Shown: piece by piece, positions 1-64,000 of the stretch
How positions within the stretch are numbered: the stretch's first letter is position 1
Layout of the letters: every line of letters begins with the position of its first letter
Assembly: GCA_053919585.1 (NCBI GenBank)
Contig: CM132807.1
Reading direction: 5' to 3' (one strand)
Length of the DNA: 64,000 bases
Source of the DNA: Euprymna scolopes
Taxonomy: Eukaryota
The notes under the pieces: model-generated
Told to the model about the DNA's origin: nothing
What the model saw: the letters and a program-made list of their open reading frames with translations, nothing else
Databases searched by the model: none
Program-made: the position numbers and the translations under genes

Positions 1-50
1 ATTGTTTTCCTGATGAAATTCAGATAAATTACAGACATAAAATATTTATG

Positions 51-103
<53 letters not shown>

Positions 104-401
104 ATAAAATAAAAATTACAATTAAATAAGAGCAAATATTTAATAAAACATGTTAAAAATACCTTCAAAAAGCATTAAAAAATATTTAATTTGAAAAGGA
201 ACACTAAATAAGTGGATAATCCTTAATCCGCAAAGTTTCGAAGAAATAATTTCCTTCTCACAAGAGGGTAGGATTTAGCAAAATGCGGGACCGAATTTTG
301 CTTGCAAAAGTATTTGATGAAAGTGCAACTAAGTTAAAGATTTGACTTGATAACAGAAAGTGAAGCAGAGGGAATAGGGTGAAGAAAAAGGTTATTTCAC
401 G

Positions 402-439
<38 letters not shown>

Positions 440-440
<1 letters not shown>

Positions 441-649
441 CTACTTCATTTACTCACACAAATTTAATATACGAAAGTATAGATTTATGCGTAAACTTTA
501 AGTATTTACTTCAAAAGTGCTCAATACGTAGGGAGAGCTAGTTAGTAATTTATAAAATATCTATGGCGATTAAGCTACACTGAATATTCTGCGTTTCATC
601 CACTGTAGGATTCGTCAGGCTTATGCGCAACCATATATATTTTATAAAT

Positions 650-654
<5 letters not shown>
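440..654 (-). mobile_element. Short hammerhead-bearing element embedded in (TA)n; same family as 27315-27564
   Basis: Shares the head TTTACTCACA...TACGAAAGTATAGATTTATGCGTAAACTTTAAGTATTTACTTCAAAAG with 27315. Inverted ends TAGTAATTTATAAAATAT (543-560) and ATATTTTATAAATTACTA (637-654). (TA)n on both sides. Confidence 0.75.
571..623 (-). ncRNA. Type I hammerhead ribozyme
   Basis: Minus strand reads UAAGC-CUGACGA-AUCC(UACAGU)GGAU-GAAA-CGCAGAAUAUUCAGU-GUA-GCUUA. Core CUGANGA/GAAA is intact, stems I-III pair, and the cleavage triplet is GUA. Confidence 0.85.
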
Positions 655-736
<82 letters not shown>

Positions 737-799
737 TATTGAAAGATAGTGAAAAAGAGTCAGAAAAACATAGAAAACAGTGATATTAAAAGTGAGGCA

Positions 800-1560
800 A
801 AAGATATAGGAGGTACAGCGAGAGTCTGTGATTATTGATTAGGGGAACTGAATGAAAAGAAAAAGACAAAATTAGCTTATAAAAAAATGAAACACGTGGA
901 GACGCAAAGACGCCGTAGGAGGCATGAAACAATTTTAAAATCATTAATAACACCGACAGAATCTCTCTCCACATATATGTTCGCGCCTTTCCAAAAAAAA
1001 AATAAATAAGGAAAAAATTGCAGCTACGTGTAATAACTCTACAATATCTAATTTCAATTGTGATAAACGTTTCTCTGTGTTCTGACAAATAAATATGTCG
1101 ATCGTTTTTAAAAAGGACAGCTCGTATTGATGTTTCTTTCACTAAAGATAAAGGAAGTAACAAAGACGTATGTATAAATGCATATCTTCGCAAGGTGTTT
1201 ACGGAGTCGATGGTATAATTTTGTGATTAGGTTCTTAACAAGTAAATGCAACCTTTGTGTGCTTATATTATCTACTTTGCTGTCCATGCTTTTTACAGCG
1301 AGGTTTCTGGTTTTGATTATAAAAATTATCTCCATATATTTCGTTGCGAAAAAAGAAGACAATTTCTTATATTCTATATTCGCTCATTAATAACGGTCTT
1401 CCCCATGTGAGTTTTCTATACAGCTGCCTTTCTCCGTCGTTATCTGGATAACAGCGATTGTAAAAGCTGTCTTAGTAATAAAAATACGGCATATTATCGT
1501 TTGTGAATTGGATTTCAGTTGCTTGCTGTTTCTTTTATTACAAATTTTACCTTAAGTATT
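800..1560 (-). mobile_element. Highly decayed Penelope-like retroelement (RT thumb and GIY-YIG remnants)
   Basis: Minus-strand peptide fragments in the expected order: IQFTNDNMPYF (cf. IQFT..LPFL), YRKLTWGRPL (cf. YRKPT..RYL), KGCIYLL, KLYHRLRKH, LDIVELLHV. A hammerhead lies downstream on the same strand. Confidence 0.5.
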
Positions 1561-2063
1561 TCTCAAGTATTACTTTTCGATCAGCTGTCAATAATATGAG
1601 AAATTGAATGATACCGCCAAAATTTCATTTGCATTCAAAATTTCGTTTGCATTTTCACAGTGAATAAATCCATTTATTCACTTTTTAAAATTTTGATTAG
1701 CATGTTTTATTATTGTATATTTCCGCAGATTTTTCGCATTTTCATGATTTTATTAAATTATGTACCGTTCAGATTAATTAGTTTTTATTCTGAATAAAAA
1801 TTCAGTTATTCTAGTAGTTGTATTCTATTTCAAGTGTATACTATTTTCCATGTTTTATTTTTTTAATATCGAACAAACGTTGCTTAAATTACAAATCAAT
1901 TTTCTGTTCTGAATTTTAGTAAAGAATAAATCAATGGAAATCATTAAAATCTATGAATAAAACAAAACGTTTACACACTTTAACACAGAGGAACCACCTC
2001 TAATTCTTTTAGATGTAATGCTTCTCTTTTAATATTAAATACCTATTTATTTATATATAGATA

Positions 2064-3664
2064 CATTGGGAAAAATAAGTGTTGGACACATCCCATTATT
2101 CTTTATTTAACACATGTTTATGCAGCGAATGATGCGAACATTTAACAAAAAATAGTTACTAATTTAACAATAACAAATAACTTTAGAAATTGGAACCTTT
2201 TATTACATAACAAAAATTATATAATAAAAACGAGAATAGCCGGAAAAAAGTATTGGACACACTAACGCAATTTCATCTTATATTTAGTTGAAAACCCCAT
2301 ATTGGCTATTACAGCTTGGAGACGTTTTTTATACGACGAAACTAATTTGTGACAACGTTCAGGCGAGATTTTGGCCCACTCTTCAACATATACGTTCATC
2401 AAATCCTAAATATTACGTGGATCCCGCTGGTGGATCATGATTTTAAGATCTATCCATAGATTTTCTATAGGATTTAAGTCTGGGGACTGACTGGACCACT
2501 TAAGAACATCTATTTTGTTCTGTACGAACCAATCGGAGGTTATTTTAGCAATATGTTTGGGATCATTATCTTGTTGAAAGATCCATCCCTGTCGCATAGC
2601 TAACGCATTGGAAGCAGGCAATAGATTATTTTCAAGAATTTCCCGATATTTGGCTGCATTCATCTTTCCATCTATAATATGAGGTGGCCCAGTACCATTT
2701 GAAGAGAAGCATCCCCAGAGCATGACATTTCCACCATCAAACTTTACAGAGGGGAGGGTGTTCTTGAGATCGTGCGCTGTGCCATCTCTTCTTCATACTC
2801 GACGTACAGAGTTAATGCCGAAAAGTTCCACTTTCGTCTCATCGGACCAGATCACATTCTTCCAGTAATCATCTGTTTTCAATAAGTGGTCTCTTACAAA
2901 TTCCAGACGAGCATTAATATGACAGTTTTTTAGTAATAGTGTCTTTCGAGGTGTACGCGATTTAAGACCGTTGTGTTGAAGTACATAACTAATCGTTGGT
3001 TTCGTTACTACTATCCGCGCTTCTTCCAAATCTTTCTGAAGTTCGCCTCGTGTGGTTATTGTTGCTTCTGAACTTTTCGTACAATCTTTCTCACTGCTCG
3101 ATCCGACATCATGCGAGGAGCTCCGGTGCGCGGGCGGTTCACGATTGAGTCATGCACCTTCCATTTCCTAATAATCTTTCCTATGGTGCTTAAAGGGATG
3201 TTAAATTGAGCAGATATACGCCGATAACAAATTCCATTCTTGTGCTCGGTAATAATCCTATCACGGACAACTTGAGAGAGTTCTTTACGTTTACTCATCC
3301 TGAGAATCGTAATGGCTTACTGGTGACTAACGTGTTCCACTACTTTCCAACGACATAGAGTATGCTCTACAACAATCGAGAAACATCGAAAACGTATAAT
3401 AGTGTCGGTAAATTTAAATGCAAATAACAATTTCACGCATTATTAATAAAAAAAGGTAATAAAATATAATTTAAAACAATGTGTCCAATACTTTTTTTTT
3501 CCGGCTATTCTCGTTTATATTATATAAGTTTTGTTATGCATTAAAAGGTTCCAATTTCTAAAGTTATTTGTTATTGTTAAATCAGTAACTATTTCTTGTT
3601 AAATTTTCGCATCATTCGCTGCATAAAAATGTGTTAAATAAAGAATAATGGGATGTGTCCAACA
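2064..3664 (-). mobile_element. Tc1-family DNA transposon, IR/DR type; right end runs into a gap
   Basis: About 200-bp inverted repeats at 2064-2261 and 3480-3664+. Internal direct repeat AAGT(G/A)TTGGACACA at 2077 and 2248, mirrored on the right. TA precedes the left end. Confidence 0.95.
2280..3298 (-). pseudogene. Tc1 DD34E transposase pseudogene
   Basis: ORF pieces 3056-3298 (HTH), 2793-3029 (WSDETK) and 2406-2723 (QQDNDPKH...SPDLNPIENLW, 34 residues between D and E). Frameshift near 3058 and in-frame stops at 2793 and 2406. The C-terminus continues as EEWAKISPERCHKLVSSYKKRLQAVIANMGFSTKY. Confidence 0.95.
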
Positions 3665-5046
3665 NNNNNNNNNNNNNNNNNNNNNNNNNNNNNNNNNNNN
3701 NNNNNNNNNNNNNNNNNNNNNNNNNNNNNNNNNNNNNNNNNNNNNNNNNNNNNNNNNNNNNNNNNNNNNNNNNNNNNNNNNNNNNNNNNNNNNNNNNNNN
3801 NNNNNNNNTCTATATTGTTTATCTAAGACTGCATTAAAAATATTCCTTATTTCATGTTATTTTTTTCAATAAACCTTATAATATATTTATCTAAGCCCGA
3901 GCGAAAATATGAAAAATACGCAGAGGATGGACATTTAGACATTTATTAAATTATAAAAAAGAAATTACATGTACATTTTAAATCATCCTTTCAAAGAGCT
4001 TCTTAACTCGTTTTTTTGCGATTATCTGTGAAAACACTGACAAATAATTATTGTATAATTTAGAGTGGGCTTAGTTGCACATATAAATTTAGCGTAAGAT
4101 AATTAGTTTTTCCTGGACATCCAACTTTTAACGCAATTTACAACATTCTGTGGCACTAATTTAAAATCTGACCGACTGTGCTATAAAACTACTCGTAATC
4201 GTTTTATTATTTGCATAACCACCCAAATTTAGCGTCCGTACTACAAAAAAACATGTTTCTATGACTATTCACAATGGCAAAGTTTATACTAAATTTTCAT
4301 CAGGAACATCAACATGACCAAAGATTTAAAACAACCCAAATGGACTACATCCCGAGAACACGTCATGATCCCCAGGAGGTTTCATTTTTCGTGAACTTTA
4401 GATGCAAAACCGACATTTGATTATCTTATATATTTAGGCCGTTTACATGTAATCGCCTAAAAATAAAGAAGCATACTGTCATTTCCTCGTGGATAAGGAT
4501 TCATTATAGAATGTACTGATGACTTTATTTCTTTTGCAAAAAACATATAATTGCGAATTGACGAGAAAAGGAAAACAAGTCGCAATAATTTGTTAATAAG
4601 TTTCAATATAATCACCTTAAAAATGCCGCCGTAATCTTTTAAACAGTAGATTTATTTTTAGGGTAGGGGAATTATTGTAACCGAAGAGATAGTCTATACA
4701 TATGCGATTATTATTAACGTCATTATTATGGTAANNNNNNNNNNNNNNNNNNNNNNNNNNNNNNNNNNNNNNNNNNNNNNNNNNNNNNNNNNNNNNNNNN
4801 NNNNNNNNNNNNNNNNNNNNNNNNNNNNNNNNNNNNNNNNNNNNNNNNNNNNNNNNNNNNNNNNNNNNNNNNNNNNNNNNNNNNNNNNNNNNNNNAGGAG
4901 AATTATTATTATTATTATCATTATTGTTATTGTTATTATTATTATGAGCAGTAGTTGTAGGAGGAGGAGGAGTAAATGAAGGAGGGGGAAATAATATTTA
5001 TATTTGTCTATAATGATTTATTTCTGTTTACAGTAAAATAAATCAA

Positions 5047-5295
5047 TAAATATTCAAGTGTTTGGATCCGAAATTGTTGGAGGGGTTTGGTAGGGTTCTT
5101 AAATATCAAACCGTTGACCTTTGACCCCTTAACAGAATAATTTCTAGCTAATAACTAATCACAATAATTGTCAAAGACTCTGTTGCCGGTATATCAAATT
5201 TCAAGTCTATAGACTTAAAATTGACAGAGTTATTTGGTAGAGAAATATACACAGACAGACACAAACACACACACTTTCACTTTTATAGATATATA
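5047..5295 (-). mobile_element. Interspersed repeat family A (Helitron-like 5' end, ~125-bp subrepeats), copy 1
   Basis: Motifs TTCAAGTGTTT.GA.CC.AAATTG, GTTTGGTAG, TCAAA.CGTT.ACCTTTGAC and the terminal ACACAGACAGAC...CACTTTTATAGATATA are shared with 5955-6500 and 34586-35291. Confidence 0.6.
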
Positions 5296-5499
5296 CATTG
5301 GAATGCTTATTTGAAAGGAGTATTACTTATTCATTTATTTATTGAGGACTATCATCTTTTAGTTATTGTTTTACGACGTTTCTGCCAACTAATCCGCTGG
5401 CCTTGCTCAGGTGGTTAGCACGACAGGATAGGAACTCCGAATCTCCACACTGTATTCTAAAAAATTACGTCTTTATTAATATAAAATTATTGTTGTTGA

Positions 5500-5958
5500 A
5501 CTAGTTGGCGAATTGTATACAGATCCCAAAAGCGACAGTAGTCTTCCATAATTTCTGAAGGTTACACAATGTTCAACGAACAAGATCGAAGATGCGCTGC
5601 TTTAAAGTCATTCTCTTTGCCGATCAAAGCTATGACACAAGGACTATTGTAAGCATTCTTAAAATGCATCGCTGGATTGCTACGAGTAACAGAGACGTGC
5701 CAAGGGTGATGAAAAAAAAGTTTCCGGCCACGGTTATTTTCTTTGGTACGGTTTCAAGTGAGGGCCTCTTCATACCACCTCACATCTTCGAAGTCGACCT
5801 GAAAGTGTACTTGGAGGTACTGAAGAGTGTGATGATCCCCGAGTGCAATCAGATGGCCGCTGGTGGACCATGGGTGTGGCGACAGAACTCGGTGCCGGCC
5901 CATAAGTCCAAGGAGACCCATGTTTGTCTTTAGAAGGAGTGCTATAACTTCTTACCAT
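5500..5958 (+). mobile_element. IS630-Tc1-mariner transposase fragment, maT/DD37D-like
   Basis: ORF 5592-5933 reads RWIAT...KFPATVIFFGTVSSEG..PPHIFE..YLEVLKSVMIP..GPWVWRQNSVPAHKSKET. A homologous copy lies at 56720-57360. Confidence 0.75.
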
Positions 5959-6500
5959 ATTATGGCGCCTTAAAAGTTATCGTTTTGGGCTCAAATCAAG
6001 TTATAAAGTTAGATTCATGTTCAAGGAACTTATATCTAAAATATAAAATGTTTAGACTCAAAATTGTCGGGGGAATTTGGTAGAGTTCTCAAAGGTCAAA
6101 TCGTTAAACTTTGACTCTAAATCGCCAAATTTCTGGCCGAAAACTTATCACGTCGATTTTTCCAAATCTTAGTACCATGTATATCAAATTTCGAGTTATT
6201 GCGTAGGGAAATGTACACACACAGATAAACAGACGCACAGACGGACACTTTCACTTTTATAGATATATAGATGAATATAAAAAGTTAATCTACATCTAAA
6301 ATGTCAAGTATTTAGACCCAAAATTGGCGGAGGAGTTTGAAAGCGTCTGCAAAGGTCAACTTTTTCCACTTTGCCCTCTTGGCAGACAAAGTTTCGCCCA
6401 AAATGTGATTAAAATATTGCTACATATCTGAGTTCCCGCTATGTAAAATTTCAAAGTTTAGACGGGAAATTTAATGAAAAGTTTGCTAGAGACTGCAACA
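5955..6500 (-). mobile_element. Repeat family A, copy 2
   Basis: Repeated AAAT.TCAAGT.TTTAGACCCAAAATTG modules and the ACAC...CACTTTTATAGATATATAGAT terminus at ~6271. Confidence 0.6.
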
Positions 6501-6559
6501 GTATTGAAATATAATATAAGCTATCACTGTTTTTTCCTCCATTAAAAAAAATGTAATTA

Positions 6560-7130
6560 GCGAAACCAGTCGCAGAAAGCCAAACAGTCAGCATGATTTC
6601 GGAAAGTTTCATGGAGCTTCGACGGTTTCTAACCACGAAGTTTAGCCTCGCTGGTTGTCCTAAAAAAAATAGTTTTAATCATAAGTCACAGCCCAGCCGA
6701 GGAACGGGTCGTTTTATTGCATAAAGGAAGTAAATATGGCGCTTTATAACGGAGTTTCTTTTAGTTGTCGTTCAATTCATGACGCACTAATTTATCAAGA
6801 TTTTGTTGTCTTGCCAAACACTTACGAGTTGTTAGAAATCGTCCAATAAGTTATGGCTTATTTATAATCAAGTACTGGAGCAACTGTGCTTTGATTGGCT
6901 TACACTAAAACTCTTAACTGATTTTTGGCAACATTCTATGACCGACCATTACGCTCATCATATTCAATACTTTGTTCGCTGCAAAAAAAATTCTTTAAAC
7001 CACGATTCTGCTGAGGCTAAATAGTAGTTCCAGTGACAAACTCTTCGATAATGTCACGAACTGTTTGAGGAGCTGTTCTACCCGGTATGTGTTAAATTAG
7101 AAAATTGTGTTAATTTGCTTTTTTTTGTCT
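6560..7130 (-). mobile_element. Decayed mariner transposase (N-terminal half)
   Basis: Minus-strand fragments WFKEF, DERNGRS (cf. RSGRP), NQLRVLV, LDKLVRHELND (cf. WVPHEL) and NDPFLGWAVTYD (cf. DPFLDRIVTCDEKW). Similar to 62640-63720. Confidence 0.7.
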
Positions 7131-10100
7131 TGGATTCAAAGTTCTGAAAATTAGACAATTGTTTTTAAAACGATTGCAATTTACATGTTTAGATTGAACA
7201 AAAACGCATTTTATAATGAAATATAAAATAAAGCTATTATAACGAAAAGTTATTCATGAATACATCATTTGAAATCAAAATTCTAAAAATTCCCAAAAAC
7301 GTTCATTTCAAACTAATATATAATAATAACGGTATCATTCCCTTTTACTTTTAATAGCGGTTAATTATTCTAATTGCCAGAGCAACACACAACAAACCTT
7401 ACTGGAGTATTTCGAAGATAAATAAATCTAGTTACACATATGAGTTACATACGACGTATTCGTTTTCCGGAGTATATATTTAATAGGTTTATGCGCATTT
7501 AACACTGGTTTGAAAGTCAGCATCATGTAACACCCCACGCAAAGGTAGGAGGAAATGCTTTCCCTGAAAAGATAATATTATATATGTTTATTTGTAGTAG
7601 ATTTTTAATACGATAAACTGAGTTTCTTTTCTTACTTGTGAACCAATGAGCGCCTTTGTCAGTCGATGTCGTGTGGGAGCTGACGTCATAACCAGAACAA
7701 TAATCAAAGCCCAAACAGAAGAAAACCACATCACACATCGTTGAGTAAACCACTTCTAGAACATATTTATAAATAGAATACCTAGCACACGTTTCTCTAG
7801 TGAGTGAGTATAGAAACGAATTCGATATCTAGTTGGGTGATCTCTTTTAACTTTGTCGATATTTCTATCCTTCACTCAAATCTTTGCATCAACATGTTTA
7901 CTAACCTCACAATACTTTCGTAAATAGAACTCGCTTGCTATTACAAATAAAAAAAAATGTTTTACCCTAATTGTTAACAGGCTTCCCGAATATGAAAATC
8001 ATTATAAGGAATTAGTATATATCTGAGTTACAACATGGTCGTTTTCATATATCACCAAAGTATTTTCTAGTACAAGGAATCTGTTTATATCAGTGATCAG
8101 CCTTAGTAAAATCGTAGTGTTTTCATTTTCGTTAACACTAATGTACTAATAATTCACACTTTTTAAAAAGTTATTGACGTTCATATGTTGTGATGAAATA
8201 GTAAAGATTATTCTCCTATTTTAGTTTTATATTGCTTATATTACCTATTTGTTTTCAATTTGTGGTGTTGAAGTATTGTCAACTGCCCACAAAAATATTA
8301 GAAACTGAAACAACGTGAGCAAAATAATTTGCTCAGTATTAAACATGCATTAGAAATCAGGGAAGTAGAAAGATACTGGCGCAAATGTGTCCACCATGCA
8401 TTTTAAACGGATTGTTAATCAATGTGTGATAGTAATGTAGTGCAAAGGAGATGCAGTGGTTTTATCGAAGATTTACGATAATTACGGGCAATGTATTACG
8501 GTTAAGAGGGTTTAAGGAACTGTCTACACTTTTCGACCGCGAAAAGCCTTGACAGATGACTAAGATGAAGGCGTTATCGTTTAGAGTGTTGATGGCGTAA
8601 ACTGATAATGGAAGATTGTCTCGACGTTTTTGCCTCTTATGTTGGAGGCTTTCTGTTGTTCTTTGCTGTGTTTTTGTTTTACTCTGATAAACTGATGCTC
8701 GCCTTCATGACAGTAGCTAATGTGAGAGACAATAATACCTGACACGCACAAAAAATATTAAAGATAGGAAATAACCGGTACATAACGTTGGTGTCGACCA
8801 TTAATATCGAGAAAGAGCACGTGACTTCAGAGTCTTCTGTTTAAAAATTATATCGCTCTCTCTTTTTCACTACCGGTTATTTTCTAACGCAGAAAATATT
8901 TGATAAGTACTGTACACGGGTTCTACTTTTCTGACTTTTTTTAAAATGTGTAATATCAATACAAAAAAGTTCTGTAGCTTTTTTTGGCAACATAGGATAA
9001 TACACCTCTAGTAATATAAGTAATTGACATTCTGCTTTCTTCTACCGATAGTGATTGACAATATCAGATCTTAGCTGTATTTATCTGTTTCGCGCCTTAA
9101 TGCCTGATTGATTGGTTATAATTCACTCAAACTATTTTATAACGTTAAACGATAACTGTACTGATATTCAATTAAAGTCATCGCTTATCAAGTTTAAATT
9201 CCACTCGATTATAAGGTGCATAGGTGAACATAGGTGTTATATAGGTGAATATAGGTTTTATTAGCCAGTTATCTTGGATGTTGTGTAGTGATTGATTATT
9301 TACAAGGAGGATTAAACAAGATCTTATTAAAGTTGACCTTTTAAACGACAAGAGTATATTGTGTTGGGAAACAGCACTGTTGTATTGTGATCCGCAGGGA
9401 AGTTGATCTAGCAGATCAGCTTTTCTAATCGATATTTCGTTTAGTATATAGCACAGATGGAGAGTAAGAAAACATGTTTAAGTTTGGTAGCTAAGAGAGT
9501 ATTTACTACGAAAGATTCAGAAAGAGAAGCATAGATTAAGCTCAGTCGAGCAATTGCCATGTAATAAGGTTAGAGTCGTAAGAGTTTCATTAAAGGAAAT
9601 TTAAAGAATAAACGTCTCCGACTAACCGAATCTCGGAATAGGATCAAAAAATATTTTACGATATCCTCATGAAAAGAACTAATTATAGAGTGATATCATA
9701 TTATATTTTATTTTTTTTTTGCACGGATTCTGCATATTATATTTTAAAAAGGATGTCGTGTAATTCCCACATTATGGGCGGATAATTTCTATAAAAAGTG
9801 AAGAAATCAATACTCTAGAAATCATTAAGATATGTCGATTGTTAATATATAAACAAAGATAATGTTAACTAGAATCCATGAACTAAGAGTTTTACGCACA
9901 CATATTTGCAATGTAATATTATCCCATAACTTCTCTGTGTATTCCAATTTTCTGAACTCGGAGAAAAATTATATCAGTTTGGTGTTATCTGTCTGTATAA
10001 TTAGAAAAGCGGTTGTGGTAAAAAAATAAAACGATGATTTAAATTAAAGATAGATACTGATGTTTTGGTGACAAGAAAGTTGGAATTCGTTTATTACAGA

Positions 10101-10164
10101 GGAACTCGATATTATCTTCAGAATTACCACTTTCCTTCCGTCTAGTGAAAATAATATAGTGTAT

Positions 10165-10212
<48 letters not shown>

Positions 10213-10391
10213 GTCATGCACATATATAATATATGTACAGTCATGAAAGTATATATGTATATATTAGTATATCACGATGTGTAGATAAATCAGACGTAAT
10301 ACGATATGGAAAGATAAGCGTACCAAAACATCCAAGATTTTCAATTCGATATGACTTTTGCGAAATTGTTTTGAACATAATTGTGAACACT

Positions 10392-10446
<55 letters not shown>

Positions 10447-12060
10447 GTGTCTATGTATGTATATATATATATAGAGAGAGGGAGAAAGAGTGAGAGTCAA
10501 AGAAAGAGAAAGAGACAGACAGAAAGAATGACACGCTGAGATTGAGATTGATACAAAGAGAAGAGATAGAAAATTTTGAAGGTTGACGGTAATGCTTCGA
10601 TATTAATTCTTATGTGTAAATGAAATTCATCTGTGGTTTTACTTCTAGAATGTCACTCTGATAATATTCTAAGTTTCGAATAAGTTTAAATTTTGAAACC
10701 AACAACTGAATATATGTACGTGTGTGATTGTGCGGGTTTGTGTGTCTGTGTGTGTGGATTGCTGAGAGCAAATATAATGTTTGAAAGATTGACGGAATAA
10801 TTTCGCTAGCCAGTATTATATTTTAAATGCGTAAATTATATATGTATATATATGTATGTGTGTGTGAGTGTGCGTGTGCGTGTGCGTGTCTGTGCTTGTG
10901 TGTGTGTGTGTTTGTGTTTCTGTGTGTGTGGTGACAGATAGATTGAAAGATTGGTATCACTTTTGTTCAATTGTATCGCCTGGTACTCAATACCAAGCTC
11001 TTAGTTTTTGAAGCAAATTAGATATGAGAAATATTAGGGATAGTGTTTGTAATAAGATAAGTGACGTTGATGTGTAGAATATATTTCACTCGAATATTAA
11101 AATCGGATGAAAAATTAATAGAAAATACATTTAATGATATCGTGGATAATTCATGACAAAATAAAGGTAAAAGAAAGTTTATAATAAAAAAAATATGCTT
11201 CAGGGGCAAAAAAAACGTAACACAACCTCTATTCTTACTAACAACATCGAAGCAATAAATAATTATTAGCTTGAGTAACAAAACGGCTCTAAAATTACGA
11301 AGGAGAAAAATGATAAGGTTTCAAAAAAGCGCATTGAAGAACTCCTAATTATCAAATGAAAGACATGATAATAAATGCAGTTTTAATGTTTACTTACAAG
11401 AAATTAACAAGAACTGCGTATTGGTTCACGATTACACTAGCCTACGTGATATAAATAAATATATTTTGGTACGTACGTTATTCGATGATTTACCGAGATA
11501 AGTGTGTGTTTATTCACGTAAACAACCTGCATCTAATAGAATAATCTGTTATATCTTGAACTGATCACCAGAAAAGAGTTTTACCAAACTTAATCGAAGA
11601 TCCTTGTTGAGATATAATTATGAAACAGAAACTCATATAAAATTGGCGAATAGAATTAATGGAATGAAAAAGTAAGAGAGTAAAAAAAAAAAAATAGAAA
11701 ATGCACAAATAAACTAGAATAAATCAAAAATATAATATAGAAACGCAGAAAAATCAACACGTGAATAATGAGAGTTGAAGAGATTGTAAACGTCTCAGAT
11801 AATTACACACACACACGCGCGCGCTCGTGCGTATAACTTTGCAAGTTCGATATAATTTTATGACTGACGTTGTTATTACTATCTAAATGGACACATAACG
11901 CTGTATGTAAAGAGATTTGCAGGAGAAAATAACATTTTATCAGGTGAAGAAAATTATTATTTTGTTCATTGTATACACAAGTGGCGGACAGATATTTACC
12001 ACACTGTATTTACGTTCCAAGATTTCTTTCTTTCTCGTCAGATAGCAGTCCTTTTGTCGT

Positions 12061-12083
12061 TAGCTACAATCATTTATAGTGCT
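12061..12083 (+). repeat. Left target-site-duplication-like direct repeat
   Basis: TAGCTACAATCATTTATAGTGCT versus TAGGTACAATCAGTTATAGTGCT at 13918-13940 (21/23 identical). Confidence 0.8.
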
Positions 12084-12120
12084 TGGCCTTCGGGCCATGA
12101 TCAAAATGTAGTATCTGTTC
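12081..12120 (+). ncRNA. U2 snRNA 5' fragment (divergent and truncated; head of a retroposed element)
   Basis: GCTTGGCCTTCGGGCCATGATCAAAATGTAGTATCTGTTC aligns to U2 GCUUCUCGGCCUU.UGGCUAAGAUCAA(A)GUGUAGUAUCUGUUC. Stem I is kept as UGGCC-UUCG-GGCCA and the branch-point recognition sequence GUAGUA is intact. Confidence 0.8.
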
Positions 12121-13917
12121 CGGCAGATGCTGCAAGCTATGACTAGCTATGACTAGCAAAGACCAGATGTGGGGGCAACCCCACATGCCTGACCATTAAC
12201 CAGCTCCCATTTCCCACCTCTCGGGAGCTGGTCCCCTTTTTCCCTTCTCCCTCCCTTCACTCCTCACATTAAAAATCGGCCTTGTGCCTAATTTGCTCGG
12301 TGGGGGAGCAAATAAATACCATCTGTTCCGGCAGATGCTGCAAGCTATGGCTATCTATGACTAGCTATGACTAGCAAAGACAAGATGTGGGGGCAACACC
12401 ACATGCCTGACCATTAACCAGCTCCCATTTCCCACCTCTCGGGAGCTGGTCCCCTTTTTCCCTTCCCCCTCCCTTCACTCCTCACATTAAAAATTGGTCT
12501 TGTGCCTAATTTGCTCGGTGGGGGAGCAAATAAATACCATCTGTTCCGGCAGATACTGCAAGCTATGACTAGCTATGACTAGCCAAGACCAGATGTGGGG
12601 GCAACCCCACATGCCTGACCATTAACCAGCTCCCATGTCCCACCTCTCGGGAGCTGGTCCCCTTTTTCCCTTCCCCCTCCCTTCACTCCTCACATTAAAA
12701 ATCGGCCTTGTGCCTAATTTGCTCGGTGGGGGAGCAAATAAATACCATCTGTTCCGGCAGATACTGCAAGCTATGACTAGCTATGACTAGCCAAGACCAG
12801 ATGTGGGGGCAACCCCACATGCCTGACCTTTAACCAGCTCCCATGTCCCACCTCTCGGGAACTGGTCCCCTCTTTCCATTCCCTTCACTCCTCACATTAA
12901 AAATCGGCCTTGTGCCTAATTTGCTCGGTGGGGGAGCAAATAAATACCATCTGTTCCGGCAGATGCTGCAAGCTATGGCTATCTATGACTAGCTATGACT
13001 AGCAAAGACAAGATGTGGGGGCAACCCCACATGCCTGACCATTAACCAGCTCCCATTTCCCACCTCTCGGGAGCTGGTCCCCTTTTTCCCTTCCCCCTCC
13101 CTTCACTCCTCACATTAAAAATTGGTCTTGTGCCTAATTTTCTCGGTGGGGGAGCAAATAAATACCATCTGTTCCGGCAGATACTGCAAGCTATGACTAG
13201 CTATGACTAGCCAAGACCAGATGTGGGGGCAACCCCACATGCCTGACCATTAACCAGCTCCCATGTCCCACCTCTCGGGAGCTGGTCCCCTTTTTCCCTT
13301 CCCCCTCCCTTCACTCCTCACATTAAAAATCGGCCTTGTGCCTAATTTGCTCGGTGGGGGAGCAAATAAATACCATCTGTTCCGGCAGATACTGCAAGCT
13401 ATGACTAGCTATGACTAGCAAAGACCAGATGTGGGGGCAACCCCACATGCCTGACCTTTAACCAGCTCCCATGTCCCACCTCTCGGGAACTGGTCCCCTC
13501 TTTCCATTCCCTTCACTCCTCACATTAAAAATCGGCCTTGTGCCTAATTTGCTCGGTGGGGGAGCAAATAAATACCATCTGTTCCGGCAGATACTGCAAG
13601 CAAAGACCAGATGTGGGGGCAACCCCACATAGCTGACCTTTAACCAGCTCCCATTTCCCACCTCTCGGGAGCTGGTCCCCTGTTTCCCTTCCCCCTCCCT
13701 TCACTCCTCACATTAAAAATTGGCCTTGTGCCTAATTTGCTCGGTGGGGGAGCAAATAAATACCATCTGTTCTTCAGATGCTGCACTTCCATTTCTTGTT
13801 CTCTTTCGGTGGAGGAGAAATCCTTCACGACTGAGACAATTTTTATTTTTGTACCTTTTCTCCACGTTAAAAAACGACCCTGGTGTCTAACTCTGTCCCG
13901 TGGGGAGGCATTGTAAA
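12084..13917 (+). mobile_element. U2-headed composite retroposed insertion: U2 fragment, 8 tandem units and a unique ~150-bp tail
   Basis: Bounded by the 19-23 bp direct repeat. GC-rich relative to its flanks and non-coding. Confidence 0.7.
12114..13765 (+). repeat. Tandem array of eight 188-218 bp structured units
   Basis: Units start (TCTGTTC) at 12114, 12322, 12540, 12748, 12950, 13168, 13376 and 13578. Lengths are 208, 218, 208, 202, 218, 208, 202 and 188 bp. Confidence 0.97.
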
Positions 13918-13940
13918 TAGGTACAATCAGTTATAGTGCT
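13918..13940 (+). repeat. Right target-site-duplication-like direct repeat
   Basis: Matches 12061-12083. Confidence 0.8.
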
Positions 13941-14399
13941 GCCATATCTAACTCACATTTGAAGTGCTAGTAAGAAATGGAAGACACACGTGCGGTTCCA
14001 GTATAACTTTCAAATCGCCACGCGTTTTTTTTCTTTTTCTTGGCTTCCTATACTTTTTTCGATTTAATACTTGTGCACTCCTTTTATTCCGTGATTGTCC
14101 CGTTCAAATGATTATGCAATGTCAACGCGGAACGTGAGTTATCAGTTTCCGTGCGTTGTCTTCACCGTTTAATGGCGAAGCTAAACTACATTACATATGA
14201 AATAGGTTACACTAACGATTTTAATAGAAAATAAATCGTTACTTTTATATTCGGGTGAACAAGTGTAATTAACATTTGCTCATACATATTAACTGTTTTA
14301 TAATTTTATTTATAATACACTATCTCTTAACTGAAAAAAATAAAACCTAATATTTAGATCTTTCAGAATATGGTTTAACTTTTAGTGTAATTTTCACAA

Positions 14400-14900
14400 T
14401 GTGTCTTCGATGTTATCCCATATCATTTGCAAGTGTATCTGAACTCGCTAATACATTTGTCGTATTTGTGATTCCGCATGCTTAGAGTCAGATGCGACAG
14501 TCTCAACAGTTTTACCGCTTCTGGCCTTTGAAGTGTTGCATAAATAGTGTGGTTTACGTCTATGAAGACAACTGAACTTAGAATGGCATTTGATAGATCA
14601 CTGAGAAAGATATAAAGATAGTTGAACACAGCTTTGGTCATTTGAGCCGAGGACGTCTGCCCATTGCCGACTACAGATCTAACCTATTAGGGAAGTAGGA
14701 TTTAATATTTTAGACGACTGATCCATATGTGTCAAAGTTTCTTCTAAAGTAAGTATTTATACCAAATTCTGTCAAACCCCTTTTGATATGTCGAGAAATA
14801 TTGCCCTTGAGAGAAATTTTGCATCGATAAATATTCCGATCCTATGTGAATTTATAGTTCATACACAAATTCTATGCCTCGAATAGCGTAAATTATATTG
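14400..14900 (-). mobile_element. Decayed CR1/L2-group LINE reverse transcriptase fragment
   Basis: Minus-strand fragments RAIFLDISKG.FDRIWYKYLL, IKSYFPNR, VGNGQTSS and YIFLSDLSNAI. Confidence 0.65.
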
Positions 14901-15042
14901 TGTGTCAAAGAGTAGTTTGTTTTTGCTGATGGAGTTTACAATTTACTTATTTAGCACATATTCAAGAAACTTACTCTTGAAGCAAAGAAACATAATTGGT
15001 TTGAATTAAGATACAGAAGAAAGTTTTTTTATATTTTCAAAT

Positions 15043-15232
15043 AATGACTAGGGCTGTGAAAACAGCAGTTTCTTTGCATTTTGTTGACTTTTGAGTAGAC
15101 ATCCGTTAATATCTTATGTTTTTATATAGCCTGATGTGGTTCTCGGTTGATTGACTGTGTCTTACTGTGTCGGATATATACGTGAGAGTCAAAAGAATTA
15201 AAAGAATATTATGTTGTCACATCCCTACTAAT
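15043..15232. mobile_element. Fold-back MITE, decayed copy
   Basis: Ends AATGACTAGGGCTGTGA and TCACATCCCTACTAATT are imperfectly complementary. Core TGATGTGGTTCTCG.TTGATT is shared with 16765-16955. Confidence 0.65.
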
Positions 15233-16140
15233 TACAAGCATAACGATGTTTAGAAAGGTGTTGGCCAAACTAGCGATATTTTCAAATTTGTTGCAAAGAA
15301 ATTCTCTTTGAGGTATCAGTTAAATATTTTGTCAAAAACAGGTGCGAGTTCTGGTTGTAACATTTACAGTACGCTGACTGAAATGTTCTCAAGACCTATA
15401 AACATTAATGCCATTGATGCATGTGTCAACATTTCCAACAAATATGTAGATGCCAACGTAATTATTTTAGATTTGTTACTAACTCAGGGAAGTATGGAAT
15501 ACTGATAACATTGGTTTGGCTCTGATTAAAATGGCTCGCATATGGTTTTTCTTTACCATATGCTATCAGAATTAATTCAAACGCGTATACAATGCTCAGA
15601 AATCGATCACTCATAGAAATCAGACGTACAAATACTGTGGCAATTACGTCAGCCAGTTTTTGTATAAAGCAAGAAAAATAATTAATGAAAATAATCACAA
15701 GGTAATCAAAGCTCTAAACAATGTATAGCTCATCAAAATATGTTTTAAATAAAGAATGCTGAAGAAATTATAGTATACATGTAACGTATACAGTGAAGTA
15801 TGTATTTTAATGTATTAGTAAATGTATTAACATTTTTAAAAGAAAATGGCGGCCTCTGTACTTTAGATATATAATAACCTCAATAGGCATAGATATCCTA
15901 GAGCTATATTGATATTGAGTAAAACGATTCATAATTGTGAATGTAAAACCAGTTTCAAAAAGAAGAACGAACAAAACCAACTCGACTGTACGATCGTTAC
16001 GGAAACGGTGTTCATTTTATTGAAATTGATAATATTTATTGACAATAATTTAAATTTAAAACATAGTCTACTCATCAGCAAAAATATGAGCGGGGGAGAA
16101 GTTAGAGACTCCAAAATAAAACTAGCATTTTAGTCGTAAA

Positions 16141-16206
<66 letters not shown>

Positions 16207-16764
16207 TGTTCGCGTACACACTATTTACATTTCATAAATTAATGTGAACATGAGACATTATGAGATAAATAACAGATACTAGAAAAAACAAAGGTCTGAA
16301 ATCGTTTCTTTAATTTGCCAACTTCTAATAATTTGACAGCATCCAATTACGATCGATTTTTCACATTCTTTGGACTTACTCAGTTATAAATTCCAGAATA
16401 TGTAATAATTAAAGGTGATTTGATTAGTGGGTTTGTATGCGGGATCTTTAGAAAACTTTACAGGAAATTAAATAATAGATCATATATTTAAGATGCTTCT
16501 TATCCATTAGCATGTAAAACTATGAAGGTGCAATTTTAAGATCGATTAATTACGATTTAATCTGAATGGAAACGCGAGACACTAAAGAACACTAAGAAAT
16601 ACATTTTAGAAAACGCATGAGAGGCTATTATTTTTTGCCAAAATTAAGCTAATCACACTAATAAAAATGTTCCTAAAATGAACAGTGAAACATTAACTAA
16701 CGGTTAAAAATCCCGCATGAGAAATAAGAGCAATTAGTCAGCTCTCTCTATTTTCCGGAATTGT

Positions 16765-16955
16765 CATAACAAGGACTATGTCAACGGAATACTCTTTTCA
16801 TTGTTTTGACTCTCGAGTATATATCAGTTAACATTTTATGTTTTTGTATGGAGTGATGTGGTTCTCGATTGATTAGTTGAGTCTAAATGTGTCTGATATA
16901 TACTCGAGAGTCAAAACAATGAAAAGCATATGCTGTTGTCACAGACCTAGTCATT
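16765..16955. mobile_element. Fold-back MITE
   Basis: Perfect 34-bp inverted repeat at 16794-16827 and 16893-16926, extending imperfectly outward. Confidence 0.75.
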
Positions 16956-17764
16956 ACTGACCAGCCGTGGCACTATTTACGAATTGTCGCCATTGACTAC
17001 GGTTCTGTTCAATTCACAGCAGCTCAACTATGCTAATGTCCGCGATCTCTTTCACGGTGTCTGACATTCTTGCTTAAGCCAGGAGTAGTACAAACGAACC
17101 GATCTTTTTTAGGCCGTCTATTCTGGCCACATTATATTTTCCAATTCCTGCAATTTATTTTTTTAGCGGTTTTCGGCATGGTCTCATCGTCTCCAGAACA
17201 ATTATTTATGGCCGACTAAAATGCTTCATCAAGCCATGTTAACTCTCATTTAAAATATAGTCGTGCCAATTAAGACGAGTTCTTTCAAGGTGATAGGGAT
17301 GGTAAGTAAGAGTAACAGGGTATAGGAGTTAGGGACAGAGGAATAACTTGTTGTAGTCACCTATCCTGAGTAGACAGGTATCCTTTGTTCCCACGCTACC
17401 TCTTAAATTTTCCTCCTATTGCCCCAAGCGCCATACCCTGGTAAACAGCTTCAGCAGACGGGCAAAAACATGTGATAGTAGTGTTAAAACAGCACTTCTA
17501 TGCCATAGAACCTCAGAATATCTTACTGGCTAGAGCGAAGATGTTCACAACTAGTGGATTTTACAGATGTAGCCAAGCATGATGACGGAATGGGCATCGT
17601 CATGTAAATTGCCTTGTTATGTCATATAAAAATGAAAGGTAGACCTCATCACATACTAGATCGGACGTCGCCGTGGTTATCATGGACCGCGCTCTCCAAT
17701 GCACATCAGTAAATTATGTAAATAGTGCCACATACAGAAAGCTATGTGCCAGAAACAAGACAAG

Positions 17765-18479
17765 CATTGGCATTAATATGTGAGAACTCTAAGAGAACCA
17801 GGCAAAATAGTCCACTATTGAGCAAGTAACAACTAACCCTGAAATTGTATTCTAGTTGCAGAAATAACAACCATGAACAAAAAGGTGGTTCATTTCCCAT
17901 GAAAATATTGCAAACATTGTCATAGACCGCCGGCATATATTCAGCCAACTCATTACAATTTTCCTGAAAACAAGCCTCCTCTTATATCCTATAATGCAGA
18001 TATGCTGACTACAATGATGAAGACATTGAAGACTTCTACGACAAACTTAAAATAGTCATACATCAATCGCATAAGAAAGGCATGTTCATAATGCAGGGTG
18101 ATTACGACGCAAAACATATATGCCTATAAGAATTGGAAACGCATATTCGGGGGTACTGCAACACCAGCTTGTTATAAGCTTAAGACATTCGGACCTCAAC
18201 AAAACATCCAGAAGCAATTGGACCAGACAAAATGAAAATCACCATAGTCACATTGACTACACAACGGTAAACAGACCAGTGTAAACACTTCACGGACAAG
18301 ATGTTTCCAAGGAGAACATATTGGAAGCGACCACGACTAACAAAACTACCCCTGAAAAATGCATAGAAAATGAGGGTCAGACAAGACTCAAGTTTGACCT
18401 CGAAAAAGTAAAGGCTCCTAATTCACGGAGGCCGTTCAAGCTCTGGTTCGTAGGATATTTTATATCTTAACCGACACTG

Positions 18480-18558
<79 letters not shown>

Positions 18559-20905
18559 CCCCGTAGATCAAGACCTTTATCACAGGAGTAAGTGTTAGTG
18601 AAATAGATGAAAGAACCTTATAGTTAAAAAGCCTTGAATTGCAGAGTTTTCCGATCTGTGTGAAAAATAGAGAGAGCTGAAGAAAGAAAAGGGAACTAGA
18701 AAGATCTGAAAGATATATAAAAGCAAATCAACATGTAGAGAAAAGCATTATAAAACCTTGATGGAATTGGATTGAAAACCAGGGTAAAAATATAGAAGAA
18801 AACTTGAAAGTTGACTACAAAAAATGTTACGAGTTGGTGAAAGTTGTTATCATAACAAAACAGATAGATAAACCCGCCATTCAAAACAAAGTAAGGAGAT
18901 CTCTGACAGAAGAACGAAACATATAACACTTGACCGCTCATAGATGCACAATCACAAGTCGACTAGAGATCCTGATTTACTGTAAATCCACCTTGCAACT
19001 GACAAGGATGGCCATCACAACGTCAGAAAGGAGGTTGAGAGAGCAGTGTCATCTTTGCCAATTTCCATGAAGAGTAAATTACAACAGGACGAGGACGCTG
19101 CAATCACTGTTTTACTGGCCGTTTGAAATAAGATCTGGAAATCGGGGAATAACCCAAAACGTTGGACACAGAGTGGAAACCTTCAATAATTCCAAAACTA
19201 CCGCACCATCAATCTAATCTGTCATGTAAGCAAGGTAATGATAACAATCTTTATAAACAAATAGAAAACAGCAAGGGTTAAATTGATGGCGAAAGAAAAA
19301 GGTTTCAGAGTAGGGCAATGCAAAACGGAATAGATGCTCAATTTAAGCATAATGTGATAGGTAGCTCCAACATCAGCAAAACTACTCCCATATATTTGTG
19401 AATTTTAAGTAAGCCTTCGACAGAGTACATCATGCAGCACATTGAGCTACCCTGACGCTGTAGAATATAAATACTAACCTAACCAGAGTCATCAACCGCC
19501 TGTATGACAAAGCAACCAGTTCTGTTAATTTTAATAACAACATGGACAGATGGTTCTGCACAACATTTGGAGTGAGACAAAGTTGTTTGCTTTCTCAAAC
19601 ATTTTTAACATGTCCCTGAAAAGAATATTGGATGATAAACTATAAGACCATATTAGGACACTCAGTATTTGAGGTAGAACAATTACAAACTTAGGATTCG
19701 CTGACGACATCGATGGTCCTAATGGCTATAAAAACAGAACTATCCAACTTAGTGGAACGTCTGGATAAAACCTCTTAAAAATCAGTGCGGAAAAAATGAA
19801 CAATAACAACAAAGGCGTTGTAGCAGAGATCAAAATGAATGATGAGACGCTGGCAGATTAAATAAGCCTTAAATATATTGTTGCAATCATATAAGACTAG
19901 TGTGGGTTCTCGGCGTTTTTAAGAAATAACACGTAGTAAAAGGCAGACAGGCTCGACATCGTACCGTGACGGAGGAAAAACAACGTGAAAAAAGAAAATA
20001 TGACGTCTTTGCTTTTACGTAGCTCGCATAACCGGAAGTAGCGAAGCTTTTAGTTAAGACTAGTCATTCTAATAGAGGCGATGCCTTTCGGATTTTCGGC
20101 GAAAACAGCGCCCTTTTCTTGTAGACATTTGTCAAGCCAAACGTAACAGAATTAATGTATTTAGCCAATTTTCGATATTTGTCGTCTGAAGGGTCTAGCT
20201 TCAAAACAAAACCGATCTCGTGAGAATCCCTCGCCTCTTTCGATAGTTTTAGGCAGATATACAAACATACATACATACATACATACATACATACATACAT
20301 GCATGCATACATACATACATACATACATACATTTAAACAGGCAGGTGAGATTTATATTATAGAGAGATGAAGAGTGCAATCCCGAGATATTATCCAGAAT
20401 TATCCAAACTACAGTAGTCTTAACAAACTAAACCCAATATAGAAAGATAGGAATATAGCAATCAAATTAAAGATCAGAACCAGGCCCTTATTAGTAACAT
20501 CAGTGTTCCTGTATGCTCGTGAATCATAGAATCAAACAGCAGAGATTGGAAGAATGCTTCGAGCAGTTGAGATGATGGATTTACCGCGAAACATACGCGT
20601 TATGTCCTACAAAAAGCAAATAACAAATAAAGACGTAACAAACCTTAGCTTATCAACATTCCTTACCCACCAAGAAAAAAAAACGACGCAAAAAAGAGAG
20701 GCAAATCATGTAACGAGAAAAACAAGAGTCATAAAAAATAATGCGGAGGACAGAAAGAGTTGGAAGTCGTTCGAAGGACAGAAAAATGGGAAGCTTGCAT
20801 CAGGAAATGGACGAGCCCGAGGCTCAGCAGCACAATCAAAATAGCACAGAACAGATGGAGGTTGAAAGAGTGCGTGATAGTTTACATTGAACGCCTTGTT
20901 AAGGT
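17765..20905 (+). mobile_element. Decayed RTE-clade LINE (APE endonuclease plus RT), interrupted by (TA)n and a Helitron-like insertion
   Basis: Fragments in order: VRTLREPGK, DYNDEDIEDFYDKL, MQGDYDAK, IGSDHD, NYRTINLICHVSKVM, GFR, AFDRV, GVRQSCLLS, NLGFADDIDG, PEILSRI. Many stops and frameshifts. Confidence 0.88.
19897..20367 (-). mobile_element. Non-autonomous Helitron-like element
   Basis: Minus strand begins TC, carries a (GTAT)n tract and ends ...ACGCCGAGAACCCACACTAG. Inserted between A and T with no duplication. Homologous to 61912-62319. Confidence 0.8.
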
Positions 20906-21506
20906 TAAGCAGAGTACGGGGATACATATGTAGACATTAAACAACAAATACATCTCAGTTTAATGCATGAAAAAGTAAAGTAACTATGTAACGCTTTAGG
21001 AGGACACATTTAAATGCTACCAAGAACGTCCGACTTAAATGGAAAATTTATATCTTTACGTGCGACAGCTGAAAAGTCATGTGTCAAATAATAGAATAAA
21101 AATCATTGTTTCCCACAATTTCATCTGACAAAAGAAAATCAAAAAATGTTATTTGAAAATTATGAGTAATTAAATATTAAAGGTTGACAAACGACAGCAT
21201 TCTGTTCGAATAAAAAAAATTGCCATAATAAACAAGAGAATTCATAATTATATGTGACAGATTAAAACTGTTTTTTTTTTTCAAAATTGAATCTAGCCAA
21301 ATAAAGGAAAGGTAATTTCAAATAAAGCGAGATTGAAAGAATGATATTCACAATTAAGGATAATAGATGTGCACTGATACTTAAATAGTTAACATGATAA
21401 ATAATAATACATTAATTACAGAATAAACAATGCTTAAAAACTTATAGATTACAACAATGTTTTTTTTTCAACATTTTGTGTGACAAATAAAGTAATAGCT
21501 GATTTA

Positions 21507-21566
<60 letters not shown>

Positions 21567-23220
21567 ATACATATATGGTCGTGAGTTTAAATTAATCATT
21601 TTGCCTTTTTTGCCCCATTGTAACACATGCTAAATGTCAGAGGAAAAAGACATAAACAGATCATTATCGTTGTGAGGTGTTGAAGTCTTGGCATAGATAA
21701 TAGTCTCATATGTGCCTATGACATTAATGTGCTTGTAATGTTATTTGGTAGGGCATTGATGAAAACAGCCAACTATATTGGACCTAGAGACGTGTGAAAA
21801 TTGACTTATTTATCTTCAGACTTGCCGATCGACAATTATTTGTCATGAACTGTAGGAGCAAAATAATCCGCTGAATAAGAGGTTTTGCAGATATTCATAA
21901 CTAAAAATTTCTGACCTAAACGTTTTGTCAAACTCTATCAAATACTTTTGATATATCAAGAGCTATTGTTTTCAAATGAAAACTTCGTTAATCAATACAC
22001 CGATCTTGTGTAGAATTACAGCAAGTGCATTCGCTATGGATTTACCCGGACGAAAAGGCAATAGAACGAAAACTGGTTTCAAATCTTAACCATTACAGAC
22101 TAACATGGGAAAGACCTTAAAACGATACTGAGACGAATAGTATATGAGTTTAATTAATTTACGCTATTGATTAAAACTAATTCGTGTTTTTAATATTATT
22201 CGGACTTCTGTTCCTATATCACGTTTTATTTTTACAAAGCTTCACTCGATGTAACATCTAACCTTCTTAAAGTATATCTTGTTGACCTGTAGAAAGTTTC
22301 TTTTGAACGCGACGACCTTTCTGGTTAATTTCCGCTGAATTCCACACTGAATTCATTATTTAATGCACGAAGGTAGCATTTCCCATTTTCGTCAGATACG
22401 CTGAGATGAACTGCAATGAAATTAACAAATTCATTTTGGGTGTCAACCGTTGGAAAGATTAAAACTTCAACCTCTACAATCTACAATCGCAAAATTACCA
22501 AGTTATTAATATACTATGCAAGGGGTGCTTGCGTTGCAATAAAGTACTTTCAAGATGGTTCAATCGACGAAGACGTTGTGGAAACACCAGTCCAGAAACC
22601 TTATCAATACTTATCGAAAATTTTCTTTAAAATGAATCGAATTCTTATAAAAATGTTGAAGCTGATCAGCCCGACAGAACATCTATTAACAACATATACC
22701 GGGAGAGAAAGTGTCGTATAATCAAGTTTAAAGATCAAATAAAAATAAAACAATTGATAGATGTTCTATAATATCGATCAATTGAGGAAGATAGTTTCAA
22801 GTTATCACTGCATGGAACACAAATATCAATTTTATTTCTTTTTATTCGATTACATAACAATCGAAATAAGTGTATGCGTTAAAAATAAATCGATTTTTTT
22901 CTTTTTTATTTCGATGTCTCGTGAACAAAATTTACTGAGAGCTCTTTTATTAAGGCATATGTTAGAAACTATCAAAGTATTAGATAAACCCGAAAACCTA
23001 ATTAATTTAACGTTAGACTGTATACATTAAAAAGTAATGTCATATTTTATGAGTATAGATAAGAGAATATTAGATAACCGCAGTTGTATTTCACTCATTG
23101 TAATTACCAATCTTCTGCATAAAAGCCCGATGTATGTTAAATATATCAAACATTAAGTTTGGATATTTTATTTACACTAAGCCCTATAAAAATAACACAG
23201 GAGATTGATCTATTATTACA

Positions 23221-23724
23221 TTAGTGGAGGTACTCGGCGTTTCCCGGGTGTTTGGAGGTGTAAAAGAAAAAATGTTTTAGAAGGAAGGTAGGATTGAACC
23301 ACGAAGCCTTGACGCGAAGGTGGAAACGAAAGGGGAAAAAGCCCGCCACCTAACCCTCTCGATCACAAGAGGAGAGGAGTAGACAAGTGTGTTAAGTTAA
23401 GGTTATAAAGCGAAATATACAGGTGCGAGGAAGTGGCACGATGTTTGACCTAGTTTTGGCTGCAAGTCAGTTATTGTTTCCCCGCTTTTCGCTTTTCGAA
23501 GAAGCGGCGAACTGGTAATAGTCGGGCAAATTAAATACACACGAGACCCCTGTTCTTAAGTCGGTGATAGTACTATTTAGACGTGATATAAAAAAGTTTT
23601 AAGAAGGGGCGAGGCGAGGAAGGAGGCCGAGGAAAAAAGTAGTTTGCAGACATACACAAAAAGCGAACATACATACAAACATACGTACATACACACACAT
23701 TTTCGATTTTATATATATAGAAGA
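23221..23724 (-). mobile_element. Non-autonomous Helitron-like element
   Basis: Minus strand: A|TCTTCTATATATATAAAATCG, a GTAT tract, subterminal hairpin ACCCGGGAAACGCCGAGT, and end CTAA|T (CTAG variant). Confidence 0.72.
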
Positions 23725-24010
23725 TTAAACCAAAATATCAGATTTCCCATAATAAATTGTAATTTAGACTTTGTATTTACTAGAATAATAATTAAGACTA
23801 TGTAAAAAGGAGGCACAAAATATCCGATGACGAAGATGGGTGCTTATCCCTTAACGAATTGTATAAAATTGAAATAAGAATTGTTCCCATGCACTTCTTT
23901 CCAATTTGACATTCATTTGGCAGAGCCACTCTCATAACACACGTGAGCGTTCTGACATAATTTATGCAAGGATATCAACGTTCACTAAAAATGAAATCAT
24001 CTAGCAGACA

Positions 24011-24063
<53 letters not shown>

Positions 24064-24457
24064 GACCAAACAGGTAATAAAACATGTTAAAAACACTTTG
24101 AAAAAGACTTAAAAACATATTTCTTCCCTCAAAAACAGGGTGTATTTTCATCCTGTTTCTTTTGTGACCCAAGCTCGCGAACACTTCCCCGACTGCTGTT
24201 GTTAAAATTTTCGTTAGGCAGCTCCTATTTGGCTGCTGCTGATATTTTCACACGCATATTACCCGGTCAGTTACATTATACATATTTGTCTTTGTTTTTT
24301 GAGGATCAACTCTATATACAAAAACATTGTTTTTGCGTCAACCTAGTATATATATTTGAAAATAATACTATATATTAAGTGCAATATGATATGAAATCAT
24401 TGATGGCGAATTTAAATACGGAAATATAATAGTTTTGTGTATTTTACGCCCCTACTT

Positions 24458-24506
<49 letters not shown>

Positions 24507-24759
24507 CACATATATACACATATACGCATATAATATATATATATGTATGACTTTGTGTTTTTTACTGTGACGTTGATATTAAAACGTTTATACCAATTTA
24601 AGCTCGTCGTTTAATGCATTTATTTTATTTAAACGTGTTGAACAATTAAATATCATAAGTTAACTTCGTAAAGTAATTATTTATCCTCGTAGGCAAATAA
24701 AATATTGTCATTTAATTCCTTTACTAATAAAATATGTTCATTTCATTCATTAACCAATG

Positions 24760-24978
24760 CCCTATTTTTATTTACCCCTCCTGACTTCAACTTGGATGTC
24801 TTCAAGTCCAACATAAGCAAATTCCTGATGAACCGCCCCCTTTAGTAGTGAAACTTTATCAAATCTCCAATACAAACTATCACTAGGATACTATCCCATT
24901 GATTACTGTACATACAATAACCCTTATCCCCGCGTTGCTTCTGTGCCTTGATAATTGGTGACCTTCATGTAAAAAAAA
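24760..24978 (+). mobile_element. 3' end of a CR1/L2-group LINE
   Basis: FNLDVFKSNISKFL followed by a 3' UTR with TGTGCCTTG and an A-rich tail, resembling the 3' ends at 38200-38360 and 40680-40835. Confidence 0.5.
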
Positions 24979-25559
24979 TGTTCCTCTCGTTTACTGATGA
25001 AAAGTCTTCATGTACATCGTTAAATAATGAAATATCTCCATTGAGCCTTTTTGTCTACTGAAACGTTTCCATTTTACCTCATTCCTCAATGAGATAAGTG
25101 AATATAATCCTTTTTCCAATGAAATATTTCCATTGACCGATTAAATAACAGTTAACAACCTCTTTAACATAACGTAAGAAGGTATTCACTTTATTAATGC
25201 ATATTCTAGAGGCAAACATCTAATTATAAACATATATTGCAACTCTGTAACAGTGAAACGTTTAATACAATGATAAATGGGTGATGTGACATTTATGACG
25301 TTATAGTAGGAATATCTATCAACTAGGATTCCATTTGTGAACCTTATAACTGAACTATTAAACTGTACACGCTTATAAGCAGGGCAGGAATGAGAAGGGG
25401 GCAATCTTAGTCGAAGTTAATGCTGCTAATAATGTTAGGCGAATCTATGCTAATAAATAAAAGATAATGAATTCCGAAATGCGAATTTTTATTATGTAAG
25501 ATATGAAAATAATCTGGAATCTTAATAATTCTAATAGTTATGAAAGAAACTCAACGCAG

Positions 25560-25900
25560 GATTTTAAAGACGAATTCAAAACGGATTTTAGAACCAAATA
25601 TATCTGGGAAAGCCAATACAAGATATATACACGCAATTGCACGAAAAATAGATCTCTGGATTGTAATAGATGTCATAACGTGCGAATGTGTTGCACTTCG
25701 TGAGATTCACTTTTCCCAGCTGAACAAAATTGATAAGAAATTTTAAATACAAAATATCTACATAGATAGGACACTCTGCAAAAACAATAAGCAAGAAGTA
25801 AATACTTATATCTTATGTAGGGCATTGGTTATATAACTTGAAATATATAAATATGCTGATTATTCAGGGATTAAAATAGATCTCTGTGTAGGCTCGTGTA
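25560..25900 (+). mobile_element. Very decayed LINE RT fragment
   Basis: QNGF.RTKYIWESQ (cf. QHGFR..SCETQL) and a downstream YADY (cf. YADD). Confidence 0.35.
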
Positions 25901-26773
25901 GAAATAATAAAAATATTATCTAACGAAATACCCAGTAAACTTGGTTCAAAATAGATCCAAACAAATAATTAAAATATATATAAAAATCATTAGTTGTCAT
26001 CACTGAAATATCCAATGAATACCTGACACGAATATCAAAAACAAGCCATAACCCTTGCCCTAACAGTTTCCCAGCAATATTACAAATGAAACAAAAAGAA
26101 TACCCTGATTTTCAGGATATGTGTGTCTAATTTATTCTATAAGGTTGCATCGGGATTTCTTCATCAGCAGACCTCCCATAGAAACGTTAATTGGAAAACA
26201 ACGAAACCGTTTTCCATGCGGACAATAAAACATAACTGGTCGATTATTCAAATCGTTTTCCCCTCATCGACTTTTAAATATGGTGCGGATTTTATTTCTT
26301 AAAAAGAAACTTCTCTAATGTCACAGTAAACATAAACTTAACGCCCCTTTCTTTCGTTGTTAGATCAGTCTCTAAATCGGAACAATGTGATGATTGAAGT
26401 TTCCATTGTCTGTTGTACGACGAGAGATTGCCAAGCGCAATAAGCCATTTTAAAATTTATCTACGATTTTTATGTGCAGCTCTTCAGTGTAAATATCGAT
26501 CTGTTCACGACTACTAAAAACAACACAATCCTTTTAACGTCTACATCTCGAATTCATGAAAGTGAAAAATAGGTAATAAAACTCTGCAAACGTTCGACTA
26601 AATCGATTGCAATAAATGTATAAATTATAGCTTTGAATACAAGAGACCGGTTGTGTACCCGACGTCAAAAGCGGTAAACAATATTTGAAGTTAGTCTCTA
26701 AAGACGATGTACGGATCTTCAGCGTGGAAAAGCATTGGCATAAGTAAATGGACGTATGGTACTTTTTCGTACA

Positions 26774-27080
26774 TCTATCTATTTATAAACGTGAATATAT
26801 GTGTCTGGGCACTAATCAACCTATATACTCAACAAAATTTTGATGTACAGACTTAAATTTGGTATATAAGTTATATAAAACGCTTTTCATCCGGAATTAA
26901 AGACCTACTAAGGGTCAAATTATTTCTTTTAGGAGATACTTTGAAGGTGGGCTGAGAATTGTTAACTGTTTCTCAATAGTTTCATGATTCTGCATGCGCG
27001 AATCGTTCACATTGTATTACGAATACGTATGTTTACAAAACAATATTTTAAACGTGCAATGCTGGCCGAATGGCTATCGT
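26774..27080 (+). mobile_element. Decayed Helitron-like element
   Basis: 5' A|TCTATCTATTTATAAACGTG, internal AAATTTGGTAT, and a degenerate 3' hairpin CGTGCAATGCTGGCCG...GCTA. Confidence 0.4.
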
Positions 27081-27248
27081 ACTTCACTCAGTATCTTAAG
27101 GGATTGGTTTTAATTAAAGTTCGAGTATTGACTCTTTTACATACAAGGAGTAAACTGTTTATTCACATGTTTTAGTTTTTTTACGGTTTAGACTGCATTT
27201 TTAAGAAATTTAACGGTACGTTTACCAACGGCCACCGTCTGGTGCATC

Positions 27249-27315
<67 letters not shown>

Positions 27316-27424
27316 CTATTTATTTACTCACATAAAATTAATATACGAAAGTATAGATTTATGCGTAAACTTTAAGTATTTACTTCAAAAGCTAGTTAGT
27401 AAGTTATAAAATGTATACGACGAT

Positions 27425-27477
27425 TAAGCTACACTGAATATTCTGCGTTTCATCCGCTCTAGGATTCTTCAGGCTTA
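27425..27477 (-). ncRNA. Type I hammerhead ribozyme
   Basis: UAAGC-CUGAAGA-AUCC(UAGAGC)GGAU-GAAA-CGCAGAAUAUUCAGU-GUA-GCUUA. Confidence 0.85.
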
Positions 27478-27483
27478 TGCGCA

Positions 27484-27536
27484 TAAGCCTGAAGAATCCT
27501 AGAGTGGAGGAAACGCGGAATATTCAGTGTAGCTTA
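27484..27536 (+). ncRNA. Type I hammerhead ribozyme (one stem II mismatch)
   Basis: UAAGC-CUGAAGA-AUCC(UAGAGU)GGAG-GAAA-CGCGGAAUAUUCAGU-GUA-GCUUA. Confidence 0.8.
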
Positions 27537-27559
27537 ATCGCAATATACATTTTATAACT

Positions 27560-27609
<50 letters not shown>

Positions 27610-27979
27610 ATATATTGATATATATATATATATAATTACAATTATAACATTATACATTATGCTAAACTGCTAATTTGAAAGTGTTCAGCACATAGTGTAA
27701 ATAGTAAATATAAGTAGCAGATAAAAGACTTGTAGCAAATATACTACAACTGGTTTTATTACTGTCTAAATTTTGTTTAACATAGATATTAAGCAATACC
27801 CCAGAAAATAATAGCTGTCTATTTGCGCTAAAATAAACATTTTTTCATTAATAATTAAATAATAGTAACTTGGAATTATCTGTATTAGTTAAAAAGAATT
27901 ATCTGAAAGATGTTATATCTGAAATCGTCTACGATGAATGTGTAAAAAATATCCGCCTTCTAAAGCATAAGAGGTTAGT

Positions 27980-28240
27980 AAAATATATTCGTTTAGCAGT
28001 CGAAACTGTATGAATTCATCTTTAACTAACTTAGATCCATGAACTCTGAGGTATTGCCCCAAATTCCCTTTTGACGCGAATACATGTAATGTTTTTAGAA
28101 TGTATGTAATACCTAATTCTCGACATCCTCCAGCATTACAAAACACACTTCTCCTTTAGAAAAAAAGCGTTCCTTCTATCGTTTGCTTACGATACTAGTT
28201 CCAAATCCGTTTTTGAAAACCAACTTGACAGATACTGAGC
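27980..28240 (+). mobile_element. Decayed CR1-like LINE 3' remnant
   Basis: Terminal SSKSVFENQLDRY* resembles the CR1 ORF2 end FKxxLDxxW. An upstream EYC.Q-like remnant is present. Confidence 0.35.
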
Positions 28241-29249
28241 CATTGTGCTGTTTATTTTGTCCATCAAGATGTTGTATTAGCACTGTATAATTCAGGCATG
28301 TCCACCATTCAAAGACTTTTTTCTCTTTTTAGTCGGAGTTACTTAATTTTTAACTCCGTGACCCATCCGCTCATTATATAAAGCACATCCAGGGAGCCTG
28401 TGTTATCCATCGCGTTGAATTATTTCCTAAGCATTCGAGCCCCGTGCAAAATTATTTTTGTAGATATGTATATTAATACCGCAGCAGATAGACGGCATCA
28501 ACAGAATAATATAGGCGAAACATTTTATTTCTATCTGAAACGGAAAACTAAAATAATTTTAAGATTAGTCCACAAAAAATTGAACTGCTAAGAATATGTT
28601 TAAGTAATAGAGAACAAGTTTCACTTATTTATTTCAACACCATTTTCAGACTCAACATATGAGACTCCGTCGACACACAGCGAATTGCCACATTTCCGAA
28701 CCACGTTTACACCTTCTTTTATTTTAAATTGTAACTTCAAGGATTTTATTGTATTGGCAATACACAATACTCCGAGCGATTTTCGTTTACCTCCTTTCGT
28801 AAATATAACCTACTTTATTTGTTTAAACGGGTGAAACGCTGCCGTAAATAATTTGATGAATCGCTCTGTTTAAGTTCTCATGTTTTAAAAGCAAATCGGC
28901 TTAAAATTATACACCGATGATTTTAGTAGCAATTTCTAAGTAAGCTGCTTTCCATATGGATAGTTTAAATCCAAACTAAACTTTTTTTGTAAAGTGAAAA
29001 TTGCCCAAAGAACTGCCTACTCGCAACATTAATCACATTTTGAGAATTCGACTCATTAATTTAATACCAATCTATTTAATGCCGGAAGATGATGTGAAAG
29101 GTATGTGGTATGGATTTTAAAATCGATTGTTATAACGCATATGCGTTTAATTTGATATAATGAATGTAAATCTATGCAATATCATTTAATTAATGAAGTT
29201 TTTTTTTCATTCCGTATATTTTAGCTCGGTAGATGACGCTTTTCTTCTC

Positions 29250-29629
29250 AAACACACTATAACACAAAGTAATAAAACACACTATAACACAAGGTAATAA
29301 AACACACTATAACACAAGGTAATAAAACACACTATAACACAAGGTAATAAAACACACTATAACACAAGGTAATAAAACACACTATAACACAAGGTAATAA
29401 AACACACTATAACACAAGGTAATAAAACACACTATAACACAAGTAATAAAACACACTATAACACAAGGTAATAAAACACACTATAACACAAGGTAATAAA
29501 ACACACTATAACACAAGGTAATAAAACACACTATAACACAAGGTAATAAAACACACTATAACACAAGGTAATAAAACACACTATAACACAAGGTAATAAA
29601 ACACACTATAACACAAGGTAATAAAACAC
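29250..29629 (+). repeat. 25-bp minisatellite, about 15 near-perfect copies
   Basis: Unit AACACACTATAACACAAGGTAATAA. Confidence 0.97.
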
Positions 29630-30993
29630 GGACGGGCGTTTAGACTCAGAAACAACAAACAGTGCATGCAAATAGCTAAGCGGCTGCGAGGTTATGTCAC
29701 ATGTGCGATGTGATGTCACATCATGGAAAAAGAAACGGAAATAATAAGAAAACAAGGATATTTGGGATCAGACAAATAGGAAAAAAATGTGTTATACACG
29801 TGAGTCAAGAGCGACTAGAAAAATATGCGTCCTAAATATAGTCATAGGTGGATAGAGTACATCGTGTTCGACAGGACAGAACCTTGTTAAGCACATTTGA
29901 GTACGAGAAGAACTCTTAACAAGGGACAAAGCGAAGGTTTAAACGTTAAATGCATTTTACATTGATATTTCGATTAGTTCATTTGTATTATTTCGTCTTT
30001 ATCCATTGCAATAATTCCTTTTAATTTTATTTCATTTGTTAGCAAACAGTCATAAACGCCCCCTAGCAAAATGATCTATGACTGAATACAAAAGTTGGTA
30101 TACTCNNNNNNNNNNNNNNNNNNNNNNNNNNNNNNNNNNNNNNNNNNNNNNNNNNNNNNNNNNNNNNNNNNNNNNNNNNNNNNNNNNNNNNNNNNNNNNN
30201 NNNNNNNNNNNNNNNNNNNNNNNNNNNNNNNNNNNNNNATTTTTACATGCATATAGTGTTCCCCTCAATTGTATATGTGTGTGTATTGTGTATTATTGTT
30301 GCCTCGTTTTTAGAGCAATGCTTCATTTACCATCTAAGGGAACATGACTTTTGACATTAAAACTACTTTACATATATTATAACTTCAAGAAAAACTGTAA
30401 AACATGCTTTTGCTCGTTTCCAGTTAAATTTGATTTTTATGTCCATAGATCATTTATCTGAGGTCTGGTCATTTATATATTTAGATTATTCAAACTTGTC
30501 TTTTTCAAGGAACATTCTCACATCATTTCTGTCGATGTATCCTTGTGTATTTTGTCGAATTAAAAAATCTGCAAGAAAATAAAGACTGAACAATTTATTC
30601 CGTCCACAACGGTAGCATAAACTCGTTCAGTAAGGAATAATATACTACACGTGGTAACCAATTGCAATATTAATTTCGTACACACTCACGATTAAAACTT
30701 AAACTTGCAGAGAACTGTATCTCGGAACAGTAACTCGGAAAAGTACTTTACATGTTACTACACAGTTCTTCATGCAATGTGTCTAACAAAACTAAAATGA
30801 TATAGAATAGATTACTGGACAATTGTACGATTTACTAATGGATCGGAAACATCAAGTGATTTAATGTGTTGACAATAGATGATCGGTCATTACAGATTAG
30901 GTGATCAGAGAGACAAAGTTTGCAATAAAAAGTATACTGGATGCAAACTATTACATTTTTATGTGCAAATAAAGCATAATTGTACATTGATTT

Positions 30994-31080
<87 letters not shown>

Positions 31081-31350
31081 CTTTGCATAATGTAGTCATT
31101 CCAATAATATTTCGACAAACGAATGTTGCTCAATAGAATTGCGTTCAGCAAAGTGTCCGTCACAGAAACAACAGAGATAATAACACAGGGGTGTGTCGTA
31201 GACTGTACACGCTTCTCTTCCTTTTTTTTAAATTAGCATTATTAATGTAGCACTATCAATGCAGCATACTCTATTCACTTTGTCCCATTATTTTCTAATA
31301 TTATACAAAAAATTCGTTCTTTATCTTTATCTGTCTTTCTCTCGCTCGAT

Positions 31351-31403
<53 letters not shown>

Positions 31404-32907
31404 AAAGTTTGGTGGTAAAATTTTAAATTCTAAAAAAACAACATATAGACACATATATTCGATTTAAGACTTTATTGTTTGACAAAATGAATATATAGAA
31501 CGGGTTATGTTGATTTCCTTAATCCATTAATTTTCAATATTGGCTCATATCATCAGAGGAAAAGAAATACGGTTAGCAAAATGTTCAGCTGCGAATGGAC
31601 GCTTATTTCGCTTTTCTGCACAATTATTGAAAATATTTTTTGGAGTGGTAGTGGATAATTATATGGAAAAACAATATTATTTTGGCTTCATGCTCGGGAG
31701 GCAGTTGATAGGGTCTGTCACAGAGATAACTTCAAATTATTTCCAGCTACTGAACACTTAAATACCTGTAATACCATCAACCTCGCTCTCCCAAGTACTT
31801 CTTGGAGGTGGGAAGGATCAAGCATAAAGTATTGCTCAAGCGTCGATATTTCGTATCTACATCGGCAGTCGCTCAAATCATATTCTACCATATTTGCAGG
31901 CGATACAACTATAAACGACCGACCTGAACCATTGTTTTTTTTCTGATGTTCTTTCTTTCCACATTAATCGCATGTAATAATCAATTACTACCTGCATTTA
32001 ATCTATTCAAAACTAAAATTTTACTTTTACACACAATGTGCTCTCATATCTACTTGGACCGAATTTAAATAAGTGCTATCGTCTTGAAGAAGCACGCTTC
32101 GACACATGTTTTGAATTTATTTCCACTCCCGGTCTGAAATGAAAAAGAGATTCCAAATTCTGTGCTGAAGACGTTAGACAAATTGTTGGATCATTATAAA
32201 AATTGCAGAAAATATATCAATCCTGACACAATCGTCTACAAGAAAAAATACGTTCTGCCTTTATTTGGTAGGTCTTTGAAACAAACAGAAGTAATATTTC
32301 TATGTCTTCTAACTTCCTCTTGCTTGTAGAAAAGGTGTTGCAAATCGATTAAACAAGAGCTAGACTAAGCTGTAGTCCATTGTCCGATCTGAAAAAGATT
32401 CGTCGCAAATAGCAGTCTAGCCATAAACAATTCCCCTAACTTTCCATTTCTGCCAAAAATTGAACACTGATTCTATTAGCAAAGTTTCCTTTCTAGACAT
32501 GCCATTCCGCTGAACATGATATTCTAGTGCTTCGTCTCAGCTGCTTATATTTNNNNNNNNNNNNNNNNNNNNNNNNNNNNNNNNNNNNNNNNNNNNNNNN
32601 NNNNNNNNNNNNNNNNNNNNNNNNNNNNNNNNNNNNNNNNNNNNNNNNNNNNNNNNNNNNNNNNNNNNNNNNNNNNNNNNNNNNNTTCANNNNNNNNNNN
32701 NNNNNNNNNNNNNNNNNNNNNNNNNNNNNNNNNNNNNNNNNNNNNNNNNNNNNNNNNNNNNNNNNNNNNNNNNNNNNNNNNNNNNNNNNNNNNNNNNNNN
32801 NNNNNNNNNNNNNNNNNNNGCTGTATTATTATATTTCTTTTTCGTCTTCTCCAATCTCCGATTAGTTTTCTTTTCTTTCTTTTTTTTTCAAAATTGTATG
32901 TTGGATC

Positions 32908-32955
32908 CATAGGGAGCGCTTTCAACAGAGATACCTCTATCATCCTCAGGCATGT
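32908..32955 (-). ncRNA. Degenerate minimal type I hammerhead
   Basis: CUGAGGA-stem II (GAUAGAG GUAU CUCUGUU)-GAAA-GCGC-UC. Stem I has two mismatches next to the core. Confidence 0.5.
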
Positions 32956-34014
32956 TGTGCTGGAGAAATTTTGTATTTCCTTCTCTTAATATATGTATAT
33001 ACATACTTTATCACGGTCACGTTGTGGCTTATTATGAATTTGGTAGGAGGGCTTTTTCCATATATAATATAACTATTATATATAGGTATGTACATATATT
33101 AAATGTATTTATATAAATATTGTATGCTATATATGTGCATACATGTTCATGTAATCACCCGTGCTACTGAGATTACGTCCTTAGGCCACGAATTATCTTC
33201 GAAAACTGACATTTCAAGACAAAAAAAAACATTTCCTCATTTCATTTACAAAATTATAAATCTTGTCACCCAATATTGGTGGGGGTTTATGTGTGGAAAG
33301 ATTAGTAAGGTTCTTGAGCGATCCATTCTTCGCAGGTTTTTATCTTTCCATATCTTAACCCCTTAATATTTAATTCTATATTTTATTCTTTTTTATCTTT
33401 CACATCCGTTGGTCTTGCGATATAACGTGCTTGAGAGAAAAGACATTATGTCTCACCTAGCCGGTGGTCAAAATAGCATAGATATTTCCGGTGGCTACCC
33501 AGTGGGATTAGGTCGGTATTCTTCGTTTACATACATATTCTATTCTAGAAGCCAAACACACAGATATACATATACATTCAGGAGTGGATACACACGTTTG
33601 TAATATTCCAATCTACACATAGGCACAGAAATATAAATTATAAGTATGAAAACAAAATCAATACAAAATTCATGAAGACTACCGACTTCTGCACACATGA
33701 ATATACATAAATCCATGTACAAAAATCCATATTTTGATACACCCGCATACATATATACATATATAAACATACACACACATATATACATAATGTCTATATA
33801 TAGTTAAATACATTTACACTAAACGTAGACGCACACCCATACAATCTGCATAGATACACAACAACTAGTTATCTCTATACCGACACTCAACATAAATATC
33901 CATACACCTGTGCAATTATATCCTACCCCTATTATTATACTAGTACCCATAAAACTGTATATTGGGAACTTTAAAACCTGTATCCCCAAGAAAATACCCT
34001 TAGACCTTTCAATA

Positions 34015-34045
<31 letters not shown>

Positions 34046-34210
34046 CGCGTATCGACTCATATATATCTAAATATAAATATTAGATACATAGATATATAGA
34101 TATTTATATACACACAGATATACATCTACATGTATACAAACACATACACATATACCTACTTGTCTCTAACGTATAAATATGCCGTCATACAAGTACATAC
34201 ACAAAAAGTA

Positions 34211-34279
34211 TTTAATAAATTTTATTTAATTTAATAAATTTTATTTAATAAATTTTATTTAATAAATTTTATTTAATAA
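34211..34279. repeat. Short AT-only tandem repeat (TTAATAAATTTTAT-type, about 4 copies)
   Basis: Direct reading. Confidence 0.85.
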
Positions 34280-34585
34280 GGGTACTTCTATCTTCGCAGG
34301 TGTGGTAACCCCTTTATATGAAACCGGGTACTATTATAGTTTCATAGGCGTACACTCATATGTGAAATTTTATACATACATAGAGGTTTCATGATTCCGT
34401 CATATCAAGCACTAGCAGTTCTTTGCTCTGGTCGTATGTANNNNNNNNNNNNNNNNNNNNNNNNNNNNNNNNNNNNNNNNNNNNNNNNNNNNNNNNNNNN
34501 NNNNNNNNNNNNNNNNNNNNNNNNNNNNNNNNNNNNNNNNNNNNNNNNNNNNNNNNNNNNNNNNNNNNNNNNNNNNNNNNNNNNN

Positions 34586-35291
34586 TCTACATCTAAAATT
34601 TCACGTGTTTAGAAACACAAATATGGTGGAGAAATTTGGTAGATCAACTCTTTCAACTTTGATCTGTTGCCAGCAAAATGTTCGCAAAAAAACTGAGTAA
34701 ATATCTTCACGCATGTCTGAATACCCTTTTTGTAACATTTTTCATGTTTAGACCAAAACTTGTATGAATAGTTTGCTTGATACAGCAAAAGACAAATCTT
34801 TTTAACTGTGACCTCTTAGCAGCCACATTTTCTGCAAATAGCCGAGAAAAAAACTTGTCCTATTTCTGAATTTACTTTATGTAAAATTTCAAAGTGTTAG
34901 ACCAACAATAGGCTTAGTAATTTAGTAGAGACCGCCGAGGTCACTTTTTATTAAATTTTGACCCCAATTATGCCCTCTTAAGATATATTGGGCTCAAAAT
35001 TAAAAAGTTTGATCTATGTCCAAGTTATCTACATTTTAAATTTCAAGTGTTTAGACCCCAAACTAGCGTAGGAGTTTCGTACAGTTTTCAAAGGTTAAAC
35101 TGTTGAATTTTGGCTAATTGCATACCAAATTTCTAGCCAAAAACTGATTCAAAGGCGTTCCCCAAATCTCAATATCTCTTATGCCAAATCTTGAGTCTGT
35201 AGACTGAAAATTGACAGAGTGATTCGCTAGGGAAATGTACACACAGAGACACACAGGCAGACAGAACATTTAAATTTTATAGATATATAGA
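34586..35291 (-). mobile_element. Repeat family A, longest copy, with several ~125-bp subrepeats
   Basis: Iterated AAAATTTCA(A)GTGTTTAGAC modules and the same ACACAG...TTTTATAGATATATAGA terminus. Confidence 0.65.
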
Positions 35292-36909
35292 GGGTATGGA
35301 AGGATTTCCGGACTATAAATTTAATAATTAACTTCCAAAGAGTGTAACATTTATAACTGAATTCTGCGTAGTGCCTGAGAAGTCGTTGTAAACAATTCTT
35401 TGTGAGATTTTTTTTGCTTTAAAAATGAAAATACTAGTATTTATTACTACATAATAATGTATTTATTTGCTTTTTTTCCTACTTTTTGAAAACGAGCTTT
35501 TCCCACAATTCCATGGAATCTCAAACAAAGTAGGGTCTCAGTAATGATATTTTTCTTTGGATACTGGATTCGGCAATTTGTTTCCGGTTAGTCGAACCCC
35601 TCATAAATATTATCCTTATTTCATATTTAATACTTAAATTTTAATCTGTATCAGACAGGGCTTTGGAAACTGTGAAATCTTTGAAAAATGACATCGAGCA
35701 AGACGTTGGAACAATAACTCCCAAGATGAGAACACTAGTCCGAAGAATTAAAATAAAACGAATAATGAGTGGTTGCTTGTCTTTTTAGGCTTTCGATTTC
35801 TTGAGTGTTAACTATTTTGTATTTTTACCATTAAGAGTAGTAGGAATCACTTGGTTACAAATCGATAAGCAATCGTATTATGTAATTGTAAGAATATATC
35901 TTTAAATGCATCAAAGCGATAATAGATGACGATAATTTCAAGTCATCTTGCGTAATCAAACATAATATGAGATCTCATTATTTCTCTTAAGTGTGCGTGT
36001 GCTTATCTCGCTGGAAAATAGTTTCAGAATTATTTATCTTCAAATATTTTATTCATGTTATTTTCTACGCTAAAAAGATACAAAAGACTTGGATTTCCAA
36101 AATAAATTTCAAATAAAAAATGATCATTCAAAAGAAGATAGATATAAGTGACATTCAATAGAAATTGTAAATCTCATTAAGAGAAACGCAACATATTTGT
36201 TTTATTTTACGAATTCTTGTCAACAAATCATTATTATTTATAACTTATTTCTAAAAAAATACAAAGCAACGCTTGTGTATAAGGAAAGGTCGAGAAAAAT
36301 CAAGAATGCGCACGACAATAGACGCACAAATACAAAGAAAGAATGCTACATGGAGTTGTCCAGTTGCATATACTAGCAGAGCTATCGGGCGTTTTCAGAG
36401 GCAAAATGCCACGTTTATTTTTAAACTTCTCCCAGTACACCTCTTTCTAGACAACACTCTTTTTTCTATATTTTCCCCATTCCCTCAAACTTTAAAAACT
36501 CTATAACTCTCTCTCTCTTTCTCTTCAATCTGTCTTGATTTTCTCTAATGCAGACAGCTCCTATTTTTTATTAGACTCTCCAAAGAAAGGCCCCATAATC
36601 TTCGTTTCTGTTTAGTAAATAAAAACATTTAAACTCTGTACTTAGTTTAAAGCTGACGCTGCTGGTCAAAGATAATGAATATTTTCAGAATTTTTAAATA
36701 GTATTTCATCTGGCCGACGCTGATCAATAATATACAAACGTTTGGAGTCTTCGTTTTTGCTGAACATGCATGCATACACGCATACACGCATAACAATTTC
36801 TTTTGTAAAAGACTGCAATTTCCCAATGTGCCAATTCAGTTATAACGACTTACCGTGTTAGAATACATACATATGTAACAGAAATGTTGCGGAGAGTTTT
36901 TTTTTTATT

Positions 36910-38360
36910 TAAAACTAGCAGTACATACAAATATCCTAGCTGTAAGATCTGGATGTATATAGCATGAACTGCACAAAGCAGAAAAGGCTAAAGCGGTATC
37001 CGCAGATACAGGGTGACCCCTACCCCCCAAAAAACAGAGGACATTCAATTGTTTTTCTTGGGATTTTACAGTCAACGGAGAAATAAAGATCAAAACCCTA
37101 GTGTTTTGATGTTATGTTTTGAATATAATAAACTCGTTATGACCAAAGTTTCATTTCATTCGGACAAAACACTAAGAAAAGGAGCGTAATTAATGTTAGG
37201 GCCAGTTTTTTTTTTGGGGGGGGTCACCCTGCATACCAAAGGCTTTCGACAGAAATAAAATCAAATCACAAGGTATCACTGCAGCAATACTTAATTAAAT
37301 CCTTCTCAAATAATAAAAAAAAATGTATCAAGTTTGTCCTCGGCGGTCGTAAATCTAAACCATTTGATAAGGGTTTATTTCAGGAGTCTATTTTTGGGGG
37401 CTGTATTACTCCTAATATCCATAGATGATCTCGCTGATATTGTCTCTGATATTGGTATATTCGCTAATGACAAAACGCTCTATAAAAGGCACGAGGGGAA
37501 GCAAATAAACACATATCTAAGGAAATTGCAGAAACATTAGAGGAAGACTTCCAACCTGCAGTGGGATGGGGATACATTTGATGGTCACATACGATGCTGA
37601 CAAGACTAAGCTTGTTACCTTCAATAATTAGAAGAAACCTCCCCAACTAACAATAGCTATAGCTAACGATACATTACCTGAAATTACTTCCGTTAAACTA
37701 CTCGGCTTAACATTCACAAGGAACACGTTGAAACAGATACATTGAGAGCATTGCCATGGTGGGCTCTCGCTAGGGTTCCAGAAAATTAATTACGCCTGAA
37801 AGTAGCCTGTAAATTTGCCAAACCACCATTTTCCCCTGTATGAAGTGTTGTTGTCACATTGGAACTGGTGCACCTGCTACTGGCCTCGACCTCTTGGCCA
37901 GGGTTCTAAAGAAAATCGCCAACCTGATAGATCCTTAAAAGTAATCTAAGGTCCAGCCTCTGTCCCATCGACGAAATAGTGCATCCCTCTGCATTTTCTA
38001 CAAGTATTTTAGCAGTAGATGTTCCGCCGAACAATAAGTCATTGTCGCTTCTCGATGTAAATACCCCCAACAAAACTGACAATCAGCAAAATCCCACCCC
38101 ACACAGTAGAGACCTTTGGATACAAGAAGGCCTCTTATGCTCATAGTTTCTTCCCAAGAACTTCTAGACTTTGGAACTCCATTCCTTGTTCATGTTTTCT
38201 CAACTGTACTGACATGCAGAAGTTCAAGTGTAATGTGAACGTACATCTTGCTGCTTATCTCTCTACATAGTATGCCTGCAACTGATGGCTCTGAAAGTAG
38301 CCTCCTACATTTAACTGGCACTGTGCCTTGTTTGAGGAGAAAATGAAATAAAAAAAATTA
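36910..38360 (+). mobile_element. 5'-truncated CR1/L2-group LINE (RT to 3' tail)
   Basis: AKAVSADI|PKAFD (split by a MITE), IDDL, IFANDKTLY, PCMKCCCHIGTGA, SFFPRTSRLWNSIP, QKFKCNVNVHL, then an A-rich tail. Confidence 0.85.
37009..37231. mobile_element. Tc1/mariner-type MITE
   Basis: TIRs CAGGGTGACCCC and GGGGTCACCCTG. TA on the left and CA (mutated TA) on the right. Confidence 0.85.
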
Positions 38361-39657
38361 AAAAATACTGGAGATGCGTGTGTACAGCATAATAGTAACT
38401 ATGTTTTTTTTTCCGTAAGAATAGTTGTATTCGTTTAACTTTATCTAAAATAAAAATAGATAACTAAATAGTTATAGATAAATAAAAAGATAGAAGGATT
38501 TAATAAGTTTTTGATACACTGTGGCATGGCCGCCCACGGAAGCGGTAGAGCTCCCTATTGCGGGGAGATTAAGACCCCCGAAATACTGAGTAACGCCGGG
38601 CAACTATAGTGGTATTAACTGTTAAGCATTCTTGGGTGCCCGGGCAGTGGCGGGTAAGCTGGCTGAAAGAAAGAGTTACATTATAAATTTATTGTGTTTT
38701 GTAAAACAAACATATACTTTTATTGTTGGGGAAAGTGACAATTTCCATAGCGTTTTGAAATCATCACAAATATGATTTCGGTTCTGGGGCCAGACGAGAG
38801 GTCAAGGGGCTGAGCTCTCTGTTCGTGGGAACTGAAACCTGTGAGAATTCGCATAATAGCCAGCACACACGCAGGCAATCGGGAATTCCGCGGAATTACG
38901 TACTGATTGGTGATTGGTCTGGTGAGCGACCATACCTACGCTATCGCCTTCCCATATTAGCAGATACCTGCGCCCAAAATCTCAGAGTTAAGCTAAATTT
39001 CGAGAGAATTTAACACTAATCAAAGAGACGCCGTCGCACATCACCCTTCCTCGACTGTCACCACCGCAAAACACGGAGAGTGGGATTCAGTAGCGTGTTT
39101 TGCCAAAAAAAATCCATTGGACATTTGTATATGTTATATTGTATTCTGTAAATTTGAGTGAAATAACTCTTAGAATAGAGGCATCTGAGTTGGTATTTCT
39201 TTTTGTGTGCATGAAAATCTCTTCACTTTTAGCGTGATACGCCATATCAACCCAAAGGTGATATCAACGCTGAAACCGACAAAACAGATCCCGTCGCGCC
39301 CAGAGAACTCGCGAATAATTCTCTGCGAAAGACAGTCACGACGTGTGGGGGGTCATACCTATTACCAACGACCCGGAAAGGTCACAGTTGGAAAAGGGAC
39401 CCGTTCACAATAATAGCTTTGGTTTCTAAGTTCCTTGTTTTGAATTCTGCTGAGCAAAATTATGCTTATATGTTGCTTCGTCATGTTTATAATATATCAA
39501 TTACATAGGTGTCTTATCAATGCCCAGAGGCCACTCGCGGATGAGGGTTACTGAGTCTAAATTAGACAATGGGATAATATAATAATCGCTAGTAGTGGAA
39601 CTTTGATAAATTTGATTACATAAGAGAACGGTTCATTAAACATTTGTTTACGTTGGG

Positions 39658-39730
<73 letters not shown>

Positions 39731-40249
39731 TGACTATTTGGGAAAATTAGGCGCTGTATATACCGTACAAATTTCCATATTGATATCTGGATGCGCATTA
39801 ATTCACTGGGAGAGAGGCACATGCAGTCTTCGTTAACAGGTCATCTAAGAGAAAGAAACTGAGGTAAAATCCTGCGGTCTCCTCTATACTCTGTCCTGTT
39901 GCAGTCATCTGGATCGACGAAGGTTAACATTAATACTAAAATGGGTGGTTGGTTCTACACAAAGAAGTCACCACTATAAACAAATCATCAGTGTTGATTT
40001 CAGTGCAACTTACAAAATCGAAGGGAGAATATATATCCATTGGTTCGGGTGTGTGTTTTGCGTCTAGTCCGCACTGTCGATAGAACAATCAACCTCTAAA
40101 ATATTATTTTGCGTTTATTTTTTTATCTCCTCTCTCTGCTGAACAGTTTATCCATTACTTGTGGGAAGCAAGCATTTCAATGTACGTTCTATCACGGAAG
40201 AACTATCGCTAACAGCAGTCTCCCCAACATTAATTGTACACGAAAAGTG

Positions 40250-40836
40250 CGCTCTCTCTCTCTACCGTGCTAGACAACTACTAACACCCGAAAGTATCCT
40301 GTACCTCTATAAGACCACCATTCGCCCATCTATAGAGTATTGCTGTCACATTTGGGCTGGTGCATCTGCTACTAGTCTCTCGCTCCTTGACAAGGTTCAA
40401 AAGAGAGTCGCAAACCTGATAGGCCCATAACTGAGATCTAAGCTTCAGCCTCTGTACCATCGACGAAATGTTGCATCTCTCTGCCTGTTCTACAAGTATT
40501 TTAGTGGTGCATGCTCTGACGAACTGCAAGCACTTGCGCCCCACGATGTGAGCACCCTCGACAAACCCGACAGAGATCCCACGATGTAAAATATATTTTT
40601 ACTCCAATATGTTCTTCCCCAGAACCGCTAGACTTTGGAATTCCATTCCAGGTCCCTGCTTCCCCAACAGTACTGACGTGCAGAAGTTCAAGTGTAACGT
40701 GAACCGACATCTTGCTGCCCAAATCCTTACATAGTACCCCAGTAGTTGTTGACCCTGATAGTAGCCCCCTACACCAAAGTGGCAATTTGCCTTGTTTGGG
40801 GTAAAAATGTAAAAAAAATAAAAAATAAAAATAAAA
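40250..40836 (+). mobile_element. 3' fragment of the same CR1/L2-group LINE
   Basis: LYRARQLLTPESILYLYKTTIRPSIEYCCHIWAGASATSLSLLDKVQKRVANLIGP; 3' UTR and A-rich tail match 38200-38360. Confidence 0.9.
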
Positions 40837-40919
40837 ACATCTAGTCAGACTCATGAAACGCTTACCCTATATTGTTTTGCGGACAAAAAAACTTACATCT
40901 ACGGTCTTCAGATATTCGT

Positions 40920-42180
40920 GCCATTATAAAAATGTGGACCTATCAAATTTGTGTAAGCCTCGTCTGGCAAGAAATGCTTCATTAAGCTAGACCTTCATCT
41001 TTGCAAATATTTCAACAGATGTAGACTAGAGTTTTTCCTCCCTGATTGTTGTGTCTCTAGTGTCAATATTCAAGTGTTCTGGCGAAAGCATTAACCCGCA
41101 TAATTATCACTGCATCCGTCCATTGCCCCTTTTCTATCAAATAATCGAGTCTTTAATCACTAAACTACTAGTCCACCATCGTATAAATTCTTAGATTATT
41201 TCTAATTAATAGAATAACTAGAGCTATACACTTTCTACTGCATTTTAAACTGCCATATCTTAACGTATAGGCCATGCACTTGATATGTGGGTTTAAGTTA
41301 GAACTGTAGGTCTGGATATGCTTAATGCACGGGATAATATCTGGAAGTAAGGTTTTTAACAGGAAAATAAAATGTTATGATAATTCTGGAATAATACTTA
41401 ACATAAACAGATTTTTCCTAAACAACAGAAAGATCTGAGTTATTCTCGATTGCCGTAGGTTTATACAATATGATAATAATATGCATGTGGCATAGGGAGT
41501 TATCCTTGGACCATTATTATTTTGATGAACTCGCTGATAAACTTGTGTCTGAGAAGGTATATGTGCTGATGTCAATACGAATCTCTATTATAGACATGAG
41601 GGATAAACAAATTTAAACATATCAAAGACAATGGCAAAAAACAGAAAACTATCTTTATAAAATATGGTTTAAAATATATGATAACCTTTCATGCTATTGA
41701 CTTAGCTTTTTCTTAATTTATTCTCAAAATCTGACTGTAATTGCACATGAACCACTTACCTGAGGTGTATACGCCTACCTTTTCGGTCTAAGGTTCACAG
41801 ACAACATGACTTGGAACAGTTTTCAGCTGCTGCAAAGATTTTAGACTCCCTAAACGATGCTAGAAAATTAATCACACTAGAGAGCATTCTTTACAAAATA
41901 GCAACTCGCCCATATGTGGTGTATTGTTGACACGCTTTCACTTATCTCTTGCCGTAGGTTCTACCTAATTAGCATAAGTGTAGTTTCAATCATCCGTTGA
42001 CATCTATGCTGATGACCCGACCATCTATGGCAACACATCAAAGTCCGTAAATGACAAAGCTCTCTCTAATTCTCTCTCCTCTGATCTTGAGTGCGTGGTA
42101 CAATGGGGGAAGAGGTGACTGGTCACGTTTAATGCATTTAAAAACGTTATATTCACAGCTGGTTAATTTCCAAAATGCAA
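40920..42180 (+). mobile_element. Older decayed CR1/L2-group LINE RT fragments
   Basis: SGESINPHNY, GVILGPLLF, LESILYK..TRPYVVYC, IYADDPTIY, LVTFNAFKT. Confidence 0.6.
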
Positions 42181-42185
42181 GCGGG

Positions 42186-42906
42186 ACGCGAGGACAATTA
42201 AGTAGAACCCTATGTTATACAATTAATTTAATCTTGGTGAAAAAGCCATGGGAACGTATGAATTACTCTAGACTGACTTTAGACGATCTCCAATGACCCG
42301 GGCAGCAGTTTTAGAGTGGTGTAAGAGTTTAAGGAGTTTTTGAGGAGGGTCGAGAGGTGTGAGAGGATTAAGGAAATGGTAACCTCGGTGTTGATTATCC
42401 AAATAAAGAATTCTATACCTACAGACGGCCGTGTGTCTATAGAGACAATAAGTCCACACATTGATATAAGTTTTGGAACTGTACACGCAATTATTGGCGA
42501 AGAACCTTATATGAAGAATATTTGCGCGAGTTTTTCGCAAAGCTGCTAGGAGGGGATCAGACTATTAAACCAAGATGTTAGTTTTGCATTTAATAGCATT
42601 TCCTCCCCTACTTTATAGTCCAGATCTTTCGCCTTACGACATTTGGTAATTTCATAAGCTCAAGAAAAGTCTTAGAGACTGCCGTTATAAAACAACTGAG
42701 AAGTTAGAAAAACACTATGACGAAGGTCACTGACACACACACACACACAAGAACAGTTCCATGGGGCATTCTACAGGTTGTTGAAACGGCACAATTAGTC
42801 CATTGTAGCCGAAGATTACTACGACGGGTACTAGAGTTGCATGTGTCTACTAACAATACAAGTGACCATACGAAAAATGTCTGAAATATTATTTAAGGAA
42901 CCGCGT
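42186..42906 (+). mobile_element. Internally deleted mariner (DD34D-type) remnant
   Basis: TDGRVSIETI..ISFGTVHAII and YSPDLSPYDIW..KLKKSLR (mariner YSPDLAP.D motif). Confidence 0.7.
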
Positions 42907-44771
42907 AGATAAATGTAATGGGAGTATTACTTGTTTAGCGGTTTAAAACTGAATATATGAAAAGAGTATCTTATGTAAAACGGATGTAGTAAAAGTTGTG
43001 TACGTTTAATCGTTGGAAAAATGGCCGAGAAAATCAATATAAACACAATGATTGAAGCTCATCCTCAAATCTCCAACAAAACATTTTCCAGACTGTTTAT
43101 CCGTTTTTATTTTCGATGTTAATGTCTACTGCAACAAAGAGAATATAATGAAGCTTTTCATATTTTATATTTCCAACGATTTTTTTCTTTTAAATACCAA
43201 TAGGCAAACATTAAAATCTAATAAGGCTATCGAAACACGTACTGGCACTTCGATTGCAATTTTGGCTTTTGTTTCATTAGATTTGTCTGGGATTATCGAT
43301 CATTAAAACTTATACACGATAATTTTATCGGTTGAGTGGATTGAATTCCTTGTATTCAACCTTTTACCTTCATTTTAAAATACACTGTCATTATACTGTT
43401 ATAATATATTTATCTATTGTTGGAACAAACTATTGTTTGTTAGTCTTTTTCCAACGGAATAGAAAAAAGTTGAAAACACCTTAAACTGCAGTGTATTTAC
43501 TTAATTAAATAAAACTACACATTATTTAATAAAGAATCGCCTTTGACTTGTCTACGGAGAGATGGGAAAGCAATTATAAGTATTGTAAACAGGATCACTG
43601 CTTTAAATTAACTTAATCTTATTACAAACGTGAATTACGCGATTAAACGAAACGATCAAATATCTATTATATGGTCTTCCACGAAATGTGGGTTTTAAAG
43701 AAAATGACGGGATTTGCGTTTGATTTAAATTGTCTAGGCTCATGTTTAAAAGAAACGGTAGTATATAATCTTAAATATTCAAGTCCAAATCAAATTACTG
43801 CCGGAAGACAATGAAAGTAAACAAACGATTATAGTCAAAGCTATAAAACAAATATAAGAATACATGAAATAGGAGAGGATGCCATATTAAAGCACATTAA
43901 CTCTGTTCTTAATAAAAGTTTAATTCTCATAGGAACACACGGACATTAAACCTGTATTAATTTTAGCATTCAAACATTGGATTGGCAGGATCAGCGCTTA
44001 ACATTCATATTTTCTCCTTTCCCTCCTTGACGCGATTTACATTGACGCTGGCGATTTCTACTTTCTATTCTGATGTGCTTCTTTCCGAGTTGCCAGGAAA
44101 CTATTGAAATATATACAGATTCTCTACAAGTTTTCATAGGGTCCGATATGGATTAGGATATAAAATGTTTAATTTGATAATATAAAAGCTCACCATACGC
44201 CTCTCAATCGTAGGCGTGTCAATTCTCATTCTAAGATTCTCTGCATGCCTACAGACAAGTTGGAAACACAAACAAAAACACTTAAATTAAATGCTGAAAA
44301 CAACAAGGTACTAAAAAATGGCTGACTAGAAAGTCATCAGAAAACACATCTGATATGTCGCATGGACAAATAGTCTTTCTCCTTCTGCTGAACATTGTGA
44401 AAATGAGACAATTGAATAGTGCAACGCGGACATTGAAACACATGTTCACCGCAAAGAATTATTATAGCAGCCCCACTCATTTCCATGGTTAACTAGACTT
44501 TGTGCAGCTGACATTGCAGCTACCATTGCACGAAAACAGAATGCATTCCTCCGGTGCATACGTCATGTTAAATACAAATAGGTAAAAATCATAGATGCGA
44601 GAAACAACTGTAAGAGAGAAATAGCGAATACGAAACCAAAGTATACTGAATTAACCAGAGAACACATAGAATCGCAAAAGATAAAAAATCTTTATTTCTG
44701 GAAAATCAATAACAGTGTTGTAAGTAAAGGGCACTCAGTAATTAGTTCATTTGCCAACAACCAGAAAGTCG

Positions 44772-44828
<57 letters not shown>

Positions 44829-44840
44829 AATAATAAAATA

Positions 44841-44986
44841 CCTACAGACACTAGAGTTTCATCCTTTCGGGAATCTTCAGTGCAGGGTGTCACGATTAAC
44901 ACCAGTCGAACGATTCGAACTCGGCAACACGAGACATCTCTGGCTCGATTAGCAAAGGCCGCATCCATCGACTACCATTAACCGCG
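44841..44986 (-). mobile_element. tRNA-headed SINE-like unit with a hammerhead ribozyme
   Basis: Minus strand: A-box-like TGGTAGTCGATGG (44965-44977), B-box GAGTTCGAATC (44912-44922), then hammerhead CCUGCA-CUGAAGA-..-GAAAC-UCUAGU-GUC-UGUAGG (44841-44886) and an AT-rich tail. Confidence 0.65.
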
Positions 44987-45153
44987 TGAAATAACGTTGA
45001 ATTTAAACGTTTTAATGTTAAATGTTCTTTACGTCAGTCAAACAATGATCTAATCGTTATGCGATGATTTATGTATAAGAGCTTAATTGACTGACTTTAA
45101 TCCAACTGAAAGTGCTCAACGATAAGAAACGAAATAATTAATGGGGCTGTCAG

Positions 45154-45239
<86 letters not shown>

Positions 45240-45268
45240 AAGTAAAGTATAATAATATATATGGCAAT

Positions 45269-45321
45269 CAAGCTACACCGAATATTCCGCGTTTCACCCA
45301 CGCTAGGATTCGTCAAGCTTA
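45269..45321 (-). ncRNA. Type I hammerhead, same family as 571 and 27425; core C mutated (UUGACGA)
   Basis: UAAGC-UUGACGA-AUCC(UAGCGU)GGGU-GAAA-CGCGGAAUAUUCGGU-GUA-GCUUG. Confidence 0.7.
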
Positions 45322-45587
45322 TTCGAAGAGTTATGGTTGTCTCTTGTTCATATATACGTCCCTTCTATTGTTTGTAATTAGCCAATCAGATTCCTAGTTT
45401 CCCCCGCTCCCTTTCTAAACAGCCAATGGACAGGAACTTACAGGACAAAGGCCAAGTTTACCTTGGGTTAACCCCGTATTTTGTTTGTGATTTTTTAGCG
45501 GGAGGCGTACCAATCTAGTGAGTTGACCTATTTTAAACCTAGGTGTAGTTTAATGTGTGTGGTTCTTTATTATTATTATGATTATGC

Positions 45588-45642
<55 letters not shown>

Positions 45643-45739
45643 AATTTTTGGATGTTTATTTTATTGATTTATTTTCTATTGTTACTGTTAATCTTAAAAG
45701 TATTTTGTATTGCTATCCTAGATTACAGTTAATCCTGTG

Positions 45740-46216
45740 TACACAGTTGTTTGCTATTTCTCTCCTACAGTTTAATGGATGTTGACGTTCTTTAAATATA
45801 GGATAGTAAATTTTTCATGAAGTCATTATCTACAGGGATCGTCTAACTCTCTATATGGGTTTGATTGTCTTACTATTTTCCATTCGACTACCGGCTAACG
45901 CCCGCTTTCTTTGCGATCAAAGTATTTGTTTGCTAGTGTTGTTTTCAATTGGTGTTTTTTTTTAAACGTACTTTGTTGTTATAATATCTGGTTTTGAAAT
46001 CTAAGGCAGTCATGCTTCGGTAATATTTCTTGTTATTCGGGTTTTCTCTCGCAAATATTGTGGCCTGGCCAACTATGCTTTTAGTTAAACGTGTATTTTG
46101 AAGGTGGCAAAGTGTGCGAGATGTACAGTTACATTTATCTTGTTCATTATTAGTATTTTTTTTAATTTCGACTATGACTGTCATTGCCCTTAGTTTATTA
46201 ATTATTATTATTATTA

Positions 46217-46281
<65 letters not shown>

Positions 46282-47075
46282 TATCCGAGTTACATATGTG
46301 TTCTTTGAGTTAGTTTTATTTTGCAATGGTGTCCATTTTTATTGTTTTTTTTTCATTGCTTTTATTTTATATTTTGTTGTTATGTGCTTGAATTATACTC
46401 TCTAAATATTCACAGCAGCTTCATGATAACTTTAGATTATTTTATTGAAAATCTTGTGCAGGGGATTTGTTACGCGAAAGTGTTTTTCGATGAGATTTAG
46501 AGATTTATTGCCAACTTTTGTTTTTAACATTTGATTGTAGCGCCGTATACAAGAATACATTTCTTTTTCTTCTATTTTTAATTTTATTTTTATTGGTGTT
46601 TTGTTGATTATATTTAATATCGATATTTTTGTATCCACTATTTTTAAGGGGTGTTTCGTAGATATTGATTGCCCTGTTAAATACATTTTCGTCGCTTGAG
46701 TTATTGCTGAGTCTACTTACGATCGAGTTAGGAATCTGTTTTATAATCGATGGTGGTTGATTGGACCTCGGCAAGCTCCAGGAAAATGTTTAAATAGTCT
46801 TCGGATATCGAGGGATAGAAGTCTATGAGGTCGAACTGTATAAACGTACATATATTTCTGTTGTCTATATTTGTAAACCAAGTGATAGCTTCGGCAGTAT
46901 TTGCACACTAATTTAATTCTAGATGTTGTTTGATTTGTTTGTTTACTCTAGAAATGTTCTACCTATTTCTGCTTTAGTTTTGTTAATCAAGCGAGTTTTT
47001 AAGTTATTATTGAAATCACATTTGTGGTCTTTAAGATAAATGTATGCTTCTCTAAGCTTTAATTTACCAACGTTA
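45740..47075 (-). mobile_element. Penelope-like retroelement remnant (RT plus GIY-YIG), internally deleted
   Basis: EAYIYLKDHKCDFNNNLKTRLIN, FIQFDLIDFYPSISE, SNQPPSIIKQIPNSIVSRLS, KTKVGNKSLNLIEKHF, CNCTSRTLC..SIVGQAT..DFKTRYYNNK. Confidence 0.85.
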
Positions 47076-47480
47076 TCTACATATATAAAAGCGAAAATGT
47101 ATGGATGTATGTATGTATGTTTGTATACTTGTATGCGTTTTTGTGTGTCCGCTAAAAACTTTTGACAGACACGACGAAAATTCAAAACCTCGGTATCATG
47201 TTGAAGCCGCATCCTTTGCCCAGAAAATTATTGAAAAATTGGCCAAACACGTTAATTATTTCACCCCAAAATCGACAATTTTCAACAGGGGGGTCAACAA
47301 AACCCGTCCCCTTGTGAGGATGACAGGTTCTACGCATGCGCCAGATGACTTCATGACCTGGTTTACTTTAAATAGTTGAACAACTGACAAAATTTCATGT
47401 ATGTCGCGTTAGCTCAGTTGGTTAGCGCGTATTGGGTTCGAATCGTTGTGTGAGATGTCATTTTTCTCGATTTTTTTTAA
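47076..47480 (+). mobile_element. Helitron-like element 5' portion abutting the Penelope ORF; 3' end not located
   Basis: A|TCTACATATATAAAAGCG, a GTAT tract, and AAAACTTT.GACAGA shared with the 61912 copy. Confidence 0.6.
47404..47444 (+). pseudogene. tRNA-derived fragment lacking the anticodon arm
   Basis: GTCGCGTTAGCTCAGTTGGTTAGCGCG (D arm, A box) joined almost directly to GGGTTCGAATC (T arm, B box). Confidence 0.6.
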
Positions 47481-48344
47481 ATTTACATACCAGTGTAATT
47501 TAAGAAAGATCAGTAAGAATGAATAATCAGAAACAATGGGTTAAAAACTTACGAACTTTTTTGATATGACTATGTCGTCTTGTATTATAGAGAAACCACT
47601 GCTTTCGTATGATTATTAATTTATATACACTCACCAATATATTTGAAAATCAAATTTAGAATCACTTCACAACGTAGTATTTTTATGCATTCAACGTGTT
47701 ATATAAAAACGGATTTCTAAGCAAGATTATTTCTACACAAACTGTATAGAGTTTCATTACCATTCATAATGTTTATATAATTTTGTTCTGATCTTTATTT
47801 GGTAATCGTAAAATTTATAAGACTTAGACGTAGGAAATTATGTCATCGTCCTCAATCTACAACTAGATTCAATACGTCTGTCAGCTTTTCCCCTTGCAAT
47901 AAAGAACGCATCGTTTGTCTGTTTTCAGTTCATATCCCGTTATTCCCTTTATTTCTCCCGTCCAAGGGCCTGTTTTAGAAACTATTTCGCAATTCTCTGT
48001 GGCCAATTTTAGTTGTAAGTCCGAGTCGGTCCAGAGGTCGTTCAGAAGTTATTGACGATTCTCCCTGCTAATTAGTGGCATCTCTTACTTTTGGGTGTGT
48101 AATTGGATCGCTCAATTTTTTCTTAGACGTTTTCGAGGTCTTTGGTATTGAACGCATCTTATTACGTGTTTTGGCATGTATCGACATCCCGAATTTCAAT
48201 CCTATATATGTACAAAACGTTGCAGTCAAAATATGTTTATTTAGATCGCAGGATATATGCATATTTCTTGAGATCTTCCAGAGATAATTATATGCTGCTC
48301 ATGCTAAATATATCTTGCATTGCCACCGGCATATATTCATGTAT

Positions 48345-51300
48345 ACAGTATAATATACAAAAAATTATCATGAGTAAAAAAGTATAATATATCAAATGTT
48401 ATAATAAGTAAAAAAAGTATAATATACCAAAAGTTATAATAAGTGAAAAAATATAATACACAAAAAGTTATAAAAAGTGAAAAAGTATAATATACAAAAA
48501 GTTATAATAAGTAAAAAAAGTATAATATATCAAAAGTTATAATAAGTAAAAAAAGTATAATATACCAAAAGTTATAATAAGTGAAAAAGTATAATATATA
48601 AAAAGTTATTATAAGTAAAAAAAGTATAATATACCAAAAGTTATAATAAGTGAAAAAGTATAATATACAAAAAGTTATAATAAGTGAAAAAATATAATAT
48701 ACCAAAAGTTATAATTAGTGAAAAAGTATAATATGCAATAAGTTATAATAAGTGAAAAAGTATAATATATCTAAAGTTATAATAGGTAAAAAAGTATAAT
48801 ATACAAAAAGTTATAATAAGTGTAAAAAGTATAATATACAAAAAGTTATAATAAGTGAAAAGTATAATATACCAAAAGTTATAATAATTGAAAAAGTATA
48901 ATATACAAAAAGTTATAATAAGTAAAAATAGTATAATGTGCCACAAGTTATAATAAGTGAAAAAGTATAATATGCAAAAAGTTATAATCAGTAAAAGTAT
49001 AATCTACAAAAAGTTATAATAAGTGAAAAAGTATAATATAAAAAAGTTATAATAAGTAAAAAAGTATAATATACCAAAAGTTATAATAAGTGAAAAAGTA
49101 TAATGTACAAAAGTTATAATAAGTGAAAAAGTAAAATATACAAAAAGTTATAATAAGTGAAAAAGTATAATATACAAAAAGTTATAATAAGTGAAAAAGT
49201 ACAATATACAAAAAGTTATAATAAGTGAAAAAGTATAATATACAAAAAGTTATAATAAGTAAAAAAGTATAATATACAAAAAGTTATAATAATTAAAAAA
49301 GTATAATATACAAAAAGTTATAATAAGTAAAAAGTATAATATACAAAAATTTATAATAAGTAAAAAAATTATAATATACAAAAGTTATAATAAGTGAAAA
49401 AGTATAATATACTAAAAGTTATAATAAGTGAAAAAGTATAACATACAAAAAGTTATAATAAGTGAAAAAGTATAATATACAAAAAGTTATAATAAGTAAA
49501 AAAAGTATAATATACAAAAGTTATAATAAGTAAAAAAAGTATAATATACAAAAAGTTATAATAAGTGAAAAAGTATAATAAGCAAAAAGTTATAATAAGT
49601 AAAAAAGTACATTATACAAAAAGTTATAATAAGTGAAAAAGTATAATATACAAAAAGTTATAATAAGTAAAAAAAGTATAATATACAAAAAGTTATAATA
49701 AGTGAAAAAGTATAATATACAAAAAGTTATAATAAGTAAAAAAGTATAATATACAAAAAGTTATAATAAGTAAAAAGTATAATATACAAAAAGTTATAAT
49801 AAGTGAAAAAGTATAATATACAAAAAGTTATAATAAGTGAAAAGTATTATATACAAAAAGTTATAATAAGTGAAAAAGTATAACATACAAAAAGTTATAA
49901 TAAGTGAAAAAGTATAATATGCAAAAAGTTATAATAAGTAAGAAAAGTATAATATACAAAAAATTATAATAAGTAAAAAAAGTAAAATATACAAAAAGTT
50001 ATAATAAGTGAAAAAGTATAATAAACAAAAGGGTATAATAAGTAAAAAAGTACATTATACAAAAAGTTATAATAAGTGAAAAAGTATAATATACAACAAG
50101 TTATGATAAGTAAATTAGTATGATATAAAAAAAAGTTATAATAAGTGAAAAAGTATAATATACAAAAAGTTATAATAAGTAAAAAAAGTATAATATACAA
50201 AAAGTTATAATAAGTAAAAAAAGTATAATATACCAAAAGTTATAATAAATGAAAATGTATAATATACAAAAAGTTATAATAAGTGAAAAAGTATAATATA
50301 CAAAAAGATATAATTTGTGAAAAAGTATAATATACCAAAAGTTATAATGAATGAAAAAGTATAATATACAAAAAGTTATAATAAGTGAAAAAGTATAATA
50401 TACAAAAAGTTATAATTTGTGAAAAAGTATAATATACAAAAAGTTACATTAAGTGAAAAAGTATAATATACAAAAAGTTATAATAAGTAAAAAAGTATAA
50501 TATACAAAAAGTTATAATAGGTGAAAAAGTATAATATACAAAAGGTTATAATAAGTGAAAAAGTATAATATACAAAAAGATATAATAAGTGAAAAAGTAT
50601 AATATACAAAAAGTTATCATAAGTGAAAAAGTATAATATACCAAAAGTTATAATAAGTAAAAAAAGTAAAATATACAAAAAGTTATAATAAGTGAAAAAG
50701 TATAATATACAAACAATTATAATAAGTAAAAAAGTATAATATACAAAAAGATATAATAAGTGAAAAAGTATAATATACAAAAAGTTATAATAAGTAAAAA
50801 AAGTATAATATACATAAAGTTATAATAAGTAAAAAAGTATAATATATCAAAAGTTATAATAAGTGAAAAAGTATAATATACAAAAAGTTATAATAATTGA
50901 AAAAGTATAATGTACCTAAAATTATAATAAGTGAGAAAGTATAATATACAAAAAGTTATAAAAAGTGAAAAAGTACAATATACAAAAATTATAATAAGTA
51001 AAAAAGTATAATATACAAAAAGTTATAATAAGTGAAAAGTATAATATACAAAAAGTTATAATAAGTGAAAAAGTATAATATACAAAAAGTTATAATAAGT
51101 AAAAAAAGTATAATATACTAAAAGTTTTAATAAGTGAAAAAGTATAATATACAGAAAGTTATAATAAGTGAAAAAGTATAATATACAAAATTTATAATAA
51201 GTGAAAAAGTATAATATACAAAAAGTTATAATAAGTAAAACAAGTATAATATACAAAAAGTTATAATAAGTGAAAAAGTATAATATACAAAAAGTTATAA

Positions 51301-51995
51301 TAAGTAAAAAAGTATAATATACAAAAAGTTATAATAAGTGAAAAAGTATAATATATCAAAAGTTATAATAAGTAAAAAAGTATCATATACCAAAAGTTAT
51401 AATAAGTGAAAAAGTATAATATATCAAATGTTATAATTAGTAAAAAGAAGTATAATATACCAAAAGTTATAATAAGTTAAAAAGTATTATATAAAAAAAG
51501 TTATAATAAGTGAAAAAGTATAATATACAAAAAGTTATAATAAGTAAAAAAAGTATAATATAAAAAAGCTATAATAAGTAAAAAAGTATAATATACAAAA
51601 AGTTATAATAAGTGAAAAAGTATAATATACAAAAGGTTATAATAAGTGAAAAAGTATAATATATCAAAAGTTATAATAAGTAAAAAAAGTATAATATACC
51701 AAAAGTTATAATAAGTGAAAAAATATAATATATCAAAAGTTATCATAAGTAAAAAAGTATAATATACAAAAAGTTATAATAAGTGAAAAAGTATAATATA
51801 CAAAAAGTTATAATGAGTGAAAAATATAATATATCAAATGTTATAATAAGTAAAAAAAAGTATAATATACAAAAAGTTATAATAATTGAAAAAGTATAAT
51901 ATATCAAAAGTTATAAGTAAAAAAAGTATAATATGCCAAAAGTTATAATAAGTGAAAAAGTATAATATACAAAAATTTATAATAAGTGAAAAAGA
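48345..51995 (+). repeat. 34-bp satellite, roughly 105 copies
   Basis: Unit AAAAGTATAATATACAAAAAGTTATAATAAGTGA, made of two related halves. Confidence 0.98.
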
Positions 51996-53887
51996 TTATA
52001 AAAAATATCCGTTAGCATTTTACAAATGTTATCTTTCAAAAGACATGCTTTTAAGTTGATAAAGTATGTACATTATTTAAACCTATGAAACAAAAACAAA
52101 AAAAAACATGATCATTTTTGTCAGATTTATCTCGAAAAAGACAATATAAATATAATGAAAAAAATAGATAATTCTACAGGAGATTTTAATATAATTTCTT
52201 ACTATTTGTCCAAACGGAGCGTTAGTATAATTAAATTTCTGTTAACAATTTCATTTGAATGTTTGTTTTGCTTTTTGCAACTATTAATTAGTATAATGAA
52301 GCTAGACTGAAATCCAATGTTTCGAAACTAAAACTGAAATGTGAGTCGCTTATTAGAAGATATTTACAAACTCTTATATTTGCTAATGTAGCTTTAACGT
52401 CTTTTCTGATTGTTTTGTCTATTTTTAGTTACTATATCTCTTTTTATTTATTTATTATCGAAATACACTTATTTAAATATGTACTTGTATACGTTTGCGG
52501 ATGTATAGGGTATAAAGTCAAATAACAAAATAGTTTTTTTTTATATAAAAAAGCATATAGGAATGAACGTTTATTTGTTCATTTAATCATACACGAAATG
52601 AGTCTTCATAGTCTTCTCAGCTTAAGTTTAATATTTTCTGAATTCCTGTGAGAATAGAGAGGAATGTATTGACATCAAAATATGAAGACATTGATACAAG
52701 GGAAACATCTCAATACAAGCCATGAAAACATTTTTTTATGAAGAATAAACCAAGTAAACAAATTAACGACCGTCTATCTTATACTAATAAGGTTTTACTT
52801 GAAAATAGTAAATAAAATAGTTAAAGAAAGAACTCGTTAAGCAAATAACTTCTCATTTGTCAATTTTTAAAAGAAATAAGCAAATAGATCCGCCTTCTGT
52901 TTTACAAGTAAAAACGAGTTTGTACATTAATCGACTACACCATTATTTTCGTATTCATGTCATATGTATACGAATAGTTGTTAAATTGTACTTTTTGGCA
53001 TTTTTTCACGTGTCTTTTGTCCCTTGATTTCGTTATTTGTCGTCTTCTCTAGATTGCGTTTATTCTCAAACAAGCGATCCCGTTTCATCAAGTATCCCTT
53101 CGGTCTTTCTAAGTTGTAGACTACGAGTAAATATTAAAAGTATTTAAAATAAATCATATATGTATTGATAGAAAGTTTCATGTTAAATATAAGGAAAATA
53201 TGTGTTTTTATATGTACCTTTGTAACATACGTACATGCGAAGCCATGACGCCATCAATCACATCATAGCATGCATATACATTTCAAAAATTTTTTTAATA
53301 GATATTGGATTGTAAGGCATAGGTTATTACTGAATTATAAAATAATAAATATAATAAAAATCATAAAACGCTTTCTTGAGATTTGTTCAAGATTAAACGG
53401 TATTTGGATTGGACTATTACTTACTTACTATTGGAATAACAGGCTTTAGGTAAAATAACGTCTTAAAATCTTAAATCGACTCGCCAGTCAGTGCGTGTTG
53501 GGTGAATCTAAAAATTTTCTTAAAGTTATTTCTCTTATTAACTCGTGACGAAAATCTATCTGAACCTCATCTCAAATGGATTCCGGTTTATCATAGACGT
53601 TTTCGGCGATAAAAGACACTTTCTTCTTTTCTTTATATTCATGTTTATCGAGATATTTCCTTTTTTCTCTTCATCCTCTTTTACTAACTTTAAAATTTGA
53701 ATAGTTTTCTTCCGTGCAACTCCACGCTCATCAGCATGTAATAAAGAATGTTGTCAATGTATTCATACAAAAAGAGTGGCTTTGGATGATTTGGAAATTA
53801 TTTCACATTAAATGGCTTATCAATTTATTTTGTGGTATCAAGTTTTATGTGTCTTTGAAAGCGAATTCTGCTGTCTTTAATAAACAC

Positions 53888-55341
53888 GAATGTTTATAGC
53901 TTTTGAATGTTTAAAGCTTTTGAATTTTTATAGCTTTTTAATGTTTATAGTTTTTGAATGTTTATAGCTTTTGAATTTTTATAGCTTTTGAATGTTTATA
54001 GTTTTTGAATGTTTATAGCTTTTGAATGTTTATAGCTTTTGAATATTTATAGCTTTTTAATGTTTATAGTTTTTGACTGTTTATAGCTTTTGAATGTTTA
54101 TAGCTTTTGAATGTTTATAGCGTTTGAATGTTTATAGTTTTTGAATGTTTATAGCTTTTTAATGTTTATAGTTTTTGAATGTTTTTAGCTTTTGAATTTT
54201 TATAGCTTTTGAATGTTTATAGTTTTTGAATGTTTATAGTTTTTGAATGTTTATAGCTTTTGAATATTTATAGCTTTTGGGTGTTTATAGCTTTTGAATG
54301 TTTATAGCTTTTGAATATTTATAGCTTTTGAATGTTTATAGCTTTTGAATGTTTATAGCTTTTGAATATTTATAGCTTTTGAATGTTTATAGCTTTTGAA
54401 TGTTTATAGCTTTTAGCTGTTTATAGCTGTTGAATGTTTATAGCTTTTGAATATTTATAGCTTTTGAATGTTTATAGCTTTTGAATGTTTATAGCTTTTG
54501 AATATTTATAGCTTTTGAATGTTTATAGCTTTTGAATATTTATAGCTTTTGAATGTTTATAGCTTTTAGCTGTTTATAGCTGTTGAATATTTATAGCTTT
54601 TGAATATTTATAGCTTTTGAATGTTTATAGCTTTTGAATGTTTATAGCTTTTGAATATTTATAGCTTTTGAATATTTATAGCTTTTGAATGTTTATAGCT
54701 TTTAGCTGTTTATAGCTGTTGAATGTTTATAGCTTTGGAATGTTTATAACTTTGGAATGTTTATAGCTTTTGAATGTTTATAGCTTTTGAATGTGTATAG
54801 CTTTTGAATGTTTAGAGCTTTTAAATATTTATAGCTTTTAAATGTTTATAGCTTTTGAATATTTATAGCTTTTGAATATTTATCGCTTTTGAATATTTAT
54901 AGCTTTTGAATGTTTATAGTTTTTGAATATTTATAGCTTTTGAATATTTATAGCTTTTGGGTGTTTATAGCATTTGAATGTTTATAGCTTTTGAATATTT
55001 ATAGCTTTTGAATGTTTATAGCTTTTGAATGTTTATAGCTTTTGAATATTTATAGCTTTTGAATGTTTATAGCTTTTAGCTGTTTATAGCTGTTGAATGT
55101 TTATAGCTTTGGAATGTTTATAACTTTGGAATGTTTATAGCTTTTGAATGTTTATAGCTTTTGAATGTTTATAGCTTTTGAATGTGTATAGCTTTTGAAT
55201 GTTTAGAGCTTTTAAATATTTATAGCTTTTAAATGTTTATAGCTTTTGAATATTTATAGCTTTTGAATATTTATCGCTTTTGAATATTTATAGTGTTTAT
55301 AGCTTTTGAATGTTTATAGCTTTTGAATGTTTATAGCTTTG
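53888..55341 (+). repeat. 17-bp satellite, roughly 85 copies
   Basis: Unit GAATGTTTATAGCTTTT. Confidence 0.98.
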
Positions 55342-56719
55342 GAAAAGATCAGGAGGTTTTTTAACGAACTTGTCAACATTTAATTAGCAAAACTTTGGGA
55401 AAAAACTATACATAAAATCATCAATGTTATTTCCGTTTAGTCAGGCGATAAAGTCAGGCGATATTTGTTTTAATGAGAACTATAACAAAACAACTCCACA
55501 AAGACATTCATTCATTCTGTGGGAAATAAAGTTAGACAGATAATAAGAGTTCTTCGGCGAATTTTGATTATTGCATTTCTAGGTCTAACCATTTCATTTC
55601 TGCCACTCTGCACATTGTTTATCAGCTAATATTAAAACACACAGATTGAATTTTGCCATAATTCTGCAGTAACTATTTTATATGTGTTTTTAAAGGTCAT
55701 ATCATTATTAGTAGTATTAGTGTTATAATTATTATGATCAATAAATATAGTAATACTAATATGCATGAAGTAACCAGACCTCCACTGGATGGGTGTGAAG
55801 ATGACTAGGACATTGACTGTTATCCAAATTCCAGTGTAGAGTAAAGGTCGCCACCTATGAGAAATCAATGGTAAACTGCTTTTGCAATGGTGAAAAATAA
55901 TTTACAAGGGGTATCGAAATAGAAGGGCAATACTAGGGAGACGTGTTTTCGCCGAGAAACCATGGGTTGGTCTCAAAGGGAGTTCGTTGATGAAAATAAT
56001 AACATTATTATACGTACGTGAGAGCAATGAACATATTAGCTTTTACAGAGAGACTATATAATGTTATATATATATATATATATAACTATATATATATATA
56101 TATTAGTTACGTGCTTTCTCAGATTTTTATGCTGATGTTCCTGTTCAATCTGTTTAGAGTGCAATTTACCAAGGATGTTGCCGACTGAAGTAGAATAATT
56201 GTCTTCTTCCGTAAGGTTCAATTGCAACGGGTGTCTAATCTTGCGTACGAGACGGCATGATCGCCTTAGTTATCTAAATTTAACGAGAGAGACAGTTCTT
56301 CGTTCCAAGTCTTACGAATTTATTTCTAAACCATTTTTTATGTTTGGTTTATGTTTCTTTTTTTTATTTTTGCAAGATATGATATACAAGTTTATTTTTT
56401 TTTTGTAATTGGACAAATTATATGCATATAACATATGAATATGCGATAAATCTTTACAACAGATATTCATGCTAATGATAGAATGTAGACCATTGTTGTT
56501 CGAATTTAGGTTGTCATACTGAGAATGCTAATTTCTCAATATTATTGTTTAATCGTCTCAGTGCAGAAGTAATTGATTTACAAACGAGTCTTGTGTCCGT
56601 GACAAACTTAAATTGTTATAAATATTGGAACGATCAAATACTAACTCTAGCAAAGATTACATTATTCAATTTCCATTTGATGACATTTTTTTTTGTTTTT
56701 TTTTTTTTTTTTTGCAGAC

Positions 56720-57360
56720 CAACTACTAGTTGGCCAGTTGTGTACAAATGGCATGTTTTAAAATGACATAATGTTTAAAAAGTGAGAGCGGAGATGGGCC
56801 ACTGAACAGCTCATGCTCTCTACCAGTGAATTTTATGAAAAGAGAACGATTGCTAGCAATCTCCAATTAGATCGCCGGATTGCTACGCGTAATAAGAACG
56901 TGCCCCGGGCAATAAATATTTAGTATTCTGACCCGGTTATTGTCTTTTGTGTGGTTTTAAGTGAGGGCATCGTCATATCACATTTTCTCTTCGAAGTCCG
57001 CTTGGAAACATACACAAATATGTACCTAAATGTGCTGAAAAGTGTAGTGATCCACTGGTTCAATTAAGTGTCCGCTGGCAGACCCAGCCTGTGGCAACAG
57101 GACGCGGACCCGGTCATCATGTCGAAAGAGACCAAGGCTTGGCTTCAGAAGGTGTGCAACGACATTGTACCCTTATCACAACATAAACATGCTGGTGAAC
57201 TTCGTTTGGTCATACGTTGAGAACATCATCGACATGACCTCTCACCGCCATCCGCTGAGTATTTGCCGAGCTCCCATATGCGATTGTTGAAAAGTCATGT
57301 TTTTAGTTCGCACCCGTATTGAGGCGGTTATTGCGGCTAAAGACGGATATACTGAATAAA
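56720..57360 (+). mobile_element. maT/DD37D-like transposase remnant, second copy
   Basis: YLNVLKSVVIHWFN, WQQDADP..SKETKAWLQK, FVWSYVE and terminal RIEAVIAAKDGYTE*. Nucleotide similarity to 5665-5950. Confidence 0.75.
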
Positions 57361-58794
57361 TACATGCTCCAGTACATAACTACGGGAGCGATATCGCTGT
57401 AATTTTGTATAGAGTGGGTATTAATAAAGTACAGCAAACTAAAACGTTTAACACCTGTTCGATGCACACTTAAGCATAAGTACTGATAAGTCGTGATAGA
57501 ATCACAAATTCATGAACTTTATCTTGGAATGTTTTGAGCCGTTATTGATAAATATTTGTAAGGATTTTCGCAATAATCAACTGTAGCGATATAAATGTAA
57601 TTTTATTAGTTTTATACAGAGTAAGGGATTAATAAATATTAATATTGAGCAGTATTTAATTTAAAAGTAAACACACATTTTAGTAGATGCAAACATACCT
57701 CTGTTATTAAGCATTGCACTAAGCAATGATCTCTTATTAACGCCGTTTTNNNNNNNNNNNNNNNNNNNNNNNNNNNNNNNNNNNNNNNNNNNNNNNNNNN
57801 NNNNNNNNNNNNNNNNNNNNNNNNNNNNNNNNNNNNNNNNNNNNNNNNNNNNNNNNNNNNNNNNNNNNNNNNNNNNNNNNNNNNNNNNNNNNNNNNNNNN
57901 NNNNNNNNNNNNNNNATGTGACGAAAACCGGTGGGTCAACGTTATTATGCCTTAGTTAAGCAAGGAATCCGAATAGTAGCAACGATGGCCCACTATTTGG
58001 AAACATGGGATAATTTAAATTTTTTACATATATCTCGGCATTGTTTTCAGTTGTCCTGAAATTTCTACTTGCCATGGGAATTCTTACAATGTTCTTCAAG
58101 GGCACAGTTTTTGGTTGTGTCTTCGTGGTGCTGATCGATTCCTTATTCTTGCGAGAAAAAAGTGTCACTGCACAAAACTTGCGTGTTACATCCCACTCCG
58201 ATGATGAAATAATGAGGAGGTTGGCCGAATCGTGAATTTCGTAAAAGCCTATTAAATTTTAAAATAATTAATCACCCGTCACTGGAAAAGAGAACACACA
58301 CAGCTGATTATACAAATATTCGTTGTTTGTTTTTGTATGTTTAAGTATTTTATGACAGTTTGACAATTCTGATTGTCGCATGAAAATGTTCTCTGTGCGG
58401 TACGTTTAGAGATGTGAAAAAAAAAGTACTGCGTCTTCTGAGGGAATCTGGTCCTCATACAGACTGAAACATAGATCAAAATATTACTTATTTTTTCAGT
58501 TATATTTTCACTCAGAGTTTTCTATTAAAATAATATATAATCTTCTGTGTTCCTTTCCTTTCATTTATTTTCCACAAAGGAGAGGTACATAATGTGATTG
58601 TTGCAAAAATGAATATTAAACATCATATCATTCTTTCTAGCCATTCTTCTACTGCTTAGCGATTTGCATCAAACATTGTTTGGAATACACAACGTTTGCC
58701 GTAAATTAATTTCGTTTCGACTTTCTAAAGTTTAAATATGAAGCTTTGTTTTCGACAGAGTAAGGAATAAGTAGCCAATTAGGTTACTATCATG

Positions 58795-59040
58795 TTTTTT
58801 TTTTACTTATGTTCACCCCTTACAAAGCATATTGCCACTTGGACGTAAGGGGCTACTATTTGGAGCCATGTCTAGGAAAGATTATCCAGATTATTATTTA
58901 TGTTACATTTAAACTTCTGCATATCAATACAGCCAAAGAAGCAGGTAAGAGGAAGGGAATTCCAAAGTCTTGCTCTTCGATGGAAGAAACTATTAGAGTA
59001 GAGATTTTCTATCATTTAAGGGCATCAACAGTGTAGTTGT
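58795..59040 (-). mobile_element. 3' end of a CR1/L2-group LINE
   Basis: Minus strand SNSFFHR.ARLWNSLP...IDMQKFKCN and UTR TAGTAGCCCCTTAC..CAAGTGGCAAT, as at 40759-40790. Confidence 0.8.
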
Positions 59041-60954
59041 GAAATCTTATTGCTAAACGAGTTTGTCATATTTTTTCGTACTAATATTGTCTTTCTTTTG
59101 CAGATGTTTTAATCATTTTCTCATAGGTGTAACTTGTTATCTCATACATTATAATATTGGGATTAATCTGAAATTATTATCCTTCGGTTTGGGCAATTCT
59201 CTAAACCTCGTTTGCACTTCGTTCCCCAGATATTTTTTCAGGTATTTTTCCTCTTATAATTCCTGAAATGGTACATGTTTTCTGAATAGTCGAGTTTCTC
59301 TTTCTTGTCTCACATAAAATCTTGTTATTTCGTTCTCCTCTCTGAACACTGTTAAACCGCGCCTAATTACGAACAGGAACTTGTACTAAGACTGCTTATT
59401 ATTCCTCTTATATCTTTATGTCAGGTGTAATAGCTCTGTTTCCAGATGCGTCGCGATAAGGGTTGCATACTCAAAATATATAACGCAGCAATTATTGCCA
59501 AGTGTTCTCTTCTAAAACATAATCCGATGATTTACTACTATATTTGATATTTAAGTACTTTGTACAGAATATCGACTGGAGTTAATACAATATATTTTCA
59601 GAAAAGTCACCTGCGTTTGTCTTCAAGAAACCGGCATTGTATTTTCGTAAATTATTGCTGAACTTCTATAAAACTTTCCTTAGTTATATTAGTCCAATTA
59701 TCTTGCCGGTACTGGGTTTTTTTTTCTAAAATAACTGTAATTAGTCACGTAGCGACAGGCCATTATCCAATTGGAGGAATTTATCACATAGGTTTAATGA
59801 AGAAATATAACAGAAAAGTCAGTTGTACTTTTCTATTTTCAGAAAGTCATCATCGATGTGGCAACTGGATTGAAAATTGTTCTACCTTTCGTTTTCCTTG
59901 TTACGACTAACGGTAGAAAACCCGATGAGAGCTTTCTTACGTCAAGTTTTTTTTCTAGTCCATGTGTTATCGGAAACACACGCGGTCGACTTTTTATATC
60001 GATTCTGACAAATTAGTCTGATCGTATCTTTTGAGCGAGACTTATATACCTTTCAGAATGTTTGCCGTTTTATTTTGTTTTTCTCTTTTATTCATTTGTT
60101 AGACGAAATCAGACACAATAATATGCGTATGTTTTCCTACTTAATGAAAAACTAATCCGTTTCTTTTTTACGGTTTATCATAAACACATATAAAATGCTG
60201 TTTTTATGTTTTATTCTTAAACAAGTGATCATTTATTCTTAATTGTAAAGGTTCAACGAAAGTCTTCATTCTTTATGGTAGACATCAACGAAACACATAT
60301 TTTAGCGTTAATTCTACAAACTAAACAAAGCCATTTTAACCATAATATTAAGAGAGAGGAAAATGCTAATTTGGGGGCGATATTCCAACTATGGAAACCG
60401 CAGCTTTCTCAACCCTTATCATGAAGACAATAGAACGTTTAAATTCAGCATTAGTTCTAGGGATAAAATATGATGCTTTTTCGACTTTATAAAGAATAAC
60501 AAAAATAGCATTAATTCAAAAGAACGGAACGGATTCTCCTGCATGCTTAATCGTCAATATCAAGGAGCATGCTGTTTATAGCTTTACTTCTAAAACTAAA
60601 AACTAAATGCGGTTAATGCCTTCATCTTAAAATTAAACTGAAATTGTTTTTTAATGTGCATACTTAGAAATTTTACAGTAATCTTTCAGATATCAGAGAA
60701 AAATAAGTTAAAATGGGTTACATGTCATGAGAAGGTTGGAGATCGGAGAGACTGTTTTAATATTAACTTCGGCCACATTATCACATTCTACGCTCTAGTT
60801 TTTACATTTTGCTGTACAAAACTGGTTTGCAAATGTGATAACAATCCATTATTTAAGAAAATTAATTTATTTCAGAGGTCTAAAGGTTTGGATGATGGAT
60901 ATACTTCTAAGGAACACTCATGATTCTTCCCTTTAGTGGCGTTCTAATGCACTC

Positions 60955-61084
60955 GTTTATAGTATAATTTAGTATAGTTTGTAGTATAATTTAGTATAGT
61001 TTATAGTATAATTTAGTATAGTTTAGTATAGTTTATGGTATAATTTAGTATAGTTTAGTATAGTTTATAGTATAGTTTAGTATA
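60955..61084 (+). repeat. TAGTATA(A/G)TT-based minisatellite
   Basis: Direct reading; 10-12 bp units. Confidence 0.9.
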
Positions 61085-61911
61085 CTTGTGTTATTTGATT
61101 CCTGATAGAGTTGTGGTCGCGATTTAGAAATATTTACCAATCTTTACTCTAGACCGATATCTAATCTATCTTTTAACTGCGATGGAGACTTTTCCACACA
61201 TCCTTTATTTTGAAAAATAAATATGCTGGTTTTAATCTAAAATAGTATATAAAATTATATTGAAATCGTAATCGTTCAATTAATATGCGATTTGAAACAT
61301 AAACCTGGCGAGCATACGACTTCCTCTAATAAATTGGCATATCCATTGATAAAAAAAACTGTTATTTGAAACTTCATCCTGGATACAGGATGTTCGACAA
61401 TGTCAACCGCTGATAATGACATAGAGACGTATTTTAAAGCAGTAGTAGTAGATTACACCCGCCCATTGATAAAACGAACAATATATTTAATTTAATGATT
61501 TGCTTGTCTTGATTCATTAATAGGAAAAACACGAAGTTTAATTAAAAACTAAATTTAAACATTTAAATTAATGCAGTAAATTAAATTAACAAGACATGCA
61601 AGCTATCACTGTTTAATTACTGTAAGAAAAACATTCAATTAATTTCCTGTTTGTCGTTAAGTTATTCTCAGATTAGAAATAATATACTTTTTATCAAAAT
61701 TAAAGCACGGAAAATGTAATTATTATGACAATAACTTGAGGTTTAAATTTAGTTCATGTTCATGAATACAGAAGCAAACATTGGCCAGATGATCAGTTGC
61801 TATCAAATGCAATGTAATATCCTTACGTGTGGCCAGGTTATATCACATGAAACTGATCGAATAATTTCAAAGCAATCTAGAATATAAACTTCACCTGTCT
61901 TCTTTAATGTA

Positions 61912-62319
61912 TCTATATAAGTATGTACGTATGTGTGTATGTATGTCTGCGTAAAACTTTCGACAGATGCGACGGATTCTCAGGAGATTTGTTTCGTTTT
62001 CAAGCGCGACCACTCGGACGACAATTATCCAAAAATTGCCTAAAATATTAATTGCTTCACCCGAAACTAGGCACTTATCTACAGGGAGGAGTCGTTTTTT
62101 GCAGAAACTTTCTAATAATCACCCTCTCTTTTCGATCGATTGGCCTTAATTTAAACCTACGTGACTTCCGGTTTTGCGATGGAAGCGACGGCAAAGGCGT
62201 CACTTTTTTTCACGTTCTTTTCCTCCTTCGCGCTACGGGTTCGAACCTGCCTTCTACAAGTTTTTTTCTGCTTAACACACATCTCAAAACACCTGGAAAA
62301 CGCCGAATACCCGGGCTAG
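61912..62319 (+). mobile_element. Complete non-autonomous Helitron-like element
   Basis: A|TC start, GTAT tract, degenerate subterminal hairpin ACCTGGAAAACGCCGAAT, and CTAG|T end. Confidence 0.8.
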
Positions 62320-62639
62320 TCTTTTATAAAGCAACGTGTGAGAAAATGAACGTATGAAATAATTATTGAATTTCTTATTAGATATTCATTAATTTGAAAC
62401 ATGATGAAGACGACGTAAATGGGGTACGAACAAATTATCTGTAATATTTTATAAGTATTATGTAAAGGTCTTTTATTCTATACGTTATTTATAATGCCGA
62501 TGAATTGTTTGTATATGATAGACTTTGTATCCATAAATAGAATTTGGTTGAGAAGGAAAATTTCGCGCAATTTTTATTTTTGATTTCAAATGATGTACTT
62601 TCAAATAGGATTTCGTTATAATACCTTTACTTTTTTTGT

Positions 62640-63720
62640 CATTTAAAAGAGCATTATTTGCACTATCTCATTGTTTAAATTTTAAAAAGCTTTATAACTA
62701 TTATGTCTTCTTGCCAGAACGTTCAATACCAGACGAAAAATGTACATCCGTTCAATTTTGTTACTTCAGTTCAAGCAAGGCCGAAAAGCTGTTGAAAAAG
62801 CTCCCGATATAAACAAAGCGTTTGTCCCAGTAACCATTACATAACGCACAACACAAGGACGTTAAAGAAATTTTATGCCGGCGATGAGAGTATTTTAAAT
62901 GATGAGCTCAGTGGTCGCCCAGCAGATGTTGACAACGATCAATTAAGAGCGTTAATCGAGGCCAATACACGCACACCTGTTCAAGAACTTGATTCTGAAT
63001 TAAATGTTACACATACAATAATTTCCTACATCTGGAAAGATATTGCTGATATACAAACTTTATAAATGAGTGTCTCACAAATTGAATGACAATAAAAAAA
63101 AACGCTTATGAAGTGTTATCGTCCCTCATTTTACGCAACAAGAACGACCCGTTTCCACCTGGTTGTGATTTGCTATGAAAATTTGATTATTTACAACTAG
63201 CGACGCTACGTATAGGGGTTAGACGCCGAGGAAGCTCTACAATACTTTCCGAAGCCTGAGTTGCGCCAAATTAAGGCCAGGTTTACTTTTAAGAGGTCGC
63301 GTCCAGTTTCATCGATTGCAGTTTTCTGAATGCAAGCGAACCAAATATGGCAGAGATGTACTAATGACAAAGAGGTTAAATGCACTAGAAACCTCGGCAA
63401 AATATCTAACATTAGTCAACAGAAAATAACTAATTCTCTCCCTGCCACAATGCCGAAGGAACGTTACAACATCGATTACGTTTATAAGTTTAACAAATTC
63501 GGCTACGAAACTCTGATTCGTCCATCATACTCTCTAGAATTCTCATCAATGCACTACCCCTTTTTTCAAGCACCTCGAAAATTTTCTGTGTGAAAAATGC
63601 TTAAAAAAACCTAAGGGATATCTAAAACACCTACAGTATTTATTCACAACAGGAAAGCAATATTTTTAATCACTAGAATAAATGCGTTTATGTTATCGTC
63701 ATCAAACGTGTGTTTATTTC
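62640..63720 (+). mobile_element. Decayed mariner transposase
   Basis: LNDELSGRPADVDNDQLRALIEANTRTPVQEL, *VSHKLND (WVPHxL), RNKNDPF, VICYEN (VTCDEK), RPSYSLEFSSMHYPFF (HPPYSPDLAPSDY). Confidence 0.8.
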
Positions 63721-64000
63721 AGGTTCTCTTTTCAAATAATAAATTTGGCTGGAGCCGAGAAATGTTCATCTGAACTTAAATTTTGAAAACCCCAAAAACA
63801 CTCTTATTTCATTTTTTCCTGCAAATGACATAAAATGGCTTCCTTGTTTTCTTTCTTTTATTTCACGCTCTTCAACAGAGAAAAATATATTGCTAAAATT
63901 AACATTTATTTTCTTTACGTTCAGAATTGACTAACGGCTTTCCGAATAATATTTGAAAACCGGATCACATATCTTTACTTTTTACATAAAAATTGCATTT

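What the first reader, a model, noticed from the sequence alone, without database searches (positions are those of the whole stretch)
12061..13940. U2 snRNA-headed, TSD-flanked composite retroposon carrying a tandem array
Seen: a 1.8-kb GC-rich insertion bounded by a 23-bp direct repeat (2 mismatches). It begins with ~40 nt of U2 5' sequence, continues with 8 tandem units and ends in a unique tail finishing ...CATTGTAAA. Known: long TSDs are typical of target-primed reverse transcription, and U1/U2-headed SINEs (SINEU) are described from crocodilians. Inference: a transcript starting in a U2-like gene read through the array and was retroposed here. This would be a U2-promoter-driven non-autonomous retroelement system in an invertebrate.
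Basis: partly seen in the sequence, partly recalled or inferred. Interest (0 to 1): 0.85.

Follow-up and report, generated by a model that had tools for sequence, protein, structure and literature searches.

The report
U2-headed retroposon copy with array
This 1.84-kb insertion is one copy of a very abundant, young family of short non-coding retroposons in a large mollusc genome. Each copy starts with a piece of U2 spliceosomal RNA, and that piece is the landing site of a U2-specific LINE; such U2-headed elements are published only for crocodilians.

Summary
Window 12084-13921 is a GC-rich (51% against 31-33%) insertion flanked by a 19-bp target-site duplication with one mismatch. It consists of a U2-like head, eight ~208-bp units and a 157-bp tail.

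It belongs to a family with about 38,000 tails in this 5.9-Gb genome. About 24,000 copies are a simple ~200-bp head+tail form and about 22,000 carry units. Other copies have different duplications, so the flanking repeat is real. All begin TACA(AT), which matches the family's 3' end.

The head matches this genome's own U2 and ends at U2 nt 47. That is exactly where a 7.6-kb L1-group LINE, found inside the U2 gene array, joins U2. In 18 of 18 dispersed copies the LINE 3' end abuts U2-like leader sequence, so heads act as landing pads. Units sit at U2 nt 37/38.

Three of the eight units here arose by a local 628-bp duplication whose variants occur nowhere else in the genome.

A U2 promoter driving transcription is not shown. 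PolyA RNA reads look like passive co-transcription.

The scan has flagged this family before on other DNA of this genome. It is a new variant of the SINEU/Keno theme, not a new kind.

The parts
12065..12083 (+). 5' copy of the target-site duplication, TACAATCATTTATAGTGCT. Its last 3 nt (GCT) coincide with the first 3 nt of the family head GCTTGGCC, giving microhomology at the 5' junction.
   Evidence: other copies have different TSDs
12084..12120 (+). U2-derived head (with GCT at 12081-12083 it corresponds to U2 nt ~4-46): stem-loop I with a UUCG loop, then GATCAAAATGTAGTATCTGTTC. It differs from the family consensus at two positions (12098 and 12106).
   Evidence: cmscan U2 22 bits; 33/39 identity to own U2; alignment A1; majority letters at 12098 and 12106 in reads
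12113..12320 (+). unit 1 (208 bp, type A). It begins ATCTGTTCCGGCAGAT at U2 nt 38 and ends GCAAATAAATACC.
12321..12948 (+). units 2-4 (218+208+202 bp): first copy of the 628-bp block
12949..13576 (+). units 5-7: second copy of the 628-bp block, 3 differences from the first (12398, 12513, 12792). Its signature variants are found nowhere else in the genome.
13577..13764 (+). unit 8 (188 bp, lacks the AGCTATGACT repeats)
13765..13921 (+). tail: the canonical 157-nt body of the simple SINE, ATCTGTTCTTCAGATGCTGCAC...GGCATTGTAAATAGG. It is 98.8% identical to the family consensus and holds two T5 runs.
13922..13940 (+). 3' copy of the target-site duplication, TACAATCAGTTATAGTGCT

Best explanation
Window 12084-13921 is one insertion of a high-copy, young, non-coding retroposon family. 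It entered by target-primed reverse transcription at a TACAATCA... site and made a 19-bp TSD.

The family's simple form is about 200 bp. It consists of a leader copied from U2 snRNA nt ~4-47, joined at U2 nt 47/48 to a 157-nt body. That junction is the same one a U2-specific, L1-group (Keno-like) LINE makes when it inserts into U2 genes. So the founder was most likely such an insertion in a U2 gene or pseudogene that was transcribed together with the upstream U2 piece (inferred).

Every retroposed copy carries the LINE's target sequence. The LINE does land in these heads (shown).

The 208-bp units are a second, related non-coding module. It sits almost only inside U2-like leaders, at nt 37/38. 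It most likely got there by leader-specific insertion, with the 5' end joined by homology (inferred). It then travels with the composite when the composite is retroposed through the tail.

At this locus the array was later enlarged from at most five to eight units by a local 628-bp duplication, through unequal exchange or replication slippage. The duplication is shown to be private to this locus; the mechanism is inferred.
For: Family size (pattern counts, up to 2 mismatches):
- 38,448 tail ends.
- 24,027 head-to-tail junctions.
- 22,281 head-to-unit junctions.

Age: tails have a median 98.1% identity to their consensus.

TSDs: they differ between copies. 10 of 20 copies have 9 or more matched bases, against 3% of mismatched pairs.

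Origin of the head:
- The real U2 is a 764-bp tandem array on C9.
- The head shares U2's lineage-specific extra A.

The LINE:
- A full-length copy lies in the U2 array. It has ORF1 of 880 aa (zf-CCHC) and ORF2 of 1145 aa (APE+RVT_1+zf-RVT). Its 5' junction reads ...ATCTGTTCT|CAG... and its TSD is U2 nt 24-47.
- ORF2 matches human L1 ORF2p at E=4e-71.
- 18 of 18 dispersed LINE 3' ends are followed by AGATCAAAGTGTAGTATCTGTTC. After that come LINE, unit, tail or other SINE bodies.
- A 5'-truncated LINE sits inside a SINE head with TSD AAGATCAAAGTGTAGTATCT.

The units:
- 161 of 166 unit 3' ends are followed by leader sequence.
- Units also sit in front of a LINE 5' UTR.
- The unit shares a 17-nt exact run and the AAATAAATA end with the LINE 3' UTR.
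- Arrays at other loci are mosaics of at least three unit types and are not colinear.

The local duplication:
- The two 628-bp blocks differ at 3 positions.
- The signature 34-mer occurs only twice in the genome, both at this locus.
- The exact signature of units 2 and 5 occurs only here.

Other: no inverted repeats.
Against: - No LINE that carries the tail's own 3' end was found. The similarity of the tail end to the LINE 3' end (ATTGTAAAT...TACAAT) is short and AT-rich.
- The LINE is strictly leader-specific in my sample, whereas tail-type copies are dispersed at TACA sites. The mobiliser of the tail may therefore be another LINE.
- Dispersed targets are not U2-like beyond the first 8 nt (p=0.4).
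- Unit junctions at nt 37/38 differ from the LINE's own 3' junction at nt 23/24.
- Units in this array show no age gradient. Serial insertion, RT template jumping and DNA-level duplication cannot be separated for units 1-4 and 8.
- No transcript start was seen.
- The internal array could not be checked against long reads.
Confidence: 0.85

Rival explanations
1. The whole 1.84-kb composite, all eight units included, was transcribed from a master array downstream of a U2-type promoter and retroposed here in one step.
For: - One TSD flanks the whole composite.
- About 22,000 copies carry units between head and tail, too many for each to have gained them after insertion.
- Composites with one unit recur with different TSDs.
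Against: - The variants that mark units 2/5 and 4/7 exist only at this locus in 5.9 Gb.
- The two blocks differ at only 3 of 628 positions, while the TSD already has 1 mismatch in 19. So the last three units are local.
- No master or promoter was found.
- RNA reads show no discrete 5' end.
- Copies start near U2 nt 4, not nt 1, and lack U2's CTC.
Confidence: 0.1
2. The arrays are made during a single retroposition by the reverse transcriptase jumping end-to-end between several template RNAs, not by insertion into resident heads.
For: - Arrays are mosaics of different unit types under a single head and a single TSD.
- Full heads sometimes follow unit ends directly (5 cases), as expected of jumps from a 5' end to another RNA's 3' end.
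- There is no age gradient in this array.
Against: - 147 of 166 junctions lie at one internal position (U2 nt 37/38), not at RNA 5' ends.
- The same position is used in front of a LINE 5' UTR and of other SINE bodies.
- Identical neighbouring units and the private block duplication show DNA-level growth.
Confidence: 0.2
3. The locus is an assembly artefact, or an ordinary satellite that merely lies next to a U2 pseudogene fragment.
For: Short-read contigs cannot span the array, so the unit number rests on the assembly alone.
Against: - Both flank junctions are reproduced exactly by independent contigs.
- The head-units-tail order recurs at tens of thousands of loci with their own TSDs.
Confidence: 0.03

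Closest known systems
SINEU of crocodilians (Kojima 2015, PMC4494074)
   Same: - A short non-coding retroposon whose 5' head comes from U2 (or U1) snRNA.
- Many copies with the same structure.
- TSDs, and tandem copies are common.
- T-runs that argue against Pol III.
- No known promoter.
- A partner in the Keno-related Tx1 lineage.
   Different: - The host is a mollusc, so the origin is almost certainly independent.
- Copy number is far higher (about 38,000 tails).
- The head ends exactly at the partner LINE's junction in U2.
- The U2-specific LINE is still present and intact.
- A second module stacks inside the head and builds arrays of up to at least 8 units.
- Sequence homology to crocodilian SINEU was not tested.
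Keno (Tx1 clade) and Utopia, the U2 gene-specific LINEs (PMC4640811, PMC4494074)
   Same: - The 7.6-kb LINE here has an APE endonuclease and an RT.
- It lies in U2 genes and always abuts U2-like sequence.
- The units' 3' junction (nt 37/38) is next to the published Keno/Utopia site, where the downstream U2 starts at nt 39.
   Different: - The LINE's own 3' junction is at U2 nt 23/24, with a 24-bp TSD.
- It is dispersed in thousands of copies, because its target is carried by SINE heads.
- Placement in the Tx1 clade is not tested; only membership of the L1 group is shown.
Tx1L/Tx1D of Xenopus and Tx1-Mar/Mariner-N4 of crocodilians (as described in PMC4494074)
   Same: A site-specific LINE whose target lies inside another, abundant mobile element, so the target spreads through the genome.
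   Different: Here the carrier of the target is a retroposon that bears a fragment of a host snRNA gene, probably derived from the LINE's own insertion product, not a DNA transposon.
SVA of hominids (composite retroposon with an internal VNTR)
   Same: A non-autonomous composite, mobilised in trans, with an internal tandem array whose copy number varies between loci and can change in place.
   Different: - There is no poly(A) tail.
- The parts are unrelated.
- The units here are related to the element's own body and sit at a LINE target site.

Membership tests
SINEU (snRNA-headed SINE) | 5' head derived from U1 or U2 snRNA | tested here: met
   The family consensus shares a 26-nt exact run with this genome's U2, including the extra A. 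This copy is 33/39 identical. The Rfam score is below threshold because only nt ~4-47 are present.
SINEU (snRNA-headed SINE) | short, non-coding, many copies of the same structure | tested here: met
   The simple form is about 184-205 bp from head match to tail end. Counts are 24,027 head-to-tail junctions and 38,448 tails. This copy is a 1.84-kb composite.
SINEU (snRNA-headed SINE) | inserted by LINE machinery (TSDs that differ between copies) | tested here: met
SINEU (snRNA-headed SINE) | 3' tail shared with a partner LINE of the Tx1 clade | tested here: inconclusive
   The 5' junction is the same as that of the U2-specific LINE. The 3' ends share only short motifs. No LINE with the tail's 3' end was found.
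SINEU (snRNA-headed SINE) | sequence relationship to the crocodilian families | not tested
An independent origin is expected.
U2 snRNA gene (Rfam RF00004) | score at or above the gathering threshold, with the Sm site and 3' stem-loops | tested here: not met
   22 bits against a threshold of 46. Other family members score 19.8-21.4 bits. Real U2 genes score 161 bits.
classical Pol III SINE (tRNA, 7SL or 5S head) | head with an internal Pol III promoter and a body free of Pol III terminators | tested here: not met
   The head is U2-derived, and U2 genes use an external Pol II promoter (PMC4494074). T5 runs lie in the unit (CCCCTTTTTCCC) and in the tail (ATTTTTATTTTTG).
Keno-type U2-specific LINE (the partner) | APE endonuclease + RT, inserted specifically in U2 sequence | tested here: met
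   Pfam domains. The insertion lies in the U2 array with a TSD of U2 nt 24-47. 18 of 18 dispersed 3' ends abut U2-like leader.
Keno-type U2-specific LINE (the partner) | same insertion site as Keno/Utopia (downstream U2 starts at nt 39) | tested here: not met
   The LINE's 3' junction is at nt 23/24. Only the units' junction, at nt 37/38, lies next to the published site (PMC4640811).
Keno-type U2-specific LINE (the partner) | phylogenetic placement in the Tx1 clade | not tested
   Only L1-group affinity is shown (L1 ORF2p E=4e-71 against R2 E=2e-20).
DNA transposon / Helitron carrying a satellite | terminal inverted repeats or Helitron ends, and a fixed short TSD | tested here: not met
   No inverted repeats. 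TSD lengths vary from 7 to 21 bp.

The most novel reading that the evidence does not exclude
The U2 leader is not a promoter but a portable target. By retroposing a fragment of U2 together with a dispersing tail, the family has turned a low-copy safe harbour (the U2 genes) into tens of thousands of landing pads. The U2-specific LINE and its leader-specific non-coding partners (the 208-bp units and at least three other bodies) then stack into these pads. The result is a self-extending LINE/SINE system that builds mosaic head-to-tail arrays.
Probability: 0.5. Interest if true: 0.75.

Novelty: new variant of a known kind. Interest (0 to 1): 0.58.

Why it matters
snRNA-headed SINEs are published only for crocodilians, where they are old and their partner and mode of transcription are unclear.

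Here the same theme is young and very abundant, and it sits beside an intact U2-specific LINE. Two questions therefore become testable:
- How does a retroposon without an internal promoter amplify?
- How does a site-specific LINE escape the limit of a low-copy target?

The family also shows concretely how tandem arrays can start inside a mobile element and then grow in place.

For genome annotation, more than 46,000 dispersed copies of the U2 branch-point-recognition region lie inside transcribed DNA.

Tried and rejected
**Rfam**
- The gathering-threshold scan of the whole window found nothing.
- The permissive scan gives U2 at only 22 bits.
- Testing whether unit or tail bodies derive from the rest of U2 (Sm-like AUUUUUG, 3' hairpins) gave no gain in score: 19.8-21.4 bits. 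I rejected this as unsupported.

**Are the dispersed targets degenerate U2 sites?**
- Two cases, this window (15 of 26 aligned columns, with 2 gaps) and L003 (15/26, ungapped), looked U2-like.
- Over 37 unbiased flanks, positions 9-26 match U2 no better than a permuted reference (5.16 against 5.09, p=0.4). Rejected.

**Partner LINE for the tail**
- A DNA search with the tail alone returned nothing because its words are masked as too common.
- No tail-only copy lies in about 250 kb of held loci.
- BLAST of the tail against the U2-specific LINE gave no hit.
- The partner is unresolved.

**Naming the LINE clade**
- 89 homologues were found, none with a name.

**Other checks**
- Colinearity of long arrays between loci: none.
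- Age gradient along arrays: none.
- Empty allele: no contig joins 12083 to 13941. The only run with flank coverage may be the assembled animal, so this says little.
- Searching the genome with family RF00004 failed twice with a tool error. A pattern search replaced it.

Full report
**1. The observation**

- The repeat finder reports the flanking direct repeat, 12054-12083 and 13911-13940, and no inverted repeats.
- TRF reports 8.0 copies of a 208-bp unit at 12113-13772.
- The element has 50.8% G+C against 30.8% and 32.7% in the 2-kb flanks.
- Exact unit starts (ATCTGTTC) are at 12113, 12321, 12539, 12747, 12949, 13167, 13375 and 13577. The tail starts at 13765.
- The true TSD is TACAATCA[T/G]TTATAGTGCT, 19 bp with one mismatch (12065-12083 and 13922-13940). 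The four letters before it on the 3' side (TAGG) belong to the family's 3' end.
- Contigs of a DNA run cross both junctions without a difference (records 1 and 8). The array itself is too repetitive for short contigs.

**2. The U2 head**

Rfam's U2 model scores 22 bits (E=0.09), below its threshold of 46, and nothing in the window reaches a gathering score. That is expected for a fragment.

The genome's real U2 genes form a 764-bp tandem array on contig C9 and score 161 bits. Against that U2:
- This copy's head is 33/39 identical.
- The family consensus shares AAGATCAAAGTGTAGTATCTGTTCTT exactly, 26 nt, including an extra A that is particular to this genome's U2.
- The head covers U2 nt ~4-47, lacks U2's CTC at nt 8-10, and keeps stem-loop I with a UUCG loop.

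**3. A family, not a single event**

Pattern counts with up to 2 mismatches:
- 38,448 tail ends.
- 24,027 head-to-tail junctions.
- 22,281 head-to-unit junctions.

The basic element is therefore a ~200-bp head+tail retroposon. Roughly half of the copies carry units between head and tail, and copies with 1, 2, 3, 4, 6, 7 or 8 units were seen. Tails have a median 98.1% identity to their consensus, and this copy's tail is 98.8% identical. A second, closely related organism holds the family at similar depth. The scan had already flagged this family several times on other DNA of the same genome.

**4. The TSD is real but constrained**

Other copies have different flanking repeats of 7-21 bp, for example TACAATAATTATGTTGTTT, TACATCAATAATCTC and TACATTCATGTT. 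Ten of 20 copies have at least 9 matched bases, against 3% of mismatched flank pairs.

In 37 flanks not selected through their flank, the first positions after ...AAATAGG read T(0.81) A(0.95) C A A(0.65) T(0.54). This start is also found in the 5' copy of the TSD, so it lies in the target. It also equals the family's 3'-terminal consensus GGTACAAT. I read it as annealing of the RNA 3' end to the nicked target, possibly helped by an endonuclease preference. This is an inference. At the 5' junction of this copy, three letters (GCT) are shared by target and head.

**5. The U2-specific LINE**

Gaps of about 8 kb in the U2 array led to a full-length LINE.
- After U2 ...ATCTGTTCT comes CAGTGCGAAAC..., then ORF1 of 880 aa (zf-CCHC) and ORF2 of 1145 aa (APE endonuclease, RVT_1, zf-RVT).
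- The 3' UTR ends ...CTACAATAAAATAAATAAATA, after which U2 resumes at AGATCAAAG....
- The TSD is therefore U2 nt 24-47.
- ORF2 matches human L1 ORF2p at E=4e-71 over EN+RT, and R2 only at E=2e-20. This places it in the L1 group. Tx1/Keno placement is untested, and its 89 database homologues are unnamed.
- The LINE is very abundant and young. There were 21,026 first-look candidates, the 125 scored were all at least 96% identical, many ORF2 are intact, and neighbours often lie 7.6 kb apart.
- In 18 of 18 dispersed copies whose 3' end I could read, that end is followed by AGATCAAAGTGTAGTATCTGTTC. After that comes a LINE 5' UTR, a unit, the tail, or one of at least three other non-coding bodies.
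- A 5'-truncated copy sits inside a SINE head with TSD AAGATCAAAGTGTAGTATCT.

So the LINE is specific for the U2-like leader, and SINE heads serve as its targets.

**6. What this says about the head**

The SINE's U2 part ends at ...CTGTTCTT|CAGATGCTGCAC. The LINE's 5' junction is ...CTGTTCT(T)|CAG(C)T.... Both have the same U2 position and the same first letters.

The simplest reading is that the founder of the family was an insertion made by this LINE lineage into a U2 gene or pseudogene, transcribed together with the 47 upstream U2 letters. This is inferred. It explains a U2 head without invoking an internal promoter, which U2 genes do not have (PMC4494074).

**7. The units**

- Unit and tail are homologous (z=6.4). 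Both begin ATCTGTTC..CAGATGCTGCA and end ...GGGGAG(G)CA..TAAATA.
- The unit shares a 17-nt exact run (GGCCTTGTGCCTAATTT) and the AAATAAATA end with the LINE 3' UTR.
- Of 166 unit 3' ends in the loci held, 147 are followed by ATCTGTTC (U2 nt 38), 7 by (A)TCAAAGTG, 2 by AGATCAAAG and 5 by a full head. Only about 5 are followed by unrelated DNA.
- Units also stand between a partial head and a LINE 5' UTR.
- Arrays at other loci are mosaics of at least three unit types and are not colinear with each other.

So the unit behaves as a leader-specific module, and the tail as the module that disperses. The site at nt 37/38 is next to the published Keno/Utopia site, where the downstream U2 starts at nt 39 (PMC4640811).

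Whether units enter by insertion into resident heads or by template jumping cannot be decided here. Identical neighbouring units show that DNA-level duplication also contributes.

**8. This locus**

- Units 2-4 (12321-12948) and 5-7 (12949-13576) form a 628-bp duplication with three differences.
- A 34-mer that marks units 4 and 7 occurs only twice in 5.9 Gb, both here.
- The exact signature of units 2 and 5 also occurs only here.

These variants therefore arose at this locus, or in a source that left no other copy, and the block was then duplicated. The copy had at most five units when it arrived. There is no age gradient along the array.

**9. Transcription**

- In a polyA RNA-seq run, reads of the family lie on both strands in about equal numbers.
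- 81% run on into unlike sequence, and no place shows many starts or ends. This looks like passive transcription inside host transcripts.
- T5 runs in unit and tail argue against Pol III, as Kojima argued for SINEU.
- A U2-promoter-driven master remains possible but has no support here.

**10. Comparison and novelty**

- In the held library, SINEU is described only from crocodilians, and no paper links it to molluscs.
- There, SINEU is tied to Tx1-Mar, a group that clusters with Keno.
- This finding is an independent, much larger and younger case with the U2-specific LINE still in place, plus leader-specific stacking.

I class it as a new variant of a known kind. As a single copy of a family that the scan already knows, its own interest is moderate.

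Noticed in passing
G000:C9 about 168,865,000-168,968,000 (L046-L052, L065, L066): The real U2 snRNA genes form a 764-bp tandem array of at least about 100 units on the minus strand. It is interrupted several times by ~7.6-kb LINE insertions, seen as gaps of 7.9-8.4 kb in the spacing.
   Followed up: partly
coordinates, e.g. C15:53357836/53365405, C7:111722042/111729630, C14:62616918/62624554: Copies of the U2-specific LINE often lie 7.57-7.66 kb apart on the same strand. At C3:83565700 one copy's 3' end is separated from the next copy's 5' UTR only by the 24-25-nt U2 fragment (L068). These are head-to-tail LINE arrays.
   Followed up: partly
L074, L075, L076, L078, L079, L084, L087-L089, L091 (downstream of the LINE 3' end); L070:420-700: At least three further non-coding bodies follow the same U2-like leader, for example ...TTCTTCAGGTGCTACATTTCAATTTC... 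and ...TTCTTAGAATTCAAGCGGTCTCATC.... This suggests a whole set of leader-bearing retroposon families.
   Followed up: no
L054:2875-2951: A 77-nt perfect-armed palindrome matches Rfam mir-548 on both strands (48 and 45 bits, below the threshold of 90). It looks like a MITE-type hairpin.
   Followed up: no
L061 and L062 (C1:8946037 and C1:8952148): Two simple copies 6.1 kb apart have identical flanks and TSD. This points to a local segmental duplication rather than two insertions.
   Followed up: no
window 11806-11830: A short (CA)n(CG)n microsatellite lies 235 bp upstream of the insertion.
   Followed up: no
window 12054-12064 and 13911-13921: The 11 letters upstream of the 5' TSD (TTGTCGTTAGC) resemble the element's own last 11 letters (TTGTAAATAGG) at 7 of 11 positions. 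This may be chance.
   Followed up: no

What the first reader, a model, noticed from the sequence alone, without database searches (positions are those of the whole stretch)
12107..13790. Every unit starts at the U2 GTAGTA|TCTGTTC site and ends in AATAAA: serial site-specific insertion into U2?
Seen: the structure is U2 ...TGTAGTA|TCTGTTC-unit-GCAAATAAATACCA|TCTGTTC-unit..., with nine TCTGTTC junctions; the last reads TCTGTTCTT as in real U2. Known: the non-LTR families Utopia (NeSL/R2-like) and Keno (Tx1) insert in U2 just 3' of the branch-point recognition sequence. Inference: the ~200-bp unit may be a non-autonomous U2-targeting short element stacked at one site and later amplified. The unique last segment, which shares the same leader, may be a second such family.
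Basis: partly seen in the sequence, partly recalled or inferred. Interest (0 to 1): 0.8.

Follow-up and report, generated by a model that had tools for sequence, protein, structure and literature searches.

The report
Retroposon stack on a U2 landing pad
This is one copy of a very abundant mollusc retroposon that carries a fragment of U2 snRNA. That fragment is the landing site of a U2-specific LINE, so short non-coding units have piled up head-to-tail behind it; this is an unusual way to build a tandem repeat, but it is not a gene.

Summary
Window 12065-13940 is one composite flanked by a 19-bp target-site duplication: a 5'-truncated U2 head (U2 nt 10-46), eight ~200-bp 'A' units each beginning with TCTGTTC, and a 156-bp terminal 'C' element.

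The U2 piece is not a gene (22 bits against a cut-off of 46). The real U2 genes score 161 bits and form a >1,000-copy array on another contig. That array holds intact ~7-kb LINEs (APE + RT + zf-RVT, so Keno-like) joined right after TCTGTTC, with the same 3' box as the units.

Genome-wide counts:
- At least 63,000 A/B/D-type unit ends exist. In a sample of 100, 74 abut TCTGTTC plus another element's leader, 12 abut other U2-head positions, and 11 abut unique DNA.
- At least 29,000 C ends exist, and they abut unique DNA.

Within arrays, younger unit families lie nearer the head (101 against 19 ordered pairs, p<1e-4), so arrays appear to grow at the head.

Best reading: C dispersed the U2 landing site, and U2-site-specific machinery then stacked A units on it. 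A 628-bp local duplication followed.

Other agents of this scan reported the same system on other DNA of this genome.

The parts
12065..12083 (.). Left copy of the 19-bp target-site duplication (TACAATCATTTATAGTGCT).
   Evidence: The same 19-mer with one mismatch recurs at 13922-13940. Other arrays have 8-18-bp TSDs in the same positions.
12084..12120 (+). 5'-truncated U2 snRNA-derived head (U2 nt 10-46 in this genome's numbering), ending in GTAGTA|TCTGTTC. It is not a U2 gene.
   Evidence: cmscan RF00004 gives 22 bits against a cut-off of 46. It matches the real U2 at 30 of 35 positions. The same head with variable 5' truncation starts nearly every array examined. T12098 and A12106 are private changes: 90-98% of family reads differ at these positions.
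12107..12134 (+). Inverted repeat spanning the landing site. U2 TGTAGTATCTG (12107-12117) pairs with the unit leader CAGATGCTGCA (12124-12134) across the loop TTCCGG.
   Evidence: RNAfold of head plus leader gives -17.7 to -22.3 kcal/mol for families A, B and C. The duplex z-score against shuffled leaders is -4.4 to -8.0. Families E and F pair with GUAGUA in other registers.
12114..12321 (+). A unit 1 (208 bp), next to the head.
   Evidence: Its nearest relative is in another array (99.5% to a unit in L018). It has the fewest private changes, 1 of 204.
12322..12949 (+). A units 2-4 (218, 208 and 202 bp).
   Evidence: Unit boundaries. Each unit's best match outside the duplicate lies in another array.
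12950..13577 (+). A units 5-7, a local 628-bp duplicate of units 2-4.
   Evidence: 3 mismatches in 628 bp. Units pair off at 0-0.9% divergence.
13578..13765 (+). A unit 8 (188 bp). It lacks the 10-bp AGCTATGACT repeats.
   Evidence: The unit length classes 188/198/208/218 correspond to 0-3 copies of the 10-mer.
13766..13921 (+). Terminal C-family element (156 bp, ends GTAAATAGG). It is the probable original insertion that brought in the head.
   Evidence: C closes many arrays. There are 28,956 exact C 3' ends genome-wide against 6 in the control, all followed by unique DNA. This copy has 0 of 144 private changes.
13922..13940 (.). Right copy of the TSD (TACAATCAGTTATAGTGCT).
   Evidence: An independent DNA-run contig resumes unique flank sequence here (table 8).
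12278..12321 (+). 3' tail module, repeated in every A unit: box GGCCTTGTGCCTAATTT, a short GC hairpin, then AAATAAATACCA.
   Evidence: The box recurs at 12278, 12496, 12704, 12906, 13124, 13332, 13534 and 13722. It is shared with the 3' UTRs of the LINEs in the U2 array.

Best explanation
Window 12065-13940 is a layered retroposon built in three steps.

Step 1 (inferred from the TSD and family behaviour). A short non-coding retroposon of family C, whose RNA begins with U2 snRNA nt ~1-46, was inserted here by target-primed reverse transcription. This made a 19-bp TSD. The insertion carried a copy of the U2 site GTAGTA|TCTGTTC.

Step 2 (inferred from junction statistics, LINE anatomy and layering). 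A Keno-like LINE machinery (APE + RT) normally lands in U2 at that site. It nicked the copy of the site in the head and reverse-transcribed ~200-bp non-autonomous A units into it. It recognised them by their 3' module (GGCCTTGTGCCTAA box, hairpin, AAATACC). Each event leaves the head upstream intact and duplicates TCTGTTC, so the site is regenerated. The next unit lands in front of the previous one, which gives a head-to-tail stack of about five units.

Step 3 (shown). A 628-bp block of three units was duplicated locally.

The units need no promoter of their own. Read-through RNAs are sufficient, because the TCTGTTC and head homology defines the 5' junction.
For: - **Structure and TSD:**
- **Real U2 genes:** they score 161 bits and form a 764-bp tandem array with 1,190 exact site matches.
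- **LINEs in the U2 array:** the array contains ~7.1-7.6-kb elements with intact ORF1 (zf-CCHC) and ORF2 (Exo_endo_phos + RVT_1 + zf-RVT), joined immediately after U2 ...GTAGTATCTGTTC.
- **LINE distribution:** there are 107 such LINE 5' junctions genome-wide. Ten lie in the ~1-Mb U2 array, and the rest are often 7-8-kb head-to-tail pairs.
- **Shared 3' box:** units and LINEs share it.
- **Published site:** Keno and Utopia leave U2 from nt 39 (= TCTGTTC) as their 3' flank (PMC4640811).
- **A/B/D unit ends:** 63,303 against 223 in the control. In the first 100, 74 are followed by (A)TCTGTTC plus a leader, 12 by U2 head sequence starting at other ATC/TC positions, 3 by truncated units and 11 by unique DNA.
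- **C ends:** 28,956 against 6 in the control, all followed by unique DNA.
- **Head neighbours:** of dispersed heads, 59% are followed directly by C and 22% by A/B/D.
- **Mosaic arrays:** arrays mix A, B and D units, and each unit's nearest relatives scatter over other arrays. Within-array divergence is 2.8% and between-array divergence 3.1%.
- **Layering:** family B (0.44% private divergence) lies 5' of A (1.1%), which lies 5' of D (2.0%). The ordered pairs are 101 concordant against 19 discordant, permutation p<1e-4.
Against: - Authentic U2 genes carry no units at the canonical site. There is 1 genome-wide hit for a non-GTA context before TCTGTTCTTATCAGCTT, although U2 genes are about 3% of all sites.
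- The LINE copies seen in the U2 array have 3' junctions at U2 nt 1 or nt 25, not nt 40.
- No LINE with exactly the A/B/D tail was recovered.
- The within-family age gradient is not significant (rho 0.18, p 0.2).
- The window's C element has 0 of 144 private changes, so it is not measurably older than the A units.
- Some multi-unit blocks recur between arrays (for example B183-B194-A218). Not every unit is therefore a separate event.
- No insertion event was observed directly.
Confidence: 0.58

Rival explanations
1. The stack was assembled elsewhere, by the same serial insertion at a U2 site in a master copy (for example one behind a U2 promoter). It was then retrotransposed here as one long RNA primed from the C tail, so the window records a single insertion event.
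For: One TSD brackets the whole composite. The C element and head are no older than the units. Blocks such as B183-B194-A218 and A198-B194-A218-A20x recur in different arrays. RNA-seq shows that the family is transcribed.
Against: No two of about 18 head-anchored arrays share the same overall order. Where blocks are shared they sit at the 5' side while the 3' ends differ, which is the opposite of what 5' truncation of a common RNA would give. Nearest relatives of neighbouring units lie in different arrays. Arrays of 0.4-3 kb nearly all retain an almost full head, which is unexpected for long LINE-mobilised RNAs.
Confidence: 0.22
2. Concatemers formed in one event by reverse-transcriptase template switching. 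After copying the C RNA, the enzyme jumped to the 3' ends of other unit RNAs, using ATC/TC microhomology, and finally copied a head-bearing RNA.
For: All junction classes share ATC or TC at the switch point (U2 nt 1, 26/27 and 39/40). Some unit ends abut 5'-truncated units (3 of 100). Kojima 2015 invoked template switching for the recurrent 5' additions in SINEU. This model also explains why real U2 genes carry no units.
Against: It needs every internal template to stop exactly at U2 nt 40, with no known reason. It does not predict the age-ordered layering of B, then A, then D. It does not explain why the junction coincides with the published Keno/Utopia cleavage site, or why the LINEs are about 500-fold enriched in the U2 array.
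Confidence: 0.12
3. An ordinary satellite. One unit was amplified in place by unequal crossing-over or replication slippage, and the U2-like start is incidental.
For: Units 2-4 and 5-7 are a 628-bp duplicate with 3 mismatches. The 10-bp AGCTATGACT copy number varies between units.
Against: Apart from that duplicate, units are no closer to each other than to units on other chromosomes (2.8% against 3.1%). Arrays mix unrelated bodies (A, B, D, C, and LINE 5' ends) through the same 7-nt junction. Tens of thousands of dispersed arrays start with a U2 head.
Confidence: 0.04
4. A cluster of functional variant U2-like or other structured small RNA genes.
For: cmscan aligns unit 1 to the whole U2 model, and the units contain several hairpins.
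Against: The score is 22 bits against a cut-off of 46, and all of it comes from nt 1-46. Unit bodies have no similarity to U2 nt 47-195 beyond shuffled controls. There is no Sm site. Reads come from both strands and show no unit-length starts or ends. The composite is TSD-flanked and the family is dispersed in very high copy number.
Confidence: 0.02

Closest known systems
Keno (U2 snRNA gene-specific non-LTR retrotransposons of the Tx1 clade; Kojima & Fujiwara 2004, as cited in PMC4640811 and PMC4494074)
   Same: The LINEs in this genome's U2 array have an APE-type endonuclease plus RT (plus zf-RVT) and are inserted in U2 at the GTAGTA/TCTGTTC region. The non-autonomous units' 3' ends abut U2 from TCTGTTC, which is the published Keno/Utopia 3' flank (nt 39).
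   Different: The host is a mollusc; Keno has been reported from vertebrates, lancelet and cnidarians. The U2-array copies examined have 3' junctions at U2 nt 1 or 25. Most copies of the system lie outside U2 genes, on U2 fragments carried by retroposons. Clade membership by RT phylogeny was not tested.
SINEU (U1/U2 snRNA-headed SINEs of crocodilians, mobilised by Tx1-Mar; Kojima 2015, PMC4494074)
   Same: Both are short non-coding retroposons with a U2 5' fragment as head, probably mobilised by Tx1-type LINEs that also carry snRNA-derived 5' ends. Both are frequently found in tandem, with recurrent additions at the 5' side and no internal promoter.
   Different: SINEU ends in poly(A), targets a Mariner transposon, is old (83-92% identity) and was found only in crocodilians. 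Here the tails end in AAATACC or AAATAGG without poly(A), copies are 97-100% alike, and there are at least 90,000 units. The head serves as the landing site, producing long mixed stacks.
Utopia (U2-targeting, restriction-like-endonuclease non-LTR elements; PMC4640811)
   Same: It uses the same U2 site, with 3' flank from nt 39. Utopia-1_NVit is occasionally inserted in tandem in U2 genes.
   Different: Utopia encodes a PD..D/ExK endonuclease. The LINEs found here encode an APE endonuclease. No Utopia-like ORF was looked for genome-wide.
R1/R2-type co-transcribed, target-specific LINEs in rDNA
   Same: These also depend on the target's promoter, and their RNA carries target sequence that helps define precise junctions. 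Head-to-tail insertions in a multicopy RNA gene also occur.
   Different: The target gene and LINE clade differ. R1 and R2 do not spread their target site around the genome on a second retroposon.

Membership tests
Keno / Tx1-clade U2-specific LINE (applies to the autonomous partner, L061-L064) | ORF2 with an N-terminal apurinic/apyrimidinic-like endonuclease and a reverse transcriptase | tested here: met
   PF03372 scores E=2e-15 at residues 8-229, PF00078 scores E=6.5e-31, and PF13966 (zf-RVT) scores E=1.3e-7. ORF1 has a zf-CCHC domain.
Keno / Tx1-clade U2-specific LINE | Preferential insertion in U2 snRNA genes | tested here: met
   Full-length copies interrupt the 764-bp U2 array. Ten of 107 exact 5' junctions lie in the ~1-Mb array within a 5.9-Gb genome.
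Keno / Tx1-clade U2-specific LINE | 3' flank is U2 from nt 39 (TCTGTTC...) | tested here: inconclusive
   Met for the non-autonomous units (74 of 100). Not met for the four LINE copies read in the U2 array, which have 3' junctions at nt 1 (three copies) and nt 25 (one copy).
Keno / Tx1-clade U2-specific LINE | RT groups with Tx1/Keno in a phylogeny | not testable with these tools
   No reference Tx1/Keno protein sequences were available. The large protein search returned only unnamed relatives.
Utopia | Restriction-like (PD..D/ExK) endonuclease C-terminal to RT | tested here: not met
   The U2-resident LINEs have an N-terminal APE domain instead. The presence of separate Utopia elements elsewhere in the genome was not tested.
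SINEU | 5' head derived from U1 or U2 snRNA | tested here: met
   The head matches U2 nt 10-46 here and up to nt ~1 in other copies.
SINEU | 3' poly(A) tail | tested here: not met
   Units end in AAATACC(A) and C ends in AAATAGG(TAC). No A-runs are present, and RNA reads show no poly(A) loose ends.
SINEU | Mobilised by Tx1-type LINEs that share target preference and snRNA-derived 5' ends | tested here: inconclusive
   The 5' junction and 3' box are shared with APE+RT LINEs. The exact tail donor was not found and the Tx1 clade was not verified.
Classical SINE | Internal RNA polymerase III promoter in the head | tested here: not met
   The head is U2, a Pol II gene with an external promoter. No tRNA, 7SL or 5S match was found in the window at the Rfam cut-off.
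U2 snRNA gene | Full-length match to RF00004 above the gathering score | tested here: not met
   The window copy scores 22 bits against a cut-off of 46. Real U2 genes score 161 bits.

The most novel reading that the evidence does not exclude
Two retroposon systems co-operate. A high-copy U2-headed element (C) has spread tens of thousands of copies of the U2 landing site across the genome. This turns a gene-specific LINE into a genome-wide builder of tandem arrays. The antisense leader, which locks the U2 branch-point-recognition sequence into a 12-14-bp hairpin, would be a required part of that system. It could act as a recognition signal that forms only in the co-transcript, or as a feature that makes occupied sites better targets than real U2 genes. 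It is present in at least five element families, in different registers. If so, about 100,000 expressed copies might also titrate or mimic U2 pairing partners.
Probability: 0.3. Interest if true: 0.8.

Novelty: new variant of a known kind. Interest (0 to 1): 0.6.

Why it matters
The finding offers a concrete, testable route from site-specific retrotransposition to satellite-like tandem DNA. An element that carries its partner's target site becomes a self-renewing landing pad.

It extends snRNA-headed retroposons, so far described only from crocodilians, to a mollusc. Here they are young and very abundant: at least 90,000 units, roughly 0.3% of a 5.9-Gb genome.

It also bears on how snRNA-headed SINE-like elements are made and mobilised, which Kojima 2015 left open. 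The head would be a co-transcribed target fragment kept because it is both the junction-defining homology and the target.

For genome annotation, these arrays should not be called U2 genes, U2 pseudogenes or plain satellites.

Tried and rejected
- **Rfam at gathering score on the whole window:** no matches.
- **Whole-genome search with RF00004:** failed twice. I replaced it with exact pattern searches.
- **Genome letters:** No further loci could be fetched, so the LINE with the exact A/B/D tail and the arrays behind real U2 promoters could not be read.
- **Internally deleted U2 (SINEU-3-like):** rejected. Unit bodies score no better against U2 nt 47-195 than shuffles do.
- **14-bp TSD from symmetric nicks in the palindrome:** rejected as the rule. 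Unit 8 keeps a CGG leader in front of the TT leader of C. Rare chimeric leaders do exist (L007).
- **Age test, C and head older than the units:** uninformative, at 0 of 144 against 0.5-2.5%.
- **Within-family position-age gradient:** not significant.
- **RNA reads:** the family is present on both strands with no discrete unit-length ends or poly(A) tails. This gives no information on source transcripts.
- **Large protein search:** only unnamed relatives of 62% identity or less.
- **Literature:** searches found no mollusc or cephalopod report of U2-headed retroposons.
Full report
**1. What is in the window**

Reading 11600-14400 and running Tandem Repeats Finder confirm a 208-bp-period array of 8.0 copies at 12113-13772. 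TCTGTTC occurs exactly nine times, at 12114, 12322, 12540, 12748, 12950, 13168, 13376, 13578 and 13766. The eight units are 208, 218, 208, 202, 218, 208, 202 and 188 bp long, and each ends in GCAAATAAATACCA.

Upstream, 12084-12120 matches U2 snRNA nt 10-46. It agrees with this genome's real U2 at 30 of 35 positions. The best Rfam alignment to U2 scores only 22 bits (E=0.1, cut-off 46), and nearly all of that score comes from the first 46 model positions. No Rfam family reaches its cut-off anywhere in the window.

After the eighth unit comes a 156-bp segment (13766-13921) with a related leader and tail but a different body.

The whole composite is bracketed by a 19-bp direct repeat with one mismatch, at 12065-12083 and 13922-13940. 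Contigs from a DNA run stop and resume at these borders (table 8).

Units 2-4 and 5-7 are a 628-bp duplicate with 3 mismatches. Otherwise the units are no more alike than units from other chromosomes (2.8% within arrays, 3.1% between arrays).

**2. The family in the genome**

The assembly is 5.9 Gb. RNA runs labelled 'mollusc metagenome' hold the sequence.

The unit is dispersed on all large contigs at 96-100% identity. In 28 loci fetched around such units, arrays nearly always start with the same U2 head, truncated at variable 5' positions. Each array is a mosaic of at least three unit families: A (188-218 bp, the window's type), B (183 or 194 bp) and D (210 bp). These share the leader TCTGTTCCGGCAGATRCTGCA and the 3' module but have unrelated bodies. 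Arrays usually end in a different element: C (the window's last segment), E, F, or the 5' end of a LINE. TSDs of 8-18 bp flank whole arrays.

Exact-pattern counts across the genome:

| Pattern | Hits | Control | What follows (first 100 hits, all on contig C1) |
|---|---|---|---|
| 32-nt U2 head plus 3 nt | 9,936, of which about 1,190 are real U2 genes | 0 | C leader 59, A/B/D leader 22, TTA 13, other 6 |
| A/B/D 3' end (GCAAATAAATACC) | 63,303 | 223 | see below |
| C 3' end | 28,956 | 6 | unique DNA, mostly starting TAC or AAC |

I hand-counted what follows the first 100 A/B/D unit ends:
- 74 are followed by (A)TCTGTTC plus a leader. The leader is A/B/D-type in 56, C-type in 17 and LINE-type in 1.
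- 12 are followed by U2 head sequence starting elsewhere (nt 1, or nt 26-28). Like the nt-39/40 site, these nt-1 and nt-26/27 start points begin with ATC or TC.
- 3 are followed by a 5'-truncated unit.
- 11 are followed by unique DNA.

A/B/D units therefore almost never sit alone in ordinary DNA. C elements do.

**3. Real U2 genes and the autonomous elements**

The exact U2 site with authentic downstream sequence occurs 1,190 times, almost all in a 764-bp tandem array near the end of contig C9. These copies score 161 bits against RF00004.

Gaps in the 764-bp periodicity are 7.1-7.6-kb insertions (L061-L064). They have two intact ORFs:
- ORF1 is 766-880 aa with a zf-CCHC domain.
- ORF2 is 1,145-1,149 aa with Exo_endo_phos, RVT_1 and zf-RVT domains.

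This is L1/Tx1-type architecture. Combined with U2 residence, it makes them Keno-like. It is not the restriction-like endonuclease of Utopia.

Their 5' junction is U2 nt 1-46 ...GTAGTATCTGTTC followed by the leader TCAGTGC. Their 3' ends (…AAATACC or …AAATAA) are followed by U2 from nt 1 (three copies) or nt 25 (one copy). Their 3' UTRs contain GGCCTTGTGCCTAATTT or GGCCTTTGTGCCTAAGTT, then a hairpin and an AAATA-rich end. This is the same module as in the units.

The LINE 5' junction occurs 107 times in the genome. Ten lie in the ~1-Mb U2 array, which is an enrichment of about 500-fold. Many others are 7-8-kb head-to-tail pairs or runs. A relative with 60% identical ORF2, from another public assembly, is also arranged in exact head-to-tail tandems with a related 3' box.

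According to PMC4640811, U2 sequence downstream of Utopia starts at nt 39, and Keno's 3' flank is identical. That position is the T of TCTGTTC (nt 40 here, because this U2 has one extra A).

**4. How the array was most likely made**

The junction ACCA|TCTGTTC matches the published cleavage site. Several observations are what serial target-primed insertion into the U2 site of a retroposon head predicts:
- The head is invariably present upstream.
- C, which lands in unique DNA with its own TSD, is almost invariably present downstream.
- Arrays are mosaic, and the nearest relatives of their units lie in other arrays.

Every insertion keeps U2 nt 1-39 upstream and duplicates TCTGTTC, so the site is renewed and the next unit enters in front of the last.

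This model predicts layering, and layering is observed. Family B has 0.44% private divergence, A has 1.1% and D has 2.0%. Within 18 head-anchored arrays, the younger family lies 5' of the older one in 101 ordered pairs against 19 (permutation p<1e-4). Ten arrays start with B and none ends... more exactly, only one array ends with B, and five end with D.

Recurrent blocks such as B183-B194-A218 suggest that some insertions were multi-unit, as expected if read-through RNAs serve as templates and the TCTGTTC/head homology sets the 5' junction. In the window this gives about five insertion events or fewer, followed by the 628-bp duplication.

**5. What does not fit, and the rivals**

- Authentic U2 genes do not carry units at the canonical site. 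Only one genome hit has a non-GTA context before TCTGTTCTTATCAGCTT.
- The LINE copies in the U2 array join U2 at nt 1 or 25.

Purging by selection and concerted evolution in the array could explain these, as could a preference of the endonuclease for occupied sites. Neither was tested.

- The within-family age gradient is not significant.
- The window's C element shows no private changes.

A pre-assembled stack retrotransposed as one RNA therefore remains possible (about 0.2). It still requires serial insertion at a U2 site in the master copy. Template switching in a single event (about 0.1) would explain the empty U2 genes and the ATC microhomologies. It would not explain the exact stop at nt 40 or the layering. 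Plain satellite amplification explains only the 628-bp duplicate. A functional small-RNA gene cluster is contradicted.

**6. The antisense leader**

The first 11-14 nt after the loop of each leader are the reverse complement of U2 nt ~30-43, which includes the branch-point-recognition sequence GUAGUA. In the window this is 12107-12117 pairing with 12124-12134.

Head plus leader folds into a 12-14-bp hairpin for families A, B and C (-17.7 to -22.3 kcal/mol; duplex z -4.4 to -8.0 against shuffled leaders). Families E and F, and one LINE leader, pair with GUAGUA in different registers. LINE61 and LINE62 pair only weakly.

Recurrence in different registers suggests a function. It might be a recognition structure that forms only in the co-transcript, a way to mask the U2 pairing sequence, or a feature of the DNA target. 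This is speculation.

**7. Expression**

In two poly(A) RNA-seq runs the family is covered on both strands. Depth is highest over C, and reads that join the head directly to C are common. There are no discrete unit-length starts or ends and no poly(A) tails. This fits passive read-through transcription and says nothing about source copies.

**8. Comparison with known systems, and novelty**

The closest described systems are Keno (for the LINE) and SINEU (for the U2-headed short elements).

Differences from SINEU: no poly(A) tail, a mollusc host, very young and far more numerous copies, and the head serving as the landing site so that long mixed stacks form.

Full-text searches found no report of U2-headed retroposons in molluscs.

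Two earlier follow-ups of this scan, on other DNA of the same genome, reached the same reading. I arrived at it independently before that look-up.

I class this as a new variant of a known kind.

Noticed in passing
window 12107-12134, and the same position of every unit junction: The unit leader is antisense to the U2 branch-point-recognition region. Head plus leader forms a 12-14-bp hairpin in families A, B and C. Families E and F pair with GUAGUA in other registers.
   Followed up: partly
G000 contig C9, about 168.87-169.13 Mb (loci L037-L065): The real U2 genes form a tandem array of more than 1,000 copies with a 764-bp period. It is interrupted by intact ~7-kb APE+RT LINEs whose 3' ends abut U2 nt 1 or nt 25, not the canonical nt 39/40. 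Two of the four interrupted heads carry the GGTCAAG variant typical of dispersed heads.
   Followed up: partly
G000 C9 149.47-149.57 Mb, C38 0.51-0.53 Mb and other places listed: Full-length LINE 5' junctions recur at 6.7-8.4-kb spacing. The autonomous elements are therefore also stacked head-to-tail outside the U2 array.
   Followed up: no
L068 (contig of another public assembly), junctions at 2838-3669 and 9346-10177: A LINE with 60% identical ORF2 is arranged in exact head-to-tail tandems. It has a related 3' box (GGCCATGTGCCACAATTTTTG), no U2 sequence at the junction, and a palindromic start TCAGTATACTGA.
   Followed up: no
window 12083 (RNA reads, table 7): About 300-400 reads per run carry the same 30-nt sequence (agreement 0.93) immediately upstream of a head that starts at this position. 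This is either one highly expressed copy elsewhere or a 5'-extended subfamily.
   Followed up: no
window 12343-12375 and 12971-13003: A 10-bp motif, AGCTATGACT, is repeated 0-3 times near the start of A units. This accounts for the 188/198/208/218-bp length classes seen genome-wide.
   Followed up: partly
L017 about 640-700, L026 about 1380-1500, L020 3070-3115: Very short 'mini-units' of 33-45 bp sit between two U2 heads. They may be extreme internal deletions or abortive insertions.
   Followed up: no
C-family 3' flanks, genome-wide sample, and window 13922: C elements are followed by TAC (about three quarters of cases) or AAC, often TACAAT. The TSDs start with TACA. This points to a target or priming preference distinct from that of the A/B/D units.
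   Followed up: partly
window 10165-10930: (TA)n, (CA)n and (TG)n microsatellites lie about 1-2 kb upstream of the composite. They appear unrelated to it.
   Followed up: no

What the first reader, a model, noticed from the sequence alone, without database searches (positions are those of the whole stretch)
12107..12134. Each unit carries an antisense copy of the U2 branch-point recognition region
Seen: shortly after each junction lies CAGAT(A/G)CTGCA, complementary (with G-U pairs) to U2 TGTAGTATCTG over 11 nt. At the first junction it can fold back and sequester GUAGUA. In the last segment CAGATGCTGCACTT (~13775-13788) could pair with canonical U2 AAGUGUAGUAUCUG over 14 nt. The A/G variation between units keeps pairing (U-A or U-G). 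Inference: this may be a target-recognition or self-processing leader that folds with co-transcribed U2, by analogy with R2 5' ribozymes that include 28S target sequence. It could also be a multivalent U2 decoy or a snap-back integration scar.
Basis: partly seen in the sequence, partly recalled or inferred. Interest (0 to 1): 0.75.

Follow-up and report, generated by a model that had tools for sequence, protein, structure and literature searches.

The report
Inverted U2 fragment leading U2-targeting retroposons
The short stretch complementary to the branch-point-binding part of U2 snRNA is real, but it is the leftover of an inverted copy of the U2 5' end that heads a family of U2-gene-targeting retrotransposons and their short derivatives; it makes a hairpin with the U2 piece they carry, and nothing found here shows a ribozyme, a U2 decoy or selection for pairing.

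Summary
Observation confirmed. Window 12107-12134 reads TGTAGTATCTG / TTCCGG / CAGATGCTGCA, an 11-bp fold-back if G-U pairs count. The 3' arm recurs at all nine unit starts, and at 13775-13788 it is 14 nt long.

The element is a flanked composite retroposon. It has a U2-like head, eight ~208-bp units and a tail unit. It belongs to a young family with hundreds of copies on many chromosomes.

In this genome's real U2 gene array sit intact LINEs with endonuclease and reverse-transcriptase domains. They are joined to U2 nt 1-47 on the U2 strand. Their first ~41 nt align end to end with the reverse complement of U2 nt 1-43. The "antisense branch-point region" is therefore the loop-side end of an old inverted copy of the whole U2 head, kept by the short derivatives.

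I infer a single twin-priming-type inversion of a U2-LINE co-transcript as the origin.

The hairpin is predicted to be stable (z -3.4 to -5.6). There is no covariation, no Rfam ribozyme match, and the 4-7-nt loop cannot hold an HDV-like fold. RNA evidence could not be obtained.

Earlier notes of this scan on other DNA of this genome had already found the U2-headed retroposon and its LINE.

The parts
12065..12083 (+). Left copy of the flanking direct repeat (TACAATCATTTATAGTGCT). The target-site duplication core is 12069-12081. The leading TACA is shared with the element's 3' end.
   Evidence: The same 19 nt, with one mismatch, recur at 13922-13940. Other copies have 8-14-bp duplications.
12082..12120 (+). 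U2-like head, about U2 nt 8-46. It holds stem-loop I (CTTGGCC..GGCCA) and the branch-point recognition region, and ends ...GTAGTATCTGTTC.
   Evidence: Rfam U2 match of 22 bits, below the gathering score. Compared with the canonical U2 read from the gene array. Heads of the same kind occur in 25 or more other copies.
12107..12117 (+). 5' arm of the hairpin: U2 sequence TGTAGTATCTG, including GTAGTA.
12118..12123 (+). Loop TTCCGG. TTC still matches U2 nt 44-46. Other lineages have TTCTTAA, TTCTTAC, TTCTT or TTCT here.
12124..12134 (+). 3' arm, the antisense segment CAGATGCTGCA. Its CAG corresponds to U2 nt 51-53. The rest is the start of the inverted U2 copy.
12113..13772 (+). Eight tandem units of about 208 bp (spacings 208, 218, 208, 202, 218, 208, 202, 187). 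Each unit is ATCTGTTC + CGG + leader + body + LINE-like 3' tail ending AAATAAATACC. The leader copies are at 12332-12342, 12550-12560, 12758-12768, 12960-12970, 13178-13188, 13386-13396 and 13588-13598.
   Evidence: Tandem Repeats Finder. Positions. The 3' part of the unit resembles the LINE 3'UTRs, p<=0.003.
13773..13925 (+). Tail unit, a diverged relative of the repeat unit. It begins TT + CAGATGCTGCACTT (13775-13788, the 14-nt antisense arm) and ends ...AAATAGGTACA. It supplies the 3' end used when the whole composite was copied.
   Evidence: tail versus unit 3' part, p=0.003. The same tail closes at least 14 other copies.
13922..13940 (+). Right copy of the flanking direct repeat (TACAATCAGTTATAGTGCT).

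Best explanation
The 11-14-nt antisense segment is the first part of the 5' leader shared by a family of U2-gene-targeting, Keno-like non-LTR retrotransposons and by their short non-autonomous derivatives. The LINEs carry an apurinic-type endonuclease and a reverse transcriptase. The derivatives are the ~208-bp unit, the tail unit and a ~1.2-kb element.

In the parent LINEs the leader is a decayed inverted copy of the whole U2 head, nt 43 back to nt 1. The short derivatives keep only its loop-side 11-14 nt.

Inferred origin: one twin-priming-type event. The top-strand end of the cut U2 target (...TTATCAG, U2 nt 53) paired by its CAG with CUG (nt 41-43) of a U2 RNA or of the U2 head of a U2-LINE co-transcript. 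It was then extended to the RNA 5' end, which placed an inverted U2 head between the target and the LINE.

These elements are copied together with the upstream U2 head. The inverted piece has therefore been inherited ever since, and head and leader pair into a stable hairpin in the RNA and in the cDNA.

Inferred role, if any: a stable 5' fold that keeps the target-homologous U2 head on the template. This resembles the 5' module of R2, where the cDNA of the head can anneal to the upstream target. I do not think it is a catalytic or trans-acting device.
For: Shown:
- The family is dispersed and young: at least 369 candidate matches, 92 scored, most at 97-100% identity.
- Copies are flanked by 8-14-bp duplications and start with U2 heads.
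- The genome has a 764-bp-period U2 gene array.
- In that array sit LINEs with open ORFs carrying endonuclease, reverse-transcriptase and zinc-finger domains, on the U2 strand. They belong to two lineages whose ORF2 proteins are 72% identical.
- Their 5' junction is U2 nt 1-47 followed by CAG....
- The first ~41 nt of both LINE lineages align end to end with the reverse complement of U2 nt 1-43. L043: 30 of 44 columns identical, shuffle p=0.0002, and 0 of 1380 other windows of the same LINE score as high. L044: 27 of 42, p=0.003, 7 of 1380.
- The rest of the two 5'UTRs is unalignable apart from one short conserved patch.
- In several lineages U2 identity runs on through the loop (TTCTTAT or TTCTTAA) to the CAG, so the inverted part begins right after U2 nt 53.
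- The unit's 3' part matches the LINE 3'UTRs.
- The unit's 3' end abuts TCTGTTC, the published Keno/Utopia site (PMC4640811).
- The hairpins are predicted to be stable: z -4.0, -5.6, -3.4, -3.0 and -2.1.

From the literature: upstream target sequence plus a stable 5' fold helps R2 5' junction formation and template survival (PMC3774820, PMC11331408).
Against: - The twin-priming origin is an inference from anatomy. A DNA snap-back that happened to stop near nt 1 would look the same.
- L044's similarity to inverted U2 is modest.
- No RNA data exist here, so co-transcription from a U2 promoter and folding in vivo are not shown.
- Heads of dispersed copies differ from canonical U2 and start at about nt 5-11. 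The master copies and their promoters are therefore unknown.
- In the short derivatives, all three lineage-level changes at arm positions 4-14 keep pairing (A6G, A9G, C10T), while single-copy changes mostly break it (3 of 10 keep it). This hints at some constraint (p about 0.07) that a pure relic would not predict.
- The LINE partner that carries exactly the CAGATGCTGCACTT leader was not found.
Confidence: 0.55

Rival explanations
1. The hairpin is a selected, required part of the retrotransposition machinery. Two versions are possible. It could be a 5' module recognised by the LINE protein. Or the palindrome could put a second copy of the endonuclease site (CAGA|T) on the top strand about 14 nt from the bottom-strand nick, guiding second-strand cleavage and nested insertions.
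For: - At least six leader sublineages keep 13-14 of 14 pairs while the loop varies in length and sequence (4-7 nt).
- Lineage-level changes at arm positions 4-14 are all wobble-keeping.
- The leader stays recognisable in two LINE lineages whose 5'UTRs are otherwise unalignable.
- The arrays can be read as serial insertions into head-leader sites.
- Counting a TACA shared with the element's 3' end, four of the six flanking duplications measured are 13-14 bp. That matches the spacing from the published U2 nick to the CAG.
Against: - There is no covariation. The covariation score is 0.084, against 0.091 in shuffles.
- A head change (T to C at GTAGTA) is compensated in only 1 of 3 copies.
- Abundant subfamilies carry pair-breaking changes next to the loop (TATATG, CCG).
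- In L043, about 8 of 10 substitutions relative to perfect inverted U2 break pairs.
- Between close sublineages the arm is no better conserved than the next 14 nt.
Confidence: 0.17
2. The segment acts in trans on U2 snRNA. Array transcripts would carry many unpaired antisense sites, since internal units lack the 5' arm. These sites could sponge U2 snRNP, tether the RNA near U2 genes, or hold U2 RNA so that the reverse transcriptase jumps onto it and adds a new head.
For: - Internal units have free 11-nt complements, eight of the nine copies in this array.
- U2 RNA does seem to be used as a template in this genome. LINE or unit 3' ends abut U2 nt 1-5, and a copy of U2 nt 1-64 is fused to a LINE-like tail.
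- Recurrent addition of snRNA heads is known in SINEU elements (PMC4494074).
Against: - Heads are family-specific and non-canonical. Their type follows the preceding unit, which fits inheritance rather than fresh capture from U2 snRNA.
- The junction is constant within a lineage.
- No expression data exist.
- A strong U2 sponge expressed from hundreds of loci should be harmful to the host.
Confidence: 0.1
3. The U2 head and leader form part of a self-cleaving RNA, R2-like, that trims the co-transcript.
For: In many R2 elements the P1 helix of the 5' ribozyme pairs upstream 28S sequence with element sequence (PMC3774820). The unit is rich in hairpins.
Against: - No Rfam ribozyme matched at permissive thresholds in the window element, the LINEs, or the other family loci scanned (L007, L048, L062).
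- The 4-7-nt loop leaves no room for the HDV-like P2/P3 strands.
- Retrotransposed copies retain the head.
Confidence: 0.04
4. The complementarity is a chance match.
For: It is short, and G-T positions are needed to reach 11 bp.
Against: - It extends to 14 nt in other sublineages.
- It sits exactly at the U2 junction in every lineage.
- It continues as a 41-nt homology to inverted U2 in the LINEs.
- Shifted registers pair in at most 47% of cells, against 86% in the proposed register.
Confidence: 0.01

Closest known systems
Keno (Tx1-clade, apurinic-endonuclease LINEs that insert into U2 snRNA genes; Kojima and Fujiwara 2004, as cited in PMC4640811 and PMC4494074)
   Same: - LINEs with endonuclease and reverse-transcriptase domains sit inside U2 genes in the U2 orientation.
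- The short units are followed by U2 sequence starting at TCTGTTC, the site published for Keno and Utopia.
- Tandem insertions occur in the U2 site.
   Different: - The sampled LINE copies have their 3' end next to U2 nt 1 or nt 22, not nt 39/40.
- An inverted U2 head at the 5' end is not mentioned in the two Kojima papers read.
- Clade membership by reverse-transcriptase phylogeny was not tested.
R2 5' module: an HDV-like ribozyme whose P1 helix uses upstream 28S sequence (PMC3774820; PMC11331408)
   Same: - Element sequence is complementary to the target sequence just upstream of the insertion.
- Upstream target sequence is kept on the template RNA.
- The 5' junctions are uniform and inherited.
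- There is a stable 5' fold.
   Different: - Here the structure is a simple hairpin with a 4-7-nt loop.
- No ribozyme signature is present.
- The head is not removed.
- The complement is an inverted copy of the whole upstream target, not a 7-nt P1' strand.
L1 twin-priming 5' inversions (Ostertag and Kazazian 2001; from my own knowledge, not read here)
   Same: [quoted passage not shown]
   Different: - Here the inverted part is the co-transcribed target (U2) sequence, not LINE sequence.
- The product became the founder of active lineages instead of a dead copy.
SINEU, the snRNA-headed SINEs of crocodilians (PMC4494074)
   Same: - U2-derived 5' head.
- Recurrent or multiple heads.
- Probable Tx1-type partner.
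- No internal polymerase III promoter.
   Different: - No poly(A) tail.
- The body is built of tandem LINE-derived units.
- The head is joined at the LINE's own U2 insertion site.
- An antisense U2 leader is present.
U6/L1 and other snRNA-LINE chimeric retrocopies made by template switching (cited in PMC4494074 and PMC4476161)
   Same: An snRNA piece is fused 5' of a LINE-derived 3' part and flanked by duplications. One such case here is U2 nt 1-64 plus a tail in L033.
   Different: Those chimeras carry the snRNA in sense only and arise independently each time. Here the junction and the antisense piece are inherited.

Membership tests
Keno-like U2-targeting non-LTR retrotransposon (parent LINE and derivatives) | ORF2 with an apurinic-type endonuclease and a reverse transcriptase | tested here: met
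   Pfam Exo_endo_phos, RVT_1 and zf-RVT in the 1145- and 1149-aa ORFs of L043 and L044.
Keno-like U2-targeting non-LTR retrotransposon (parent LINE and derivatives) | Inserted in U2 snRNA genes in a fixed orientation | tested here: met
   Three copies lie in the 764-bp U2 array, each with U2 nt 1-47 upstream and U2 downstream. The 5'UTR query hits many more places in U2-array regions of contig C9.
Keno-like U2-targeting non-LTR retrotransposon (parent LINE and derivatives) | 3' junction at the published site, with the U2 flank starting TCTGTTC (nt 39 in the numbering of PMC4640811) | tested here: inconclusive
   Met for the ~208-bp units (ACCA|TCTGTTC). The three LINE copies sampled abut U2 nt 1 or nt 22 instead. 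This can be explained by priming on U2 RNA followed by a template jump, but that was not shown.
Keno-like U2-targeting non-LTR retrotransposon (parent LINE and derivatives) | Reverse transcriptase groups with the Tx1 clade in a phylogeny | not tested
   No reference Tx1/Keno sequences were at hand. The large protein search was not spent on this.
SINEU (snRNA-headed SINE) | 5' head derived from U1 or U2 snRNA | tested here: met
   The head matches U2 nt ~8-46.
SINEU (snRNA-headed SINE) | 3' poly(A) tail | tested here: not met
   Copies end ...AAATAGG(TACA) without an A run.
HDV-like self-cleaving ribozyme (R2 type) | Nested double pseudoknot, with the P1 strands separated by the P2 and P3 strands (at least 23 nt in R2) | tested here: not met
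   The arms are separated by 4-7 nt. No HDV-like, hammerhead, twister or other ribozyme family matched at E<=10 in the window region or at E<=1 in L043, L044, L062, L007 and L048.
HDV-like self-cleaving ribozyme (R2 type) | Self-cleavage of the co-transcript | not testable with these tools
   This needs in vitro transcription. Indirectly, retroposed copies keep the head.
Conserved RNA helix (structure under selection) | Compensatory changes across copies | tested here: not met
   On 71 junctions, 86.3% of cells are paired. The covariation score is 0.084 against a shuffle mean of 0.091, and 463 of 500 shuffles are at least as high. The 5' arm is fixed U2 sequence, so the test has little power.
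Twin-priming 5' inversion | The inverted segment begins at the target-duplication end and stops at the RNA 5' end | tested here: inconclusive
   The start after U2 CAG 51-53 and the end at the complement of U2 nt 1-3 both fit. The event itself cannot be observed.

The most novel reading that the evidence does not exclude
The leader is a working antisense guide. By pairing with U2 snRNA, or with the unwound U2 target DNA, it brings the element RNA to U2 genes and positions the reverse transcriptase to copy a U2 head. Array transcripts with many free sites would then also titrate U2 snRNP. This would be an RNA-guided step in the targeting of an endonuclease-type LINE.
Probability: 0.07. Interest if true: 0.8.

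Novelty: new variant of a known kind. Interest (0 to 1): 0.45.

Why it matters
U2-targeting LINEs (Keno, Utopia) and snRNA-headed SINEs are known. A 5' leader that is an inverted copy of the upstream target, inherited through LINE lineages and their deletion derivatives, is not described in the papers I could read.

If the reading is right, it gives three things:
- A concrete example of a twin-priming product that stayed active.
- An explanation of why these elements always show an "anti-branch-point" motif.
- A natural system, with intact LINEs in a U2 array and hundreds of near-identical recent copies, for testing how the 5' ends of endonuclease-type site-specific LINEs are joined.

It also removes a tempting but unsupported story of a U2 decoy or ribozyme.

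Tried and rejected
- Known ribozymes or other RNA families: nothing but U2 matched.
- Covariation across 71 junctions: none.
- Strict inverted-repeat search: it misses the hairpin because of the G-T positions.
- Fresh capture of heads from U2 snRNA at each copying: rejected as the main process. Head type follows the preceding unit and is non-canonical.
- Unit 5' body versus LINE 5'UTR: similarity not significant, p about 0.3.
- Higher conservation of the arm than of its neighbours among close sublineages: not seen.
- Composite-copy element downstream of family F: no LINE ORF in 7.9 kb.
I did not resend trimmed letters.
- Two searches of the genome with the Rfam U2 family failed on the server. 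I used a short pattern instead.
I then read it from the fetched locus.
Full report
**1. The observation**

The window reads TGTAGTATCTG (12107-12117), TTCCGG (12118-12123) and CAGATGCTGCA (12124-12134). The two 11-mers pair over their whole length if the two G-T positions count as G-U. As strict DNA complementarity it is 9 of 11, which is why the repeat finder reports nothing.

CAGAT[A/G]CTGCA occurs nine times on the + strand and never on the - strand, against 0.03 expected. Each copy lies just after a unit junction. At 13775-13788 the motif is CAGATGCTGCACTT, which is complementary over 14 nt to AAGUGUAGUAUCUG of this genome's own U2.

Only the first junction has the full U2 arm. Internal junctions keep ATCTG and can form 5 bp in cis.

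RNA folding of 12082-12140 gives U2 stem-loop I plus this hairpin at -25 kcal/mol, z = -4.0.

**2. What the element is**

Tandem Repeats Finder gives eight copies of a ~208-bp unit at 12113-13772. Upstream lies a U2-like head at 12082-12120 (Rfam U2, 22 bits, below threshold). Downstream lies a diverged tail unit at 13773-13925. The whole is flanked by a 13-19-nt direct repeat.

The unit has at least 369 candidate matches on many of the large contigs of this 5.9-Gb genome, most of those scored at 97-100% identity. In 30 fetched loci the same plan recurs: a U2 head, a variable number of units, the same tail, and flanking duplications of 8-14 bp. It is a young, dispersed, non-autonomous retroposon.

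**3. The parent**

The canonical U2 22-mer occurs 1186 times, mostly in a 764-bp-period array on contig C9. Gaps in the period hold ~7.6-kb insertions on the U2 strand, with two open reading frames. ORF2 carries endonuclease, reverse-transcriptase and zinc-finger domains. ORF1 has a zinc knuckle in one lineage. Two lineages were sampled (L043; L044 and L045), with ORF2 72% identical.

Upstream of each LINE is U2 nt 1-47, followed by CAG.... Downstream, the LINE 3' end abuts U2 nt 1 (L044, L045) or nt 22 (L043).

The 3' part of the window's unit matches the LINE 3'UTRs: a pyrimidine tract, then GGCCTTGTGCCTAATTT, a stem-loop and AAATAC. The match has p<=0.003.

The unit's 3' end is followed by TCTGTTC, the U2 flank published for Keno and Utopia insertions (PMC4640811). 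Functionally these are Keno-like elements and their deletion derivatives. Clade membership was not tested.

Two earlier notes of this scan on other DNA of the same genome reached the same general picture (s1-247338, s1-272093). I arrived at it independently and checked it on the loci above.

**4. What the antisense segment is**

Across 77 head-leader junctions the 3' arm falls into a few lineage types:

| Lineage | Loop | 3' arm | Pairs |
|---|---|---|---|
| Unit as in the window | TTCCGG | CAGAT[A/G]CTGCA, then AGC | 11 |
| Unit variant | TTCCGG | ...CACTT | 14 |
| Tail unit | TTCTT | ...CACTT | 14 |
| ~1.2-kb family (about 600 junction matches) | TTCTTAA | ...CACTT | 14 |
| Relatives of the ~1.2-kb family | TTCTTAA or TTCTTAC | CCGATG... 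or TACATGCTGTACTT | 13 |

In the lineages with loop TTCTTAA or TTCTTAT, U2 identity continues through the loop to the CAG (U2 nt 51-53). The non-U2 part therefore begins right after nt 53 and reads as the complement of nt 40, 39, 38 and so on.

In the LINEs the similarity does not stop after 14 nt. The first ~41 nt align end to end with the reverse complement of U2 nt 1-43:
- L043: 30 of 44 columns identical, shuffle p = 0.0002, and none of 1380 other 50-nt windows of the same LINE scores as high.
- L044: 27 of 42 identical, p = 0.003, and 7 of 1380 windows score as high.

The rest of the two 5'UTRs cannot be aligned with each other except for one short patch.

Minimum-energy folds pair almost the whole U2 head with the leader in both LINEs (z -2.1 and -3.0). 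In the short elements they give the 14-15-bp hairpin (z -3.4 and -5.6).

The derivatives have lost the rest of it.

**5. How it probably arose (inference)**

Three features fit a twin-priming-type inversion:
- The inverted copy starts where a top-strand nick about 14 nt from the published bottom-strand nick would lie. Counting a TACA shared with the element's 3' end, four of the six duplications measured are 13-14 bp.
- It starts with a 3-nt microhomology, CAG to CUG at nt 41-43.
- It ends at the complement of U2 nt 1-3, which is the 5' end of U2 RNA and not any landmark in the DNA.

In such an event the nicked top strand primes on the U2 part of a U2-LINE co-transcript, or on U2 snRNA, and is extended to the RNA end. 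The product, sitting behind a U2 promoter and head, would have founded the present lineages.

There is other evidence that reverse transcriptase copies U2 RNA here. LINE and unit 3' ends are joined to U2 nt 1-5. A canonical U2 nt 1-64 is fused to a LINE-like tail between direct repeats. A plain DNA snap-back cannot be excluded.

**6. Does it do anything?**

Points for some constraint:
- Six sublineages keep 13-14 pairs while the loop changes.
- The three lineage-level changes at arm positions 4-14 (A6G, A9G, C10T) all give G-U pairs, whereas single-copy changes keep pairing in only about 3 of 10 cases. The contrast is weak, p about 0.07.

Points against:
- The formal count on 71 junctions shows 86% of cells paired (at most 47% in shifted registers) but no covariation: 0.084 against 0.091 in shuffles.
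- A T-to-C change in GTAGTA is matched by G in only one of three copies.
- Abundant subfamilies carry unpaired changes beside the loop.
- In L043 most substitutions relative to perfect inverted U2 break pairs.
- Between close sublineages the arm is no better conserved than the next 14 nt.

On this evidence the segment is an inherited scar that unavoidably forms a stable hairpin with the co-copied head.

The most plausible benefit comes from R2. There, retained upstream target sequence gives uniform 5' junctions (PMC3774820), and a thermodynamically stable 5' fold improves template performance (PMC11331408). By analogy, the hairpin would be a stable 5' structure that keeps the target-homologous head on the template. 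This is inference.

**7. Rivals**

- Self-cleavage. No ribozyme family matched at permissive thresholds in the window element, both LINEs and three related loci. A 4-7-nt loop cannot hold an HDV-like core, since R2 ribozymes need at least 23 nt between the P1 strands (PMC3774820). Retroposed copies keep the head.
- Trans pairing with U2 snRNA, as a decoy, a tether or a guide for template switching. This is not excluded, and internal units do carry free sites. However, heads are non-canonical and follow the preceding unit, which fits inheritance. No expression data could be obtained.
- A required structure or a second endonuclease site on the top strand. This remains possible at modest odds.
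- Chance is excluded.

**8. Limits**

I did not resend parts of that stretch, so there is no RNA evidence and read laying was not used.
The U2 5' region is nearly identical across animals, so I note that after the only database query I sent was LINE 5'UTR sequence without U2 letters.
Only three LINE copies and about 65 loci were studied.
- The LINE with exactly the CAGATGCTGCACTT leader was not found.
- The organism was not identified.

**9. Verdict**

Its best explanation is structural and historical: an inverted U2 head at the 5' end of a Keno-like family. It is not a U2-directed device. I rate it a new variant of a known kind, of moderate interest.

Noticed in passing
L044 and L045 (G000:C9 ~168.92 and ~168.95 Mb); L043 (C9 ~168.88 Mb): Apparently intact U2-targeting LINEs lie in the real U2 array. 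The architecture is U2 nt 1-47 | LINE | complete U2 from nt 1 (or from nt 22 in L043). It looks as if first-strand synthesis began on U2 RNA at the nick and then jumped from the U2 5' end to the LINE 3' end.
   Followed up: partly
L033 (G000:C3 ~63.38 Mb): Canonical U2 nt 1-64 is fused to a short tail carrying the LINE 3' motif and ending AAATAAATAC, between ~15-bp direct repeats. This is a U2/LINE-tail chimeric retrocopy.
   Followed up: no
L055-L064, L047-L050: A ~1.2-kb non-autonomous family has about 600 junction matches genome-wide. It is preceded by 73-bp modules of 'U2 head + first 30 nt of leader', and is often followed by a second head and another element. No LINE ORF lies within 7.9 kb downstream (L065).
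   Followed up: partly
window 12129, 12132 and the same arm positions in all copies: The two positions that make the arm imperfect are A-to-G changes in UAC context. A-to-I editing of the RNA hairpin before reverse transcription would give this pattern, and could also explain why A and G alternate at position 6 in several sublineages. Untested.
   Followed up: no
L009, L004, L017, L021 and other heads: Stem-loop I of the carried U2 heads is often a perfect hairpin, unlike canonical U2. Some copies show paired changes, for example CTTGACC..GGTCAAG. Part of this is CpG decay of CTCGGCC.
   Followed up: no
L031, L034, L035: Several U2 paralogues lie outside the main array. They have different stem IIb/III sequences and their own upstream regions.
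   Followed up: no
window, whole: There is no ORF of 150 aa or more anywhere in the 64 kb. The window contains 1012 N. Other first-stage notes on hammerhead ribozymes at about 27.3 kb and 44.8 kb were not examined.
   Followed up: no
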